IMG/VR virus record: IMGVR_UViG_2974673715_000001
Location: 64,001 to 128,000 of that record
DNA: 64,000 bases
Strand: one strand, 5' to 3'
Source: a virus
Taxonomy: Duplodnaviria > Caudoviricetes
The notes under the pieces are model-generated. The model did no database searches. It was not told the origin of the DNA and worked only from the letters and a program-made list of their open reading frames with translations. The position numbers were made by a program, and so were the translations under genes. Below, in pieces: positions 1-64,000 of the stretch. How positions within the stretch are numbered: the first letter of the stretch is position 1; the number at the start of each line of letters is the position of its first letter.

Positions 1-2
1 GT

Positions 3-3000
3 GGTGGTGGATCAGGTGCTTCTGCAACTGCAATCATCACTAAAGGTGTTGTATCTAGAGTTTTGATTAACGATGGTGGAACAGGATATACATCTCAACC
101 TACTATTACTATTGTTGGTGGTGGAGGAACTGGTGCTACTGGAACTGCATCTGTTCGAGGTCCTATTCAAGATGTAACTGTATCCAATGGTGGTGCGTCT
201 TATACTTCAAATCCTACTGTCACACTAAGTTCTGGTAGTGGTGCTGTTGCTCAAGCAATCGTTCAGAATGGTCGTATTATCTCTATCGCTATTATTTCTG
301 CAGGTTCTGGATATACTACTGCTCCTACAATTGATATTCAAGGAGAAGGTTTCGGTGCTGTTGCTCGTGCAACGATTGATGTTGATGGTGAAAATGCAGG
401 TAGAGTTACTGGTATCGAAATTGTCAATAGAGGTATTGGATATATTCAAGGTACGACTTTAATTAATTTAAACTCTGTTGGTTCTGGTGCAACATTTACA
501 GCAAACGTATTCCAATGGACTTATAACTTACAAGAAACATCTACTCTTGATGCTGCAAAGGGCGGAGTATTTGAAGGATTTAATAATCAATATGGTGGTG
601 AATATGCTCACTTATCAAACCCACAAAGATTAAGATATCTTCTTGGTGATAATTTATTTGAAAATAATGCAGGATTAGTCAAAGAGCAAGAAACTCAATT
701 AGCACACTCACCTATTATTGGTTGGGCATTTGATGGTAACCCAATTTATGGTCCATATGGTTACTCAGATCCTACTGATCAGAACTCTGCTATTGCTAAA
801 TTAAACACATCTTATCAACTTAAAGCAGAACTTGTATATAATGCTGTTACAAACCAAAATCCTGTTAGAACAGCAGGCCCTCTTCTTTCTGAAGAATCTG
901 CAGGTAGGTTTGTTGAAGATTATCAATATGTTTTTGGTCAGGGTGATTTAGATCAATATAATGGTCGTTTCTGTAAGACACCTGATTATCCTGATGGTAG
1001 ATATTGCTATTTTGTAACTATTGATTCTACTGAAGATGGTAATCCTCTATTCCCATATGTTCTTGGTCCTAGTTTCAACTCTGTTGTAGATACTTGGAAT
1101 TTAAGTGCTGATGCTGTTCAACAAAATATTCCTACTGGTGTTGTTAGATATCGTGATCCATATGAGAACGTTGATATTGACGTTGAGAGGGCACCAAATG
1201 CCTCTACAAACGCTATAACCCTAGAGAATGGTGATATACTACTATTTGAAGTGGAAGACGAAGATAGAAGTGGTATTATTGATCAGGATGAAACTGATGA
1301 TCCAGATCAGGTTTTTGAAGAATCTCCATTACAATTATTTGATTATTTCCCTAAAGTAAAACTTGATTCTAAAGTTGACATTGAAGTTGAGACAATTACT
1401 AAATTTGAAGATGCATCTGTAACAGGATTTACTATTGAAAATGCAGGTGTTAGTTATCAGGTAAATGATAGATTAGTATTTGATAATACTGATACTGATG
1501 GTTCTGGAGTTTCTGCTCGTGTTTCTAGAATCAAAGGTGAATCAGTATTAACTTATGGTTTTGAGAATACTAGTGGTATAAATTATGGTCTTCTTAAAAC
1601 TACAAATCCTCATAATTTAGTTGCAGGTGATACAGTATTTGTTGATTATTCTCCTGTAATGGACAATACTAATAAGTCTTATATCGTACGTCAATATAAA
1701 GGTATTGAGGAGATTCAAATTGATCAAACTGGATCTGGTTACAACACAGATATTCCTCCAACAATTATTATTGATGGTAATGGATCTGACGGTAGTCTTG
1801 AAGCAGTTGTTACTAGTGTAGGTTCTATTGACACTGTTAATATTCTTAATTCTGGTTCTGGATATACTTCCAATCCTAGAGTTATCTTATCTCACCCACA
1901 GGTATTCAAAAAAGCAGATTACTATGTTTCATTGATTGAAAATGAAAATTATGCATCTGTAAATGATGTATATGTGAATGATAATAAGGAAGTCTACATT
2001 TGTGGTAAAACACACGACATATCTGATAATCTTGTTGCTTTTGTTGCAAAACTTTCTGCAACTGGTGTTAAAGAATGGGAAGCAACTTTAGAACTAACTG
2101 GTGGTTTAGATGATGCAGAATTCCAAAAGTTATATGTTGATGGTAAGGATATTTGGGTTGCAGGTAGAAACTATCCTAACTCTTCTCTTTTAAATGCATA
2201 CAATCCAGATATTATCTTAGTTAAGTATGTTGAGGCAGAAAATGGTCTTAGTGCAACACTGAATTTCCAAAGAGCATATGCAGGTATTTCTGGATCTACT
2301 CGTTCAGATGAAATTACTGCACTTAAAAAATTCTCTGATACTAGATTTGTTATTGGTGGATATACAAATACCAACTCTGCTAATCCTTACGATGCTTTTA
2401 TTGCTCTAGTTGATACTACTGGAACTTTTGCTATTAAGAGAAAACTTACATCAGCAAATAGTTCTGAAAAGATTACTGATATTGTAGTTAATGGAAGTGA
2501 TGTATATTTCTCTATGGAGATTGCATCTAGTGTTTCTGCAACTGCAGTTGATGTTGGTTTTGGTAAAGCAACTATTGGAACTAGTGCAATTACAATTCCT
2601 TATATCAAACAGATTAGTAATACAGTGTATTCTTTCTTGAATACTAGTATTGCAATGGATGAATTTGATGAGGCATATATTACTGCTACAACTAGACTCA
2701 AATCTGATAATACAACTACAACTGGTTTCTGGGTAGGTAAATTTAATACAACTGGCGATGTAATTTACAATAAGAGATATGCTGTTGCAGGTGGATCTAT
2801 TACTGCAGCAAGTAAGTGTGTTATTGATATATTTGGTGATCTTAACGTAGCAGTTAGTAAAATTGCTACAACTGATTCAGTGCGAACTGCAGAGTGTATT
2901 AAAATCGGATATAATGGTATAATTAAGAGTCATACAACTCAACAGTTTAATCTTAATAATATTGAAGGTATTACTGTAAATTCTCTTGCTGTTGATAACT

Positions 3001-6000
3001 CTGGAGATGTTCATCTATTTGGTCAAACTTCTTGGAATAGGAATGAATTTATTTTCCCATTCACATCTGGATCTAATGCTGATACAACTGGTCATTATAC
3101 TTTAACATCTACATCAACTAATAACTCTATCACTTATGCTGATAATGTTGCTAAGATTTATGGTTACAACCCTGCAGGATCTAACTCTACCTGGGTAAAT
3201 TCACATCTTAAAATTACTTCTGCTCAGTTAGGAACAAAATTAAATGAGAATTGGACTATTGAATTTGGACTTTATAAAGAAGCAAGTTCTTCTCAAACAT
3301 TATCTCAAACACAACAAACATTAGTTTCTATTGGTGATGCTGAAGACGCTACAGGTGGTCTTTGGTTATACTATGATGTTTCTAGTGGAAAACTAGAATT
3401 AGTAGTTACAAATAATACTACTAAATTAAATTCTGCAGGATCTGCACTTCAGTCTACATTAACTACAATGTTTGCTGATAATACATGGCAATACATTGGA
3501 CTTAAGAAAGAAGGTAATCAGTTTACTGCATATGTAAATGGAATTCAAGCATTTACAGGAAGTGTTTCTAATACAGCATTAAACGGTAAAGATCTTCTCT
3601 TTGGTCAAATTACTGGTAGAGATGGAACTGCAGGAACTATTCGTAAGAATGAGCAAGGTCAATACTTTATTGATCATCTCAGACTTAGAAATAGAGCAAT
3701 CACTCCTAGCGTACCTAGTGATGTTACTGCATTCCCAACTACAGGTGCTTTTGCCTTTGCATATACTTGGGTTGATAGTGGATGGTTTACTACTAACCTT
3801 TCTAAGTATGATTATATTGATTACATTGGTTGGGGTCTTAAGATTGATAAAAATGCTGATGCTGCAAGAATTGGAACTCAAACTGTTCAAACTAATACTC
3901 AAGTTGGATTTGTTAGAACAAGTGTAAGTGCTGTAACAGGTGTAGATCTTACTGTTACTAATACTGGTTTTGCTTTAGGTGATGCAGGATTCCAAAATCT
4001 AGACTTTGATGATTCAGCAACCACTATGAATGCGGGCACTGAGTCACTTACTTATAAGCAGGATATCTGGAGTTCTAGAACTGCAACTGTTCCTTCACCA
4101 GGTTCTAGAAAACTTAAGGTTACTGCTATTGTTAGAGACAGATATTACTTTAAAGTAACTCCAACATCTAAGATTGATAATATTCAAGAACTTACAATTA
4201 ATCAATCATTTAACTTTACTGTAGGAACAAAATTAAAATTAGTAAATGCTACTTCTGGAGCATTTATTAATAGTGGTTACATTATTTCTACTGACAATGT
4301 TAATAATAAAATATTCCTTTCTGTTAATAATAATGGTTGGTCTGATGATTTGAATCAGGGTCAATTAGTTACAGAGCAATTTAGTGAACAGTCTACTTAT
4401 GGCATTGTAGGTCCTATTCCTGCAGATGTTAATGAAATTGAAGGATATAATTTTGCACAAGTAAATAACACAACACCAGGCACATTTGATATTGATCTTG
4501 ACAAGTATAATTTAGATGGAACTTATAATGCTGCAGGTGGACAGAATTTAGATAGTTTTGCAAAATTCAAACCACATAGTGATATTGATTATGCGATTAG
4601 AATTGATGAAGTTTCTCCATCAGGATCTCCGTTTATTGTTGGATCTGTAGTCACAATCACTTCCTCAGATATTAGTTTTAATTCTGCATACTCTACAGCA
4701 CAAATTACCAACCTAACTGGTGTTTTAAAGATCACTGTAATTGCAAACTTAACTAAGATTTTACAAGTTACTGCAGTTACAAATAGTGATCAAGTTTATG
4801 TAATTACAGGAACTAATCATTACCTATCTACTGGATCAATGATTTATGTTGATGGTAATCCTACTCAAACTATTGGTTCTACCACATATGATGAATATGA
4901 TGGATCTTTTGCAGTTTCTCAAATTGTTAGTGCCAGAGAATTTGTATATAAACTTCCTAGTGCTGCATTAACTTCACCTGCTACCACAGCAGCAAATGTT
5001 AGCATCTACGTTAAGTCTCCCGTTCTTAAAATGTATTATGGGCATCAATACTTGTTTGATGTCAGTCATTCCTCAATGAGCGGTGGTAACTTATCTTTCT
5101 CTAAAGATCCTTTAAACAAATTAGAATATTCCTTCAACTCTATTGAACGTGTTGGAACACCTGGTCTTACAGGAGCAGGAAATCCTACTCCTACTGTAAA
5201 ACTTAAAGTTGATGAGGGTATTGTTACAAATATTTCTTATTACTTTGATCCCTCTAGAACTGGTGCTGATTCTCCTGTTTCTGATGGAAGTTATCTTGAT
5301 GTTACTGACTCTCCTTACAAGGGTACGTTCTCAGTTCAGTCTGTTCAAGGTGCTACTATTACTCGTGGTGCTGATATTATTAGATTTCCTCTTCTCAACG
5401 AACCAGAAGCAGCTGCTGATGTAAACCAAGCATCTTATACTACAAGTTCTGTTAAGGCAGTTGGTTCTATTGGTGCTATTCGTATTGTTAATCCAGGTGG
5501 TTTCTATACAAGATTACCTGTTGTTACTGGAATTCAATCTACTAGACAAATTGAAAGAGTTGCTATTAACGCACCAGGCACAGAATATGCTGTAGGAACT
5601 TATACTGGTGTTCCTATTGGTGGTGATGGTGAAGGTGGATTTGTAGAAATTACTGTTGCTGACGGAACTGATGCTAACGGAGTAACTATTCCTGGTCAAA
5701 TTCAATCAGTTGTTGTTACATCACCTGGTAAAAATTATACTACAGCAACTATTGATGTTGAGGCAATTACTGGTATTCTTGGATCTGGTTTAACTGGTTC
5801 TGGTGCAGAACTAGAAGTTGTTATTCCTGCTTCTGGAACTGGTGCATCTATTTTCACTCAAGGTGATAAAGTTGGTAAGATTAAGAAACTTAAGAACAAT
5901 AACTTTGGTTATGATTATCCTCATGACTATACACTACGTCCTGAGATTACATTCCCAATAAATGCTCAGTTAACATCTACCAGTATCCTAGACAGTATTA

Positions 6001-9000
6001 CAGTTACCGATCCAGGTTCTGGATATTCACAGGCACCTGCAGTGGTAATTACTGGTGGTGGCGGAACAGGTGCTGTTGCTGAAGCAACAATTAAGAATGG
6101 TCGTTTAGATTTAATTATTGTTAAAGATCCAGGCGCAGGTTATTCTTCTACTCCTGCAGTTGCTCTTAGATCTTCTTTCAACTATGTTGTAAACCTTGAC
6201 TTAGGTCTTTTACAGTTTGCATTCCCTCATGGTATTGCTAACGGTTCTGCGGTTACACTTAATGTTGTTGATACTGGTGAAGGTGCAGACTTCCCGCTTG
6301 CTGCAGGTGCAATCGGTCGTTTGAATGGAACTACAACTTATTACGCAATTACTGGTTCTGCAAACTCTCTTGAACCAGATCAATTAAAACTTGCTATTAC
6401 TGCATCAAACGCAAACTTAGGTGATGCTATTTCATATGTCAATGCAGGATCAGGTCGTCAACAATTACTCACAGAATCTTTTGGTGGTGCTGCTACAGCA
6501 AACGTTATTACATCTACCTTCTTAGAAGGAGAACTTGTTTATCAAGGTGATTCTTTAGAAAACTCAACTGCTCAAGGTTATGTTTCTACAAATAATGGTT
6601 GGCAGATAGGACCTAGAGTTCTTAAGATTGTAGATTATACTGGTGACTTTATTGAAGGACAAAGAGTAACTGGTGTTATATCCAAATCTTCGGGTACGAT
6701 CAGTGACTTGAATATTGCTAAAGGTGTTCTTGAGATTGGTTCTCTTACTAAGACTACAGGTCAGTTTATTGATGATGTTGGTAAACCTTCTGAAATTATC
6801 GAAAAGATTCAAGACTCTTACTATTATCAAGATTTCTCTTATGCTATTAAGTCTGCTGTTTCTATCGGTGAGTGGAAAGACATTCTTATCAAAAACGTTC
6901 ACCCTGCATCATTCAAAGTATTTGGTGAATTAAATCTTTCTGATTACGGATTTGTTCCTAACAAAGAGACTGATTTCCAACTTACTAAATCTGTTGAACT
7001 TGCTAGAGATGCGATTGTTCCTAATATTCAAAGTTTTGCTTTAGTAGAACCAGTTTATTCAGAATTCAATAATACAGAAATACTTTTCCGTCAGAAGAGA
7101 CTTACATCTTCAGAAAATATTCTGACTTCTGTTGTTCAACGTATTGATGATATTTCTACTTTATTTGATGGTGAAAGGATTGCATTCCCACTAACAGTTG
7201 GTGGAACTAATATTGTTGCTAATGCTAATCAATTGATGATTGTTTTAAATGGTGTTGTTCAGAATCCTGGCACATCTTTCAATCTTCAAGGTGATTCGAT
7301 TGTATTCAACGAACCACCACAACCTCCTGCAAGTATCAAATACGTTAACGTTACTATTCAAAATATTCCTACTAAGAAAATTTCATTTGATAATATCGGT
7401 GGTATTTTCCCAAATCCTGGTAATGAAATGGTTGGAACAGCATCAGGAAATCGTCTGACTGTTACCAGTGTTGTAGGTAATGATGTATTTGGTTTCTTCA
7501 CTCAAGGAACTACATTTACTCCTAGTGAACTTGTTACAGTTGGTGCAACAGGATTTGCTTCTAATGTTGCTGCAAGTAATGGTGTAACTGATGTTCAAAA
7601 TATCGGTCTATTTACTTTTGGTGAGAAAGTTACTGACTTCCAAGGTGATACTGCTAGAGTTGAATCAATCAACCTACAGAAAGGTCAAGAAACACCTTTA
7701 GCACAATTAAGATATACTATCGGTCCTTCTACTACCTCATTTGAAGTAGTTGCATATAAGACTGATAATAGTGTTGCTGATGCACCTGTTGCTGACGGAA
7801 CATTTACTACTGGTCAAAACTATCAGTTTGGTTCTGAAATTTTCTTACTTAATAGTATTACACAGGGTTCTCAATCTACAACTTTTGGAGTTACAAGAGC
7901 ACAGTCTGGAACCACTGCTGTATCACAGCAAGAAGATAATCCTGTTTATGGAACTCAAATTTCTGTCAATAATCAACTAACTTTAAGTAAAACAACTGGA
8001 ACATATCAATCTACACCTGGTCTTTACGACATTCAATTAAATGAAGTTATTATTGGTGCTCAATCTGGTGTAGTTGCTCGTGTTACTGCAACTTCTACAT
8101 ATCAAGATCCTGTAACTCAAGAATTTATTAGTCAGGTTAATATTTCCGAAGGTTCTTCTTTCTTTGGTCTATTATTCAACAGGATTACATCTCAGACTTA
8201 TCCAAACGTTGTTCTTGATGATATTTCTAAATCTCAGGTAAGAATTGTTGATTTTACAGATAATCAAACAGATTACAATACTAAATTCCCTTCTAATGAA
8301 GAAATTAACAATTATGTTATTCCTTACGATAATGCTTCGGGCACTCTACAAAATGAGACTATCCGTAACTACAAATTAGAGTATGGTAATAATGATGGTG
8401 AATTTGCTACTGGTGAAGGTGCTGTAGTTCGTAAATTAACTTATAGAGATACAGTTGGAACTGGTTTATTCGTTCCTGGTCAAATTATCAGAACTCGTGA
8501 TACGAAGGCAGAAGTTATTGGTGCAAACCAAGCAAGAAAAACTGTATACGTTGGTAAGGTTGGTAGATCTCTTAGAAACGGTGGAGATTATCATACATTC
8601 ACATTTAATAATGCATATCTCAATGCAACCAATCAGAAGTTTGGTGATGCTTGTTTAGGTCTTTCACCTGGAACTGAAGCACATACTTTTGTAAGTGGTG
8701 TTGCTGATTCAATCACTGCAGGTGGCGGTGCAACAGGTACGTTTACTGCTGCAACAGGAACTACCTATAATGGATTGACAGGTGATCTAGTAATTGAAAT
8801 TGGAAATCACTCTTTAACAACAAGTAACACAGTTCTTATCGCTGATAACAGTATTGGATTTACTTGTGCACAAGATGGTAATACCTCTACTAAAACATAT
8901 CCTCGTAGCACTGACCCTGCATCAGGATCTGCTCGTAATATAACTGCAGTTACATCAACTACGATAACAGTTAACGTAGGTGCAGTTCCAATTGATGAAA

Positions 9001-12000
9001 GTTTTGCAGTCGCGGCTTCTGATGAATTTGGGTTTGGCACTGCAGCGTTTACAATCGAGTGTTGGATTAGACCAATTACTGTTGGTGCAGGAACAAGATC
9101 TATCTTTGATTTCAGAACTGCTGCAACTGAAGTTGCTCCTTACTTATATCTTGATGGTGCAAATCTAGAGTATTATGTTAATGGTTCCATAGTAATTCAA
9201 GGAACAGCAAACATAGTTGCAAATCAATGGACACACGTTGCTATTAGTAAATCAGGTTCTGTAACTAGAATGTTTGTTAATGGTGTTCAAGACGGTAGTA
9301 ATTACAGCGATAGCAATAACTACGGAACAAATAAACCAATTAGAATTGGTGATGATACTGCAGGTAATAATCACTTCATTGGATATATTGATGAGTTTAG
9401 AGTTTCTACAACTGGACGTTATACTGCAGCATTTACTGCACCTACAGGTATCTTCCAAGGTGATTCAAACACTGTATTACTCATTCATTTTGATGGTGTT
9501 GAAGGACAACAGCATACAGATGATTGGTCTGGAACTGTATCATTTACTAAGGATGAATATTTCAATAATGATGCAATTCTAGAAACTTCTAGAAAGACTG
9601 GTGCACCTGCAGGATTTGCGGGTAGATCCCACAGATACTATAACGCTGCAGATAATATCGAAGGTAACATCGACTTTATCAAGAAAGAAGTTGTATATCA
9701 AATGAGACAGAGATATCCAGAACTTGTTATTCTAGGAACTCGTTTCACTCCAACTAATGCAACATATGATGCTGTAACTGGTCTATTGTCAATGACAGTG
9801 ACTGGAAACACATTTACTAATGGTGGACAATTTACACCTCAGTCTGCATCATACAATCCTTCGACTGGTATATTGACTATCACTAAGATTAATCACGGTG
9901 TAACAAATGGTAAGAGAATCAATATTAAAGTTGGTGGTATCACATTTACATGTGCAGAAGATAGTAACGCTACAAATCATCCATATCCTCGTTCTACAGA
10001 TCCTGTTGCAGGTAAGTGGTTGACAGTTTCTAATGCGACTGCAGATACATTTACAGTTGATGTTGGAACCTCATCTAATACTACAACTCATGCTTTCGTA
10101 AGTGCCTTAACTAATGCAATTACTGTTGAGAAAGATAGACTTAAGATTTTAGATAATTCTTTGACGTTCACTTGTGCGATGGATGGTAATACTGCTAATA
10201 AAACTTATCCTCGTCCAACAGATCCTGCATCTAAAGATGTTGCTCTTCCAATCGTATCTTCCAGTTCTACCAATTTAACAGTTAATGTAGGACCTTCTCC
10301 TTTAGTTAATTTCCAACCAACTAACGCAACGTACGATCCTGCAACTGGTGCATTCGTCATGACGATTGCTAATCATACAATCAATGTTGGAACACAAATT
10401 AGATTAACTGCAAATTCATTTACATTTACTTGCACACAAGATGGTAACAGTGCACAGAAAACTTATCCTCGTGCAACTGCGGGCGATGGTCAACCTGATC
10501 CTGCATATAATACTGCTCTAGATGTAACTGCAGTCGGAACAACTACACAAGATATTAGTAGTGCAGCGTATGTTCCTACAACAGGTATTTTAACAGTCAA
10601 TACAAGTGGTAACCATGGATTATCTACTGGCAATAGAATTCAAATTGCTGATAATTCATTAACATTCACATGTGCTTATGATAGTAATGCTACAAACCAC
10701 ACATATCCAAGACAGACTGATCCTATCAGAGGTGAGTGGGTTGAAGTAACCGTTGTTGATGCTGATACATTTACTATTGATATTGGAACATCTAGTGATA
10801 CTTCTACACATTCATTTGTTTCTGCGACTGCAGGTGCACTAATTAAACAAACTGGAACTGTAACTATTAACGTTGGTGTTTCTGCTCAGGCAGATCAATA
10901 TGCTCATACTTTTGTATCTGCTGCAACAAACGCAGTTGTTACAGGTGGTAATTACTTACATACATTTGTTTCTGCTACAAATAATGCAGTCATTATTGAC
11001 GAAGGAATTAATTGTGAAGATGATATTCGTGATACATTGAATGCGATCATTCAAGATCTTCGTAATGGTTCTAACAATCATGTTTGGGATGCTGCATCTT
11101 ACTATGTTAATAGAACTGTTAACCCAGTTCAGATTGCACAGATTGAACCTGCTGTTAAAGAAACATTATTTGCTTATGAAAAAGTTGATGATATGCTTCA
11201 GTATGTCATTACTAATGCTCTTTGGCCAGTTCAAGGTGATCATGGTTTAACTCAATTTACTGACGTTTCAATTACTGATTCTTCTTACACTACATTGAAT
11301 CAGTTTACACCTACTAATGCAACTTATAATCCTGCTACTGGTGATATGGTATTGACTATTGGATCTCATTCAATGACCACATCATCAATAGTTAATATTG
11401 CAGTCGGTGGTATCACATTTACTTGTGACAAAGATGGCAATGATCGTCCTACTGCATATCCAAGAAAGACTGATCCTGCTGCTAAGGCAGTTCTAGCTGT
11501 CACTGCTGTTGGTGGTGGTAACACAACTATTACAGTTAACGTAGGTAAATCATCTGCAAGAGATCAATATACTCATACATTTGTATCTGCAGTAGCTAAT
11601 TCTGTCACTGAATTAAATTATACCACTGGTGACTGTGCTGATGTCTATTCAACTGTTGGTAACTTAATTAACATCATTACAGATACAATTACAAATGCTT
11701 CTGCATCATCACCTGTTGATCATTTGGCAAGTGTTACTAAAGTTGAACCTGCATATGAGTTCGTTGGTGGAACAGTTGATGGATATCTAGAAACAACTTT
11801 AGCAGTTGATTATCATAATGCAGGAACTGATTTATCATATACAAATCAGATTGGTCCTGATACGCAATATCGTTTCAGAGATGCTGCAAACTTAATCAGA
11901 CTTAATCGCACAGCAATCGTTGATAAAGCAGCGTACGATATGTTACAACGTTATCCTACGTTGGCACAAACAATGCCTAGAAACCAAGGTGGTGCAAGCA

Positions 12001-15000
12001 CTGACGGAACTATTCGTTGTAAGACTGACTTAGGTAATTTCTTAGATGCTATCGCAAATGATTTACAAGAAGGTGGTAATCTTGAAACTATAACAGGAAC
12101 TGGATTCTATCTCTTCCAAAATGGAGGACTACGTTATATTCGTCTTCAAGTATTCCAGTCAGTATATGCTCATGGAAGACTTGCTGAGTATATGAAACAA
12201 GCAGTTTTAGGAACCTTAACTGATGCCAATACTAACAGTATTGTTGTTGGAGACTGGGGAGTTACTGGTGCAGGTGTTTCTGGTTACTTTAATGCTGTTA
12301 CTGCTAGAATTGATGAACTCATTGCAACTATTAATAATATTATTGCTCCAACAGGTTCAGACTTTGAAATTGCTGCTGATAGATTATTCTTTAACAAGCA
12401 ATTTATAAAGGAAGAAATTAACGGTCTTGTTCTACAGTATCTTTCATATGTCTTAAACGGTGTCACCTATAATGCAGGTGCTTGGAATGATGAATTAGAT
12501 GTTGAAGATTTAATTGTTGCTCTTATTTCTGATTTACAGGCTGGTGGAACAGATAGCACAATTCAAGAAGCAAGCACTTATCTAACTGCTGCTCTTAATA
12601 TTCAAACTATTGACAATGTTCTCCCTGCAGCATTATATGCTATTGAACAAGTTGGAATCCTTGGTGAGTATGCGATTGAAAATGGATTATTTGCTCAAGC
12701 AGAAGCTGGAAGTGCAAACAGTTCTACTCAATATGCAGCGCAATATACTGATGAATCAGCATATAGAGATTCTATTTCAACTTCAGCAATCAATGATGTT
12801 GTATATGCATGGCGAGACTTAATTGAGATTGTTAAGGATATATTCTCACCTGGCGGAAAAGAAGCAAGATCTGCTGCTAAACAATTAGAGTATAATGAAA
12901 ATTATTACACTAATGAATTAAATAACGCAGTTACCAATCAATTTGGATCTGGTGCATGGTCTACTGATCAAGAAAACTTTATAGAAGGTATTGTTGGAGA
13001 CATTGTTCATGATCTTATTACAACTGATACTTACGATAAATCCACAGCATATACAATTACATTAAGTGCAAGTTCGGGTACGTTTGGTGTTGGAGAACTT
13101 GTTACTTCCAGTAATGGTGGTGAAGCAACTGTTCTTGAATACGACGATGTAAATAAAATCCTTTATGTCGGTGCATTTGGTGGAAGTGCATGGGTGGCAA
13201 CTAATACATTATCTGCTCCTAGCGGTGCTACAGGAACCATTGCATCTGGTGGCGTAAGTTCTGCATACAATTGGTATAATAATCCAACTAACGTTAAGAT
13301 TATTGATAGAGCAAGAAACCTTACATCTAATATTGAAGGTCTTGTTTCTACTACAAATATTTTCCCTGATCCCGAAAATCTTAATGCTACAGGTTGGACT
13401 GCATCAGAAACAACAACTTCAGTAGATGTTACTGCTGCTCCTGACGAAACTCAAACTGCTGATAAGTTAATTGCTTCAACAAATAATACTGAGCACTACA
13501 AGTATAAGAATTTCACTCTAAATTCCTTTGAGACTTTTGATAGTGATACTACTAAATTTGACTCTACTACTGAAACATTCGATACTGGTTCTGCAGGTGA
13601 TGCAACTACTCAAACATTTACATATTCAATCTTTGTTAAGGCAGCTGAGTATACTAAGACTCGTATATACCTAGCACTTGATGACTCTCTTGCAACACGT
13701 CAAAGAGCATTCTTTGATCTTGATTTATCAAATGGAACTAAGGGTTCTATCTTTACACCTGATGTTGCTATAACTGTAGATGCCTTTGGAGTAATTCCTC
13801 ATGGTAATGGATGGTATCGTGCTTATATTACAGCAACATTTGGATTTGGATTCTCTCAACTTCGCACACAAGTTTATACTAGAGGTTCTAACGGAGCACT
13901 AGTCCATGCAGGTAATGGATCTGATGGATTATTTGTTTGGGGTCATAAACTCAATAGTGGTGCCCTTGATCCTTATACTGCAGCATCTGGTACATTATTC
14001 TATTCAAACACTGATTATAATATCAAGACATTTGCTTTGGATAATCTTGAAGACTTTATGGGTAAGGCACTTGACAATACTTTAACATCTCCTTCACCTC
14101 TTGCATCTTTCTACAAGTTCTATGATGCTTCTCTTGCATCAGATTACAATAAATCTACTATTCAAAGATTTATTCGTTATCATCTAAATGTTATTAGAAA
14201 TCAGTTAGCACAGTCAACTTATTATACAACTATTACTAACAACAATGCGATCACTGTTCCTACAATCAAATATGGTAATCCTGAGGTTCCAATTGGACTT
14301 AGTGGTGGTGTTAAACCTGCTGATTACTTCTATGGTTTACTTAGTGACGCATCAGCCGAAGTTGAAACTGTTACAGAGAATACTGGTGAAGTAGTTCAAG
14401 TTTATAAGAGATTTAGAATTGACGGTAACATAACTGATGGTCCTTTCACAATGGGCGAGACTGTTGCTAAACAAGGTTCAAGTGGTGTTACAGGTGTTGT
14501 ATACGGTTTCTACGAAGATGCAAACTATAAGTATCTTGATGTTCGGGTAACCGCAGGAGTTTGGGCAGTTACTGACAATATTGTAGGTGCAGCAAACTCT
14601 ACTACTGCTCAAATTAGTGCTATTGAAGACCGTCTTCACATTATCGATCTTCAAGGATTATTTGAGAATAACATCCCATTTAAAGGATATACATCTGGAC
14701 AGACAGCACAACCAACAGGATTCTATCAAAATAATGCAGCGGTGACAGACAACACTGGAGGTACGCTAACAGTTGATACTGCAAGTCTAACTGGAACATT
14801 TGAAACCACTGCAGTGGTATATCCTCAGACCTCTAGGAAGTTTATTGATGTCAAGAAGATTGATGGTTTAGATGTTAAGGTTGGTGATTTAGTCGCTTCC
14901 ACAGGTAATATTCGTCTTGGTATTAATATTCTTAATAACTTGAATGTATTTACCGAAGGTAATAGACTGTATTCAATTGTTGCAGGTCAGCAGCAAACCA

Positions 15001-16250
15001 ATTATGTAGTTATTTCTGAGATAGATCTTGCTAATAATTACCTATACGTCATTCCTGTTGGCGGATTTACACCTTCAATTGGTGATGTTCTTGGTGATTA
15101 TGGAACAGGAACTGCATTACCTGTGGGACAAATTCAAGTTACAACTGTTGTTACAAATACAGGTCAGGGTGCTGCTAGAGTTCAAGATATTGAAAATATT
15201 GGTTTGAATAAGAGATTATATCTCTCTTCTGTTGTTGGTTCATTTACTGACAATGATGGTATTAAAGGTCCTGATAATTATGCTTCAGCGATTCTTAATG
15301 TTGAAGATGTTAAAGCTCGTGTCAAACGTTCCTTCAGAGGATTCGATGGAACACAAACATCATTCAAACTTACTACAGATAATGGAACTCAATATCTACC
15401 TGACCCTGCAGGACACATGCTCATCTTTGTTAATGGTATCCTACAACCACCTGGTGCAACTAATGCATACACAGCGTTCTCTGATACTATTCAGTTCACT
15501 GAAGCACCTGATTTGGGAGCATCCTTTACAGGATTCTACGTTGGTAAACTAAGACAACTTGATGATATTAGTTTCGAGTTTGATTCATTAAGTCAATCAT
15601 TCAACTTGAAACGTAATGATGTGTTCTATTCATTGACTCTAACTGATGGTGTTCAGTCAAGCACAATTAGACCTGAAAACAATATCATTGTTTCACTGAA
15701 TGGTGTGATTCAGGAACCTGGTATTGGTTTTGAGATTGTTGGTTCTAGAATCATCTTTACTGAAGTTCCTAGATTTGGTTCTACATTCGTTGCATTCTCT
15801 TATGTTGGTTCTGAGGCAGACGTTGATGCTGCTGAGGTTGTTCCTCCAATTGAACCAGGTGACTTTATTGACATTCAAGGTGAGACTGCAGATAGAGAAG
15901 TTGCTGTTATTGAATCATCAAACTCTCTAATTACATTTGATTATCTTGGATCTGTATTCGGACAGAAAGCTGTCGGAACTGCAGCTCTAACAACTGGATT
16001 TATTAAGAATGTTCAGGTAACTGGTGGTGGTTCAGGATACACTTCCAGACCTACTGTTCGTGTTGATTCTATCTCAGGTTTTGAGGGTAATATCCGTGCA
16101 CTAGTTGGTGTTGCGGGTGTTGAACTCAGTGCAACTGGTTCTGGATATCAAAATCCATCAGTTGCAGTTGAGACCACTGTCCCTGATGATTATGTCGCAC
16201 CTAATCTTGCAGATTATGGTGAAGAACTAATTGATCCAGAGATCCTATAA
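3..16250 (+). CDS. Giant virion structural / baseplate wedge-associated protein (gp7-like region), 5'-truncated by the window
   Basis: The frame is open from position 3 (GGGSGASATAIITKGVVSRVLIND...), so the start lies upstream. It contains many GxGYTSxPxVxIxGGGG baseplate repeats, a YHYH-family region (HSPIIGWAFDGNPIYGPYG...DLDQYNGRF), two LamG/concanavalin-like domains (WTIEF..., FTIECWIRP...WTHVAI...GYIDEFRVS), FTCxxD...YPRxTDP repeats and C-terminal LNGVIQxPG repeats. It lies upstream of gp8, as in cyanomyoviruses. Confidence 0.8.
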   Translation, partial: GGGSGASATAIITKGVVSRVLINDGGTGYTSQPTITIVGGGGTGATGTASVRGPIQDVTVSNGGASYTSNPTVTLSSGSGAVAQAIVQNGRIISIAIISAGSGYTTAPTIDIQGEGFGAVARATIDVDGENAGRVTGIEIVNRGIGYIQGTTLINLNSVGSGATFTANVFQWTYNLQETSTLDAAKGGVFEGFNNQYGGEYAHLSNPQRLRYLLGDNLFENNAGLVKEQETQLAHSPIIGWAFDGNPIYGPYGYSDPTDQNSAIAKLNTSYQLKAELVYNAVTNQNPVRTAGPLLSEESAGRFVEDYQYVFGQGDLDQYNGRFCKTPDYPDGRYCYFVTIDSTEDGNPLFPYVLGPSFNSVVDTWNLSADAVQQNIPTGVVRYRDPYENVDIDVERAPNASTNAITLENGDILLFEVEDEDRSGIIDQDETDDPDQVFEESPLQLFDYFPKVKLDSKVDIEVETITKFEDASVTGFTIENAGVSYQVNDRLVFDNTDTDGSGVSARVSRIKGESVLTYGFENTSGINYGLLKTTNPHNLVAGDTVFVDYSPVMDNTNKSYIVRQYKGIEEIQIDQTGSGYNTDIPPTIIIDGNGSDGSLEAVVTSVGSIDTVNILNSGSGYTSNPRVILSHPQVFKKADYYVSLIENENYASVNDVYVNDNKEVYICGKTHDISDNLVAFVAKLSATGVKEWEATLELTGGLDDAEFQKLYVDGKDIWVAGRNYPNSSLLNAYNPDIILVKYVEAENGLSATLNFQRAYAGISGSTRSDEITALKKFSDTRFVIGGYTNTNSANPYDAFIALVDTTGTFAIKRKLTSANSSEKITDIVVNGSDVYFSMEIASSVSATAVDVGFGKATIGTSAITIPYIKQISNTVYSFLNTSIAMDEFDEAYITATTRLKSDNTTTTGFWVGKFNTTGDVIYNKRYAVAGGSITAASKCVIDIFGDLNVAVSKIATTDSVRTAECIKIGYNGIIKSHTTQQFNLNNIEGITVNSLAVDNSGDVHLFGQTSWNRNEFIFPFTSGSNADTTGHYTLTSTSTNNSITYADNVAKIYGYNPAGSNSTWVNSHLKITSAQLGTKLNENWTIEFGLYKEASSSQTLSQTQQTLVSIGDAEDATGGLWLYYDVSSGKLELVVTNNTTKLNSAGSALQSTLTTMFADNTWQYIGLKKEGNQFTAYVNGIQAFTGSVSNTALNGKDLLFGQITGRDGTAGTIRKNEQGQYFIDHLRLRNRAITPSVPSDVTAFPTTGAFAFAYTWVDSGWFTTNLSKYDYIDYIGWGLKIDKNADAARIGTQTVQTNTQVGFVRTSVSAVTGVDLTVTNTGFALGDAGFQNLDFDDSATTMNAGTESLTYKQDIWSSRTATVPSPGSRKLKVTAIVRDRYYFKVTPTSKIDNIQELTINQSFNFTVGTKLKLVNATSGAFINSGYIISTDNVNNKIFLSVNNNGWSDDLNQGQLVTEQFSEQSTYGIVGPIPADVNEIEGYNFAQVNNTTPGTFDIDLDKYNLDGTYNAAGGQNLDSFAKFKPHSDIDYAIRIDEVSPSGSPFIVGSVVTITSSDISFNSAYSTAQITNLTGVLKITVIANLTKILQVTAVTNSDQVYVITGTNHYLSTGSMIYVDGNPTQTIGSTTYDEYDGSFAVSQIVSAREFVYKLPSAALTSPATTAANVSIYVKSPVLKMYYGHQYLFDVSHSSMSGGNLSFSKDPLNKLEYSFNSIERVGTPGLTGAGNPTPTVKLKVDEGIVTNISYYFDPSRTGADSPVSDGSYLDVTDSPYKGTFSVQSVQGATITRGADIIRFPLLNEPEAAADVNQASYTTSSVKAVGSIGAIRIVNPGGFYTRLPVVTGIQSTRQIERVAINAPGTEYAVGTYTGVPIGGDGEGGFVEITVADGTDANGVTIPGQIQSVVVTSPGKNYTTATIDVEAITGILGSGLTGSGAELEVVIPASGTGASIFTQGDKVGKIKKLKNNNFGYDYPHDYTLRPEITFPINAQLTSTSILDSITVTDPGSGYSQAPAVVITGGGGTGAVAEATIKNGRLDLIIVKDPGAGYSSTPAVALRSSFNYVVNLDLGLLQFAFPHGIANGSAVTLNVVDTGEGADFPLAAGAIGRLNGTTTYYAITGSANSLEPDQLKLAITASNANLGDAISYVNAGSGRQQLLTESFGGAATANVITSTFLEGELVYQGDSLENSTAQGYVSTNNGWQIGPRVLKIVDYTGDFIEGQRVTGVISKSSGTISDLNIAKGVLEIGSLTKTTGQFIDDVGKPSEIIEKIQDSYYYQDFSYAIKSAVSIGEWKDILIKNVHPASFKVFGELNLSDYGFVPNKETDFQLTKSVELARDAIVPNIQSFALVEPVYSEFNNTEILFRQKRLTSSENILTSVVQRIDDISTLFDGERIAFPLTVGGTNIVANANQLMIVLNGVVQNPGTSFNLQGDSIVFNEPPQPPASIKYVNVTIQNIPTKKISFDNIGGIFPNPGNEMVGTASGNRLTVTSVVGNDVFGFFTQGTTFTPSELVTVGATGFASNVAASNGVTDVQNIGLFTFGEKVTDFQGDTARVESINLQKGQETPLAQLRYTIGPSTTSFEVVAYKTDNSVADAPVADGTFTTGQNYQFGSEIFLLNSITQGSQSTTFGVTRAQSGTTAVSQQEDNPVYGTQISVNNQLTLSKTTGTYQSTPGLYDIQLNEVIIGAQSGVVARVTATSTYQDPVTQEFISQVNISEGSSFFGLLFNRITSQTYPNVVLDDISKSQVRIVDFTDNQTDYNTKFPSNEEINNYVIPYDNASGTLQNETIRNYKLEYGNNDGEFATGEGAVVRKLTYRDTVGTGLFVPGQIIRTRDTKAEVIGANQARKTVYVGKVGRSLRNGGDYHTFTFNNAYLNATNQKFGDACLGLSPGTEAHTFVSGVADSITAGGGATGTFTAATGTTYNGLTGDLVIEIGNHSLTTSNTVLIADNSIGFTCAQDGNTSTKTYPRSTDPASGSARNITAVTSTTITVNVGAVPIDESFAVAASDEFGFGTAAFTIECWIRPITVGAGTRSIFDFRTAATEVAPYLYLDGANLEYYVNGSIVIQGTANIVANQWTHVAISKSGSVTRMFVNGVQDGSNYSDSNNYGTNKPIRIGDDTAGNNHFIGYIDEFRVSTTGRYTAAFTAPTGIFQGDSNTVLLIHFDGVEGQQHTDDWSGTVSFTKDEYFNNDAILETSRKTGAPAGFAGRSHRYYNAADNIEGNIDFIKKEVVYQMRQRYPELVILGTRFTPTNATYDAVTGLLSMTVTGNTFTNGGQFTPQSASYNPSTGILTITKINHGVTNGKRINIKVGGITFTCAEDSNATNHPYPRSTDPVAGKWLTVSNATADTFTVDVGTSSNTTTHAFVSALTNAITVEKDRLKILDNSLTFTCAMDGNTANKTYPRPTDPASKDVALPIVSSSSTNLTVNVGPSPLVNFQPTNATYDPATGAFVMTIANHTINVGTQIRLTANSFTFTCTQDGNSAQKTYPRATAGDGQPDPAYNTALDVTAVGTTTQDISSAAYVPTTGILTVNTSGNHGLSTGNRIQIADNSLTFTCAYDSNATNHTYPRQTDPIRGEWVEVTVVDADTFTIDIGTSSDTSTHSFVSATAGALIKQTGTVTINVGVSAQADQYAHTFVSAATNAVVTGGNYLHTFVSATNNAVIIDEGINCEDDIRDTLNAIIQDLRNGSNNHVWDAASYYVNRTVNPVQIAQIEPAVKETLFAYEKVDDMLQYVITNALWPVQGDHGLTQFTDVSITDSSYTTLNQFTPTNATYNPATGDMVLTIGSHSMTTSSIVNIAVGGITFTCDKDGNDRPTAYPRKTDPAAKAVLAVTAVGGGNTTITVNVGKSSARDQYTHTFVSAVANSVTELNYTTGDCADVYSTVGNLINIITDTITNASASSPVDHLASVTKVEPAYEFVGGTVDGYLETTLAVDYHNAGTDLSYTNQIGPDTQYRFRDAANLIRLNRTAIVDKAAYDMLQRYPTLAQTMPRNQGGASTDGTIRCKTDLGNFLDAIANDLQEGGNLETITGTGFYLFQNGGLRYIRLQVFQSVYAHGRLAEYMKQAVLGTLTDANTNSIVVGDWGVTGAGVSGYFNAVTARIDELIATINNIIAPTGSDFEIAADRLFFNKQFIKEEINGLVLQYLSYVLNGVTYNAGAWNDELDVEDLIVALISDLQAGGTDSTIQEASTYLTAALNIQTIDNVLPAALYAIEQVGILGEYAIENGLFAQAEAGSANSSTQYAAQYTDESAYRDSISTSAINDVVYAWRDLIEIVKDIFSPGGKEARSAAKQLEYNENYYTNELNNAVTNQFGSGAWSTDQENFIEGIVGDIVHDLITTDTYDKSTAYTITLSASSGTFGVGELVTSSNGGEATVLEYDDVNKILYVGAFGGSAWVATNTLSAPSGATGTIASGGVSSAYNWYNNPTNVKIIDRARNLTSNIEGLVSTTNIFPDPENLNATGWTASETTTSVDVTAAPDETQTADKLIASTNNTEHYKYKNFTLNSFETFDSDTTKFDSTTETFDTGSAGDATTQTFTYSIFVKAAEYTKTRIYLALDDSLATRQRAFFDLDLSNGTKGSIFTPDVAITVDAFGVIPHGNGWYRAYITATFGFGFSQLRTQVYTRGSNGALVHAGNGSDGLFVWGHKLNSGALDPYTAASGTLFYSNTDYNIKTFALDNLEDFMGKALDNTLTSPSPLASFYKFYDASLASDYNKSTIQRFIRYHLNVIRNQLAQSTYYTTITNNNAITVPTIKYGNPEVPIGLSGGVKPADYFYGLLSDASAEVETVTENTGEVVQVYKRFRIDGNITDGPFTMGETVAKQGSSGVTGVVYGFYEDANYKYLDVRVTAGVWAVTDNIVGAANSTTAQISAIEDRLHIIDLQGLFENNIPFKGYTSGQTAQPTGFYQNNAAVTDNTGGTLTVDTASLTGTFETTAVVYPQTSRKFIDVKKIDGLDVKVGDLVASTGNIRLGINILNNLNVFTEGNRLYSIVAGQQQTNYVVISEIDLANNYLYVIPVGGFTPSIGDVLGDYGTGTALPVGQIQVTTVVTNTGQGAARVQDIENIGLNKRLYLSSVVGSFTDNDGIKGPDNYASAILNVEDVKARVKRSFRGFDGTQTSFKLTTDNGTQYLPDPAGHMLIFVNGILQPPGATNAYTAFSDTIQFTEAPDLGASFTGFYVGKLRQLDDISFEFDSLSQSFNLKRNDVFYSLTLTDGVQSSTIRPENNIIVSLNGVIQEPGIGFEIVGSRIIFTEVPRFGSTFVAFSYVGSEADVDAAEVVPPIEPGDFIDIQGETADREVAVIESSNSLITFDYLGSVFGQKAVGTAALTTGFIKNVQVTGGGSGYTSRPTVRVDSISGFEGNIRALVGVAGVELSATGSGYQNPSVAVETTVPDDYVAPNLADYGEELIDPEIL

Positions 16251-16253
16251 ATA
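16246..16253 (+). promoter_or_regulatory. T4-type late promoter (TATAAATA)
   Basis: Exact gp55 late promoter consensus, ending 20 nt before the next ATG (16274). Confidence 0.75.
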
Positions 16254-16273
16254 ACTAAAAATCGTAGCGAGTA

Positions 16274-17506
16274 ATGGCTAAACAAGCACTAGGTCTAGGT
16301 TCAGCAGCAAATGATAACTCAGGTGATACCCTGAGAGCTGGTGGTGACAAGATCAATGACAACTTTACTGAAATATACGGTGCCATTGGTAATGGAACTA
16401 CACTGACTGTTAGTGTTACAAACCCTGCTGTTGGTCAGGTTCTTAGATATAACGGAAGTACGTTTTTGCCTTCTGACTATACTCAACTTACTTCAGCATT
16501 AGATGTAAATGGTAACAATATTGTATCCTCTTCTAACGGTAATATCGTTATTGATCCTAACGGAACTGGCAACGTAACTATTTCTAATGGAAGTGTCACA
16601 AACACTTTTAATGGAACTACTGGAATAGTAGACTTTCCTACAAAAATTCAGTATAAGAATGAGTTTACAACTCTTGGTGCTGCTCCTGCTGCAGCAACAT
16701 ATACTGGTTATTTCTTTACTGTAGATGGTGATGATAATCCATATGTGAACATTAATATAACAGCAGGTGGAGCGGGCGATGTAAGAGCAAAGGTTGTAAC
16801 TGAATATTCGAGTATTGGATTACTTTCAGATGTTGATATTACTACTGCAGCACCAACTAATAACCAAGTCTTAAAATGGAATGGAACTAAGTTCGTTCCA
16901 GCTGATGATATTCAGGGAACTTCAGGAGGTGCCACTCAAAACCTCTTCGCTACTATCTTTGGTGACAGTGGTAGCACTACAGCGAATACTACAACAGACT
17001 CTTTAACAATTGCAGGTGGAACTAACATCACTACTGCAGTTGTTGGTGACACTTTAACAGTGAACTTCTCTGGAACGTTGACAAGCACCATATCAGCGTT
17101 AACTGACACTGATATGTCAGGACTTACTCAAGGTGATTCATTATTCTATAATGGAACTAATTGGGTTCCTACTAGATCACCTATCACATGGTGGGAACTT
17201 GGTGCTACTGGTAATGCACAGAACTTTACGTTCAATGGTCCTGGTTTCTCTGCAGCAACAAATGATCCTCAGATCTATGTTCAAAGAGGAGCAACATATG
17301 CTTTTGATAACTCTACTAATGGTGGTGCACATCCATTTAGAATTCAGAGTTCAGCAGGTTTAAGTGGCACTCCATACACCACTGGTCAAAGTGGTAGTGG
17401 AACTGCAGTTCTTTATTGGACTGTTCCTATGGATGCGCCTGGCACACTTTATTATCAATGCACAATCCATTCACAAATGAATGGGACTATCACCGTTGTA
17501 AGTTAA
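16274..17506 (+). CDS. Virion fiber/baseplate-associated protein with C-terminal cupredoxin (plastocyanin-like) domain
   Basis: The N-terminus GSAANDNSGDTLRAGGDKINDNFTEIY is a gp9/gp10-like motif. It has GQVLRYNG / QVLKWNGTKFVP fiber repeats and a C-terminal HPF...YYQCTIHSQMNGTI motif. Confidence 0.7.
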   Translation: MAKQALGLGSAANDNSGDTLRAGGDKINDNFTEIYGAIGNGTTLTVSVTNPAVGQVLRYNGSTFLPSDYTQLTSALDVNGNNIVSSSNGNIVIDPNGTGNVTISNGSVTNTFNGTTGIVDFPTKIQYKNEFTTLGAAPAAATYTGYFFTVDGDDNPYVNINITAGGAGDVRAKVVTEYSSIGLLSDVDITTAAPTNNQVLKWNGTKFVPADDIQGTSGGATQNLFATIFGDSGSTTANTTTDSLTIAGGTNITTAVVGDTLTVNFSGTLTSTISALTDTDMSGLTQGDSLFYNGTNWVPTRSPITWWELGATGNAQNFTFNGPGFSAATNDPQIYVQRGATYAFDNSTNGGAHPFRIQSSAGLSGTPYTTGQSGSGTAVLYWTVPMDAPGTLYYQCTIHSQMNGTITVVS

Positions 17507-17509
17507 TAA

Positions 17510-20500
17510 ATGACAAGAACTGTTCCTGGAACTGGTGCTGTAATCGAACCAATATTTGATGAAATATTTGGTGTTCGTGCAGTCAAAGTATTAAATGGAG
17601 GATCTGGATACGTTCCTAATGATCCCCCACGTCTTACTGTGACTGGTTGCGGAACTCCTGATGAAGCAGCGTTATTATATCCAATCATTGATGCTGATTC
17701 TGGAAGAATCACTCATGTAAGAGTTTTGAATAGAGGAAAGGGATATGATCCTCTAAGATTGCAAATTATTCCTGAGCAGGAAACACCAAACGTCGTTACT
17801 TCATTTGATGTCAATAGAGTATGGCAAAGTCATCCTAACTCTCCTACAACAGGTACGTTTACATCTGATAGACTTAGATTAGTTAGTGATAATCACCCTA
17901 AACCAACTCAGCATTTCTTAACTGAGAGACAACCAGGCGGTTCTACAGATGTCGTTGATAGAAGTTTTGATCATACGATAATCTACCGTGGTGGAAAGGA
18001 TGTTCCTTATGTTGGTCAAAGAGATTTTCAGAAAAATAAAGCACTTGGCATCATGGCAAATGGTGTCTTACTTCATACTCCAGAATGGGGAACAGCAGCA
18101 GGAACTCCTACAAACTTCTCTGCTGATACTGTAAAATACGATTATGTAAAAAATACTAATACTTATGATGCTGTAAATGATAGTGGTGTTTATTATTATC
18201 AATCAAGTAAAATTGTAAATGAGTTTGCTCTTGATAATGGTGTATTTGATTGGGGTGATATACAACTCTACACTTGGAATATTAAAGTAGAAACAGGAAA
18301 CCTTGTTGTTGGTGTATCTAACTTAGATGAAACACTTGGTTCTATTGAAGTTGGTAGAATTGTAGATGAAGTCTCAGGAACTGGTAGAGGTGAAATTGCT
18401 AAGATTGTTAGAGATAATCAGAATAATGTTACTAGAGTTTATATTAGAGCATTAACAGGTGATGCTTTCCAAGACAATGATCTTTTGTTAGGTTCTAATG
18501 GATTTGAATTTAGAATCAGTGGTGATCCAATATCAATCAATCCTTATTATATTGATTTTGGAACTGATGCAGCAAAGTTCGGTCCTTTCACACCTGGTCA
18601 ATTTTATATCGCTCCCGAAAATATTCAAGTAAGAGCAAATTATTTAATTAAATTTAATCAGTCTGACGCATCTAATCAGGCAGGTACAGGACATCCTATC
18701 AGATTTAGCGCAACTCCTGATGGTACGTTGAATAACGGAACATTATACTACAATAGCACTGGTGTATCTCAAGCACCTGCTACAGATTATGAATCAATTT
18801 ATGCTCCATTATTCTTGATGAATAGTGATGAACAAACAAGGATTTATTTCCATTGTGCTTATCACAGATATATGGGAGGATATGCAGGTGATGAAGGTTA
18901 CATGACCCTCAATACATCTGCAGAAACATACACTCCTACTAACAATTATTATGCTAGGGACTTTTATCAAAGTAATAGCAGTGATCCCAACACTATAGAT
19001 AAGTCTAGATATATTGATGGACACTCAAAAATTCTTGGTGTTTCTTTTGATGGTTATCCAATTTACGGACCTTGGGGATATAATTCTAGTGGTGCAGTAG
19101 CAAGAGAAACCTCTTCTTATAGACTTAGAACCACTGCTGAATTAGCGGGTGCTCGTCCTCAGGTAAATACAGTATCAACGGTAACATACGCTGTTACCAT
19201 TTCTAATGGGCAGTTCCTTTTTGGAGGTTCTCGTCCAAACTTTTTAGAATTAGATCGCGGTAAAACTTACATTTTCAATCAAAATGACGCATCTAATGAC
19301 AGTCAACATTTACTAATCTCAACTACGGACGATGGATGGCATGGGCAAAATCCTGTTATCATTGGGAATACTGCAAATTTGTATTCTGGCAATGGAATTA
19401 AATATTATATTGACGGGAGCGAAGTAACCTATCAATCATATTTGTCAGGTTTTAACTTGGCAACATCTCGTGAGGTACGATTTACAGTTCCTGTGAATGC
19501 ACCTACTGCGTTATATTTGTTTGCATATACAACTGCAGGTCATGGAATTAGAACTGTTCAAGAAGGATATGTTCTAGGAGATTTGGTAGAAGATTATATT
19601 TACGATTCTTCTGTAGGAACTCTTGATGAATTTAACGGTAAATTTGCTGTAACACCAGAGTATCCTAACGGAACCTATGCATACTTCATGAGTGAAGATA
19701 GTAGTGGTAATCCTGCATATCCATATGCTGTCGGTCCTAAGTTTTACGGAACACCATTATTTGAAGGAGATATTACACCTGCACAACCAACTGTATTCCC
19801 AACAGATGCAGAAGGTGATGTAGTTCTTGCTGATGATGGTAGTGTTTCTTATATCAAGATGACGAAGAAAGGTGATAATTTCTTCGGACCTGCAAAAGCA
19901 AAAATTCTTGGTGGGGAAGGAACTGGTGCTGTTGGAACTCCTACTGTTCAAACTGTTACTGGTTTAGCACTACTTGATGGTGGTAGAAGTTATGCTACTC
20001 CTCCAACACTTATTTTTGAAGGTGGTGGTGGACAAGGTGCACAAGGTGCTGCTGAAATTGATACTCTAGGAAAAGTTACATCTATTGCAATTACAAATCC
20101 AGGTGAGTTCTATCAAGAACCTCCATTTATTTTAATCACAGGTGGTGGCGGTATTGGTGCCAAGGCAGAAGCAACTATCGATCAAGGTGTTATAACAGCA
20201 ATTAATATCACAGATCCTGGTAATGGATATACTTCAATTCCAAACGTTATCTTTACAAAATTAGTAACACTTAAGAGAAAATCTAGAGCACGTCAGGCAT
20301 TTAACTCATCAAACATTTATTTGACTGGTCTTGTTAAAAATGTTACGTCGAATGATACAGAAATATATGTTGATTCTACAGATGCATTTCCTGGTTCTGG
20401 TCAAATCATTCTTAATTATGAAACAATCACTTATACCTCTAAATCAGCAGGTAAGTTTGGTGGTCTGACAAGAGGTGTAAACTTTAATTATGATCAACGG

Positions 20501-21652
20501 GTTATTCTTGACGCAGGTCAAAATGATTCAAATGGTGTTTCAACTTATAAGTTTAAGGTTGGTGATAGAGTTATTCGTAAAGTTGAAAATGCTAATAACA
20601 AAGTTGCAAAAGTATATGACTGGAATCCTGTTACCAGAGAACTTCTAGTTACTTTTGAAGTTGATGAATTAGCATTTATTGACGGTGGTATTCCTTCTAC
20701 TGAAGATGCTATCGTACAGTTTGATGCAGGAGTTGCTTCTAGTGCACCTTCTGGATTCCAACCTCATACTGTTCTTACAACTACTGGATCTAATATTTTC
20801 TTATTGACAGATCCTCCTTCTCTTTTGGCAGACAGATCTTTCCAAGATATTCTACCAACAGCAGCAGGTGATGGAATTGCTGACCTAGATAATACTGGCA
20901 CTGATTATGCTAATCAAATTAGTCTTGATGGTGGTATCTATAATTCTTTATATGGTATCGAAGAAACTCAAGGTGGAACAAATACAACACTATTCCAAGT
21001 TGGTGATAATGTAAAAGATGGAACTATTCCATTCAAGTATGCAACAATTCTGACTGCAGGTGCTTTGAGTGATGGTGTTGAACACACTGCACTTCTAACT
21101 ATTAAACTTGATGCAGCAAATGGTAATGGTATAAATTATAGCGTTAATGAAGTTGTTACAGGAGCAACTTCTGGAGTGATTGGAACTGTTGTTTCTTATG
21201 ATCCAACAACGACAACAGTAGTTGTAGGTAGCATTGTCCCATTTAATACTGGTAATATCAATGTTGGTATTGGTGGATATCTTTATGAGTTCTCTGATAG
21301 TGGAACTGTAGTTGATGTTATTATTCAAAATCCTGGCACAAACTATACTGCTGCACCAACAGTAACGTTTGAAAATATTGGTGACATTCAAGCGACTGGA
21401 ACTGCTGTTCTCACAGCTGCAGGAGACCAAGTTGCTTCTATTACTATCAATAATGGTGGATATGGTATTCAACAATCTGTTGATAACACATATAACCTAC
21501 ACCCCACAGTAACATTCACTAATGCAACTGGTGATACCACTGGTGCGGGTGCAGTTGCACAAGCAATTCTAGGAGGTGAGGACCTCGTAGGGAACGGTGG
21601 TGCACGATATAGAATCAAGAGTATTGAATATCAAGCAACTGTTCGCTCGTAA
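17510..21652 (+). CDS. Baseplate wedge-associated structural protein with split YHYH-family domain and cupredoxin-like inserts
   Basis: It has GxGY..PP repeats, ALGIMANGV...HSKILGVSFDGYPIYGPWG...LDEFNGKFAVTPEYPNGTYAYF, and HPIRF...YFHCAYHRYMGG. It lies directly upstream of gp8. Confidence 0.7.
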   Translation: MTRTVPGTGAVIEPIFDEIFGVRAVKVLNGGSGYVPNDPPRLTVTGCGTPDEAALLYPIIDADSGRITHVRVLNRGKGYDPLRLQIIPEQETPNVVTSFDVNRVWQSHPNSPTTGTFTSDRLRLVSDNHPKPTQHFLTERQPGGSTDVVDRSFDHTIIYRGGKDVPYVGQRDFQKNKALGIMANGVLLHTPEWGTAAGTPTNFSADTVKYDYVKNTNTYDAVNDSGVYYYQSSKIVNEFALDNGVFDWGDIQLYTWNIKVETGNLVVGVSNLDETLGSIEVGRIVDEVSGTGRGEIAKIVRDNQNNVTRVYIRALTGDAFQDNDLLLGSNGFEFRISGDPISINPYYIDFGTDAAKFGPFTPGQFYIAPENIQVRANYLIKFNQSDASNQAGTGHPIRFSATPDGTLNNGTLYYNSTGVSQAPATDYESIYAPLFLMNSDEQTRIYFHCAYHRYMGGYAGDEGYMTLNTSAETYTPTNNYYARDFYQSNSSDPNTIDKSRYIDGHSKILGVSFDGYPIYGPWGYNSSGAVARETSSYRLRTTAELAGARPQVNTVSTVTYAVTISNGQFLFGGSRPNFLELDRGKTYIFNQNDASNDSQHLLISTTDDGWHGQNPVIIGNTANLYSGNGIKYYIDGSEVTYQSYLSGFNLATSREVRFTVPVNAPTALYLFAYTTAGHGIRTVQEGYVLGDLVEDYIYDSSVGTLDEFNGKFAVTPEYPNGTYAYFMSEDSSGNPAYPYAVGPKFYGTPLFEGDITPAQPTVFPTDAEGDVVLADDGSVSYIKMTKKGDNFFGPAKAKILGGEGTGAVGTPTVQTVTGLALLDGGRSYATPPTLIFEGGGGQGAQGAAEIDTLGKVTSIAITNPGEFYQEPPFILITGGGGIGAKAEATIDQGVITAINITDPGNGYTSIPNVIFTKLVTLKRKSRARQAFNSSNIYLTGLVKNVTSNDTEIYVDSTDAFPGSGQIILNYETITYTSKSAGKFGGLTRGVNFNYDQRVILDAGQNDSNGVSTYKFKVGDRVIRKVENANNKVAKVYDWNPVTRELLVTFEVDELAFIDGGIPSTEDAIVQFDAGVASSAPSGFQPHTVLTTTGSNIFLLTDPPSLLADRSFQDILPTAAGDGIADLDNTGTDYANQISLDGGIYNSLYGIEETQGGTNTTLFQVGDNVKDGTIPFKYATILTAGALSDGVEHTALLTIKLDAANGNGINYSVNEVVTGATSGVIGTVVSYDPTTTTVVVGSIVPFNTGNINVGIGGYLYEFSDSGTVVDVIIQNPGTNYTAAPTVTFENIGDIQATGTAVLTAAGDQVASITINNGGYGIQQSVDNTYNLHPTVTFTNATGDTTGAGAVAQAILGGEDLVGNGGARYRIKSIEYQATVRS

Positions 21653-21656
21653 CCCT

Positions 21657-21664
21657 CATAAATA
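21657..21664 (+). promoter_or_regulatory. Late promoter variant (CATAAATA)
   Basis: One mismatch to TATAAATA. It is intergenic and followed by the RBS AGGAGG and the gp8 ATG. Confidence 0.6.
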
Positions 21665-21689
21665 AACAGGAGGACAATAGTATCCCAAA

Positions 21690-23222
21690 ATGGCAGCCCT
21701 ATTAACTGATCAATTTAGAATATTTTCTGCAAAGAAATTTATAAAAGCACTGGAAGGTCCTGACGCAACTCAGAGTGACGATGCAGCGGGAACTTCCCGT
21801 GATCGTTTGTATCTTTTCATTGGTAGACCCCAGACTTGGGATAATGAAAACTCGCCCCCACAGGCAGTAGACTCATTCTCAGAATTTTCTGGATCGTACG
21901 ATGACATGATATCGATGAAGAGAGTCCTCGCTTCTGACACGATTCAGGTCGTTCGTAGAATTGACTGGGTTTCCCCAGAACAAACTACAGGTGGACTAGG
22001 TTTTACCTATGACATGTATAGACATGACTATTCTCCTACCAAAACTGCTGCTTCAGGTGCTACCAAATTATATGACTCAGACTTTTATGTTGTGAATTCG
22101 CAATATCAATGTTATAAAGTCATCTATAATGGAACTTCTCCTTCAGACCCAAATGGAAAACCTTCTACAGTTGAACCTACAGGTACTTCTACTTCAATTA
22201 TCACTACTGGTGATGGTTATCGTTGGAAATACATGTATACCATCCCCGTAGCATCGGTTCTTAAATTTTTCTCAAATGACTACATGCCTGTCTTCACCAA
22301 TACATCGGTAAAGACAAATGCAGTTGCAGGTGAAATTGATACAGTTGTTATCAACTCTGCAGGTTCTGGTTACAACAACGGAACTTATGATAATGTTGCA
22401 ATTAATGGTGATGGAACTGGTGGTCGTGTTTCTATCGTTGTAGACGGTGGTAAGATTATTTCTGCTACTGTTACTTCTGGTGGAACAGGATATACATTTG
22501 GTAAAATAAGTGTTGACAACATCACTGGTATTGGAACAGGAACTGGTGCCATAGTTGATGTTATCATTCCTCCTCCAGGCGGACATGGATCAGACGCAGT
22601 TGTTGAACTGGGTGCTTTCCGTGTAATGATCAACGCCAAACTATCATATGATGAAGGTGCAGGTGACTTCCCAATCGATAACGATTATCGTCGTATTGGT
22701 CTTGTTACTAATCCTTTAAAATTTGGAACTTCTGAATTGATTTCTGATTTGACGGTTTCTGCTACAAAGGCAGCAATCTTCTCCCCTACATTCCAAGGCA
22801 ACTATGTGCCTGATGAAATTATTACTCAAACACGAGTTGTTGGTGGAACCAACGTTACTGCTCGTGGTCGTGTTATTTCTTGGAATGCCACAACTAAAGT
22901 TTTGAAATATTATCAGAACGCTATTGATGGTATCTTCCCCGAAGTTACAGGGACACAAAATGAGTTTGACGGATCTAACGTCATCAATGGTGCAACTTCT
23001 GGTGCAGCTGGTCAACCAGATGTTAATTTCCCTGCTGTTCCCAACTCTTCTTCTAGAACAATCAACAACACAGAATATGATTTGGGTATGAAGTTTAACA
23101 ATGGTTATTCCAAACCAGAGTTAGCGTCAAATAGCGGTCAGGTAGTTTATATAGATAATAGACGAGCAATCAGTCGTGCTAACGACCAAGTAGAAGACAT
23201 CAAAATCGTAATCGAATTCTAA
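21690..23222 (+). CDS. gp8: Baseplate wedge subunit gp8
   Basis: MAALLTDQFRI..., YLFIGRPQTW, YDMYRHDYS, GDGYRWKYMYTIP and the C-terminal YIDNRRAISRANDQVEDIKIVIEF are typical of T4-like gp8. Confidence 0.9.
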   Translation: MAALLTDQFRIFSAKKFIKALEGPDATQSDDAAGTSRDRLYLFIGRPQTWDNENSPPQAVDSFSEFSGSYDDMISMKRVLASDTIQVVRRIDWVSPEQTTGGLGFTYDMYRHDYSPTKTAASGATKLYDSDFYVVNSQYQCYKVIYNGTSPSDPNGKPSTVEPTGTSTSIITTGDGYRWKYMYTIPVASVLKFFSNDYMPVFTNTSVKTNAVAGEIDTVVINSAGSGYNNGTYDNVAINGDGTGGRVSIVVDGGKIISATVTSGGTGYTFGKISVDNITGIGTGTGAIVDVIIPPPGGHGSDAVVELGAFRVMINAKLSYDEGAGDFPIDNDYRRIGLVTNPLKFGTSELISDLTVSATKAAIFSPTFQGNYVPDEIITQTRVVGGTNVTARGRVISWNATTKVLKYYQNAIDGIFPEVTGTQNEFDGSNVINGATSGAAGQPDVNFPAVPNSSSRTINNTEYDLGMKFNNGYSKPELASNSGQVVYIDNRRAISRANDQVEDIKIVIEF

Positions 23223-26200
23223 TGGCACAAAATACCAACCTAAACGTCACACCATATTACGACGACTTTGATACGAGTAAAAACTTCTATCGAGTTTTGT
23301 TTCGTCCTGGTTTCCCTATTCAAGCGAGGGAACTTACAACGATGCAAAGCATCATGCAAAACCAAGTGGAGAATGTTGGTGCTCACTTGTTTAAAGATGG
23401 TGCGATGGTTATTCCAGGTCAAGTTGGTTATGACCTGACTGTTGATTGCATCATGCTCCAAGAATCTTTCTTAGGTGCTGATGTTGAACTTTATAGAACT
23501 CAATTAAATGATAAGATCATCACTGGTCTTACTACAGGTGTAAAGGCAAAAGTTCTTTACAGTATTTCTTCTACAGAATCAGATAAAGGTTATATCACTC
23601 TATATGTAAAGTATATTGAGTCTGGTGGAGCTAACAGCACTCAAGCAACTTTCGCAAATAATGAACAATTAATTACAGATACTGAAATCACTTTCGGAAC
23701 CACTTTGATTGAAGTTGGTTCTCCTTTCGCACAATTACTTCCTACTGGTGCTCTTCAAACAGGTTCTGTTGCTTATGTGCAATCTGGTGTATATTTCATC
23801 AGAGGATTCTTTGTTGATGTCCCATATCAATACATTCTTTTAGATCAATATGGAAGCAACCCCTCCTATCGTATCGGACTTGATATTCAAGAATCAATCG
23901 TTACCCCAGAAGATGACCTTAGCCTCAACGATAATGCTGCAGGAACATCTAACTATGCTGCTCCTGGTTCTCATAGATTTAGAATCACCACAAACTTAAT
24001 TAAGAAACTTCTTACTGATGATGCCGATAAAAACTTTATCGAACTTCTTCGTATCAATGCATCAAAGGTAGAAAAACTTCTTGATAGAACTGCGTATGAT
24101 GAATTAGAGAAGAGTATTGCACTTAGAACTTTTGAGGAGTCTGGAGATTACGTTGTTAAAGACTTTGAGGTCACTGTTAGAGAAAACCTTGATGATGGTT
24201 TTAATAATGGTGTATATGCTGCGGGTGCTACAACTTCATCTGGTGCAGTTGCTGCAGAATCAAAATACTCTGTTGAATTTGGTGCAGGTGTAGCGTACGT
24301 TAGAGGATATAGAATTAAGAGATTAGCACCAACCTACGTTGACTTAGACAAACCTCGTGAAGTTAAGGCAGCACAGAACACGATTGTTCCATTTGAAATG
24401 GGCAACTTTACAACTGTAAAAAATGTTTATGGATTCCCTAATGTTGCAGGTTCTACAATCACTAATGCATATCAAACTGTAGAATTAAGAGATGCATTTA
24501 CAACTACACCAGGTGATGCAAATGGTGTTGTTATTGGTTTTGCTCGTGTTTCCTCTATGGAGCATGTTGGTGATCCTGATAATACTTTTGGAAATGCTGA
24601 TGATCAATATAAGTTGAATATCTTCGATGTTCAAATGTTCACAGTTTTAGAACTAGCAACTGCTCAAACTATTGCAGCAGGTTCACTAGTTATTGGTGCA
24701 ACCTCAGGTTCTAGAGCATATCTAGTCAATGCTATTTCTAGTGATGATACTCTCATTGTATATCAAGTAGAAGGTAGTTTTGTAGAAGGTGAGATGGTCA
24801 CCGTTGATGGAGAAGCAGTTGATACTATCTCTGCATTACATAGTTACACATATTCTGATACTCGTCAGTATGTCTCCAGAGATGAAAGCACAAATGCTGT
24901 TGAATTTACTGCAGATGCAATCTTAGAAGATGTTTTACCTGTTGAGGGTGAAACCTTTACATACAGCACTACTGCAGGTAATGTTTTAACTACAGATACT
25001 GTCAGTGCTGCTGATGGGTCTAGAACTGCAGGAACTTATACCATAGGTGCATCTGACTACACTACTGATGCAAATGGAACAGGAGCAACATTCTCTATCG
25101 TAATTGACGGTTCTGGTGCTGCAACAGTTACTATTCTTAAGGGTGGTTTTGGGTACGTTGTAGATGAAACATTTACTATAGCAGATGCCAAACTTGGAGG
25201 AGGCGGTGGTGCTGCACTCACATTTGATGTTGCTACAGTTGGTCCTTCTATTGAGGGTTTACAATCAAACTTTGCTTTAGATCTAAGACCTGGTGATCAA
25301 GTATATTTTAGTTCTACAGAATTTGTTACTGTTGACACTGTAACTCAAACTGCAATCGCTACTACTAATACATCAAACATCTTTAATTATGGAAGACAAC
25401 TTGTAAATGTAACAGCTGGTTCTGCTGCTCCTTCTGCAGACACTTATAACGCTGCAGTCAGATTAAGAACTAAATTGAATGGCATCAATAATGCTGATCT
25501 TCTTAGCGATATGCCTAAGAAATACGTTAAGAGTATTTCTGATGAATCTATGATTGTTAGAAGAACATTTGATGCTCAGACTGTTGCTTCTAACTCTATC
25601 TCTATTACTTTACCTGAGAACGAACAGTTCCAAGCAATCAGTGATGAGAACTATACATTTACAGTTCTTGCAGGATCTAACTCTACTCACCCAGTTGGTG
25701 ATCAGATCACTATCAATACTACTAACTCTAGTGCTGTTGGATATACCACATTCTCAACTTCTGAAAGAACAACTTTACAGATTGCTAACTTAACAAATAT
25801 TACTTCTATTAAAGTAACAGCGACTATTTCTAAGAACGTTACTACTAGAAAAACAAAATCTGGTAATCAGATGTTTGTTCTTAAAGTTAATAAAACAACT
25901 CAAAATCTTGATAAGCAAAATTATAATTTAACATATTCAAATCTATACGGAACAAGAATTCAAGATAGAGACATCTCTCTTGGTTTAGTTGACTGCTATC
26001 GTCTCCATGCTGTATATGAATCTCTAGATGATAATGATCCTGTTATCCCATCTGTAACTTTAGTCGAACCTACTTTCTTTGCTACAGGAACTATCGTAAC
26101 TGGTAGAACTTCAAAAGCAAGGGCAAAAGTTGTTGCTTTCTCTTCAGGAACCCTGAAACTTAATGTTGTTTATCTATCTGGTATATTCCAACCAGGTGAA

Positions 26201-29200
26201 ATTCTTGATGGTTTTGACAGTAATAATACTGCAATCAATGCAATTATTAATGATAGTGCAGGATCTGTTATTGTTGGTTCAAAAGTTGTAACTGATAGTT
26301 ACTTCATGGAATCAAATCAAACAGGTTTTATGTATGATATTTCTAAAATTGTTCGTAAGAAAGGTATCGTTGCTCCTGTTAGAAAATTAAAAATTATTAT
26401 TGACTACTACAGTCATTCTGCAACTGGAGATTATTTTGGTGGTCAATCTTATCTCGATACATCATACAGCGATATTCCCTTCTTTAAGGTTAAATTCCTT
26501 GCTGATTACCTAGACTTTAGACCAGGTGCAAAGAACTTGTTTAGTGGAACAGGTACGGTAGCATCTCCTGCATTTGTAAATTGTTCTACATTTGACTTTA
26601 AGTCAAGAGTGTTTAATGTATCTGGAACACCTAATGCTACAGTCTTTGATATTCCAAAATTAAATAGTAATTTCCGTTGTGATTTTGATTGGTATCTACC
26701 TAGAGTTGACAAATGTTTTGTCACTCCTGATGGTGAGTTCCAAATTATTAAAGGTAAATCTTCTGAAAGACCAAAAGAACCTGATTCTCTAAAAGATGGT
26801 ATGCTTATAGCAACCATATCACATAAACCATATGGTTTTGATCCACTTGCAGATGTAGTAATTAAACGTTCTGATAATAAACGTTATACCATGCGTGATA
26901 TCGGTGGTTTAGAACGTAGATTAGATCAGGTTGAATATTATACATCACTCAACATGCTTGAGACTGATACAATCAATACTCAAATTCTTGATGCTAGTGG
27001 TAAGAATCGTTTGAAAAATGGATTTATTGTTGATGATTTTGGTGATCATAGTAAGTCTGATGTTGGACATGAAGATTTTTCTGCATCGCTTGACTTTAGA
27101 CAAGGGTATGCTCGTCCCTCTCATTACACAACTAACGTTCCTTTAGTAATTAATACAACTTTATCAACTAATATTCAACAAACTGGTCCTCTAATTACGT
27201 TACCATATACTGAAGAGGCGATTGTTAATCAACCATATGCTTCTCGTGTTGAGAATATTAACCCATTTAACGTCTTTACCTATATCGGTCGTATTACTTT
27301 AACACCTGGTTCTGATGATTGGTTGGATACTAATAGACTTCCTGCATCAGTTCAACAGATTGAAGGTGATTTCTTACAAGTTTCTTCTGAATTAAATGTT
27401 GATCAGAATGGTTTTGCTCCAATTGAATGGGGAGCATGGGAAACTACATGGACAGGTGAAGAAGTCATATCATCTGAGGTAACTAGAAACTCTCATTGGT
27501 TAGAAGAAGATATCGGTAGATCACCTAGACCTGATGTTTGGGATGGTCGTGGTATGCGTCGTGTTAATCAGACTGATACAATCGAAGTTACTGAAGATCA
27601 AGTAAGATCTGGTGTTAGAACTCAAGTTATTCCTAGAATTGATCGTCAATCTATGGGTGATGCTATTCTTTCTAGCACATCTATTCCTTGGATTCGTTCT
27701 AGAAACGTTGAAGTTGATGTTGCACGTCTAAAACCAAGAACACGTTTCTATTCATTCTTTGATGGAAAGGCAACTATTGATTATCAGATTCCTAAGATTA
27801 TTGAAATTATTAAAGATCCTACAGTTGATAGTAGAACAAACTCTACTCCCTTTGTTATTGGTGAAACCGTAACAGGTGAGATTAGTGGTTGTAAGTTTAA
27901 GGTTGCTGCTCCTGATGATTTTTATAAGTTCAATCCTTATGATGATACAACACTTCCTACTTCATATGCATCTACAACTGCATTCTTGAACATTGATACT
28001 ACTGAACTTTCTAAGCAAGCAATCGGTGACTTCTATGGAAATATGCAGGTTCAAGAAGTATTAGTTGGAACTTCTGGTGCTCGTGCTGTTGTTAAAGATC
28101 GTCGTCTAATTTCCGATCGTTTTGGTAAATTAAAAGCATCATTCTTTATTCCTAATCCTGGTGTAGATACAAACCCAAGATGGGCAACAGGAACTAGAAC
28201 TTTAAGACTTTCTACATCTGATGTTGATTCACGTCTTTCTGGTGCAGTTGCATCTTCTGCTCAAACTTCATATGAAGCAAGAGGTACGTTAAACACAGTT
28301 CAAGAAAATATCTTGGCAATTCGTAACGCAGAAATAGTTAATGATACTGTAACTCAAGAACAAACAATTCAGACAACTAGAACTGAGAGTAGACAGATTG
28401 GTTGGTATGACCCTCTCGCACAATCATTCATTGTTGATGAAGTCGGTGGTCGTTTCCTTACTTCAGTTGATGTTTACTTCTTTAAAAAGGATACAAACAT
28501 TCCAGTTTCTATGCAAATCAGAACAATGGAAAATGGTTATCCTACAACAACCATTCTACCTTTCTCTGATGTTACTCTAGAACCTGATCAGGTTCAGTTA
28601 TCAGAATCTGCTGCAGTTGCAACTAGATTCACATTTGATGCCCCTGTATACATTCCTCAATCCCAAGAACATTGTTTTGTTCTCCTTTCTGACTCTAACT
28701 CATATCAGATTTGGATTTCTAGAATGGGTGAGATTGATATCTCTGGTGACAGAACAATTTCCGAACAACCTTATGCAGGTGTTCTATTCAAATCTCAGAA
28801 CGCTACTACATGGACTGCAGATCAATATGAAGATCTTAAGTTTATTATCAACGCTGCATCATTCAGTAATACTGGACAAACTAAACTTGTATTGAATAAT
28901 GCTGAACTCGGTAGAGGAAATGGTGGTAAGTTAAATCTTCGTTCTGATGCTATTCAAACATTCCAACCAGAATTAGTTCTTACACTTAATTCCACAACAT
29001 TACCTTACACAGTTGGTTCTCGTATCTATCAAAAGACTACTTTAGCAGAGGGTACGATTACTGCAAGAACTGTAACAGCAGGTGGTGTTCAATTAACTAT
29101 TAATGATATTAGTGGTAACTGGGCAGCAGGATCTAATACTGGTGGAGTAATTGCTAACCGTGTTGTTTCTTCTAAGACATTAGCAACTATGGTTGTTAGT

Positions 29201-30688
29201 GGTGCTTCTGGTGACTTTACAGTCGGTGAAACAATTACAGGTAACTCCTCTACTGCTCCTACTGCAGAAGTTGTAAGTTGGACTACTGGAACAAATACAC
29301 TGACACTTAAATATGTGTCTTCTGCGTTTACTCCATCATCAGAAACTATTACTGGTGGAACTTCAACTAAAACTGCAACAGTCAGCAGTATTACTTACTC
29401 TGGAGACGCTGTTGAGTCTGCTGCAATCCAACCTTCCTTCCCAACAGGAACACCAACCTATTCTACAAATCAAAGAAAGATTCGTGTTTATCATAGTAAT
29501 CACTGTATGCACAGTGCATCTAACAATGTGATTATTGAAGGTGCTAAATCTGAGGTTTCTGATACTGCTTTGACTGCATCTATATCTGCTACAGATACTA
29601 GTATTGCTGTAGGAGACGCTACTGCATTCCACAAGATTATTAACGGTGCTGCTATTGGAACAAGTAACGTTGGTTACATTAAGATTAATGATGAAATTAT
29701 TTCTTATAGTGCAATCTCTAGTGATAACAAAACTATTACTGCTCATGAACGTGGTCTTGGAGGAACAACCGCAGCATCACATGCAGATGAGTCTGTAGTT
29801 GAGTGTTATAACTTAGATGGTATTCCTCTAATCGAAATTAATAAAACTCATGCAGGAATTGGAGATGTTACTTTAGATTACTATGAAATTTCCACATCAT
29901 CTATTGCTAGATTAGGAATTCTTGGTGGTGGAGCAGGTATCATAGCATCACAAAATATTCAATACAGCACTCTTGTTCCTCAGATTCAGAAGATGTTGCT
30001 TCCTAAGACTGACATTACTGCTAGAATTAACACAATTAGTGGTACGTCTATCAATGATGGATCTACTTTATCTCAAGCATCATTCTCAAATGATGGAGTA
30101 TTCTCTGATATTATTTTAAGTCAGGATAATGATTTGATTACACCACAATTAGTTTGTTCTGCAATCAATGAATCTTCTGAACTTAGCGGTGCTAAGTCAT
30201 TCAGAATGGATCTTACAATGACTACTGATAAGACTACAATTTCTCCTGTTATTGATACAGATAGAATGTCTATCACTTTGGTATCTAACCGTATCAATAG
30301 TCCTTCAGATCCTAATACTGCAAAACTATCAGTTGGTGATGGACATGATGCAGTTTATATTACTAAGACTGCAACTCTAACTAATCCTTCTGGTTCTATC
30401 AAAGTTTATTTTGCGGGATATCGCCCACCCAACAGTGAGATTAAGGTGCTATATAGAGTGCGTCCTGTTGGATCTTCTGTTCCTATAGAACAACTGGGAT
30501 TTGACTTCTTCCCAGCTGCAGGTTCTAAAGTTCCTGCAACTACAGAAAGAGAAATATATTCATCATATGAATATGAAGTATCTGGTTTGAGTTTTGATCA
30601 ATATCAAATCAAAGTAGTGTTTGTTTCTCCTAATCAGGCATTAGTGCCGATTATCAAAGATCTAAGAGCAATCGCTCTTGCTGTATAA
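23222..30688 (+). CDS. Large virion structural protein, VrlC / DUF4815-like
   Basis: N-terminal NLNVTPYYDDFD..KNFYRVLFRPGFPIQARELTTMQS, plus RYTMRDIGGLERRL..VEYYTSL, KNGFIVDDF, DPLAQSF and LFKSQNATTW motifs. This conserved gene follows gp8 in cyanomyoviruses. Confidence 0.8.
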   Translation: MAQNTNLNVTPYYDDFDTSKNFYRVLFRPGFPIQARELTTMQSIMQNQVENVGAHLFKDGAMVIPGQVGYDLTVDCIMLQESFLGADVELYRTQLNDKIITGLTTGVKAKVLYSISSTESDKGYITLYVKYIESGGANSTQATFANNEQLITDTEITFGTTLIEVGSPFAQLLPTGALQTGSVAYVQSGVYFIRGFFVDVPYQYILLDQYGSNPSYRIGLDIQESIVTPEDDLSLNDNAAGTSNYAAPGSHRFRITTNLIKKLLTDDADKNFIELLRINASKVEKLLDRTAYDELEKSIALRTFEESGDYVVKDFEVTVRENLDDGFNNGVYAAGATTSSGAVAAESKYSVEFGAGVAYVRGYRIKRLAPTYVDLDKPREVKAAQNTIVPFEMGNFTTVKNVYGFPNVAGSTITNAYQTVELRDAFTTTPGDANGVVIGFARVSSMEHVGDPDNTFGNADDQYKLNIFDVQMFTVLELATAQTIAAGSLVIGATSGSRAYLVNAISSDDTLIVYQVEGSFVEGEMVTVDGEAVDTISALHSYTYSDTRQYVSRDESTNAVEFTADAILEDVLPVEGETFTYSTTAGNVLTTDTVSAADGSRTAGTYTIGASDYTTDANGTGATFSIVIDGSGAATVTILKGGFGYVVDETFTIADAKLGGGGGAALTFDVATVGPSIEGLQSNFALDLRPGDQVYFSSTEFVTVDTVTQTAIATTNTSNIFNYGRQLVNVTAGSAAPSADTYNAAVRLRTKLNGINNADLLSDMPKKYVKSISDESMIVRRTFDAQTVASNSISITLPENEQFQAISDENYTFTVLAGSNSTHPVGDQITINTTNSSAVGYTTFSTSERTTLQIANLTNITSIKVTATISKNVTTRKTKSGNQMFVLKVNKTTQNLDKQNYNLTYSNLYGTRIQDRDISLGLVDCYRLHAVYESLDDNDPVIPSVTLVEPTFFATGTIVTGRTSKARAKVVAFSSGTLKLNVVYLSGIFQPGEILDGFDSNNTAINAIINDSAGSVIVGSKVVTDSYFMESNQTGFMYDISKIVRKKGIVAPVRKLKIIIDYYSHSATGDYFGGQSYLDTSYSDIPFFKVKFLADYLDFRPGAKNLFSGTGTVASPAFVNCSTFDFKSRVFNVSGTPNATVFDIPKLNSNFRCDFDWYLPRVDKCFVTPDGEFQIIKGKSSERPKEPDSLKDGMLIATISHKPYGFDPLADVVIKRSDNKRYTMRDIGGLERRLDQVEYYTSLNMLETDTINTQILDASGKNRLKNGFIVDDFGDHSKSDVGHEDFSASLDFRQGYARPSHYTTNVPLVINTTLSTNIQQTGPLITLPYTEEAIVNQPYASRVENINPFNVFTYIGRITLTPGSDDWLDTNRLPASVQQIEGDFLQVSSELNVDQNGFAPIEWGAWETTWTGEEVISSEVTRNSHWLEEDIGRSPRPDVWDGRGMRRVNQTDTIEVTEDQVRSGVRTQVIPRIDRQSMGDAILSSTSIPWIRSRNVEVDVARLKPRTRFYSFFDGKATIDYQIPKIIEIIKDPTVDSRTNSTPFVIGETVTGEISGCKFKVAAPDDFYKFNPYDDTTLPTSYASTTAFLNIDTTELSKQAIGDFYGNMQVQEVLVGTSGARAVVKDRRLISDRFGKLKASFFIPNPGVDTNPRWATGTRTLRLSTSDVDSRLSGAVASSAQTSYEARGTLNTVQENILAIRNAEIVNDTVTQEQTIQTTRTESRQIGWYDPLAQSFIVDEVGGRFLTSVDVYFFKKDTNIPVSMQIRTMENGYPTTTILPFSDVTLEPDQVQLSESAAVATRFTFDAPVYIPQSQEHCFVLLSDSNSYQIWISRMGEIDISGDRTISEQPYAGVLFKSQNATTWTADQYEDLKFIINAASFSNTGQTKLVLNNAELGRGNGGKLNLRSDAIQTFQPELVLTLNSTTLPYTVGSRIYQKTTLAEGTITARTVTAGGVQLTINDISGNWAAGSNTGGVIANRVVSSKTLATMVVSGASGDFTVGETITGNSSTAPTAEVVSWTTGTNTLTLKYVSSAFTPSSETITGGTSTKTATVSSITYSGDAVESAAIQPSFPTGTPTYSTNQRKIRVYHSNHCMHSASNNVIIEGAKSEVSDTALTASISATDTSIAVGDATAFHKIINGAAIGTSNVGYIKINDEIISYSAISSDNKTITAHERGLGGTTAASHADESVVECYNLDGIPLIEINKTHAGIGDVTLDYYEISTSSIARLGILGGGAGIIASQNIQYSTLVPQIQKMLLPKTDITARINTISGTSINDGSTLSQASFSNDGVFSDIILSQDNDLITPQLVCSAINESSELSGAKSFRMDLTMTTDKTTISPVIDTDRMSITLVSNRINSPSDPNTAKLSVGDGHDAVYITKTATLTNPSGSIKVYFAGYRPPNSEIKVLYRVRPVGSSVPIEQLGFDFFPAAGSKVPATTEREIYSSYEYEVSGLSFDQYQIKVVFVSPNQALVPIIKDLRAIALAV

Positions 30689-30915
30689 TGAAAATTCCTG
30701 TAAAAGACAATGCGAATTGGTTTAGGGACTCCTATGCGGGTTCCGTCCAGTGTGCTGATAAATCTCTGTATGAGAAATATATGGCAGCACATAAAGCAGA
30801 ACAAGTCAAGAAAAGGGAATTTACTACTTTACAAAATGAAGTTTCTGAGTTAAAATCAGATATGAGTGAAATTAAATCACTCTTACTAACGTTAGTCCAA
30901 AACAAAACATCATAA
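30688..30915 (+). CDS. Hypothetical protein (coiled-coil C-terminus)
   Basis: 75-aa ORF translationally coupled to the upstream gene (TAATG); LQNEVSELKSDMSEIKSLL heptads. Confidence 0.75.
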   Translation: MKIPVKDNANWFRDSYAGSVQCADKSLYEKYMAAHKAEQVKKREFTTLQNEVSELKSDMSEIKSLLLTLVQNKTS

Positions 30916-31130
30916 TGACTGTTGAAAAAGTATCACAAGAAGAGATGCATTCTCAATTTAAAGAGAGGTATCAAAAGTTGATTGAAGAAAATCAACAATT
31001 GTCTGCCAAAATTAAAGAAAATGAGGTGACTGCACTTAAACTATTAGGTGCTATTGAAACACTAGAATATTTTACAAAAGAAGAGGAAGAGACCGCTTCT
31101 ACTCCTCCTGATCCAGTTCCATCAGAATAA
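30915..31130 (+). CDS. Hypothetical protein (coiled coil)
   Basis: 71-aa ORF with TAATG coupling, followed by a terminator. Confidence 0.7.
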   Translation: MTVEKVSQEEMHSQFKERYQKLIEENQQLSAKIKENEVTALKLLGAIETLEYFTKEEEETASTPPDPVPSE

Positions 31131-31135
31131 TTTGA

Positions 31136-31161
31136 AGGGGGCACAGTCCCCCTCTTTTTTT
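31136..31161 (+). terminator. Rho-independent terminator
   Basis: AGGGGG-CACAGT-CCCCCT hairpin followed by CTTTTTTT. Confidence 0.8.
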
Positions 31162-31163
31162 AG

Positions 31164-31171
31164 CATAAATA
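31164..31171 (+). promoter_or_regulatory. Late promoter variant (CATAAATA)
   Basis: Lies immediately after the terminator and upstream of the fiber gene. Confidence 0.6.
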
Positions 31172-31208
31172 ATAAATGAAGCATAATCTAATCGAGTTGT
31201 CGTAACAA

Positions 31209-34200
31209 ATGGCAAATAGAATTCAATTAAGAAGAGGTGGCGCACAGGAATGGGCGAACTCTAACCCGACTCTTGCACAAGGTGAATTGGGTATCGAACT
31301 TGACACGGGTCGTTTTAAGATCGGTGATGGTGTATCTGCATGGAACACCTTAAGGTACGAACGTCCTGTAGAGTCTACATCTAATACTGCAAATACTTTA
31401 GTCCAAAGGGATGCTGATGGTAACTTCTCTGCAGGTACCATTACTTCTACTGTTATTGGTAACTCGTCTACTGCGTCTAGACTTGCTTCATCTAGACAAA
31501 TCCAACTCTCTAATGAGGTTACTGCTTCTGGTGTATTTGATGGTTCTCAAAACTTAAATCTATCTGCTGAATTAGCACTTGTTTCTACTTTACCACATTA
31601 CGATGGTACATCATCTCCCTCAGCAACTTACAATAAGGTAACTGTTGATGCTAAAGGTAGAGTAACAAACGCACAAGATTTTACTGCTTCTAACAATGGT
31701 ACTCTTGCTGATTATGGTCTTGATGGAACCAATGAAGGAACATCTGCACAACCATATGATTTAGACTTAGTTGCTTTAGCAGGTTTGACCACTACTGGTA
31801 TGATCTCTAGAACTGCTTCTAATACTGTAGCAACTAGAGCAATTACTGGAACTGCCACAAGAATCTCTGTAAGTGAGGGTGCAGGTATTTCTGGTAACCC
31901 AACTATTGATATGATTACCACTGCTGTTACAGCAGGTAACTATAATACGGAATCCCTGACATCTGTATCTGGTGCAGGTGGAAATGGCGAACCCTTTGGT
32001 ACCGCTACAGTTAACGCTACTAAGTTTACTGTTGATGCCTATGGTAGATTGACAAGTGCAACAAATGTGCCTATCGCTACTGCTGCAGAAGGTAGTAAGT
32101 ATGCTAGCTATAATGCAGGTACTACTTACGTTAGATATGACATCATTGCTAACGCATCAAAAGTTTACCAAGCCATCACTGGCATTGCTGCAGGTGCAGG
32201 TGCACCTACTCATAGTAGCGGTGACTCTGGCGGGTGGAGATATCTCGCTGCCGAAGCAACAGAGCAGAAGGGATTGGCTAGTTTTGCACAAGAAGATTTC
32301 GACGTTGACGCGAACGGGCACGTCACGATCGCCACCGCAGGAGTAGATAATACACAACTACAAAATAATAAACTTATTTTCACAGATGGAAATGCTGTTG
32401 AAAATTTTGAATTAGATAACGAACTTACAACTTCTACCGCCAACACTGGTTTTAATAAATTAAACTTTATTAAAATCAATAATACTTCTGGCGGTTTATT
32501 ATTTGGTGCTAATAATACTGGTGATAGTGGTGCAGGTGAGATCGATGTAAACGTACGTTCTTACTTTAGCGATCCTGATATCACTTTAGATGGTTCAGTT
32601 GCACAAACTCTAAACAAAACTGGTGATGGTAATCTTACTTTCACAACTACTCAAAACTCATCATCTGCAAGATCTTTAACAGTTTCAGCATCAAACTCTG
32701 GTTCTGGAACTAGCACAGTTACAATTACTGCAGAAGATGTTGTTGATATTGATGCCTCAGATTCAAACGGAAAAGTTCATGTCGAAGATTCTAGATTCCA
32801 AGATAACTACATTGCTACGTCTAATGCCACTATGCACCTTGATCCTGGTGATGATCGTGCTACTAGTGGGTTAGTTCGTGTTCATGGAGATTTACAGGTA
32901 GATGGTACGACTACGACAATTAATTCAACAGTTACAACAATTGATGATCCCATTATTACTCTTGGTGGCGATACTGCTCCAGGTAGTGATGACAATAAAG
33001 ATCGTGGAGTTGAATTCAGATACTACGACAATCAAGCAAGAATTGGATTCTTTGGTTACGATGATTCTTACACCGACCTCGGAGGACACGTCGGAGGATT
33101 TACATTTTTACACAACGCCACAAATACTTCAGAGGTCTTTAGTGGAACTGCGTCAGGTATAACTGCAGGTAATTTAAAACTTACAACAAATACTAACTCA
33201 ACATCTAATACTACAGGAGACTTAGTAGTTGCAGGTGGTGTTGGTATTGGAGATGATGTTAATATTGGTGGATTACTAGATGTAGATGGCACATTCCGTG
33301 CTAATAGCACATCTAGATTTGATGATAATATTGTATTCCAAGGTGCTTCTAAGACATTATCATTGAATAATGGTAGTGGAACGACTAAAATACAACTCCA
33401 CACTACTACAGGTAATGTAGAAATTGGTGGTATTTTAACAAATACTGGTGCTATTGATGCAAACAGCACTTTGAATGTCGCAGGTATTGTTCGTTTTGAA
33501 GATACAGATGAACCAACTGTTGCACAGAATGGTGGAACTGGTCTTTATGAAATTCAATCAAATGATTATGGTGCATTTAGATTTGATGGTGGTGGATATG
33601 TTGAAGGTGATACAGTATTCAACAGCGATGTTTTTATTAACGGTGTTCTAAACCAAAGAGATAGTGCTACAGAATCATTCGGTAATAGAAACTATCTAAA
33701 CATCAGATATAAATTACGTTCTGGTTCAAGTGCAGCGTATACTCCTTCATATGCATCTGATAATACCTCTAACTTGAGAATCTTTGGTGGTGCAGGTATT
33801 CAAACTGATCTCCATATTGGTGATGATCTTTATATTGGTAAACTAAACTCTGGTGACAGTGTTTCATTCCAAGTATTAGGAGAGTCAGGTAATACAACTA
33901 CTCAAGGAACATTAACTGTTGAAGGTCAAGCAACTATTAATGACTCTCTAATTGTTAATGCTTCTAACGAAAACTTTAAGATTCAAAATGGATCTGCTGC
34001 AGATAAATTTACAGTTGATACTGATAATGGTAATACTGTAATTCAAGGATCATTGAATGTTAACGGTGTTACTGATATTGATGCTGATTTTGCAGTTAGA
34101 AACGGAACGACTGATAAATTCTTTGTCGATAACGTAACTGGTAATACTAATATTGAAGGTACGTTGACTGCTGATGGTCATACTGAATTAAATTCAACAC

Positions 34201-37200
34201 TTAATGTTGATAATAATACAACACTTGGTTCACAACTTACAGTAACTGGTAACTCAGAGTTCAACGGAACTGTAGATGTTGATGCAAACTTTGCAGTCAG
34301 ATCAGGAACTACTGATAAGATGACTGTTGCATCTTCTACAGGTAACATAGCAACTGATGGAACACTAACAGTTCAAGGTGAAACACAGATCATTGACTCT
34401 CTTATTATCAATGCATCTAACGAAGAGTTTGCAGTTCAGAATGGTTCTGGAGTTGATAAATTTACTGTAGATACTGATAACGGTAATACAAATATTATCG
34501 GAACATTAACAGTTGCTGATGCTACTCAAATTAATAATACTCTTGGTGTTTCTAACGTTGTAACCTTAACAAGAAACACTCAGCAAACTCTGACTGGATC
34601 TTATTCTGCTGATGGTGCATTCAAACTAACTGGTGGTGCAGGTATCGGTAAAAACCTTGCTGTTGGTGAAGGTCTAAGAGTATATGGAGGCACTGAACTT
34701 ACTGGTGCTCTTGATCTTAATAATAGTGCTGATATATCTGGTGCTTTAGTAACTCATGATGATGTTACTATCACTGCAGATAATAAGATGTTCAAGGTGC
34801 AGAATGCTTCTGCAGCGAACAAGTTTACAGTCGATACCGATAATGGTAACACTGATATTCAAGGAACATTGGATGTTGCAGGTGATGTAACTGCATCATC
34901 TGACCTTACAGTCACAGGAAATCTTACAGTCAATGGAACAACAACTACTGTCAATTCTACGGTCACAACAATCGATGACCCTGTTATTACTGTTGGTGGT
35001 GATACAGCACCCGCGTCTAATGATGGAAAGGATCGTGGTATTGAATTTCGTTATTATGATGGTTCTGCTAAAATCGGTTTCTTCGGTTTTGATAGATCAT
35101 CCTCCCAATTCCAATTCTTAACAAGTGCAACAAATACTTCTGAAGTTCTCTCAGGAACAGATGGTGCTCTAAGAGCAGGTAGTTTAAATCTTACTGGTGC
35201 GGGCACATCTCTTGATGTTGATGCTAATGCAAACATTGATGGCACACTGACTGTAGATGGTCAGATTATTTCACAAGTATCTTCAGGTCCTGCTCTTGTT
35301 ATCCCAACAACAGATAAGATTAATAATCTTAACGCAGACTTACTAGATGGTGCTACAACCGCAACTGCTGCAACTGCATCCACAGTTGTTCTTCGTGATT
35401 CATCTGGTGATTTTGCTGCCAATCAAATCACTGCTGCTAGTGCTGCAGGATCTGGTGCAGGTTTCTTAGGAAACGCATCCACTGCTGACGCATGGAAGAC
35501 TGCTAGAACACTCACCATTAGCGGTGTTGTATCTGGTTCTGTAGTCATCGATGGAAGTGAAAATGAAACACTTACAACAACTTATGTTGATGCAGACATC
35601 ACTGCTCTAGCAGCGATGAGTGGAACTGGTTATGTCGTACGAACTGCTGCTAACACTTATGCCCAAAGAACTCTCCAAGTCACCGCATCGTCTGGAATCA
35701 CTCTTACTAACGCTGATGGCGTTTCTGGTAATACTACAATTAACGTTGCTAGTGCATCTTCTAATTCTGCAAACAACCTCGTCCTAAGAGACGGATCTGG
35801 TAACTTTGCTGCAGGAACTATCACTGCTGCCTTAACTGGTAATGTCACAGGTAATGTAACTGGTAACGTTACTGGTCAGGTATCTGATATCTCAAACCAT
35901 GATACTGGTGATCTTACTGAGGGATCTAACCTCTACTACACTAATGAAAGAGTTGACGATAGAGTCAATGCTCTTATTACTGCAGGAACTGGTATTACTA
36001 AGGTTTACGATGACGCTGCAAATACATATACACTGACTGTAACTCAGTCAGATATCAATACTGATAATGTAACTGAAGGATCAACAAATCTATTCACAAC
36101 TGCTGCTAGAACTAGAACTCATTTCACATATGGAACTGGTATCACACATAGTTCTGGAACTTTATCAGTTACTCAGTCTGATATTAATACTGACAACGTA
36201 ACTGAAGGATCAACTAACCTCTTTACTACTGCTGCTAGAACAAGAACACACTTTACATACGGAACTGGTATTACACACAGTTCTGGAACTTTATCAGTTA
36301 CACAATCAGATATCAACACTGATAATATTACTGAAGGTTCTACAAACCTATTCATTACTAATGAACGTGTTGATGATAGAGTCAACGCCTTAACTGTTGC
36401 AGGAACTGGTGTAAGTAAGACATATGATGACGCTGCAGGAACTCTAACTTTAGCAGTTGACTTTAGTGAGTTTAATACTGGCAATATTACAGAGGGTTCT
36501 AACCTTTACTTTACAAACACTCGTGCTGATGCAAGGGCAGACTTGAAAGTTGCTGCTGCAACTGGTTCAAACCTTGATCTTTCTTCTAAGTCTACTTCCG
36601 ATCTTTCTGAAGGAACTAATCAATACTATACAGAAACAAGAGTTCAAGCAAAACTTGACAATGCTTATGAGCAACTAAGAGCAATGTTAACTAACCTTGC
36701 AACTAGCACCACTCTAAATCTTAACTTGTCTGGTGATCCTACACCTGGCGCAGTCGTTACCACTGGTGTTAGTGTTGGTGGTGGCGGTGGATTTACTGCA
36801 GGAACTGCGGTTGCTACATCTGGTTCAGCAACTGGATCTGGATTGACTGTTGATACTACGGTTGATAGTGATGGAAACATCACTGCTGCTGCGGTAAATG
36901 CAGGTGGTTCTGGATATCTAATTACTGATACTGTCACAGTCACTAACCCCAACGCAGGTAAGATTCTTACATTGAACTTGGCAACATTATCAGGTGGAAC
37001 AGGTTATTCATCTGCTACTGGAGTTGCAGTCACTGGGGGTGACGGTTCTTCTGCGACTGTTGACATTACTGCATCTGCAGGTGCTATCACTAACGTAACA
37101 GTTAATAACGGTGGAACAGGATTCGCTGCGGGTAATACTATAACTATTGCTAATGCTAATGCTACTGGAGTTAAGACTCTTGGATCTATTAGTGCTGCAG

Positions 37201-37919
37201 GATCTGGATATTCAACAGGAACTGCCATTGCAACATCAGCGTCCGCATCTGGATCTGGAGCAACATTAAATATCACTTCTGTCAATGCTAGTGGTGGTAT
37301 CACTGGTGTTGCAATCAACGATGATGGATCTGGTTACGCTGCATCTGAAGTCTTGACAATTACTAATGCTAACGCATCTGGTATCGCAACAGTAGGAAAC
37401 ATTGGTGCTGCTGATGCATCAAGAACTGCAGGAACCTATAACTTAGGCACATCTGATTATGGAACTGAAGCATCTGGTGCCAACGCAACATTCACTGTTG
37501 TTGTTGATTCAAATGGTGCTGCTTCTATCACCGTAACAGATGATGGTAGCGGATTTATCGCCAATGAAACTATCACAGTTGCTGATGCTCAACTTGGTGG
37601 TGGCGGTGGTGCTGCTCTTACATTCGATGTAACAGCAATCCATGGTAGCACTGCTACAGTTCCAGTATCTGCGATTCATGGAAACGGTGCAACAGTTAAT
37701 GTCGCTACCGTTGCAACAAATGCAACTCTAACTCTAACTGACATCACAACGATGGAAGTTGGAGCAACAGTTACAGGTGCTACTTCTGGCACCACAGGTG
37801 TTATCACTGCTCTGGGAACTAACCAGATCACTGTCAATACCGTTGACGGATTCTTCAAGAAAGGAGAAGTCGTCAGTGCTAATGATGTTACTACACTTAC
37901 TATCTCCTCATTCAGTTAA
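31209..37919 (+). CDS. Long fiber / tail-fiber-like protein
   Basis: The N-terminus RIQLRRGGAQEW...NPTLAQGELGIELDTGRFKIGDG resembles Mtd_N/hyaluronidase-N. It also has VTVDAKGRVT repeats, a CBM5/12-like module (YNAGTTYVRYDII..YQA...WRYL), KFTVDTDNGNT repeats, NLNADLLDG and TEGSNLY repeats. It sits in the position of wac, before gp13. Confidence 0.75.
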   Translation: MANRIQLRRGGAQEWANSNPTLAQGELGIELDTGRFKIGDGVSAWNTLRYERPVESTSNTANTLVQRDADGNFSAGTITSTVIGNSSTASRLASSRQIQLSNEVTASGVFDGSQNLNLSAELALVSTLPHYDGTSSPSATYNKVTVDAKGRVTNAQDFTASNNGTLADYGLDGTNEGTSAQPYDLDLVALAGLTTTGMISRTASNTVATRAITGTATRISVSEGAGISGNPTIDMITTAVTAGNYNTESLTSVSGAGGNGEPFGTATVNATKFTVDAYGRLTSATNVPIATAAEGSKYASYNAGTTYVRYDIIANASKVYQAITGIAAGAGAPTHSSGDSGGWRYLAAEATEQKGLASFAQEDFDVDANGHVTIATAGVDNTQLQNNKLIFTDGNAVENFELDNELTTSTANTGFNKLNFIKINNTSGGLLFGANNTGDSGAGEIDVNVRSYFSDPDITLDGSVAQTLNKTGDGNLTFTTTQNSSSARSLTVSASNSGSGTSTVTITAEDVVDIDASDSNGKVHVEDSRFQDNYIATSNATMHLDPGDDRATSGLVRVHGDLQVDGTTTTINSTVTTIDDPIITLGGDTAPGSDDNKDRGVEFRYYDNQARIGFFGYDDSYTDLGGHVGGFTFLHNATNTSEVFSGTASGITAGNLKLTTNTNSTSNTTGDLVVAGGVGIGDDVNIGGLLDVDGTFRANSTSRFDDNIVFQGASKTLSLNNGSGTTKIQLHTTTGNVEIGGILTNTGAIDANSTLNVAGIVRFEDTDEPTVAQNGGTGLYEIQSNDYGAFRFDGGGYVEGDTVFNSDVFINGVLNQRDSATESFGNRNYLNIRYKLRSGSSAAYTPSYASDNTSNLRIFGGAGIQTDLHIGDDLYIGKLNSGDSVSFQVLGESGNTTTQGTLTVEGQATINDSLIVNASNENFKIQNGSAADKFTVDTDNGNTVIQGSLNVNGVTDIDADFAVRNGTTDKFFVDNVTGNTNIEGTLTADGHTELNSTLNVDNNTTLGSQLTVTGNSEFNGTVDVDANFAVRSGTTDKMTVASSTGNIATDGTLTVQGETQIIDSLIINASNEEFAVQNGSGVDKFTVDTDNGNTNIIGTLTVADATQINNTLGVSNVVTLTRNTQQTLTGSYSADGAFKLTGGAGIGKNLAVGEGLRVYGGTELTGALDLNNSADISGALVTHDDVTITADNKMFKVQNASAANKFTVDTDNGNTDIQGTLDVAGDVTASSDLTVTGNLTVNGTTTTVNSTVTTIDDPVITVGGDTAPASNDGKDRGIEFRYYDGSAKIGFFGFDRSSSQFQFLTSATNTSEVLSGTDGALRAGSLNLTGAGTSLDVDANANIDGTLTVDGQIISQVSSGPALVIPTTDKINNLNADLLDGATTATAATASTVVLRDSSGDFAANQITAASAAGSGAGFLGNASTADAWKTARTLTISGVVSGSVVIDGSENETLTTTYVDADITALAAMSGTGYVVRTAANTYAQRTLQVTASSGITLTNADGVSGNTTINVASASSNSANNLVLRDGSGNFAAGTITAALTGNVTGNVTGNVTGQVSDISNHDTGDLTEGSNLYYTNERVDDRVNALITAGTGITKVYDDAANTYTLTVTQSDINTDNVTEGSTNLFTTAARTRTHFTYGTGITHSSGTLSVTQSDINTDNVTEGSTNLFTTAARTRTHFTYGTGITHSSGTLSVTQSDINTDNITEGSTNLFITNERVDDRVNALTVAGTGVSKTYDDAAGTLTLAVDFSEFNTGNITEGSNLYFTNTRADARADLKVAAATGSNLDLSSKSTSDLSEGTNQYYTETRVQAKLDNAYEQLRAMLTNLATSTTLNLNLSGDPTPGAVVTTGVSVGGGGGFTAGTAVATSGSATGSGLTVDTTVDSDGNITAAAVNAGGSGYLITDTVTVTNPNAGKILTLNLATLSGGTGYSSATGVAVTGGDGSSATVDITASAGAITNVTVNNGGTGFAAGNTITIANANATGVKTLGSISAAGSGYSTGTAIATSASASGSGATLNITSVNASGGITGVAINDDGSGYAASEVLTITNANASGIATVGNIGAADASRTAGTYNLGTSDYGTEASGANATFTVVVDSNGAASITVTDDGSGFIANETITVADAQLGGGGGAALTFDVTAIHGSTATVPVSAIHGNGATVNVATVATNATLTLTDITTMEVGATVTGATSGTTGVITALGTNQITVNTVDGFFKKGEVVSANDVTTLTISSFS
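36039..36360 (+). repeat. In-frame tandem repeat, 129-nt (43-aa) period, about 2.5 copies
   Basis: VTQSDINTDNVTEGSTNLFTTAARTRTHFTYGTGITHSSGTLS units start at 36039, 36168 and 36297. Confidence 0.9.
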
Positions 37920-37925
37920 TAAGTT

Positions 37926-38732
37926 ATGTCTGCCACTAGACCCGTAAATAAAACTGAACTACGAGACTATGCTCTCCGTCGTTTAGGATTTCCTACTATA
38001 GACATCAACGTTGCTACTGAGCAATTAGATGATTTGATAGAAGAAGCGATTGATTTCTATCAAGAGTTTCACTATGAAGGTAGTTACAAATCCTTCATGT
38101 TTATTGAAGTTACAGATGCTATTAAAACAGCAGCAAAAAGTTCAACTCAACAAGGATCTACCAATTGGTATGAGAACAATAACTATGTTTCATTACCACC
38201 TAACATCTTAGGAGTCAATCAGGTATATACACAGATTGGTGCTTCTAGTATTGTGCCTGGTAACATGTTCAATATTAAGTATCAAATCTTTTTAAATGAT
38301 ATATACGCTATGACCCATGGTCATATTCTTCATTACTTTATGACATCTCAATATCTTGAGACACTTGATTTTGTAACAAACTCTAGTAGGAGTAGAAGAG
38401 TAAGATATAACGAGAAACAAGGTAGATTGTATCTCGATATGGATTGGGATTCATTGGGAACAGGAGACAAAATTTTAGTCGAAGTTCTCGTACGTCAAGA
38501 TCCAGAAACTTATACAGCGATGTATAATGACAACTGGTTAAAAGATTATGTTGAAGCATTATTTCAACAACAATGGGGAAGAAACCTAAGTAAGTATGAT
38601 GGCATTCAAATGTTAGGTGGCGTCACACTTAATGGTCGTCAAATTCTTGAGGACGCAAGTCAATTCAAGAAAGACCTTGAAGATAAAATTCGTGATACAT
38701 ATGAACTTCCTCCTTTAGACTTAGTGGGGTAA
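37926..38732 (+). CDS. gp13: Neck protein gp13
   Basis: ELRDYALRRLGFPTIDINVATEQLDDLI and QQWGRNLSKYDGIQMLGGVTLNG; synteny. Confidence 0.92.
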   Translation: MSATRPVNKTELRDYALRRLGFPTIDINVATEQLDDLIEEAIDFYQEFHYEGSYKSFMFIEVTDAIKTAAKSSTQQGSTNWYENNNYVSLPPNILGVNQVYTQIGASSIVPGNMFNIKYQIFLNDIYAMTHGHILHYFMTSQYLETLDFVTNSSRSRRVRYNEKQGRLYLDMDWDSLGTGDKILVEVLVRQDPETYTAMYNDNWLKDYVEALFQQQWGRNLSKYDGIQMLGGVTLNGRQILEDASQFKKDLEDKIRDTYELPPLDLVG

Positions 38733-38738
38733 TCTCTA

Positions 38739-39671
38739 ATGGTATTTCGCAACTCTCCTGCACAAGATTATGTTCAATCGGATTATTCTAACGCAGGACG
38801 CTTCAAAGCAAATGGTTCTGCACAGGAACAAAAATTTATTGAAAATCTAGTAGTTGAAAGCATTGAAATCTATGGGCAAGATATTTACTACGTTCCGAGA
38901 ACGATTGTCAACAAAGATACGGTCTTTGGAGAGGACTCGGATTCGCAATTCGATACTGCGAAACCGATTAGAGCATATGTCAATAATGCTGAAGGATGGG
39001 AAGGACAAGGTGAGTTACTTAGCAAATTTGGAGTCCGTATCGAAGACAAGACAACTTTTATATTCTCCCGTGAGAAATTTAAAGAGCATGTGGACGATAG
39101 TGTCACGCTTAACGTCGAAGGGAGACCAAACGAAGGGGACTTAATCTGGTTTCCAACAACAAAGCATTTATTTGAAATACAATTCGTAGAAGCAGAAAAA
39201 CCATTTTATCAATTAGGAAAAGGATATGTTTGGGAATGTCAGTGTGAACTCTTTGAATACAGTGACGAAGATCTTGACACAGGAATCGCAGAGATCGATG
39301 CAATCGAAGCTGCCTTTGCTAATGCTATTACAGTTAACTTTGCTACTGGAGGGTCTAGCGATTTCACAGTTGGTGAAATTGTTGCAGGAGGTACATCTAA
39401 CGTGACTGCTGAAGTTAAAGCATGGGATTCTACAACTAGACAGTTACAGGTCTTTAATCGTTCAGGTGTCTTTACGATACCTGAAACGGTTACAGGACAG
39501 ACCTCAGGTGCTGCTTGGACAACTGCATCATACAACACACTAAATAATGTTAATACCGCTAACTCTATTGATCAAAACAACGATTTTGAAACTTTGGATA
39601 ACGATATTATTGACTTTACCGAAACTAATCCATTCGGTTCAATTGGTTCCGTTACTGACACTACAATCTAA
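38739..39671 (+). CDS. gp14: Neck protein gp14
   Basis: ESIEIYGQDIYYVPR, PNEGDLIWFP and FYQLGKGYVWECQCELFEYS. Confidence 0.92.
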   Translation: MVFRNSPAQDYVQSDYSNAGRFKANGSAQEQKFIENLVVESIEIYGQDIYYVPRTIVNKDTVFGEDSDSQFDTAKPIRAYVNNAEGWEGQGELLSKFGVRIEDKTTFIFSREKFKEHVDDSVTLNVEGRPNEGDLIWFPTTKHLFEIQFVEAEKPFYQLGKGYVWECQCELFEYSDEDLDTGIAEIDAIEAAFANAITVNFATGGSSDFTVGEIVAGGTSNVTAEVKAWDSTTRQLQVFNRSGVFTIPETVTGQTSGAAWTTASYNTLNNVNTANSIDQNNDFETLDNDIIDFTETNPFGSIGSVTDTTI

Positions 39672-40456
39672 TGTTAGGCACTTATTCATATCACGAAATT
39701 TTTAGGAAGACTATCGTTGCTTTTGGAACGTTATTCAATAATATTGAATTACGTCGTAATGATGAAGTTATGAAAGTACCTTTAGCGTACGGTCCTAAAC
39801 AAAAATTCTTAGCAAGGTTAGATCAAGTTCCTGATCCAACCAACAAAAGAGTTCAACTTACTCTACCCAGAATCTCTTTTGAAATTAACGGGGTATCATA
39901 TGATAGTGCAAGAAAACTTGCACCCACACAAAAGATCAAGATGGCAAGCAGTTCTACTACAAATAAGAACGTGTTTATGCCTGTTCCTTATAATCTTGGT
40001 TTTGAACTAGCAATCATCTCTAAAAATCAAGAAGATGGTTTACAAATTTTAGAACAGATTCTACCAATATTCCAACCTCATTTCAATATGGCAGTAAAAC
40101 TATTGCCTGAGATGACTGAGATTAGAGACATTCCCGTAGTCCTCAATGACGTCGAATATGAAGATGACTATGAGGGTAACTTTACTACAAGAAGAGCGAT
40201 CATTTATACCTTACAATTTACTGCAAAAACTTATCTATACGGTCCTGTATCAGAACCAAAAGTTATCAAAAAGGCAATTACAGATTACTATACAGATACC
40301 AATACTACATCTGCACCAAGAGAAGTAAGGTATACTGTTGTTCCTAATCCTCTCACAGCAGATGCTGATGATGATTTCGGATTCGGAGAGACTACTGCAG
40401 TCTTTACAGATAACAAGAAACGTAATCCTACTAGTGGTGCTGACGAGGCAATTTAA
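39671..40456 (+). CDS. gp15: Tail sheath stabilizer / completion protein gp15
   Basis: YHEIFRKTIVAFGTLFNNI, KVPLAYGPKQKFLARL and LPRISFE; synteny. Confidence 0.92.
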   Translation: MLGTYSYHEIFRKTIVAFGTLFNNIELRRNDEVMKVPLAYGPKQKFLARLDQVPDPTNKRVQLTLPRISFEINGVSYDSARKLAPTQKIKMASSSTTNKNVFMPVPYNLGFELAIISKNQEDGLQILEQILPIFQPHFNMAVKLLPEMTEIRDIPVVLNDVEYEDDYEGNFTTRRAIIYTLQFTAKTYLYGPVSEPKVIKKAITDYYTDTNTTSAPREVRYTVVPNPLTADADDDFGFGETTAVFTDNKKRNPTSGADEAI

Positions 40457-40458
40457 TC

Positions 40459-40890
40459 ATGTCAAATCCTTTCGATGGTCTCAACGATGCTTTTGGAACT
40501 GAACCTACAGAACTTCAAAAGCATGTTGAAAAAGTAAAACCTACTCTGAAAAAAACAGAGACTGAAGATGTGAAGCAAGACTACGAGTTATCTCGTGCTG
40601 CTTTACATAGTTTAGTGATGAAAGGACAAGAAGCAGTGGATGGTATATTGGAAGTAGCACAAGCATCAGATCATCCTCGTGCGTATGAAGTTGCTGCAAC
40701 AACGATTAAGAACGTAGCAGATACTGCTGATAAACTAATTGATCTTCAGAAAAAGATGAAAGAGTTAGATGCTGAGGATAAAAAGAATGCACCTTCTACA
40801 GTAAACAATACTATGTTTGTTGGTAGCACTGCAGAGTTACAGAAAATGTTAAAGCAGCAAAAAGAGATAAATAAAAAGGACGAGAAATAA
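40459..40890 (+). CDS. gp16: Terminase small subunit gp16
   Basis: DYELSR..L, HPRAYEVAA and NNTMFVGSTAELQKML. Confidence 0.92.
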   Translation: MSNPFDGLNDAFGTEPTELQKHVEKVKPTLKKTETEDVKQDYELSRAALHSLVMKGQEAVDGILEVAQASDHPRAYEVAATTIKNVADTADKLIDLQKKMKELDAEDKKNAPSTVNNTMFVGSTAELQKMLKQQKEINKKDEK

Positions 40891-40901
40891 CAACACACGA
40901 C

Positions 40902-41438
40902 ATGTCAGTATTAAATGTTCTTAGCACTAATACAGTTGCAGCAGGTGCAACTGAATATCAAGTAATTCAAACAGGATATTACAGAGTTGGATCTACTGCA
41001 GGTGCAGCAACTGTATCACTTAATGGTGGTCCTGCAATCACACTTGTTCAGAATGAATTCATTCTTCTCAAAGGTGGAAAACCTGGTCAAGCAAGAATTG
41101 TAAAAGCAGTATCTGATTCTACTGGTGACTATATCCTAGGTCAGCATATTCATTCTACAGGTGATGCACATCCATTCTCATCTGGTGATTTTATCGCAGT
41201 TGAAGATGATAGCACATCTCCTGCTATTGATAGTAACTTCCTTTCTGCAGGAACTGCAGGTAAAAAGATTACTGCTGTCACAGGAAACACAATCGCTACT
41301 GATATTGATTCATCAGGTGCATCAGCAGATTACACTTTTGCCTTCTCAGGTCCTCAAGCAGTTGTTAAAAGATGCATTAAAATCGTTGCTGCTACAAGTG
41401 CAGTGATTATTGAAGAGATTCAAGTCGTTGGTGGTTAA
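40902..41438 (+). CDS. Hypothetical (probable virion) protein
   Basis: 178-aa beta-rich ORF preceded by a GATAAATA late-promoter-like sequence at 40866-40873. Confidence 0.7.
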   Translation: MSVLNVLSTNTVAAGATEYQVIQTGYYRVGSTAGAATVSLNGGPAITLVQNEFILLKGGKPGQARIVKAVSDSTGDYILGQHIHSTGDAHPFSSGDFIAVEDDSTSPAIDSNFLSAGTAGKKITAVTGNTIATDIDSSGASADYTFAFSGPQAVVKRCIKIVAATSAVIIEEIQVVGG

Positions 41439-41439
41439 G

Positions 41440-42102
41440 ATGCCCGCTGTAAATCAAGAGGCAGAGAGAATAGTTAAAGGGATGAAGAAGAATCGTCATC
41501 GCTTTAAGAAACTCTATGGAGATCGAGATAAAGAAGTTATGTACGCTACTGCTAATAAGTTAGCACAAAAAGAACAATTGAAAGTTATGTACTATCAAGA
41601 TTTCATTAAACTAGTCGAAGGTAATCCTACTACAAGGATGCTATCGAAAGCAAAGTCAAAGACTACTGGAAACATTTCTGCTGATCGTGGAACTGACGAA
41701 AAGAAGAATAGGGAAAGTAGAAAGTCTCTTGAAAAAGATCTTAAGAAGAAAGGTATAGGTTATAAAAAGGGTGTAGGGGAGTATAAATATTCCTCAGGTG
41801 AAGGAACAGGACGTGAGGTTTCATACCAAACTACTCCTGCAAAAGGAATGTCTAAGAGACGTTTCGGTAAAGTTATGCGTCGTCTAGGACGTAAGCATGG
41901 TCAAGAATCAGTTATCACTAAGAAGGCAGGTAAACCTGCTAGACTACATGATACTGAGTCTAAAAAACCATCTAAGTCTATGAACTTAGGTAAGGCAAAA
42001 CCAGGTAAAAATCCTGGTGGTTTCGGAGAAACTTCTGGTACTAAAGTCAGAAAAGGTAAACTAGGTAAAACTAACAAACCCGCGATGCACTATGGCAACT
42101 AA
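41440..42102 (+). CDS. Lys/Arg-rich hypothetical protein, candidate capsid internal protein
   Basis: The ATG at 41440 (MPAVNQEAER...) directly follows the upstream stop. The protein is very basic and has an internal MYYQDFIKLVE segment. Confidence 0.7.
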   Translation: MPAVNQEAERIVKGMKKNRHRFKKLYGDRDKEVMYATANKLAQKEQLKVMYYQDFIKLVEGNPTTRMLSKAKSKTTGNISADRGTDEKKNRESRKSLEKDLKKKGIGYKKGVGEYKYSSGEGTGREVSYQTTPAKGMSKRRFGKVMRRLGRKHGQESVITKKAGKPARLHDTESKKPSKSMNLGKAKPGKNPGGFGETSGTKVRKGKLGKTNKPAMHYGN

Positions 42103-43189
42103 TGAAATTATCGAAAAGAACAAAAGTGGTGATAGTTCTTTGCACGACTGGTTTTCTAAGAGTAAGTCTTCTGATGGGAAGCCTGGTTGGGTTCAGCTCG
42201 GTGGTAAATACGCAGGTAAACCCTGTGCCAAACAACCTGGACAAACAACCAAACCCAAGTGTGGTTCCAGTAAGATGAAAAGAAACCTAAATAAAAAAGA
42301 GGAAGATGCTGCCTTTCGTCGCAAAAACAAGCAAGATCCTAATCCAAACAGAAAAGGAAAAGCAATCAACGTGAAAACAGAATCTACACAAATACACGAA
42401 GGCGAAAAAGACGCATGTTACCATAAGGTAAAATCTCGCTATTCAGTTTGGCCAAGTGCTTATGCAAGCGGTGCACTTGTCAAATGCCGAAAAGTTGGTG
42501 CAAAAAATTGGGGGAACAAAAGTAAGAAAGAAGAATTTGATATGAAGGTAAAAGGATTCCAAAATTTTCAATCAGAATGTTGGAAGACTCATAAAAAAGT
42601 TGGTATGAAAATGAAGGGTGGTAAGTTGGTAAATGATTGTCGTCCTAAAAATGAAGCAAAGGAATACACAGGACCTGACAAAGCAGACAGAAAACTTATC
42701 AAGAAAATGGATAACCCTAGTTATGCTAAAAAGTTAGCAGACTATGAAAAGAACATGGATCCTAAGAAGCGTCAAGCACTTAAGGATAAAGCGACTAAGG
42801 GTATGAAGTTTACTCATGAAGAAACAACCAACGAAGCAAAGAAATGTTGGCCAGGTTATGAGAAAAAAGGAACCCAAAAACTATTCGGCAAAACGTACAA
42901 CCGCTGTGTAAAAAAGGAAGACTTGGAGTATGTCAGAGAAAAAGCAGCAGCATGGACTAGGAAAGCAGGAAAAAACCAATCAGGCGGACTTAACGAAAAA
43001 GGCAGAAAAAGTTACGAACGCGAAAATCCTGGATCTGACCTTAAAGCACCTAGCAAAAAAGTTGGAAACCCCCGCAGGGCATCCTTCTGCGCTAGAATGA
43101 AAGGAATGAAAAAGAAACTAACATCTAAGAAAACTGCATCAGATCCTGATTCAAGAATTAACAAAAGCTTGCGTGCTTGGAATTGTTGA
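42092..43189 (+). CDS. Lys-rich modular hypothetical protein (C-terminal DUF6321-like module; CWxxxxxxG...C repeats)
   Basis: Modules: SLHDWF...GWV...KPC...PKC; DACYHKVKSRYSVWPSAYASGALVKCRK; two CW(K/P)xxxxxG..K..GK..NxC units; AWTRKAGKN..GGLNEKGRKSY...RRASFCARM...RINKSLRAWNC. Confidence 0.75.
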   Translation: MATNEIIEKNKSGDSSLHDWFSKSKSSDGKPGWVQLGGKYAGKPCAKQPGQTTKPKCGSSKMKRNLNKKEEDAAFRRKNKQDPNPNRKGKAINVKTESTQIHEGEKDACYHKVKSRYSVWPSAYASGALVKCRKVGAKNWGNKSKKEEFDMKVKGFQNFQSECWKTHKKVGMKMKGGKLVNDCRPKNEAKEYTGPDKADRKLIKKMDNPSYAKKLADYEKNMDPKKRQALKDKATKGMKFTHEETTNEAKKCWPGYEKKGTQKLFGKTYNRCVKKEDLEYVREKAAAWTRKAGKNQSGGLNEKGRKSYERENPGSDLKAPSKKVGNPRRASFCARMKGMKKKLTSKKTASDPDSRINKSLRAWNC

Positions 43190-43220
43190 TATATAATAGA
43201 CTGTAGTCTGTATAATTAAA

Positions 43221-43445
43221 ATGAAAATCTGTCCGAAGTGTAGTGCTACATGGATCGGGGAACAGTTATATTGGTCTACAGGAAAAGAGGGTTGCCCTCA
43301 TGATCTTGCAGGACTAGTATGTAATAATCATGGAGATGAGACTTGTATTAATCCATGTAAAGGATCCACTAGTGGTCAAACATGGGAATATCGTCGTGGA
43401 ATGATTGATGGTTTGACGGAGGGGTATGGTAAAGATAGTTCGTAA
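43221..43445 (+). CDS. Cys-rich hypothetical protein
   Basis: 74-aa ORF with CPKC...C...LAGLVCN...CINPC. Confidence 0.7.
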   Translation: MKICPKCSATWIGEQLYWSTGKEGCPHDLAGLVCNNHGDETCINPCKGSTSGQTWEYRRGMIDGLTEGYGKDSS

Positions 43446-43941
43446 TGTATGTCATCAATCTGTATTAGATTTTATATTTGAAACAGCAGCAAGAAGAGAA
43501 GCGTGGCATTGGAAGTTCCCTATGGGAGCAGCGTTCGATAAGAAGCATGCAAAATTAGACATTGTAGAAGATGGTAAGATCAAAGATGCTTTCCTAGCAG
43601 GTCTTGCATCTTCTGTTTTGTTGCAAGTATGGGAAGCAAGTAATAGAGAACTATTCATACCTGAGATATTTTATGCGGGTGTGGCAATAAAAGATAAACA
43701 TAGAAAAGATAACGTACATGTAGATGATGCTAACAGAAATGATACCATTAAAATTATGGGTATCTTGAATAGTGACTGGGATCCGAACACGATGGGTGGT
43801 GGATTTATGCATGGTGGTGTCATACATAAATTGAACCCTACCGACTTTTGTATTTTTGATCCAAGGACTCCTCATGCAGCAGAGGATATAATCTGTGATC
43901 ACAAAAGATTTGCCATGGATTTCTCTGTTAAGAAAACGTAA
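43426..43941 (+). CDS. Putative 2OG-Fe(II) oxygenase
   Basis: HxD (HVD), NSDWDP..GGG, FDPRTPH distal His, and a C-terminal R. Confidence 0.7.
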   Translation: MVKIVRNVCHQSVLDFIFETAARREAWHWKFPMGAAFDKKHAKLDIVEDGKIKDAFLAGLASSVLLQVWEASNRELFIPEIFYAGVAIKDKHRKDNVHVDDANRNDTIKIMGILNSDWDPNTMGGGFMHGGVIHKLNPTDFCIFDPRTPHAAEDIICDHKRFAMDFSVKKT

Positions 43942-44001
43942 CAAGCATGCAACTTTAAAATCTATCAACTATAATATAGTGTAGACTTTAAAAGGAGAAC
44001 G

Positions 44002-44169
44002 ATGTTTTTTGCATCACACCCGTCTGTTTATACTTTACCTGGCACATGGGAACCCCAACCAGATGTATTGTATAACCCGACACTTCTTATTTCTCTTGGA
44101 TCAACAGCATTTGCTATTGGTGCGATTGTATCCATTTTAGCGGTTAGGAGAAAGAGAAAACGCATCTAA
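44002..44169 (+). CDS. Small single-pass membrane protein (55 aa; not in ORF track)
   Basis: RBS AAGGAG, then MFFASHPSVYTLPGTWEPQPDVLYNPTLLISLGSTAFAIGAIVSILAVRRKRKRI. It ends 3 nt before the PTOX ATG. Confidence 0.7.
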   Translation: MFFASHPSVYTLPGTWEPQPDVLYNPTLLISLGSTAFAIGAIVSILAVRRKRKRI

Positions 44170-44172
44170 TAA

Positions 44173-44676
44173 ATGACAGACCTAAACACAATTATATTAA
44201 ACACAACCGTTGCCATTATTGATTTTTTGTATAAAGATAGAGACTTCCAAAGATTTTGGGTGCTTGAGGAGATAGCTCGAGCACCCTATTTTGCTTTTTT
44301 GAGTGTCTTACATTTCAGAGAATCAATGGGGTTACGAGGACCAGAACACATTTATCTAATGGAGGAGCATTTTGGTCAAACACTTAACGAAACAGAACAT
44401 CTTGAATATATGGAAAGTCGGGGTGGTAACGCTTATTGGATTGATCGTGCTTTCGCCAAACACCTCGTCCTTATCTACTATTGGATCATGGTGGTTTATT
44501 ATGGGTTATTTCCTGTATCTGCTTACGACCTAAATGAAAAAGTAGAGTGGCATGCTGCACATACATATGAAGAATACCTAACACGTTTTCCAGATGACGA
44601 GGACATAACTCGAATCAAAGATGATGAAATTAAACATGCAAATGAATTATCCAAAGCAATGGAGTTAATTAAATGA
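44173..44676 (+). CDS. ptox: Plastoquinol terminal oxidase (alternative oxidase family), auxiliary metabolic gene
   Basis: RFWVLEEIARAPYFAFLSVLH, ExxH di-iron motifs (NETEH, DEIKH) and VEWHAAHTY. Confidence 0.92.
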   Translation: MTDLNTIILNTTVAIIDFLYKDRDFQRFWVLEEIARAPYFAFLSVLHFRESMGLRGPEHIYLMEEHFGQTLNETEHLEYMESRGGNAYWIDRAFAKHLVLIYYWIMVVYYGLFPVSAYDLNEKVEWHAAHTYEEYLTRFPDDEDITRIKDDEIKHANELSKAMELIK

Positions 44677-44813
44677 GAACCCTAACCAAAAACGAGTATA
44701 AATTAGTATTAGATGCTCTTTGGAAACGTCAGCGATGCTTTATTGCAGGTGATAGAATGTTCAAAGAATACGAGAAACTTATTGAGGAGTTTGAAAATGC
44801 CAGTCTATCGTGA
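44673..44813 (+). CDS. Small hypothetical protein (46 aa; not in ORF track)
   Basis: ATGA overlap with the PTOX stop; MRTLTKNEYKLVLDALWKRQRCFIAGDRMFKEYEKLIEEFENASLS. Confidence 0.65.
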   Translation: MRTLTKNEYKLVLDALWKRQRCFIAGDRMFKEYEKLIEEFENASLS

Positions 44814-45060
44814 CTACGAGATTAGACTTAATCTCAATGAATTAATTGAACACAGGATTCCAACCTGTGACTTGCTGCATCCAGACCACTGCTTATCTGA
44901 AGCACAAGTGGCACAGATAGCACATGATATTAATATGGATTTAGACTTGCACCCAATCTATCATCAGATTGATGATCATATCATGAGATATGTAAAGGCA
45001 GCAGGTATTGATAACTCAGATCACTGGGTTGAGAAAAAACTAAATGATTTAGATTTATGA
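44797..45060 (+). CDS. Hypothetical protein (His-rich)
   Basis: The start is reassigned to ATG 44797 (MPVYRDYEIRLNLNE...), which has the RBS GAGGAG upstream. Confidence 0.7.
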   Translation: MPVYRDYEIRLNLNELIEHRIPTCDLLHPDHCLSEAQVAQIAHDINMDLDLHPIYHQIDDHIMRYVKAAGIDNSDHWVEKKLNDLDL

Positions 45061-45293
45061 AAGGAATGAAAACTACAGAATCTTCTGAACAACTGATTCA
45101 ACGTTTTACCAAACGTACGATGCAGTTGACAGCAAGGAAACAAGAACTTCAATCTGCATATGATGAGTATGTAAAATTAGAAAGAGATCTGACTAGACTT
45201 GAAGGTTCTATGCAAGCAATTGAATATGTTGCTTTCGGCAAATTACCAGGAGATGGTAACCATACTGGTATGAAAGATCACTCTCCCAACTAA
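45057..45293 (+). CDS. Hypothetical protein (coiled coil)
   Basis: 78-aa ORF with ATGA coupling. Confidence 0.7.
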   Translation: MKGMKTTESSEQLIQRFTKRTMQLTARKQELQSAYDEYVKLERDLTRLEGSMQAIEYVAFGKLPGDGNHTGMKDHSPN

Positions 45294-45294
45294 A

Positions 45295-45367
45295 TAAGGG
45301 TGGCGAGGATCGAACTCGCCTTAGCCGAATTATGAGTTCGGTGCATTCACCAGATTGCTACACCCTC
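45295..45367 (-). tRNA. tRNA with CAT anticodon (elongator Met or Ile2/lysidine); CCA not encoded
   Basis: The reverse complement folds as a 73-nt cloverleaf: acceptor GAGGGTG/CACCCTT, D-arm with TGG, anticodon arm CCGAA-CTCATAA-TTCGG, T-arm GCGAG-TTCGATC-CTCGC, discriminator A. It lacks the initiator GGG/CCC anticodon stem. Confidence 0.92.
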
Positions 45368-45385
45368 AATGGAGTTGAAACTATC

Positions 45386-45544
45386 ATGTCCCATTATACT
45401 GTAGGTTATCACGATAAGCAAAATCAACATTATGAAATATGTGAGTATGCTGAAGATGCTTATCATGCTATCAAACAAGCAAGCGAAGATTTAGAAGGAT
45501 TTAATAATCCACACGCAGCAGAATATTGTATCAAAGAAAATTAA
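45386..45544 (+). CDS. Small hypothetical protein (52 aa)
   Basis: MSHYTVGYHDKQNQHYEICEYAEDAYHAI... with GGAG upstream. The longer ORF-track start overlaps the tRNA and is unlikely. Confidence 0.65.
   Translation: MSHYTVGYHDKQNQHYEICEYAEDAYHAIKQASEDLEGFNNPHAAEYCIKEN
45393..45421 (-). promoter_or_regulatory. Putative sigma70-type promoter for the tRNA
   Basis: Minus-strand TTGCTT (45421-45416), 17-nt spacer, TATAAT (45398-45393), ending 25 nt upstream of the tRNA 5' end. Confidence 0.55.
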
Positions 45545-45685
45545 ATGGTTGTCTGGGGTGTCATATGGATGGTCTTTATACTCGTTGTAATCGTCTCTTG
45601 GTATATCTACTATATACTTAGAATGGCATACAAGGAGATGGACGATGGCAGCGATGCAACCACCGAGCAGGAAAAGCTGCTATAA
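45545..45685 (+). CDS. Small membrane protein (46 aa; not in ORF track)
   Basis: MVVWGVIWMVFILVVIVSWYIYYILRMAYKEMDDGSDATTEQEKLL, directly after the previous stop. Confidence 0.6.
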   Translation: MVVWGVIWMVFILVVIVSWYIYYILRMAYKEMDDGSDATTEQEKLL

Positions 45686-46103
45686 CTTTAGAGTAACGGA
45701 GATTAATCGTGTTGTTGACGGGGATACTATTGATGTCACCATTGATTTGGGGTTTGATCTATACAAGAAAGAAAGAGTTAGAATTGCAGGAGTTGATACG
45801 CCAGAGAAAAGAACAAGAGATCTGGAAGAGAAGGCATTGGGAATAGATGCTACAAACTGGATGAAAAAAAATTTGGAAGATGCTATTAATGGAGATGATG
45901 AACTCACTATACGAACTGAACTTAAAGGTGGGGTTGGTAAGTATGGTAGGTTGCTTGGTTGGTTATACGTTGGCGATGATGATGTATCACTCAACGAAAA
46001 AATGATTGTGCAAGGATATGCATGGTCGTACGACGGTGGAACAAAACAAAAAAACTTCGATGAACTCCGTGAAATTAGACGTAGCTTCGGAACTTTGCTC
46101 TAG
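45645..46103 (+). CDS. Thermonuclease (SNase-like) family nuclease
   Basis: RVVDGDTIDV, RVRIAGVDTPE, GKYGRLLG and LNEKMIVQGYAWSYDGG. Confidence 0.88.
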   Translation: MAAMQPPSRKSCYNFRVTEINRVVDGDTIDVTIDLGFDLYKKERVRIAGVDTPEKRTRDLEEKALGIDATNWMKKNLEDAINGDDELTIRTELKGGVGKYGRLLGWLYVGDDDVSLNEKMIVQGYAWSYDGGTKQKNFDELREIRRSFGTLL

Positions 46104-46746
46104 TCTAGCATCGCTGATTAGAACTAAGATTTCAAGGTTACCACATTTAGAAGAACTTGTTTCAGATTATGATGAGGTGCATACAGGTGATGTATCCATT
46201 TATAATTGCATGTGGAATTCTAAGGGTTTAAGAAAGTTACATATAGAAAGAGCAATTACAAATAAAGGGATTGAGATACTACACTGTGTATTATTTCCAG
46301 ATCCAGAGTTTCCTATTCCTATCTTTGGATGTGATATCGTAGAGGCAGGTGGTAAAGTTACTGCTGCTATAGTTGATGTGTCACCAGTGCATAAGGTAGA
46401 TTATAGTTTAGGTAATATAACATATAATTTTAAAAAGAATAGGCATCTACCAGAGTGGGGTGAGATATTTTCACCATGGTGTAAGTTTGTAAGATTAGAA
46501 AAGGATGAGTATGATGACTTTTTATTATTGTGTAGTGAATACTTAGAGGTATTCTGTCACATAGTAAGAACAGCAGAAAGAGAAACAGACTGGAGAAATA
46601 CTATGAGGAGATATGACGATCAGTTATGGTATTGCACATCGCAGATGAAGAACAAGAAAACTGAGGCGGTGCTATCCCAATGGTTCGATAATCCGTGGGC
46701 ATCTAAATATATACAGAACATACTATTTGACAAACCCAAACTATGA
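46060..46746 (+). CDS. pcyA: Phycocyanobilin:ferredoxin oxidoreductase (ferredoxin-dependent bilin reductase)
   Basis: LRKLHIE, ILHCVLFPDPEFPIPIFGCDIV, AAIVDVSP, LPEWGEIFSPWCKFVR and YCTSQMKNKKT. The PcyA catalytic His/Glu/His/Asp pattern is retained. The start is uncertain (46060 chosen). Confidence 0.85.
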   Translation: MNSVKLDVASELCSSLASLIRTKISRLPHLEELVSDYDEVHTGDVSIYNCMWNSKGLRKLHIERAITNKGIEILHCVLFPDPEFPIPIFGCDIVEAGGKVTAAIVDVSPVHKVDYSLGNITYNFKKNRHLPEWGEIFSPWCKFVRLEKDEYDDFLLLCSEYLEVFCHIVRTAERETDWRNTMRRYDDQLWYCTSQMKNKKTEAVLSQWFDNPWASKYIQNILFDKPKL

Positions 46747-46973
46747 GAAGAGAAATGTTGGAAGCTCTCAAGGCACTTGCCATTGGCAACATCAAGAAAG
46801 CAAAGATGAACGTTGAGGTTTACCTTAAGAATCCTGTTGGAATTGGTGAACACCCAGATGTTCTTGGTGCTATTCAAGAACAAATTGATTTGATTGCGAA
46901 AGAAGAGGAACGTTTGGAAGTAATCGAAAAGTATTTTGAAGTAGGAATGGATCTTTATGGTGGATCTGAATGA
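46743..46973 (+). CDS. Conserved phage hypothetical protein (NPVGIGEHPD motif)
   Basis: 76-aa ORF coupled to pcyA and gp17 by ATGA overlaps. Confidence 0.75.
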   Translation: MRREMLEALKALAIGNIKKAKMNVEVYLKNPVGIGEHPDVLGAIQEQIDLIAKEEERLEVIEKYFEVGMDLYGGSE

Positions 46974-48613
46974 GTGATCAGTATCTCGGCAACCCAAATC
47001 TAAAAAAAGTTAACACATCAATTGACTTCAAACCAGAAGAAGTTGCTGAGGTATTGAAGTGTCAAGATGATCCCATATATTTTATCAAAAATTATATCAA
47101 GATCGTTTCTCTAGATGAGGGTCTAGTTCCATTTAACATGTATCATTTCCAAGAGGAAATGGTATCTAAGTTTCATGATCATAGATTCAATATCGCTAAA
47201 CTACCACGACAGAGTGGTAAGTCTACCATTGTTACTGCATACTTACTTTGGTATGTGTTATTCAATCCAAATGTCAACGTAGCAATCCTTGCAAACAAAG
47301 CAGCAACTGCTAGGGAGATGCTTCAAAGATTACAATTAAGTTATGAAAACCTCCCAAACTGGATGCAACAAGGAATCCTCCAATGGAACAGAGGTTCTCT
47401 GGAACTTGAAAACGGCAGTAAAATCATGGCTGCTTCTACTTCCGCTTCTGCTGTCAGGGGTATGTCATTTAACGTTATATTTCTGGATGAATTCGCGTTC
47501 ATTCCGAATCATATCGCTGATCAGTTTTTTAGTTCTGTTTATCCAACTATTTCCTCAGGTAAGTCTACGAAAGTTATTATCATATCTACTCCTCACGGAA
47601 TGAATATGTTCTACAAACTCTGGCATGATGCAGAGCGTGGAACGAATGAATATGTGCCTACGGAAGTTCACTGGTCGGAAGTGCCAGGTAGAGATGATGT
47701 ATGGAAAGAGCAAACTATTAAGAACACATCAGAATCTCAGTTTCGTGTTGAGTTTGAGTGTGAGTTCTTAGGATCTGTTGATACATTGATTGCTCCTAGT
47801 AAGTTGAGAATCATGCCATATCATGATCCAATTACATCTAATCGTGGACTTGCAGTATATGAACAAGTAATTCCAGAACATAATTATATTATCACTGTTG
47901 ACGTATCGAGAGGTGTTGGTAATGATTACTCAGCATTTTGTGTAATAGATACCACAACTATTCCTTATAAGATGGTTGCCAGATATAAGAACAATGAAAT
48001 TAAACCTATCGTTCTACCAAATATTATCGTAGACATAGCAAAGAATTATAATAACGCATACATCTTATGTGAAGTAAATGATATTGGTGGACAGGTAGCA
48101 GATATTATTCAGTTTGATTTGGAGTATGAGAATTTGTTGATGGCTGCAATGAGAGGTCGTGCAGGTCAACAACTAGGTCAAGGTTTTTCTGGTAAGAAAA
48201 CACAACTTGGTGTTAAGATGTCTACAGCAACAAAACAAGTTGGATGTTCTAATCTCAAAGCATTAATTGAAGAAGATAAATTGCTTATAAATGATTATGA
48301 CACGATTGCGGAATTAACAACGTTCATTGCGAAAGGTCAAACATTCCAAGCGGAAGAAGGTTGTAATGACGACCTTGCTATGTGTTTAGTAATTTTTGGT
48401 TGGATGGCAATGCAACCATACTTTAAAGAGATGCACGATAATGACGTACGTCAACGCATCTATGAACAACAGAAAGATATGATTGAACAAGACATGGCAC
48501 CATTTGGTTTTGTAACTGACGGAATGGAAGATGATTATTTTGCAGACGCACAGGGCGATGTGTGGAAAGTCGCGGAATACGGGGATAAATCCTACATGTG
48601 GGAGTTTAGGTAA
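46970..48613 (+). CDS. gp17: Terminase large subunit gp17
   Basis: YLGNPNLKK, Walker A PRQSGKST, Walker B IFLDEFAF, STPHGMN, and the nuclease motifs DVSRG / NDDLAM. Confidence 0.97.
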   Translation: MSDQYLGNPNLKKVNTSIDFKPEEVAEVLKCQDDPIYFIKNYIKIVSLDEGLVPFNMYHFQEEMVSKFHDHRFNIAKLPRQSGKSTIVTAYLLWYVLFNPNVNVAILANKAATAREMLQRLQLSYENLPNWMQQGILQWNRGSLELENGSKIMAASTSASAVRGMSFNVIFLDEFAFIPNHIADQFFSSVYPTISSGKSTKVIIISTPHGMNMFYKLWHDAERGTNEYVPTEVHWSEVPGRDDVWKEQTIKNTSESQFRVEFECEFLGSVDTLIAPSKLRIMPYHDPITSNRGLAVYEQVIPEHNYIITVDVSRGVGNDYSAFCVIDTTTIPYKMVARYKNNEIKPIVLPNIIVDIAKNYNNAYILCEVNDIGGQVADIIQFDLEYENLLMAAMRGRAGQQLGQGFSGKKTQLGVKMSTATKQVGCSNLKALIEEDKLLINDYDTIAELTTFIAKGQTFQAEEGCNDDLAMCLVIFGWMAMQPYFKEMHDNDVRQRIYEQQKDMIEQDMAPFGFVTDGMEDDYFADAQGDVWKVAEYGDKSYMWEFR

Positions 48614-48624
48614 GGTTTCAAAAA

Positions 48625-48632
48625 TATAAATA
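48625..48632 (+). promoter_or_regulatory. T4-type late promoter (TATAAATA)
   Basis: Exact consensus upstream of gp18. Confidence 0.8.
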
Positions 48633-48677
48633 ATCCTAGACATCTGATGTTGGAATCACCCTAGGAGAAAATTAACC

Positions 48678-50930
48678 ATGGCAGCCAATCAATTATCGCC
48701 AGGTGTAGTGGTACAGGAGAGAGACCTTACTACTATTACCACATTATCGACCGCTAACGTTGGTGTGCTCGCTGCACCTTTTGAGCTCGGTCCTGTTGAA
48801 GAAATCGTCGAAATCTCCAGTGAAAGGGATCTTGCAGAGCAATTTGGAAAACCGAATGAGTATAACTACGAGTATTGGTATACTGCAGCACAATTTCTTT
48901 CCTATGGCGGACTACTAAAAACAGTTCGTGTTGACTCGACATCTCTCAAAAACGCAGTTAGTAATGGTACTGCAGTTAAAGTCAAGAATTTAAGTGAGTA
49001 TGAAACCACTTACGAAGGTGCTACTAACACATGGAAGTGGGCAGCAAGAACTTCTGGAACTAAAGGAAACTCTATCGGTGTATTTGTAACTGACGCAGGT
49101 GCAGATCAAATCGCTGTTGTTCCTGCTCCTGGTTCAGGTAACGATCATGAATTCGTTGCTGATGAAGCACTCTCCGCAACTTCTGGTGCTGCAGGTAAAG
49201 TATTCAAATACAGCATCGTATTAACAGTCACAACTGTTGTTGGCGACTTCGTTCCTGGCACTACTACAACTGTTTCAATCTCTGGTTCTAACCAGACAGT
49301 TACCGTTCTTGCTTGGGATCCTACTAACAAGAAACTTGAAATCGGTCTTCCTTCTGGTGGTATCACTGGTATCCTTGCTGATGGTCAGACTGTAACTCAA
49401 GGATCTAATACTTGTGTGATTGCATCATCTGGTATTGAAAGAAGAGTATATATTGGATTAAACAAAGGTAGTATTGAATTCGCTGCTGCTGATAGTATCG
49501 CTGATACTAACTCAACTGCTGTTTCAATCAGTTCTGTTCGTTCTGAGTATGCAGAGCGTGAGTATCTACCTGGTGCAAAATGGATTAACGTTGCTGCTCG
49601 TCCTTCTACTTCACTCTTTGCAAATAATGCAGGTGGATTTAGAGATGAACTTCACGTTCTAGTTATTGATATTGATGGTGGTATCACTGGAACAACTGGT
49701 GCTGTTCTTGAGCGTTTTATTGGTCTTTCAAAAGCATCTGACGCTAAGACATCTGTTGGTGAAGCAAACTACTACAAAGAAGTAATCAAGCAAAAGTCTG
49801 AGTATATCTACTGGGGTTTACATGAAACAGGAGTATTCAATGCAACTGCTTCTGCTGCTGCAGGAAACTGGGGTTTAGCTGCTGCTTCTAGACAGTTTAA
49901 CTTACTACGTTCTGCAGATGGTTCTACTGGTTATCCTGAGGGACGCACAACTGTAGGTTCTAAGAACAATGCAACATACTACTACAGATTAACTGGTGGT
50001 GTTGACTACGGTATTTCTGGTGGACTTTACAGTGTAACAAACACATCTCTTGCAACTGCATATGGTCTTGCAGAAGATCCTGAGTCACAAACAATTGACT
50101 TCATTCTTACTGGTCCTTCTGGTGCAGATGATGCTTCTGCAATCGCTAAAGTAACTTCTCTAGTTAACATTGCTGAAGAAAGAAGAGATTGCTTAGTATT
50201 CGTTTCACCTCGTAGAGGAAACGTAATTGGAGTTACTAACTCTACTACTGCAACTGATAATATCGTTAACTTCTTCGATCTATTACCAAGTTCTTCTTAC
50301 ATGGTATTTGATTCTGGATACAAGTATATCTACGATAAGTATAACGATGTATACAGATACGTTCCAACCAACGGTGACATCGCAGGTTTGTGTTTACAGA
50401 CAACTGAGGTTGCAGAACCATGGTTCTCACCTGCAGGTTTCCAACGTGGTGTTCTAAGAAATGCTATCAAACTAGCATACACACCAACTAAGACACAAAG
50501 AGATCGCTTGTATGCAAACAGAATCAACCCTGTCGTATCATTTCCTGGTCAAGGCGTCGTCCTCTTTGGTGACAAGACTGCACTCGGATTTGCATCCGCG
50601 TTTGATAGAATCAACGTACGTCGTCTATTCCTCACCATCGAACGTGTTATCTCAGGTGCTGCTAAGGCACAACTCTTTGAGCAAAACGATGAAGCACAGA
50701 GATCACTCTTCTTGAATATCATCGAACCTTATCTAAGAGATGTTCAAGGTCGTCGTGGTGTAACTGACTTCTTAGTCAAGTGTGATTCATCTAACAACCC
50801 ACCAGAGGCAGTTGATCGTGGAGAGTTCTACGCGGAGATTTTCGTGAAACCAACACGCACAATCAACTACATCACCTTGACATTTGTAGCAACTAGAACT
50901 GGAGTTGCCTTCAGCGAAGTAGCAAATTAA
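48678..50930 (+). CDS. gp18: Tail sheath protein gp18
   Basis: LSPGVVVQERDLT, PWFSPAGFQRG, FDRINVRRLFL and FVKPTRTINYITLTF. Confidence 0.96.
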   Translation: MAANQLSPGVVVQERDLTTITTLSTANVGVLAAPFELGPVEEIVEISSERDLAEQFGKPNEYNYEYWYTAAQFLSYGGLLKTVRVDSTSLKNAVSNGTAVKVKNLSEYETTYEGATNTWKWAARTSGTKGNSIGVFVTDAGADQIAVVPAPGSGNDHEFVADEALSATSGAAGKVFKYSIVLTVTTVVGDFVPGTTTTVSISGSNQTVTVLAWDPTNKKLEIGLPSGGITGILADGQTVTQGSNTCVIASSGIERRVYIGLNKGSIEFAAADSIADTNSTAVSISSVRSEYAEREYLPGAKWINVAARPSTSLFANNAGGFRDELHVLVIDIDGGITGTTGAVLERFIGLSKASDAKTSVGEANYYKEVIKQKSEYIYWGLHETGVFNATASAAAGNWGLAAASRQFNLLRSADGSTGYPEGRTTVGSKNNATYYYRLTGGVDYGISGGLYSVTNTSLATAYGLAEDPESQTIDFILTGPSGADDASAIAKVTSLVNIAEERRDCLVFVSPRRGNVIGVTNSTTATDNIVNFFDLLPSSSYMVFDSGYKYIYDKYNDVYRYVPTNGDIAGLCLQTTEVAEPWFSPAGFQRGVLRNAIKLAYTPTKTQRDRLYANRINPVVSFPGQGVVLFGDKTALGFASAFDRINVRRLFLTIERVISGAAKAQLFEQNDEAQRSLFLNIIEPYLRDVQGRRGVTDFLVKCDSSNNPPEAVDRGEFYAEIFVKPTRTINYITLTFVATRTGVAFSEVAN

Positions 50931-50945
50931 ATTAAATACACACTT

Positions 50946-50986
50946 TTTTCAGAGGGTTTCCGCATCGGTACCCTCTGAAAATTTTT
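50946..50986 (+). terminator. Hairpin / terminator between gp18 and gp19
   Basis: TTTTCAGAGGGT...ACCCTCTGAAAA 12-bp stem followed by TTTTT; a TCTAAATA late-promoter-like sequence follows at 50992. Confidence 0.7.
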
Positions 50987-51023
50987 ATTAGTCTAAATAT
51001 AACTGACGGAGACACCTAAAAAA

Positions 51024-51608
51024 ATGGCAAAAAGAGGAACGATTGACGATTTTAAGGCAAATGTCGCATCAGACTTTGCTCGTCCTAACCTATTCCAAGT
51101 TGATTTAGCATTTCCCTCTGGAATCATTAATAATTCTGATTTGGTAAACCTTGGTAAGTTCACTGTTCGTGCAGCGAATCTTCCTTCTTCCCAGATTGGT
51201 GTTATTGAAGTTCCTTTCAGAGGACGTACGCTAAAGATCGCAGGAGACAGAACGTTTGAACCTTGGACAATCACTGTTATGAATGACAGTAAGTTTGTTC
51301 TAAGATCCGCATTTGAATTGTGGGCATCAAGCATTCAAGCATACAACGAAAACTTCACTTCCGCAGCAGGTCTTGGAGACGCAGATGATGCAACTGGATA
51401 CTTTGCTGACATGAAGGTTCATCAATTAGCAAGAGATATTAAATCAGGAGAGAAACCAAAAGTTCTCAAATCATATAAGTTCTATAACATCTTCCCTAGT
51501 GCAATCGCAGCGATTGATCTAGATTACGGAAACAACGATGCAATCGAAGAATTCACCGTTGAGATGCAGGTTCAGTATTGGACTCCTCTAGCAGACGCCA
51601 ACGACTAA
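51024..51608 (+). CDS. gp19: Tail tube protein gp19
   Basis: ARPNLFQV, PFRGRTLKIAGDRTFEPWTITVMND and IEEFTVEMQVQYW. Confidence 0.95.
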   Translation: MAKRGTIDDFKANVASDFARPNLFQVDLAFPSGIINNSDLVNLGKFTVRAANLPSSQIGVIEVPFRGRTLKIAGDRTFEPWTITVMNDSKFVLRSAFELWASSIQAYNENFTSAAGLGDADDATGYFADMKVHQLARDIKSGEKPKVLKSYKFYNIFPSAIAAIDLDYGNNDAIEEFTVEMQVQYWTPLADAND

Positions 51609-51649
51609 CCCGCTAAATAGAACAGGACCAATAATTAAAACATTTAATA

Positions 51650-53251
51650 ATGGCAAATCAGCTCTTCGGTTTTTCACTTGAGAGAGCGAAGAAGGTTCCT
51701 AAGGGACCTTCTTTTGTTCAAAAGGATAGTATGGATGGATCGCAACCTATTGTAGGGGGCGGTTACTATGGATATTCCGTCGATTTTGATGGCACGGTTC
51801 GCAATGAGTATGAACTAATCACTCGTTACAGAGAGATGGTTCTACAACCAGAGTGCGATAGTGCGGTTGATGACATCGTGAATGAAACTATTTGTGGCAA
51901 CTTTGACGACGTTCCCGTCGAAGTCGAGTTGTCTAACTTGAAACAATCCGACAAAATTAAAAAATTAATCAGGGAAGAGTTCCAAACAATTCTTCGCTTG
52001 CTTGATTTCGATAATAGATCGTACGAAATTTTCCGTCGTTGGTATGTCGATGGAAGATTATTTTATCATAAGGTTATCGATCCAGATAACCCTAGAAATG
52101 GTCTTACTGAGTTACGTTATATTGACCCTCGTAAGATTCGTAAGGTTACAGAGTATGATCAGAAACGTCCAAACGAACTTCGTGGACTAGATCTGAATGC
52201 TCAACTTACACAAAAATCTGCAGATTATTATCTATATAATCCTAAGGGTTTGAAGAACTCTGGATCTCAGCAAGGAATTAAAATTGCTGCGGATTCAATC
52301 ACTTATTGTCATTCTGGTATACAGGATCTCAATAAGAATATGACATTAAGTCATCTACATAAAGCAATCAAAGCGGTTAACCAACTCCGTATGATTGAAG
52401 ACTCATTGGTAATCTATAGATTATCAAGAGCACCAGAAAGAAGAATTTTCTACATCGATGTAGGTAACCTTCCTAAGAACAAAGCGGAACAATACCTCCG
52501 TGAAGTTATGGGAAGGTATCGTAATAAATTGGTGTATGACGCAAACACTGGTGAGATTAAAGATGACAAGAAGTTCATGTCCATGTTGGAAGACTTCTGG
52601 TTACCTCGTCGTGAAGGCGGTAGAGGAACTGAGATATCCACTCTTCCTGGCGGACAAAACCTTGGTGAACTAGAAGACGTTAAGTATTTCCAGAAAAAGT
52701 TATACAAAGCGTTGAACGTACCGTCATCAAGACTTGAGACTGAGACTACCTTTAACATAGGTCGTGCTGCTGAAATTACTAGGGACGAAGTAAAGTTCCA
52801 GAAATTTATTGCACGTCTCCGCAAGAGATTCTCAGAATTGTTTATGGATCTCCTTAAAACTCAACTCGTTCTGAAGGGCACAATGACTCTTGAGGATTGG
52901 GATGATATCAAAGAACATATTCAATTTGACTTTATTGCTGACAACTACTTCACTGAACTGAAGGAAATTGAAATCCGCAATGAGCGTATGAATCAAGTGA
53001 ACACAATGGATCCTTACGTTGGTAAATACTTCTCTATTGAGTATATGCGTCGTCAGGTTCTAAAACAAACTGAACAGGAGATTAAGGAAATTGACAAACA
53101 AATGGATTCTGAACGAGAAGCAGGTCTTATACTTGATCCAGAGCAAGCAATGGATCCCGCTATGGATCCTGGCGCTGCCCCAAATGGGGAAGTAGCTCCA
53201 CAAGAAACTCCTCAAGTAGACGCGGGTGACGCGAAACGGGGAGAAATCTAA
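51650..53251 (+). CDS. gp20: Portal vertex protein gp20
   Basis: IYRLSRAPERRIFYIDVGNLPKNKAEQYL and EDFWLPRREGGRGTEISTLPGGQNLG. Confidence 0.97.
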   Translation: MANQLFGFSLERAKKVPKGPSFVQKDSMDGSQPIVGGGYYGYSVDFDGTVRNEYELITRYREMVLQPECDSAVDDIVNETICGNFDDVPVEVELSNLKQSDKIKKLIREEFQTILRLLDFDNRSYEIFRRWYVDGRLFYHKVIDPDNPRNGLTELRYIDPRKIRKVTEYDQKRPNELRGLDLNAQLTQKSADYYLYNPKGLKNSGSQQGIKIAADSITYCHSGIQDLNKNMTLSHLHKAIKAVNQLRMIEDSLVIYRLSRAPERRIFYIDVGNLPKNKAEQYLREVMGRYRNKLVYDANTGEIKDDKKFMSMLEDFWLPRREGGRGTEISTLPGGQNLGELEDVKYFQKKLYKALNVPSSRLETETTFNIGRAAEITRDEVKFQKFIARLRKRFSELFMDLLKTQLVLKGTMTLEDWDDIKEHIQFDFIADNYFTELKEIEIRNERMNQVNTMDPYVGKYFSIEYMRRQVLKQTEQEIKEIDKQMDSEREAGLILDPEQAMDPAMDPGAAPNGEVAPQETPQVDAGDAKRGEI

Positions 53252-53253
53252 AC

Positions 53254-53261
53254 TATAAATA
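53254..53261 (+). promoter_or_regulatory. T4-type late promoter (TATAAATA)
   Basis: Exact consensus between gp20 and the next ORF. Confidence 0.75.
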
Positions 53262-53281
53262 ATAAATGTGAAAGGAAAATT

Positions 53282-53632
53282 ATGCCTACTGAAATTGCAA
53301 AACAAATAGTTCAACAAATCTTCGGAGACGACAAAGCGAAAGCAGTTGACTCCGTGAATGATGCATTGGCTGCAACTGCATATGATGCCATTCAAGCAAG
53401 AAAGGTTGAGTTCGCAAAAAGTATGGGGTTTGAACTAGATGATACCGCACAGGATGCTGCAGATGAAATTGCAGATAACCTACCTGACGGAACTGACGAA
53501 CCTGAAACTGTTGAAGTTGATGGTCGCAAACCTGAAGATCCACCAGAAGAACCAGAAGCACCCGTTGCTGACGGAACACCTTCTTCTGTAGAAGAACCAA
53601 TCGAGGAACCAACCGATGAGACTAATAGCTGA
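53282..53632 (+). CDS. Acidic protein in the gp67/gp68 (prohead core) position
   Basis: 116 aa with a Glu/Asp/Pro-rich tail, between gp20 and gp21. Confidence 0.65.
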   Translation: MPTEIAKQIVQQIFGDDKAKAVDSVNDALAATAYDAIQARKVEFAKSMGFELDDTAQDAADEIADNLPDGTDEPETVEVDGRKPEDPPEEPEAPVADGTPSSVEEPIEEPTDETNS

Positions 53633-54260
53633 AGAAATTACAAACGTTGATTTTATCTGCGAAGATAAAGAAGGCAAGAAAAATTACTTCATTGAAGGTG
53701 TCTTTCTACAAGCGGAATTAAAAAACCGCAACAATAGAATGTATCCCTTGAAGACTTTATCCAAAGAAGTCGCTAAATATGATGAGAACTACATTCAAAA
53801 AGGGCGTGCCCTTGGAGAATTAGGTCATCCTGATGGTCCGTCAATTAACCTTGACCGCGTTTCCCATAAGATTCTTTCTCTAAAGGAAGATGGAAACAAC
53901 TTCATAGGTAGAGCAAAACTGCTAGACACACCTATGGGTGGAATCGCAAAGAACCTCTTAGATGAGGGTGTCAAACTAGGTGTTTCATCTAGAGGCATGG
54001 GTTCAATTCGTAAAGAAGAGAACTGTAATGTTGTTATGGACGACTTTATGCTCGCAACTGCAGCAGATATAGTCGCCGATCCTTCCGCTCCTGATGCTTT
54101 TGTCAATGGAATTATGGAAGGAAAGGAGTGGGTTTGGGACAATGGAGTCCTAAAAGAAGCTGCTGTGGCAGAAATTAAACAAGAAATTGATCAAGCAACT
54201 CTAATTAATCTCCAAGAACGTAAGGTTTCCGCGTTTGAGGCGTTTTTAAAGAGTTTGTGA
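53616..54260 (+). CDS. gp21: Prohead core protease gp21
   Basis: IEGVFLQAE.KNRN.RMYP, ALGELGHP, GVSSRGMGS and DIVADPSAPDAFV. Confidence 0.96.
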   Translation: MRLIAEEITNVDFICEDKEGKKNYFIEGVFLQAELKNRNNRMYPLKTLSKEVAKYDENYIQKGRALGELGHPDGPSINLDRVSHKILSLKEDGNNFIGRAKLLDTPMGGIAKNLLDEGVKLGVSSRGMGSIRKEENCNVVMDDFMLATAADIVADPSAPDAFVNGIMEGKEWVWDNGVLKEAAVAEIKQEIDQATLINLQERKVSAFEAFLKSL

Positions 54261-54262
54261 TT

Positions 54263-54270
54263 TATAAATA
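54263..54270 (+). promoter_or_regulatory. T4-type late promoter (TATAAATA)
   Basis: Exact consensus upstream of gp22. Confidence 0.8.
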
Positions 54271-54308
54271 AATACAGACAACGCTAATGCATAACGGAGT
54301 TTAAACAA

Positions 54309-55355
54309 ATGGCTGAGACCCTCGATAAAGAGTTAGATAACATGGAGCAAGTGGACGAAGGCTCTGATCCTATCACCAAGAACGCAAAACCTGGTGAGAA
54401 GATGGACACTTCCAAAGCAGGAAGTCCAAAAAAAGTCGTCAACGTAGAAGGACCTGTAGGTGCTTCAATGGAAGGCGCAAAAGGAACTAAGAACGCAGGT
54501 AGTTCTGCTGCAGGTGCAGTGAACTATGAGGGTTCTAAGTCTCTGAGCACAAAACCAAGTGCTGCATCCGCAAAACAAGAGGAGGTAGAAACGGAAGATG
54601 GCGAAAAAGAAGAAATCGCTGAAACCAAGTACGACTTTACTCAGGATGTTGACGCTCTTGTCGCAGGTGAAGAACTATCAGAAGAGTTCCGAGTAAAAGC
54701 AGCTACTATTTTTGAAGCAGCTGTTACTGCCAAAGTTAACGACGAAGTTAAAGCGTTGCAAGAAGCGTTTGAAACTACGCTGACTGAAGAAGTCGAAAAA
54801 GTTCAAACAGAATTGGCCGAGAAGGTTGACGATTACTTGTCTTATGCTGCCGAGCAATGGATGAAGGAAAACTCATTGCAAATCGAGCATGGCATCAAGA
54901 CTGAGATGGCAGAATCGTTCTTCAAAGGTCTAAAAGGTCTCTTCTTAGAGCACAACTTTACAGTGCCTGAGGAGAAGTTCAACCTGCTAGATGGAATGGC
55001 AGGTGAGCTTGATGATATGGAAGCTAAACTCAACGAGCAAATCGACACTAATGTTGCTTTGAACAAGCGCATTGGTGAGTTTGTAAAAATGGAAATTGTG
55101 AACGACGCAGCTACTGGACTAGCAGAAACCCAAAAGGAGAAGTTAGCATCATTAGCAGAGGGTGTTGAGTTTGAAAATGAAGAAGATTTTCGCAAGAAGG
55201 TCGAAACTATCAAGGAATCCTACTTTACTAAGAAGGCTGAAGTCGCTACAAAAGCAACTGAACCCACTGAAGAAAGTTCCGCTCCTTTGGTAGAAGATAC
55301 TAACAGCAGCACAATGTCGAAGTACGTTGATGCACTCGCTCGTTGGTCCAAATAA
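54309..55355 (+). CDS. gp22: Prohead core scaffolding protein gp22
   Basis: LSEEFRVKAATIFEAAV, VDDYLSY..EQWMKEN and KVETIKESYF; synteny. Confidence 0.92.
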   Translation: MAETLDKELDNMEQVDEGSDPITKNAKPGEKMDTSKAGSPKKVVNVEGPVGASMEGAKGTKNAGSSAAGAVNYEGSKSLSTKPSAASAKQEEVETEDGEKEEIAETKYDFTQDVDALVAGEELSEEFRVKAATIFEAAVTAKVNDEVKALQEAFETTLTEEVEKVQTELAEKVDDYLSYAAEQWMKENSLQIEHGIKTEMAESFFKGLKGLFLEHNFTVPEEKFNLLDGMAGELDDMEAKLNEQIDTNVALNKRIGEFVKMEIVNDAATGLAETQKEKLASLAEGVEFENEEDFRKKVETIKESYFTKKAEVATKATEPTEESSAPLVEDTNSSTMSKYVDALARWSK

Positions 55356-55386
55356 TTAACTACTAATCCCAAGAGGTAAATTTAAA

Positions 55387-56784
55387 ATGTCTTTAAATCA
55401 ACTTCAGGAGAAGTGGGCACCCGTTCTAAATCACGAATCTCTACCTGAGATTGATGATGCACATAAGCGTGGCGTCGTAGCACAACTCCTAGAGAACCAA
55501 GAAAAAGCATTAGTCGAAGAAGGACAAATCCTTACAGAGACTCTACAAACCGCAGGTACAGGTGGTTTCGGTGGCGGTGCCACTGCAACAGGTCCTGTAG
55601 CAGGTTTCGACCCAGTATTGATCAGTCTTATCAGACGTTCAATGCCACAATTAATTGCATATGATATTGCAGGTGTCCAGCCAATGACTGGTCCTACAGG
55701 TCTTATCTTTGCAATGAGAACACAGTACGGTACTGAAAGAGATCCTTCCAGTGGCGATTACAGAGAAGCATTCTTTAATGAGCCTAACGCAGGTTTCTCT
55801 GGTGCTGATGGTAACCGTCTTGCTGACTACGATCCAACTGCATCTGGTGGTTCTGCCATTAACGATGCTGAAGGTGCTAACCCAGGTCTTCTTAATGATT
55901 CCCCTGCAGGAACATATGAGTTGACAGGTGACGCTCAAGGAATGAACACCACTGCTCTTGAAGCAATTACAGATGCTGCTGCAGCAACTGCCTTCAGAGA
56001 AATGGGTTTCTCAATCGAGAAAGTTACTGTTACTGCTAAAGCTCGCGCTTTAAAGGCAGAGTACAGTATTGAGCTTGCTCAAGACTTGAAAGCAATTCAT
56101 GGTCTTGATGCCGAGCAGGAGTTAGCAAACATTCTTTCAACTGAAATCCTTGCTGAAATCAACAGGGAAGTTGTTAGAACAATCTATGTTAACGCTGTTG
56201 CAGGTGCTCAAAACAACACTGCTAACGCAGGTATCTTCGACCTTGACGTTGACTCAAATGGTAGATGGTCTGTTGAGAAATTCAAAGGACTTCTGTTCCA
56301 GATTGAAAGAGACGCAAACGCAATCGGTCATCAGACACGTCGCGGAAAGGGTAATATCATCATCGCATCTGCTGATGTTGTATCTGCTCTTGGTATGGCT
56401 GGCGTTCTTGATTACGCTCCTGGTCTTCAAGGTAACAATGGTCTTGTTCCTGATGACACATCTTCAACTCTTGTTGGAACTCTTAACGGAAGAATCAAGG
56501 TTTACGTTGACCCATATTCAGCAAACGTAAGTGACAAGCACTACTACGTTGCAGGCTACAAAGGAACTTCTCCTTATGACGCAGGATTATTCTACTGCCC
56601 ATATGTACCTTTACAGCAAGTCAGAGCAATCAACCCTGACACATTCCAGCCAAAAATTGGATTTAAGACTAGATACGGTATGGTTTCTAACCCATTCGCT
56701 CAAGGTCTTACCCAAGGTTCTGGAGCACTTACTGCTAATACTAACAAGTATTACAGAAGAGTTCAGGTTGCTAACTTAATGTAA
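55387..56784 (+). CDS. gp23: Major capsid protein gp23
   Basis: DPVLISLIRR, GVQPMTGPTGLIFAMR, LKAEYSIELAQDLKAIHGLDAEQEL and FQPKIGFKTRYG. Confidence 0.98.
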   Translation: MSLNQLQEKWAPVLNHESLPEIDDAHKRGVVAQLLENQEKALVEEGQILTETLQTAGTGGFGGGATATGPVAGFDPVLISLIRRSMPQLIAYDIAGVQPMTGPTGLIFAMRTQYGTERDPSSGDYREAFFNEPNAGFSGADGNRLADYDPTASGGSAINDAEGANPGLLNDSPAGTYELTGDAQGMNTTALEAITDAAAATAFREMGFSIEKVTVTAKARALKAEYSIELAQDLKAIHGLDAEQELANILSTEILAEINREVVRTIYVNAVAGAQNNTANAGIFDLDVDSNGRWSVEKFKGLLFQIERDANAIGHQTRRGKGNIIIASADVVSALGMAGVLDYAPGLQGNNGLVPDDTSSTLVGTLNGRIKVYVDPYSANVSDKHYYVAGYKGTSPYDAGLFYCPYVPLQQVRAINPDTFQPKIGFKTRYGMVSNPFAQGLTQGSGALTANTNKYYRRVQVANLM

Positions 56785-56807
56785 TAAGTATTATTACTTA
56801 ACTTTCT

Positions 56808-56834
56808 AGAGGGTGCTTGACACCCTCTTTTTTT
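56808..56834 (+). terminator. Rho-independent terminator after gp23
   Basis: AGAGGGTG-CTTGA-CACCCTCT hairpin followed by a T run. Confidence 0.85.
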
Positions 56835-56844
56835 ATGCTATAGT
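56817..56844 (+). promoter_or_regulatory. sigma70-type promoter overlapping the terminator
   Basis: TTGACA (56817-56822), 16-nt spacer with extended TG, TATAGT (56839-56844). Confidence 0.65.
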
Positions 56845-56865
56845 ATATTTGTTGGACGCAACACT

Positions 56866-57036
56866 GGGAGTGACTGAATAAACTTACTGGCATATAGCTG
56901 GTTAAGGTGATGCGACAGAGGTGGTGCTCGCTGTCAGGAATGGCAGAACTACAAACCAAGTAGGTCGTAGGCAGAGTGGTAATTCTAAACTGTAGAAATG
57001 CCCTGCTCTTGTTGGTATACAGGAATCCAACCTCCC
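56866..57036 (+). ncRNA. Structured ncRNA, probably manA RNA motif
   Basis: Closing stem GGGAG/CTCCC. Internal stems: CTTA-CTGGC..GCTGG-T-TAAG, TGCGAC/GTCGTA, GAG-GTGGTG-CTC, CTGTCA-GGAA-TGGCAG (GNRA loop), CTAC-AAACCAA-GTAG (loop ACCA complementary to TGGT), GCAG..TTCTA-AACTG-TAGAA..CTGC and GTTGG/CCAAC. There is no plausible ORF. The manA assignment is from memory of the family in cyanophages. Confidence 0.65.
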
Positions 57037-57170
57037 CCATTAATTTTTTTGTAGAAGGGTAAAGTACCTAGTGAGATTGTCAGGTTTCCCTTATAAGTAG
57101 TAATAGAATTAGGGTTAACAAGATGCACTAAACCTTCTTTGTTATTCACTTCAAAAATGGAGAGAGATTT

Positions 57171-57317
57171 ATGCACAACCTAGTATCATATAATCAATTA
57201 GCAGGTTCTTACGAGGAAGAACACGACACACGGCTAACAGAATACTACGAGTGTTTAATCGAATGTGACGACCAACAACAGATCTGTAAAAGAATTTGCA
57301 GAGAGGTTCTTATGTAA
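57171..57317 (+). CDS. Small Cys-rich protein (48 aa; CxxxC-x6-CxxxC; not in ORF track)
   Basis: GGAGAG RBS, then MHNLVSYNQLAGSYEEEHDTRLTEYYECLIECDDQQQICKRICREVLM, followed by a terminator. Confidence 0.75.
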   Translation: MHNLVSYNQLAGSYEEEHDTRLTEYYECLIECDDQQQICKRICREVLM

Positions 57318-57338
57318 CACATATTCGGGAAGACTTAG

Positions 57339-57365
57339 AAAGGGGGCAGAGATGCTCCCTTTTTT
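57339..57365 (+). terminator. Rho-independent terminator
   Basis: AAAGGGGGCA-GAGA-TGCTCCCTTT hairpin followed by a T run. Confidence 0.8.
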
Positions 57366-57401
57366 ATGTGCTAAATAGCTCTATCACAATGGAATTATAT
57401 T

Positions 57402-57599
57402 ATGGATTATAATCCTTATTCTCCTGAGTGGCATCGAAAAAGGTATCTAAAGGAAGCACTTTTTAAATACCTTGACGACTACGTTGAGAACGATATCATT
57501 ATAAATGATATCAAAGATATCCTTCACAGTAGATCTGATGAAGCGTACAAAGAGTATACTAAACTCAATCAACTATCCGCCAAACTCAGTAAAGAATAA
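57402..57599 (+). CDS. Hypothetical protein
   Basis: 65-aa ORF after a GCTAAATA late-promoter-like sequence (57370). Confidence 0.7.
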   Translation: MDYNPYSPEWHRKRYLKEALFKYLDDYVENDIIINDIKDILHSRSDEAYKEYTKLNQLSAKLSKE

Positions 57600-57602
57600 C
57601 AA

Positions 57603-57920
57603 ATGCTTTCAACCCAATACCGACTCCGACTGGAGTCTATCTGTAAACAGATCGTAGATGGTGAAAATGTCAAACTAGAAGACATGATTTGGGCACAAAA
57701 ACTAGCAAAAAGAAATACCACTGCTGCCACTTGGATGCGACAAGCACGACAGAAAGCAGCAAATCCTGACATGAAAAATGGAGGGACGGACGATTTTCTG
57801 AATAAGATGGGGTTAGGAGAACCCGACCCATCGGATTATAGAAGCGGGTTCAATAGTGCAGATGACATTGGTGAATGGTTTAACAGAGAGAAACCTGACG
57901 ACTGGAGACAACGAGACTAA
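57603..57920 (+). CDS. Conserved cyanophage hypothetical protein
   Basis: MLSTQYRLRLE.IC..I...DMIWAQKL; coupled to gp3. Confidence 0.75.
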   Translation: MLSTQYRLRLESICKQIVDGENVKLEDMIWAQKLAKRNTTAATWMRQARQKAANPDMKNGGTDDFLNKMGLGEPDPSDYRSGFNSADDIGEWFNREKPDDWRQRD

Positions 57921-58468
57921 TGGCAAACTGGTTCCAAGACCAACTAACAAATAGAAACTTTCTTTCCCCTATAGGATATCTTTTCCTATTAGATAAGGCA
58001 AAGAAGGTGTCTTTTTTATGTCAACAAGCAGAGATTCCATCAATAAATTTAGGTGATGTTCTTATTCCTACTGCAGGTTTAGTCCCTTTACCTAGAGAAG
58101 GAAACATACGCTATGGTGATTTGACCGTTGAGTTTATCGTAGATGAAGATCTAAGAAACTACATGGAAATCCACAACTGGATGCGTGCTTTAGGAACTCC
58201 ACAATATTATGATGAGCGTGTTGCATGGGAAACCAAGTATCAAGACGCACCGTCACAAGACGTACGTTTCTCTGACGCTACTCTTCAAGTATTAAACAAC
58301 AATAACTTAGCAAACTTTGATGTAGTCTTCAAAGATTTATTTCCTACAGAACTATCAACACTATCATTTGATGTTTCACAAGGTGATAATTCATTCATGA
58401 CTGCACAGGCAACTTTTAAATATACTCTATACGAAATCAGAAACGTAAATTCGAGAACTAGACGATGA
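57920..58468 (+). CDS. gp3: Tail completion / tail tube terminator gp3
   Basis: NRNFLSPIG, FLCQQAEIPSINLG, FIVDEDLRNYMEIHNW and FKDLFPTELS; located before uvsY. Confidence 0.85.
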   Translation: MANWFQDQLTNRNFLSPIGYLFLLDKAKKVSFLCQQAEIPSINLGDVLIPTAGLVPLPREGNIRYGDLTVEFIVDEDLRNYMEIHNWMRALGTPQYYDERVAWETKYQDAPSQDVRFSDATLQVLNNNNLANFDVVFKDLFPTELSTLSFDVSQGDNSFMTAQATFKYTLYEIRNVNSRTRR

Positions 58469-58866
58469 AGAAGTTCAATCTATTCAAGTTTGAGCATACA
58501 TGGGGTGGTAAAGATAACTGGTATACTAAATCTACTAGGTGGGCGAAGAAGCAACCCTTCCCTTTAAACCATTTAATTACAGGTTTTATCGAATGGTTGC
58601 ATATTCAGTGGAATGATGGTAAAATAATTATGGCTATGGACGACGTTGATCGTCAGGTAGATAAAATCCAATCCCAGTGGGAGGAAAATGAGCAACAAAC
58701 AAGACACACAATCGTGGAGACAGGAGTATTTGGAGATGAAGGCTGGTCTCTCGAAATTACAAATCCGATTGTTGAAAGAGGGTCCTCATCAACTAGCACA
58801 GGCATGGTTACTCCAAGCGATGCACAACGACTACAAGAAGATGAAGGGGATCAAGGAACCACCTAG
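58465..58866 (+). CDS. Hypothetical protein
   Basis: 133-aa ORF with ATGA coupling to gp3; its 3' part overlaps the next ORF. Confidence 0.55.
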   Translation: MKKFNLFKFEHTWGGKDNWYTKSTRWAKKQPFPLNHLITGFIEWLHIQWNDGKIIMAMDDVDRQVDKIQSQWEENEQQTRHTIVETGVFGDEGWSLEITNPIVERGSSSTSTGMVTPSDAQRLQEDEGDQGTT

Positions 58867-58933
58867 TCGTGAGTCTGGATATCAGATTTCAATGAAAGAG
58901 TGGTTTGAACGTGAAAAGGATCAGGGTGTATGA
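58688..58933 (+). CDS. Hypothetical protein
   Basis: Strong RBS GGGAGG before the ATG; ATGA coupling with uvsY. Confidence 0.7.
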   Translation: MSNKQDTQSWRQEYLEMKAGLSKLQIRLLKEGPHQLAQAWLLQAMHNDYKKMKGIKEPPSRESGYQISMKEWFEREKDQGV

Positions 58934-59358
58934 ATCTTGAACAATTTCAAGAGATGTGGAAAAAGGATAGTGTAATTGACGGAGATTTATACTGCGAAGA
59001 ATCTACAAAAATTCCACAACTTCATATGAAATATATGGAGTATCACAATACTTTCTCTCTTATGAAAAAAGAAAGAGAGTTAGAAATGAAACGTCTCATA
59101 AAAGAAAAATGGTTATACTATAAAGGTAAAGCACCCTCTTCAGTATACAAAGAAACACCATTTGATTTTAAACTTACTACAAAAGAAGAGATCAATATGT
59201 TTATTGAAGCAGATGATGCTATCTGCAAACTACAATTTAAGATAGACTACATAGAACAAGTTCTATTGTATCTTGATAGTATCTTACGAATGATAAACAA
59301 TCGTAATTTTCAAATTAAGAATGCAATTGAATGGGAAAAATTTAAGAATGGTTTTTAA
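58930..59358 (+). CDS. uvsY: Recombination mediator UvsY
   Basis: MWKKDSVID, KIPQLHMKY, KWLYYKGKA and RNFQIKNAIEW. Confidence 0.9.
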   Translation: MNLEQFQEMWKKDSVIDGDLYCEESTKIPQLHMKYMEYHNTFSLMKKERELEMKRLIKEKWLYYKGKAPSSVYKETPFDFKLTTKEEINMFIEADDAICKLQFKIDYIEQVLLYLDSILRMINNRNFQIKNAIEWEKFKNGF

Positions 59359-59903
59359 TGAATTACGGATTGCCCTACAAAGAAGTTATCTTCAATACAA
59401 AGGCACAGGATATAGTCAACAAGGTAATTTCGTATAGACATAATTGGACTAGAGGACAAATTCGTAGCGGAGTCCAATCAAATAGAAGTTCAGAGATAGC
59501 ATGGTTAGGAGATAGAGAACTCCTGTCCATGCTTCTTCGTATGATTAAGAAAATAAATGAAGATGCTCGTTGGAATCTAAAGATTACAGGTGTCGAACCA
59601 GTTCAGTATGGTAGATATGGTGAAGGTGATTTTTATGATTGGCACATAGATCAACACCCTCAACCAGTAAAGGGATTAGTAAGAAAGGTTAGTATGACAC
59701 TCTTTCTAAATGAAGATTACGAAGGAGGCGAGTTTGATTTGGAGATATATAAACCAGAGACAGATCCCAGATATAAAACTTTCAAGTTAAATGCAGGATC
59801 TGCTATCTTTTTCCAAAGTGATCGATGGCACAGGGTACGTCCTATCACATCTGGAACTCGTGAATCTTTAGTAGCATGGTTTTATGGACCTCCTTATTCG
59901 TAA
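59358..59903 (+). CDS. 2OG-Fe(II) oxygenase (prolyl-hydroxylase/PKHD-like)
   Basis: FYDWHID, RKVSMTLFLNEDYEGGEF and WHRVRPITSGTRESLVAW. Confidence 0.88.
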   Translation: MNYGLPYKEVIFNTKAQDIVNKVISYRHNWTRGQIRSGVQSNRSSEIAWLGDRELLSMLLRMIKKINEDARWNLKITGVEPVQYGRYGEGDFYDWHIDQHPQPVKGLVRKVSMTLFLNEDYEGGEFDLEIYKPETDPRYKTFKLNAGSAIFFQSDRWHRVRPITSGTRESLVAWFYGPPYS

Positions 59904-61356
59904 AAAGAATGAAGTCTATCTTAAGGTTGAAGCACAACCTCACATTAATTATGAGTTAGCAGATTTCTTTACCTTCGAGGTAGAGTCTGCAAAATTCATG
60001 CAGAAGACTAGAAGGTATAGAGGATGGGATGGTAAGATTAGATTGTTTTCTCCTGCAACAGGAGAGATATATTGTGGTCTTGTAGATTACTTAACAGACT
60101 GGGCGAAAGAAAAGGGATATGAATATCAAATAGAAGATGATGAATACTTTGGTCATCCTATCACAGAGAATGAACTTATCACTCCCAAGTCGGTTGTAGG
60201 GTTTGTAAAATCACTGCGTCTGCCCCCGACTCTACAGGTAAGGGATTATCAGTATAAGGCAATTTACGAAGCACTAAAATACAACAGACGACTGTTGCTG
60301 TCCCCCACAGCGTCAGGAAAATCTTTGATGATTTATGCATTGGTTAGATTTCATTTAAACGTTGGTCGTAATGTTTTAATTGTAGTCCCCACTACCTCTC
60401 TTGTCGAACAAATGTATAAGGACTTTGAAACATATGGTTGGATGGCAAAGAAAGATTGCCATAAGATATATGCAGGGCAAGACAAATATACAGATCATAA
60501 TGTGATAATCACCACTTGGCAGTCAGTATATAAAGAACCAAAAAAATGGTTTGATAGATTTGACTGCGTGATTGGTGATGAAGCACATCAGTTCAAAGCA
60601 AAATCTCTAAGTACATTGATGGGTAAGTTGCATGATTGTAAATACCGTATTGGTTTTACAGGAACACTAGATGGTGCCAATGTCAATCAACTTGTATTAG
60701 AAGGTTTGTTTGGTAGATGTTCTCAAGTTACTAGAACTAATCAATTGATGAAGGCAGGGCACATTGCTAAATTAAAAGTCAAGGTAGTTCTTTTAAAACA
60801 TGAAGAAAAACTATTTGAAGGATATCAAGATGAAATTGATTATCTAGTTGAACACGAAGGAAGGAATAAATTTATCCGTAATCTTGCGTGTGATCTCAAA
60901 GGAAATACCCTTGTGCTTTTCAATTATGTAGAACGACATGGTGAACCTCTTTACAAATTGATAAATAGTTACACAGACAGACCCGTGTTCTTTGTTCATG
61001 GGGGTGTAGATGTCGATGATCGCGAAGAAATTCGCATGCTAACAGAGGCATCAGACAATGCAATCATTATTGCATCGTATGGTACGTTCTCTACTGGCAT
61101 CAATATTAAAAACTTACATAATGTTATTTTCGCTTCTCCTTCTAAATCTCGGATTCGTAATTTACAGTCTATTGGACGAGTATTGCGGAAAGGAGACAAT
61201 AAATCAAAAGCCACTTTATATGATATTGCTGATGATATCTCAACAGACAGGGGCAATAACTACACGTTGAATCACCTGATGGAGAGAGTCAAGATTTATA
61301 ATGAAGAGAAATTTCAGTATGAGATCATAGATGTAAAAGTAAAAGCTTATGATTAA
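59884..61356 (+). CDS. uvsW: DNA helicase UvsW
   Basis: RDYQ, SPTASGKS, GDEAH, GFTGT and LQSIGRVLR SF2 motifs. Confidence 0.95.
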   Translation: MDLLIRKKNEVYLKVEAQPHINYELADFFTFEVESAKFMQKTRRYRGWDGKIRLFSPATGEIYCGLVDYLTDWAKEKGYEYQIEDDEYFGHPITENELITPKSVVGFVKSLRLPPTLQVRDYQYKAIYEALKYNRRLLLSPTASGKSLMIYALVRFHLNVGRNVLIVVPTTSLVEQMYKDFETYGWMAKKDCHKIYAGQDKYTDHNVIITTWQSVYKEPKKWFDRFDCVIGDEAHQFKAKSLSTLMGKLHDCKYRIGFTGTLDGANVNQLVLEGLFGRCSQVTRTNQLMKAGHIAKLKVKVVLLKHEEKLFEGYQDEIDYLVEHEGRNKFIRNLACDLKGNTLVLFNYVERHGEPLYKLINSYTDRPVFFVHGGVDVDDREEIRMLTEASDNAIIIASYGTFSTGINIKNLHNVIFASPSKSRIRNLQSIGRVLRKGDNKSKATLYDIADDISTDRGNNYTLNHLMERVKIYNEEKFQYEIIDVKVKAYD

Positions 61357-61774
61357 CTACGCAAAACACGACGAAGAATTTCACGGTATATTCAAACTGG
61401 TTAGTGGGGAGGAAATCCTTGCTAAGGCAGTTATGACAGAAGATCGTGGAGAGAGTTTAATTTTCATGTCTGATCCTGTTAGCGTATTGCCAATCACTAA
61501 GGACGTCGGCGAGCAAAAAATATTAAGAGGTATGGGTTTCAGTAAATGGATTCCAATGTCTGACGAAGAATTTTTTATTTTAAGAGAGAAGGATATCATG
61601 ACCATGGCAACAATGAGTAGACCTGTCAAACTCATGTACGATGCATACATCATCGGCGAAGATGCACATGGAAAGCAAATGAAAGAACGTCAAGTTCCGC
61701 CCTCGATTGCCGAAGGATATCTAGGAAACACAAAAGACATCCGTGCCTTGCTAGAAAAATTGTATAAGAAGTAA
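61349..61774 (+). CDS. Hypothetical protein (Sm-like fold candidate), conserved between uvsW and gp55
   Basis: FKLVSGEEILAKA...KWIPMSDEEFF. Confidence 0.7.
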   Translation: MINYAKHDEEFHGIFKLVSGEEILAKAVMTEDRGESLIFMSDPVSVLPITKDVGEQKILRGMGFSKWIPMSDEEFFILREKDIMTMATMSRPVKLMYDAYIIGEDAHGKQMKERQVPPSIAEGYLGNTKDIRALLEKLYKK

Positions 61775-61817
61775 GTTATATTTCCTCTGAACCCTTACAG
61801 TGTTAGTATACTTGTCC

Positions 61818-61846
61818 TTGACAGGTTTGTCAAGTGTTGTTATAAT
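61818..61846 (+). promoter_or_regulatory. Consensus sigma70 (early/middle) promoter for gp55
   Basis: TTGACA, 17-nt spacer with extended TG, TATAAT. Confidence 0.85.
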
Positions 61847-61866
61847 TAAAACAAAGAAAAATTTGT

Positions 61867-62340
61867 ATGAAGAAATCTTCCCCCAAAAAGCGACAGCATT
61901 ATGTAGATAATCAAGAGTTTCTTGCTGCTATTATCAAGTATAAAGAGAAAGTAGACCATGCAAAAGAAAAGGGTCTACCAAAACCTCGTGTCAATAATTA
62001 CATTGGTGGTTGCTTTTTAAAGATTGCTACTCATCTATCATATAGACCAAACTTTATTAATTACATGTATAAAGATGATATGGTATGTGATGGTATCGAG
62101 AATTGTATACAGTATATTGATAACTTTGATCCTGCTAAGAGTAGAAACCCCTTTGCATATTTTACTCAAATCGTATACTATGCTTTCCTAAGAAGAATTG
62201 CTAAAGAGAAAAGACAAATGGATATTAAAGAAAAAATTATAGAAAAATCTGGATACGATCATGTATTCACAGTTGACGGAGACGCAAGTTCAGAGTATAA
62301 TCAAATTAAGTCCCGTGTCGAAATGAATTCTAAACGATGA
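61867..62340 (+). CDS. gp55: Late-transcription sigma factor gp55
   Basis: HYVDNQEFL, YIGGCFLKIATHLSYRPNFINY and NPFAYFTQIVYYAFLRRIAKEK. Confidence 0.95.
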   Translation: MKKSSPKKRQHYVDNQEFLAAIIKYKEKVDHAKEKGLPKPRVNNYIGGCFLKIATHLSYRPNFINYMYKDDMVCDGIENCIQYIDNFDPAKSRNPFAYFTQIVYYAFLRRIAKEKRQMDIKEKIIEKSGYDHVFTVDGDASSEYNQIKSRVEMNSKR

Positions 62341-63371
62341 AGATTCTCTTAATAACAGATCAACACTTTGGAGTTCGTAATGACAACCAACATTTTATCA
62401 ATCATTACAAAAAGTTTTACAATAATATTGTAATTCCTTTTATAAAAGCATCTGGCATTAAACAGGTCATTGCTCTTGGTGATACCTTTGATCGTCGTAG
62501 ATTCATTAACTTTATGTCTCTAAACGAATCAAAAGAAATGTGGTTTGATCCATTGAGAGATATGGGTATCCCAATGACCATGCTTGTTGGCAACCATGAC
62601 ATATACTACAAAAATACTCTTCGAGTTAATGCCCCAAATGAATTACTCAGAGGGTACGACAACATCACAATCATTGATGACCACGATACTGTCACTTTTG
62701 ATGGTCTACCTATTCTTCTCCTTTCTTGGATTTGTGATGACAATCGCGAACGATTTCTCAAAGTTATCCAAGAATCTGATGCCCCTGTCTGTATGGGTCA
62801 TTTGGAGCTTAACGGTTTTGAGGCTCATCCAGGTCATGTGATGGAAGGTGGGATGGATCCCAATGTCTTTAGTAAATTTAAAAGAGTATTCTCTGGACAC
62901 TATCATCAGAAATCTACTAAAGGTAATATCAGATACTTAGGTAATCCTTATCAACTTTATTGGAATGACTACGCAGCGAAAAGAGGTTTTCACGTCTTTG
63001 ATACAGACACTCTTAAAACTACTTTTTATAGGAATCCCTTTGATGTTTTTTATAAACTGTATTATAATTCTGGAGTGTCTCTCCCAGACGAATCAGAAAT
63101 CAGAGGATCATTCGTCAAACTAATTGTAGAAGATAAAGGAGACTATCAGAAGTTCGACTACAATGTAAAACGCATACAGGATATGGGTTGTGCAGATCTT
63201 AAGATTGTTGAAGATCTTAGTGTGGAACTGGAGAATGGAAGTGAAGTGCTAGAAACCGAAGACACAATGACGTTGTTAGACAAATATATAGATGAGATAG
63301 ATTTAAGAGTCAGTAAACCTAATGTTAAGTCTGTCATGCGATCACTATATGTAGAGGCATCAGAACTATAA
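62337..63371 (+). CDS. gp47: Recombination endonuclease subunit gp47 (SbcD/Mre11-like)
   Basis: ITDQHFG, LGDTFDRR, GNHD and FSGHYH phosphoesterase motifs. Confidence 0.95.
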   Translation: MKILLITDQHFGVRNDNQHFINHYKKFYNNIVIPFIKASGIKQVIALGDTFDRRRFINFMSLNESKEMWFDPLRDMGIPMTMLVGNHDIYYKNTLRVNAPNELLRGYDNITIIDDHDTVTFDGLPILLLSWICDDNRERFLKVIQESDAPVCMGHLELNGFEAHPGHVMEGGMDPNVFSKFKRVFSGHYHQKSTKGNIRYLGNPYQLYWNDYAAKRGFHVFDTDTLKTTFYRNPFDVFYKLYYNSGVSLPDESEIRGSFVKLIVEDKGDYQKFDYNVKRIQDMGCADLKIVEDLSVELENGSEVLETEDTMTLLDKYIDEIDLRVSKPNVKSVMRSLYVEASEL

Positions 63372-63643
63372 TGTTTGTTCTTACTGATAAAAAAACTGGT
63401 GGTGTTTATGCTAACTCTAAGTCAGGCGACGAACAGGGTAAGAAGAACGTGCTTGTTTTTGCAGAGAAAGACGATGCAGAAAGATATATCGTACTTCTAG
63501 AGGCAGATGATTTTAATCAGGAACTTGACATTCTGGAAGTAGATGCAGAAATTGTTGCCATGAATTGTGGTAATTATGGGTATTCTTATGCTATAATAGA
63601 ACCTACTGACTTACTCATACCAAAAATCAAATTTGATAAATGA
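63371..63643 (+). CDS. Hypothetical protein (DUF3110-like)
   Basis: VLVFAEKDDAERYIVLLEADDF motif. Confidence 0.65.
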   Translation: MFVLTDKKTGGVYANSKSGDEQGKKNVLVFAEKDDAERYIVLLEADDFNQELDILEVDAEIVAMNCGNYGYSYAIIEPTDLLIPKIKFDK

Positions 63644-63999
63644 TTGTTTTTGAAAATATTAAGTGGAAGAATTTTCTTTCCACTGGTGATCAATGGACAG
63701 AAATTAGTTTGAATGAATCTCCATCAACTCTTATTGTTGGTGCAAACGGTGCAGGTAAATCTACTCTCTTAGATGCATTGTGTTTTGTTTTATTCAATAA
63801 ACCTTTTAGAAAAATTAGTAGAGGACAGTTAGTAAATAGTATCAATGAAAAAGGTCTTAAGGTTGAAGTATTATTCTCTATTGGTGTTGATGAGTATCGC
63901 GTCTTTCGTGGAGCGAAACCTAATATATTCGAGGTCTACAAAAACAATAAAATGGTTGACCAAGATGCTGCTGCCAAAGACACGCAGAAGTATCTCGAA
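63640..63999 (+). CDS. gp46: Recombination endonuclease subunit gp46 (SbcC/Rad50-like), 3'-truncated by the window
   Basis: MIVFENIKWKNFLSTG... and Walker A GANGAGKSTLLDALCFVLFNKPFR; ATGA overlap with the previous ORF. Confidence 0.92.
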   Translation, partial: MIVFENIKWKNFLSTGDQWTEISLNESPSTLIVGANGAGKSTLLDALCFVLFNKPFRKISRGQLVNSINEKGLKVEVLFSIGVDEYRVFRGAKPNIFEVYKNNKMVDQDAAAKDTQKYLE

Positions 64000-64000
64000 C

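Follow-up and report, generated by a model that had tools for sequence, protein, structure and literature searches.

Two adjacent genes of a T4-like cyanomyovirus, here called ORF1 and ORF2, carry leaders that resemble the capsid-targeting sequence (CTS) of the T4 internal proteins, and on the reading that we favour, with modest confidence, both encode head cargo which would dock on the gp22 scaffold through these leaders, be cut by the prohead protease gp21 and be injected into the host. The genes lie in a 64,000-nucleotide stretch of viral DNA (the window; positions 64,001 to 128,000 of IMG/VR record IMGVR_UViG_2974673715_000001), whose phage has P-RSM4 as its nearest relative. They lie in the terS-terL interval of the late structural block, with neck, terminase and tail genes around them, and the same phage encodes both a gp21-type protease and a T4-type scaffold core. 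ORF2 would be a head-internal, very basic and largely disordered train of modules, with DUF6321 always last, in which the linkers between modules may descend from T4-type capsid-targeting leaders (aromatic-x-x-Phe...phi-x-Glu). These leaders would bring the precursor onto the gp22 core, gp21 would then cut after linker Glu residues, and the small basic peptides so released would stay on the packaged DNA and enter the host along with it. ORF1 would apply the same address system to an enzyme: a cut at L-V-E60↓G61 (arrows mark cut sites, actual or predicted) would free a SAM lyase which, once injected, would destroy host S-adenosylmethionine (SAM) before SAM-dependent restriction or BREX acts. 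The features are collected in Table 1.

Table 1. Features of the two genes and of the presumed assembly partners; nucleotide positions are those of the window.
Feature	Position	Strand	Remarks
ORF1, 220 aa, T4-GC110	41440..42102	+	N-module, CTS-like leader, SAM-lyase-family domain, conserved basic tail
ORF1 N-module, aa 1-46, ..RFKKLYGDRDKEVMYATANKLAQK..	41440..41577	+	also heads many T4-GC119 proteins, including S-SM1 SSM1_115
ORF1 internal CTS-like leader MYYQDFIKLVE, aa 50-60, then Gly	41587..41619	+	L-V-E is a candidate gp21 site
ORF1 SAM-lyase-family core	41620..41994	+	Pfam match aa 79-185
ORF1 C-terminal tail, aa 186-220, Lys/Gly-rich	41995..42099	+	conserved along with the core; modelled disordered
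ORF2, 365 aa, T4-GC119 virion-protein family	42092..43189	+	DUF6321 C-terminus
ORF2 N-terminal octapeptide MATNEIIE	42092..42115	+	I-I-E precedes module 1; no aromatic pair
ORF2 module 1, aa 9-103, KNKSGDSSLHDWF..C45..C57..	42116..42400	+	C-terminal end ..TQIHE; main insertion hot spot aa 96-102
ORF2 module 2, aa 104-150, ..DACYHKVKSRYSVWPSAYASGALVKCRK..	42401..42541	+	43 aa identical to part of the virion-detected S-SM1 protein
ORF2 internal CTS-like linker MKVKGFQNFQSE, aa 151-162	42542..42577	+	aromatic-x-x-Phe pair; ends F-Q-S-E
ORF2 module 3, aa 163-188, CWKTHKK..NDC	42578..42655	+	modelled beta-hairpin
ORF2 Cys-free segment, aa 189-248, predicted helical	42656..42835	+	missing in 44/120 homologues; C-terminal end ..TTNE
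ORF2 module 4, aa 249-283, AKKCWPGYEKKG..NRC	42836..42940	+	beta-hairpin, best-modelled part, pLDDT ~75; C-terminal end ..YVRE
ORF2 module 5, constant C-terminal domain, C333/C365	42941..43186	+	Pfam DUF6321 match aa 293-363, 81.6 bits
gp21 prohead protease	53616..54260	+	Peptidase_S77, 109.9 bits; presumed processing enzyme
gp22 scaffold	54309..55355	+	T4_CASP, 273.2 bits; presumed docking partner of the CTS-like leaders

A sequence-only reading of this DNA had described ORF2 as a chain of Lys/Arg-rich modules with paired cysteines, and this description holds. The protein (pI 9.98) is a mosaic of five basic modules with one Cys pair each (ten Cys: C45/C57, C109/C132, C163/C183, C252/C272 and C333/C365) plus one Cys-free helical stretch. 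Eight of the ten Cys are invariant or nearly so in 52 aligned homologues, and module 3 (C163/C183) is absent from many. The variable module content that the same reading expected is evident among homologues, whose lengths run from 290 to 589 aa: of 120 compared, 61 carry at least 12 extra aa after aa 96-102, aa 161-247 are absent in 26 and aa 188-242 in 44. As judged from these indels, the modules are real units. Residues 153-194, starting within the internal linker, align with the N-terminus of a short relative (P0444, MKTFNQFQAE↓CW..). The structural model of ORF2 (mean pLDDT 45.3, with 250 of 365 residues below 50) is too poor for a fold search, and its linkers are modelled as helices. Neighbours of ORF2 in the protein atlas were DUF6321 clusters only. 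DUF6321 is a Pfam domain of unknown function and T4-GC119 has been listed as a 'structural protein' (Sullivan et al. 2010); the literature searched gave no description of the T4-GC119/DUF6321 module grammar, leaders or candidate processing sites.

ORF1 had likewise been read as a string of modules, a polyprotein of peptides, and here the proposal fails. This protein (pI 10.35) has no Cys at all, and comparison of homologues shows that aa 50-220 form a single conserved unit, an enzyme-like domain and not a string of mini-modules, behind the N-module. In both ORF products Lys and Arg account for about 25% of the residues. In P-SSM2 the homologue starts at the position of the internal leader; upstream of Met50 in ORF1, where translation might start internally, no clear ribosome-binding site was seen. 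ORF1 itself scores 27.4 bits against PF23780, just below the gathering cut-off of 28, a precomputed match to this family exists for 108 of 120 close homologues, and among short distant relatives 25 of 26 exceed the cut-off; three long relatives gave no match in a Pfam search. By transitive homology, then, ORF1 is a member of the PF23780 family. When PDB sequences were searched with a broad family profile, T3 SAMase (E 0.0068) and Svi3-3 (E 0.016) ranked first; only this profile reached SAM lyases, and the searches with ORF1, ORF2 and a close-homologue profile returned nothing useful.

Active SAMases share three strictly conserved residues, Gly, Glu and Gln, with SAM-binding roles in Svi3-3, according to the available part of the published account (PMC7877911). 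Among 26 diverse members of the family we find Glu and Gln invariant and Gly nearly so, and G113, Y115, E126, Q155 and E156 of ORF1 align with SAM-binding residues of Svi3-3, and T3 SAMase lines up at these positions too. We consider it fairly probable that ORF1 is an active SAM lyase. The fold model is weak (mean pLDDT 54.6), with a beta-alpha-beta-beta-alpha arrangement at aa 77-152 (pLDDT 52-84), and a Foldseek search with it gave no match at E <= 0.001; ribosomal S6 was at the top (E 0.023), above the SAM lyases 6znb (rank 7, E 0.057) and 6zm9 (rank 8). NCBIfam contained no match for ORF1, ORF2, S-CREM2 gp6 or the upstream gene.

T4 IPII and IPIII begin with MKTYQEFIAE↓A. As far as the available accounts of T4 go, residues 4 and 7 of the CTS serve targeting and residues 8 and 10 processing, and CTS function was tested only at the N-terminus. 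The CTS-like segments pointed out earlier are present in both window proteins, and both are internal (aa 50-60 and 151-162); relatives carry the leader at their true N-terminus. Stand-alone relatives in T4-like phages begin with a leader of the type MKTFxEF...LxE↓, and stand-alone members of the SAM-lyase family start with MKTYQEFMLE.., MRTFQEFQQLCE↓GG and similar sequences. Among the unique N-termini from short DUF6321 proteins, 106 in number, 60 fit the pattern M-x-x-[FY]-x-x-[FLIMK] and 103 have Glu directly before the core. S-SZBM1_194 has an internal ITYREFIAE↓GN ahead of an ORF1-type core, to be compared with KTYQEFIAE↓ of T4, and the leader is absent from all seven podovirus DUF6321 proteins and both podovirus KRGLYANIHAKRKR modules examined. 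At the level of sequence, the leader motif is linked to T4-like phages. The resemblance to the T4 CTS, which had been claimed for the window proteins, is no coincidence, because stand-alone relatives begin with such leaders.

A scan of the 329 ORFs of phage S-CREM2 with a leader pattern, written after two of its four matches had been seen, picked out ORF6, ORF136, ORF154 and ORF155, and all four are among the 52 virion proteins of that phage. Over the genome of the window phage a strict pattern matched no ORF; a looser one retrieved the cytidylyltransferase (family T4-GC190, N-terminus MKKFNAFLIE↓A) and otherwise mostly noise.

The five Glu linkers that the sequence-only reading had listed in ORF2 were all found, at E8, E103, E162, E248 and E283. 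Taken as protease-like sites they divide: E8, E103 and E283 have the hydrophobic P3 of a phi-x-E site, whereas E162 (F-Q-S-E) and E248 (T-T-N-E) have none. Similarly, L/I-x-E at the end of the leader is present in ORF1 (L-V-E60↓G) and absent in the internal leader of ORF2, where P3 is Gln. Conservation of Glu at module boundaries is complete across eight module types, where the nearest upstream acidic residue was Glu 211 times and Asp never, in contexts drawn from related sequences and hence not independent; of all acidic residues, 60% are Glu. The hydrophobic P3 is conserved in part only: by module it accompanies the junction Glu in 58-100% of unique contexts, against 21% (112/535) of all Glu contexts. 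It is frequent at M1 (33/36), M5 (75/114), M6 (15/15), M10 (17/18) and the SAM-lyase core (31/32) and weaker at M3 (15/25) and M4 (15/26), the counts for M2 and M6, both here and in the Glu/Asp tally, being confounded by acidic residues inside the motif chosen. M8 and M11 junctions did not fit the 6-residue window rule. With the relatedness of the contexts kept in mind, the junction pattern as read from sequence is beyond chance.

These junctions bear directly on whether ORF2 is dissected. It might be packaged whole, as one long disordered basic internal protein losing at most its first residues, with the Glu linkers and CTS-like stretches being relics of fusion that now act as helical spacers only. 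Podoviruses encode the same modules in separate genes, and T4-like phages in short genes with a leader, which makes a fusion history plausible, and the helical modelling of the linkers and the two that lack a hydrophobic P3 would suit such spacers. Moreover, T4 internal proteins are cut just once, beside the CTS, in the part of the literature available on them. However, a relic spacer would be expected to tolerate Asp and to drift, and all 211 junction contexts retain Glu, with the hydrophobic P3 some three- to five-fold over background across eight module types, also in the distant S-CREM2 and S-SZBM1. We regard an undissected ORF2 as rather unlikely. That gp21 cuts at least one internal linker of ORF2 is, in our judgement, somewhat favoured; that it cuts the protein into all its modules is doubtful.

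Proteomes of relatives place both families in virions of some phages; for the window phage itself we found no such data. T4-GC119 was represented by 13 peptides in S-SM1 virions, and Syn9 virions gave no peptides from its GC119 gene (Sullivan et al. 2010). The S-SM1 protein, SSM1_115, has the N-module and modules 1, 2, 4 and 5 in common with the window proteins. In S-CREM2 virions, ORF137, the DUF6321 protein in the corresponding terS-terL island, was detected with 4 unique peptides (4.1% coverage) and ORF136, whose leader is MQTFSMFFSE↓D, with 8. The virion presence that had been predicted for the ORF2 family is thus borne out in S-SM1 and S-CREM2 but not in Syn9, nor in S-SZBM1, whose virion proteome of 30 proteins lists neither _194 nor _192. 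ORF2 is very probably a virion protein.

With respect to ORF1, S-CREM2 gp6 is a published virion protein, named 'SAM hydrolase' and detected with 19 unique peptides; its PF23780 score is 70 bits, and its alignment to the core of ORF1 shows 35% identity (E 7e-13). The authors of that work suggested that gp6 goes in together with the DNA, and the available part of their paper does not mention the leader. T4-GC190, the cytidylyltransferase family, was detected in S-SM1 virions. T4-GC110 is absent from all three phages of the 2010 proteome table, so that the ORF1 subfamily has only the negative result of S-SZBM1. We lean only slightly towards packaging of ORF1 in the virion.

The proteins could also be associated with the virion outside the head interior (at the capsid surface, neck or tail) or simply co-purify, the leader being a general tag for assembly or chaperones that has nothing to do with gp21 and gp22. 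The neck, terminase and tail genes around the two ORFs, the position of the podovirus P-SCSP1b DUF6321 gene between capsid and tail-tube genes and the inconsistent detection among proteomes would all agree with this. A general tag sits poorly, though, with a leader that is almost identical to the T4 CTS as defined by experiment and is missing from phages without a T4-type core, and an external location with proteins that are strongly basic and disordered in the models, as expected of DNA-bound proteins inside the head; a SAM lyase and a cytidylyltransferase with the same leader also occur in virions. We find this location highly improbable. As a further alternative, neither protein would belong to the virion and both would act in the cytoplasm, ORF1 as a SAM lyase expressed in the usual way, as in T3 (whose enzyme, in the part of PMC8406200 available, acts as an expressed early protein), and ORF2 as a DNA-binding or host-takeover protein made during infection. 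In its favour, homologues went undetected in S-SZBM1 and Syn9 virions and a stand-alone relative in contig L065 sits among replication genes; against it, virions contain relatives of both genes, both genes are in the late terS–terL block and the leader tracks T4-like virion cargo. We find this alternative barely credible.

Head cargo with cleavable leaders has clear precedents. In T4, the internal proteins undergo cleavage by gp21 and are injected, IPI* being an anti-restriction factor. They resemble the proteins described here in being small, highly basic head cargo with a leader of about 10 aa, in which position 4 is aromatic, position 7 is Phe and positions 8-10 read hydrophobic-x-Glu. Unlike in T4, leaders here are found within long chains too, with several in one protein, as well as ahead of an enzyme domain; the common leader is 12 aa long (..L-x-E), some linkers have Gln or Thr at P3, and cleavage and injection are predictions. 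The mature parts are unrelated, and homology between T4 IPIII and the core of ORF1 was ruled out (hhalign probability 0.3). Multiple cuts after Glu by a gp21-type protease inside the prohead are known for T4 gp22, gp67 and gp68 and for inner-body or ejection proteins of phiKZ, 201phi2-1 and SPN3US, and ORF2 would be alike in that one precursor has several predicted cuts after Glu. Fragments of the T4 core proteins, however, mostly exit the head, whereas the products predicted here would be basic folded mini-modules that stay on the DNA, and the giant-phage motif is S/A-x-E, with no sequence relationship. Adenovirus offers an analogy of mechanism alone, in an unrelated virus with unrelated protease and sequences: precursors of its basic DNA-condensing core proteins are trimmed by the virion protease inside the capsid. 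Compared with T3 SAMase and Svi3-3, ORF1 has additional parts (the N-module of 46 aa, the internal leader and the conserved basic tail) and falls just below the Pfam cut-off; such a leader is lacking in T3 SAMase, which is synthesised after infection. S-CREM2 gp6 is an ORF1 homologue found in virions.

T4-like cyanophages are among the most abundant viruses of the ocean and, to our knowledge, very little is known of what their heads contain besides DNA. Should the leader code hold, sequence alone could serve to predict head cargo in thousands of marine phage genomes, the SAM lyase and cytidylyltransferase of virion proteomes would be accounted for, and there would be a polyprotein route by which many small proteins are packed for injection. 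A SAM lyase delivered in this way would be at work before phage genes are expressed at all, a timing unlike the T3 paradigm. Foreign proteins have already been loaded into T4 heads, and the code, if real, would provide a handle to do the same in cyanophages. A bolder extension, improbable as it stands, is that T4-like marine phages use a shared address code (CTS-like leader plus Glu cut site) to load a combinatorial train of mini-effectors and enzymes, with SAM lyase, cytidylyltransferase and dozens of interchangeable basic Cys-pair modules as cargo. The terS-terL island would then be a hypervariable arsenal in which modules are shuffled as cassettes, each to be freed by gp21 and injected against a different host defence or process.

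A few further features complete the description. In the window, the late-promoter consensus TATAAATA shows no enrichment (5 observed versus 5.6 expected), and the T4-GC119 gene size listed for P-RSM4 is 1098 bp. The first 11 nt of ORF2, which is in the +1 frame, are also the last of ORF1; a frameshift fusion of the two was considered and rejected, because in homologues the N-module is joined straight to GC119 chains and the enzyme is lacking.

ORF1 (220 aa) and ORF2 (365 aa) come from a T4-like cyanomyovirus, in whose block of late structural genes they lie; the table gives the gene order. By DNA the closest deposited genome is S-SSM5, which matches 75% of a 3.1-kb query at 82% identity, and the DNA search returned no deposited record spanning 80% of that query. 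PRSM4_119, printed in the supplement of Sullivan et al. 2010, is nearly identical to the ORF1 protein, and ORF2 has exactly the 1098 bp given there for T4-GC119 of P-RSM4. The sequence-only reading took both ORFs for strings of basic Cys-pair modules cut by gp21 inside the prohead. It remains the best reading once amended: ORF2 would be head cargo, a train of leader-linked mini-modules that gp21 probably cuts, and ORF1 a putative SAM lyase addressed by a leader. The gp21 of this phage is a Peptidase_S77 and its scaffold is of the T4 type; in gp23 we infer that an L-T-E site marks the position at which the propeptide ends in T4.

Positions of the features discussed (in the window unless another location is named; T4-GC numbers follow the scheme of Sullivan et al. 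2010)
Feature	Position	Strand	Remark
Open frame of > 5400 aa	3..16250	+	continues beyond left window end
gp13, gp14, gp15			before gp16 in gene order
Small terminase gp16	40459..40890
DUF7243 gene	40902..41438	+	T4-GC403; between gp16 and ORF1; DUF7243 match 252.8 bits
ORF1	41440..42102	+	T4-GC110
Fifth TATAAATA	41782..41789	+	inside ORF1, 310 nt upstream of ORF2
ORF1/ORF2 overlap	42092..42102		11 nt, +1 frame
ORF2	42092..43189	+	T4-GC119
Gene for 74-aa protein	43221..43445	+	directly 3' of ORF2
Several small genes, PTOX			between ORF2 and gp17
Large terminase gp17	46970..48613
gp18, gp20, gp21, gp22, gp23			after gp17, in that order
Other TATAAATA	16246, 48625, 53254, 54263	+	each shortly upstream of a late gene
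Cytidylyltransferase gene	153240..154400	+	same genome, outside window
329-aa module chain	155025..156014	+	same genome, outside window
DUF6321 ORF, 83 aa	2483..2734	+	S-CBP4 (NC_025464); GTG start
SAM-lyase-family gene	10010..10495	+	L065, IMG/VR contig of another marine T4-like myovirus

The modular description holds for ORF2 (pI 9.98; Lys about 18% in its family). Its ten Cys form five pairs, eight of the ten being invariant or nearly so among 52 aligned homologues, and sequence is gained and lost by the unit: among 120 homologues (290 to 589 aa), 61 have an insertion of at least 12 aa after residues 96-102, 26 miss residues 161-247 and 44 miss residues 188-242. Sullivan et al. 2010 compared 16 cyanophages, of which 15 have a T4-GC119 gene (276 to 2985 bp) and only S-PM2 has none. 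The C-terminal DUF6321 (81.6 bits in ORF2, Pfam) is the sole constant part of the family. As judged from a poor AlphaFold2 model (52 sequences; mean pLDDT 45.3, 250/365 residues below 50), ORF2 is not one folded domain. Both CW...C modules are predicted as beta-hairpins, and model confidence peaks over residues 250-280 (pLDDT ~75).

For ORF1 the Cys-module claim fails, as the protein has no Cys and residues 50-220 form one conserved block in 17 homologues. Its first 46 residues are a variable N-module that also heads many GC119 proteins. Residues 79-185 match PF23780 (S-adenosylmethionine lyase) at 27.4 bits, just missing the Pfam cut-off of 28, and a precomputed PF23780 match exists for 108 of the best 120 ORF1 homologues. 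Residues 50-220 have 125 relatives among 1.84 billion cluster representatives, 29 of which were scanned with Pfam: the three long, close ones had no Pfam match, and 25 of the 26 shorter, distant ones exceeded the PF23780 cut-off (the other scored 21.3 bits). Searched against all PDB sequences, a profile of 26 diverse family members ranked T3 SAMase first (7ock, E 0.0068) and Svi3-3 second (6zm9, E 0.016). The alignment of these members has an invariant Glu, an invariant Gln and a nearly invariant Gly. In active SAMases, strict conservation is described as limited to Gly56, Glu69 and Gln104, with Tyr58 and Glu105 helping to enclose the substrate (Guo et al. 2021, PMC7877911); the equivalents in ORF1 are G113, E126, Q155, Y115 and E156. 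Structure prediction gives less support than sequence: residues 77-152 are modelled as beta-alpha-beta-beta-alpha, and Foldseek returned nothing at E 0.001 or better, ranking ribosomal protein S6 first (E 0.023) and the SAM lyase entries 6znb and 6zm9 seventh and eighth. On contig L065, a stand-alone leader-bearing member of this family lies among replication genes, right after a large peptidase gene and outside the terminase island.

T4 IPII and IPIII begin with MKTYQEFIAE followed by Ala, which is described as the capsid-targeting sequence (the leader, about 10 aa). According to a review, residues 4 and 7 of the T4 leader serve targeting and residues 8 and 10 processing, Asp at position 10 stops processing, and gp21 cleaves after L/I-x-E. 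The proposed likeness to this sequence is borne out, since stand-alone ORF1-family members start in the T4 manner: MKTYQEFMLE, MRTFQEFQQLCE/GG, MKTFQEFMVE and MKLDE/GG (a slash marks the candidate gp21 cut). In nearly all of 31 ORF1-family N-termini, conservation begins after a hydrophobic-x-Glu, and the P-SSM2 GC110 gene starts exactly at the leader position. Among 120 short DUF6321 proteins with 106 distinct N-termini, M-x-x-[FY]-x-x-[FLIMK] fits 60, Glu stands within four small residues of the domain in 103, and the residue two before the junction Glu (P3) is hydrophobic in 63. One of them, P0444 (MKTFNQFQAE/CWKTHKK; encoded on a short contig, its start being that of a gene call), is 76% identical to ORF2 residues 153-194; the internal MKVKGFQNFQSE of ORF2 therefore matches a gene start elsewhere. 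In S-SZBM1 the enzyme core of SSZBM1_194 follows ITYREFIAE/GN, and SSZBM1_192 begins MKTFKQYITE/A. The second Lys-rich chain of our own genome (329 aa) has an internal LLTFNQFHE/G leader and a YGKMSIRN module also present in some GC119 proteins.

The evidence to which we give most weight comes from comparing sequences of podoviruses and T4-like phages. DUF6321 occurs in 498 phage records, small podoviruses among them. In seven podovirus genes chosen from tblastn listings as non-myovirus matches (P-SCSP1b, MEP402, S-CBP4, HTVC204P, EXVC031P, Lederberg and S-TIP37), all seven proteins begin directly in the domain, without a leader. The gene after DUF6321 in S-CBP4 and S-TIP37 encodes a KRGLYANIHAKRKR module, again leaderless, whereas in T4-like phages this module is preceded by MKDFREFRELAE/A. 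The leader thus tracks the T4-type head and not the cargo. The S-CBP4 ORF lies in an unannotated stretch of its record, flanked by hli and the KRGLYANIHAKRKR-type gene.

Module junctions were analyzed with cores set by motifs and unique upstream contexts, which are related sequences, taken from all collected proteins. Nearly all contexts have a Glu within six residues upstream of the core; the M8 and M11 junctions did not fit this six-residue span. P3 is hydrophobic in 33/36 contexts of M1, 15/25 of M3, 15/26 of M4, 75/114 of DUF6321 (M5), 15/15 of M6, 31/32 of the SAM-lyase core (M9) and 17/18 of M10, compared with 112/535 (21%) when every Glu context of the family is counted; the M2 count is confounded by a Glu inside its motif. 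For eight module types the closest upstream acidic residue is Glu in 211 cases and Asp in none, whereas Glu accounts for 60% of all acidic residues. In the ninth type, M6, an Asp within the chosen motif confounds the count. Among the Glu linkers of ORF2 originally proposed as gp21-like sites, a hydrophobic P3 is seen at E8, E103 and E283 only.

We also searched all of the S-CREM2 genome (both strands; 329 ORFs of at least 60 aa, each taken from its first ATG) for a leader followed by hydrophobic-x-Glu. The four matches, ORF6, ORF136, ORF154 and ORF155, are all within its virion proteome (52 of the 221 annotated features of the record), with a hypergeometric chance of ~0.003 by our own arithmetic, the protein number being taken as 221; the pattern was devised after ORF6 and ORF136 were seen, leaving two matches as the fair test. 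ORF155 and ORF156, the two genes after the cytidylyltransferase, both encode virion proteins. The cytidylyltransferase of our genome carries a 10-aa T4-like leader, MKKFNAFLIE/A, and its family, T4-GC190, is found in virions of S-SM1 (25 peptides; Sullivan et al. 2010, Table S8), S-CREM2 and S-SZBM1.

That GC119 and a cyanophage SAM hydrolase are found in virions has already been published. T4-GC119 was detected in purified S-SM1 virions with 13 peptides (Sullivan et al. 2010, Table S8, whose header row is absent and whose columns we assigned from the legend and gene sizes); Syn9 has the gene, the protein being undetected, and S-PM2 lacks it. The S-SM1 protein, SSM1_115, runs from an ORF1-type N-module through a CxxC module and modules 1, 6, 2 and 4 to DUF6321. 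T4-GC110 occurs in 5/16 genomes, and its absence from Table S8 is uninformative because the three phages with a proteome all lack it. For S-CREM2, a T4-like cyanophage published in 2023, Table 3 of PMC10665884 lists 52 virion proteins, including the 'SAM hydrolase' ORF6 (19 unique peptides), the cytidylyltransferase ORF154, ORF136 (8 unique peptides) and ORF137 (4 unique peptides, 4.1% coverage). ORF6 scores 70 bits on PF23780 and shares 35% identity over 138 aa with the ORF1 core (E 7e-13; hhalign probability 100); the authors of that paper already proposed that the enzyme is delivered along with the DNA. Like the pair in the window, ORF136 and ORF137 are found in the island bounded by the two terminase genes (small and large), and ORF137 ends in DUF6321. 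The 30-protein virion proteome of S-SZBM1 (PMC9146016, Table 1), however, contains neither SSZBM1_194 (a 707-aa chain with a C-terminal ORF1-type core) nor the DUF6321 protein SSZBM1_192, a published result that runs counter to the virion presence of these families. Members of the ORF2 family were detected in virions of S-SM1 and S-CREM2, and not in those of Syn9 and S-SZBM1.

In the literature outside subscription journals we found no link between the capsid-targeting sequence and cyanophages, no publication on DUF6321, and no account of a leader code in cyanophages, of leader repetition inside polyproteins or of the module grammar.

The neighbourhood offers several further observations. The DUF7243 family (T4-GC403) has the top peptide count among unknown proteins of S-SM1 virions (60 peptides), and at its position S-SZBM1 encodes an 87-aa protein with the third-highest emPAI of its Table 1; the product is probably an abundant protein of the capsid or neck. 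The ORF2 ATG lies within the final ORF1 codons, an overlap that suggests translational coupling of the two putative cargo genes. The window contains five copies of the T4 late-promoter consensus TATAAATA, all on the + strand, a total not above chance expectation. The 74-aa protein after ORF2 has eight Cys (phrog_484, function unknown) and could be a further small cargo-like or metal-binding protein. Finally, the frame at the left window end is of a size like that of the 18-19-kb T4-GC969 virion structural genes of a few cyanophages.
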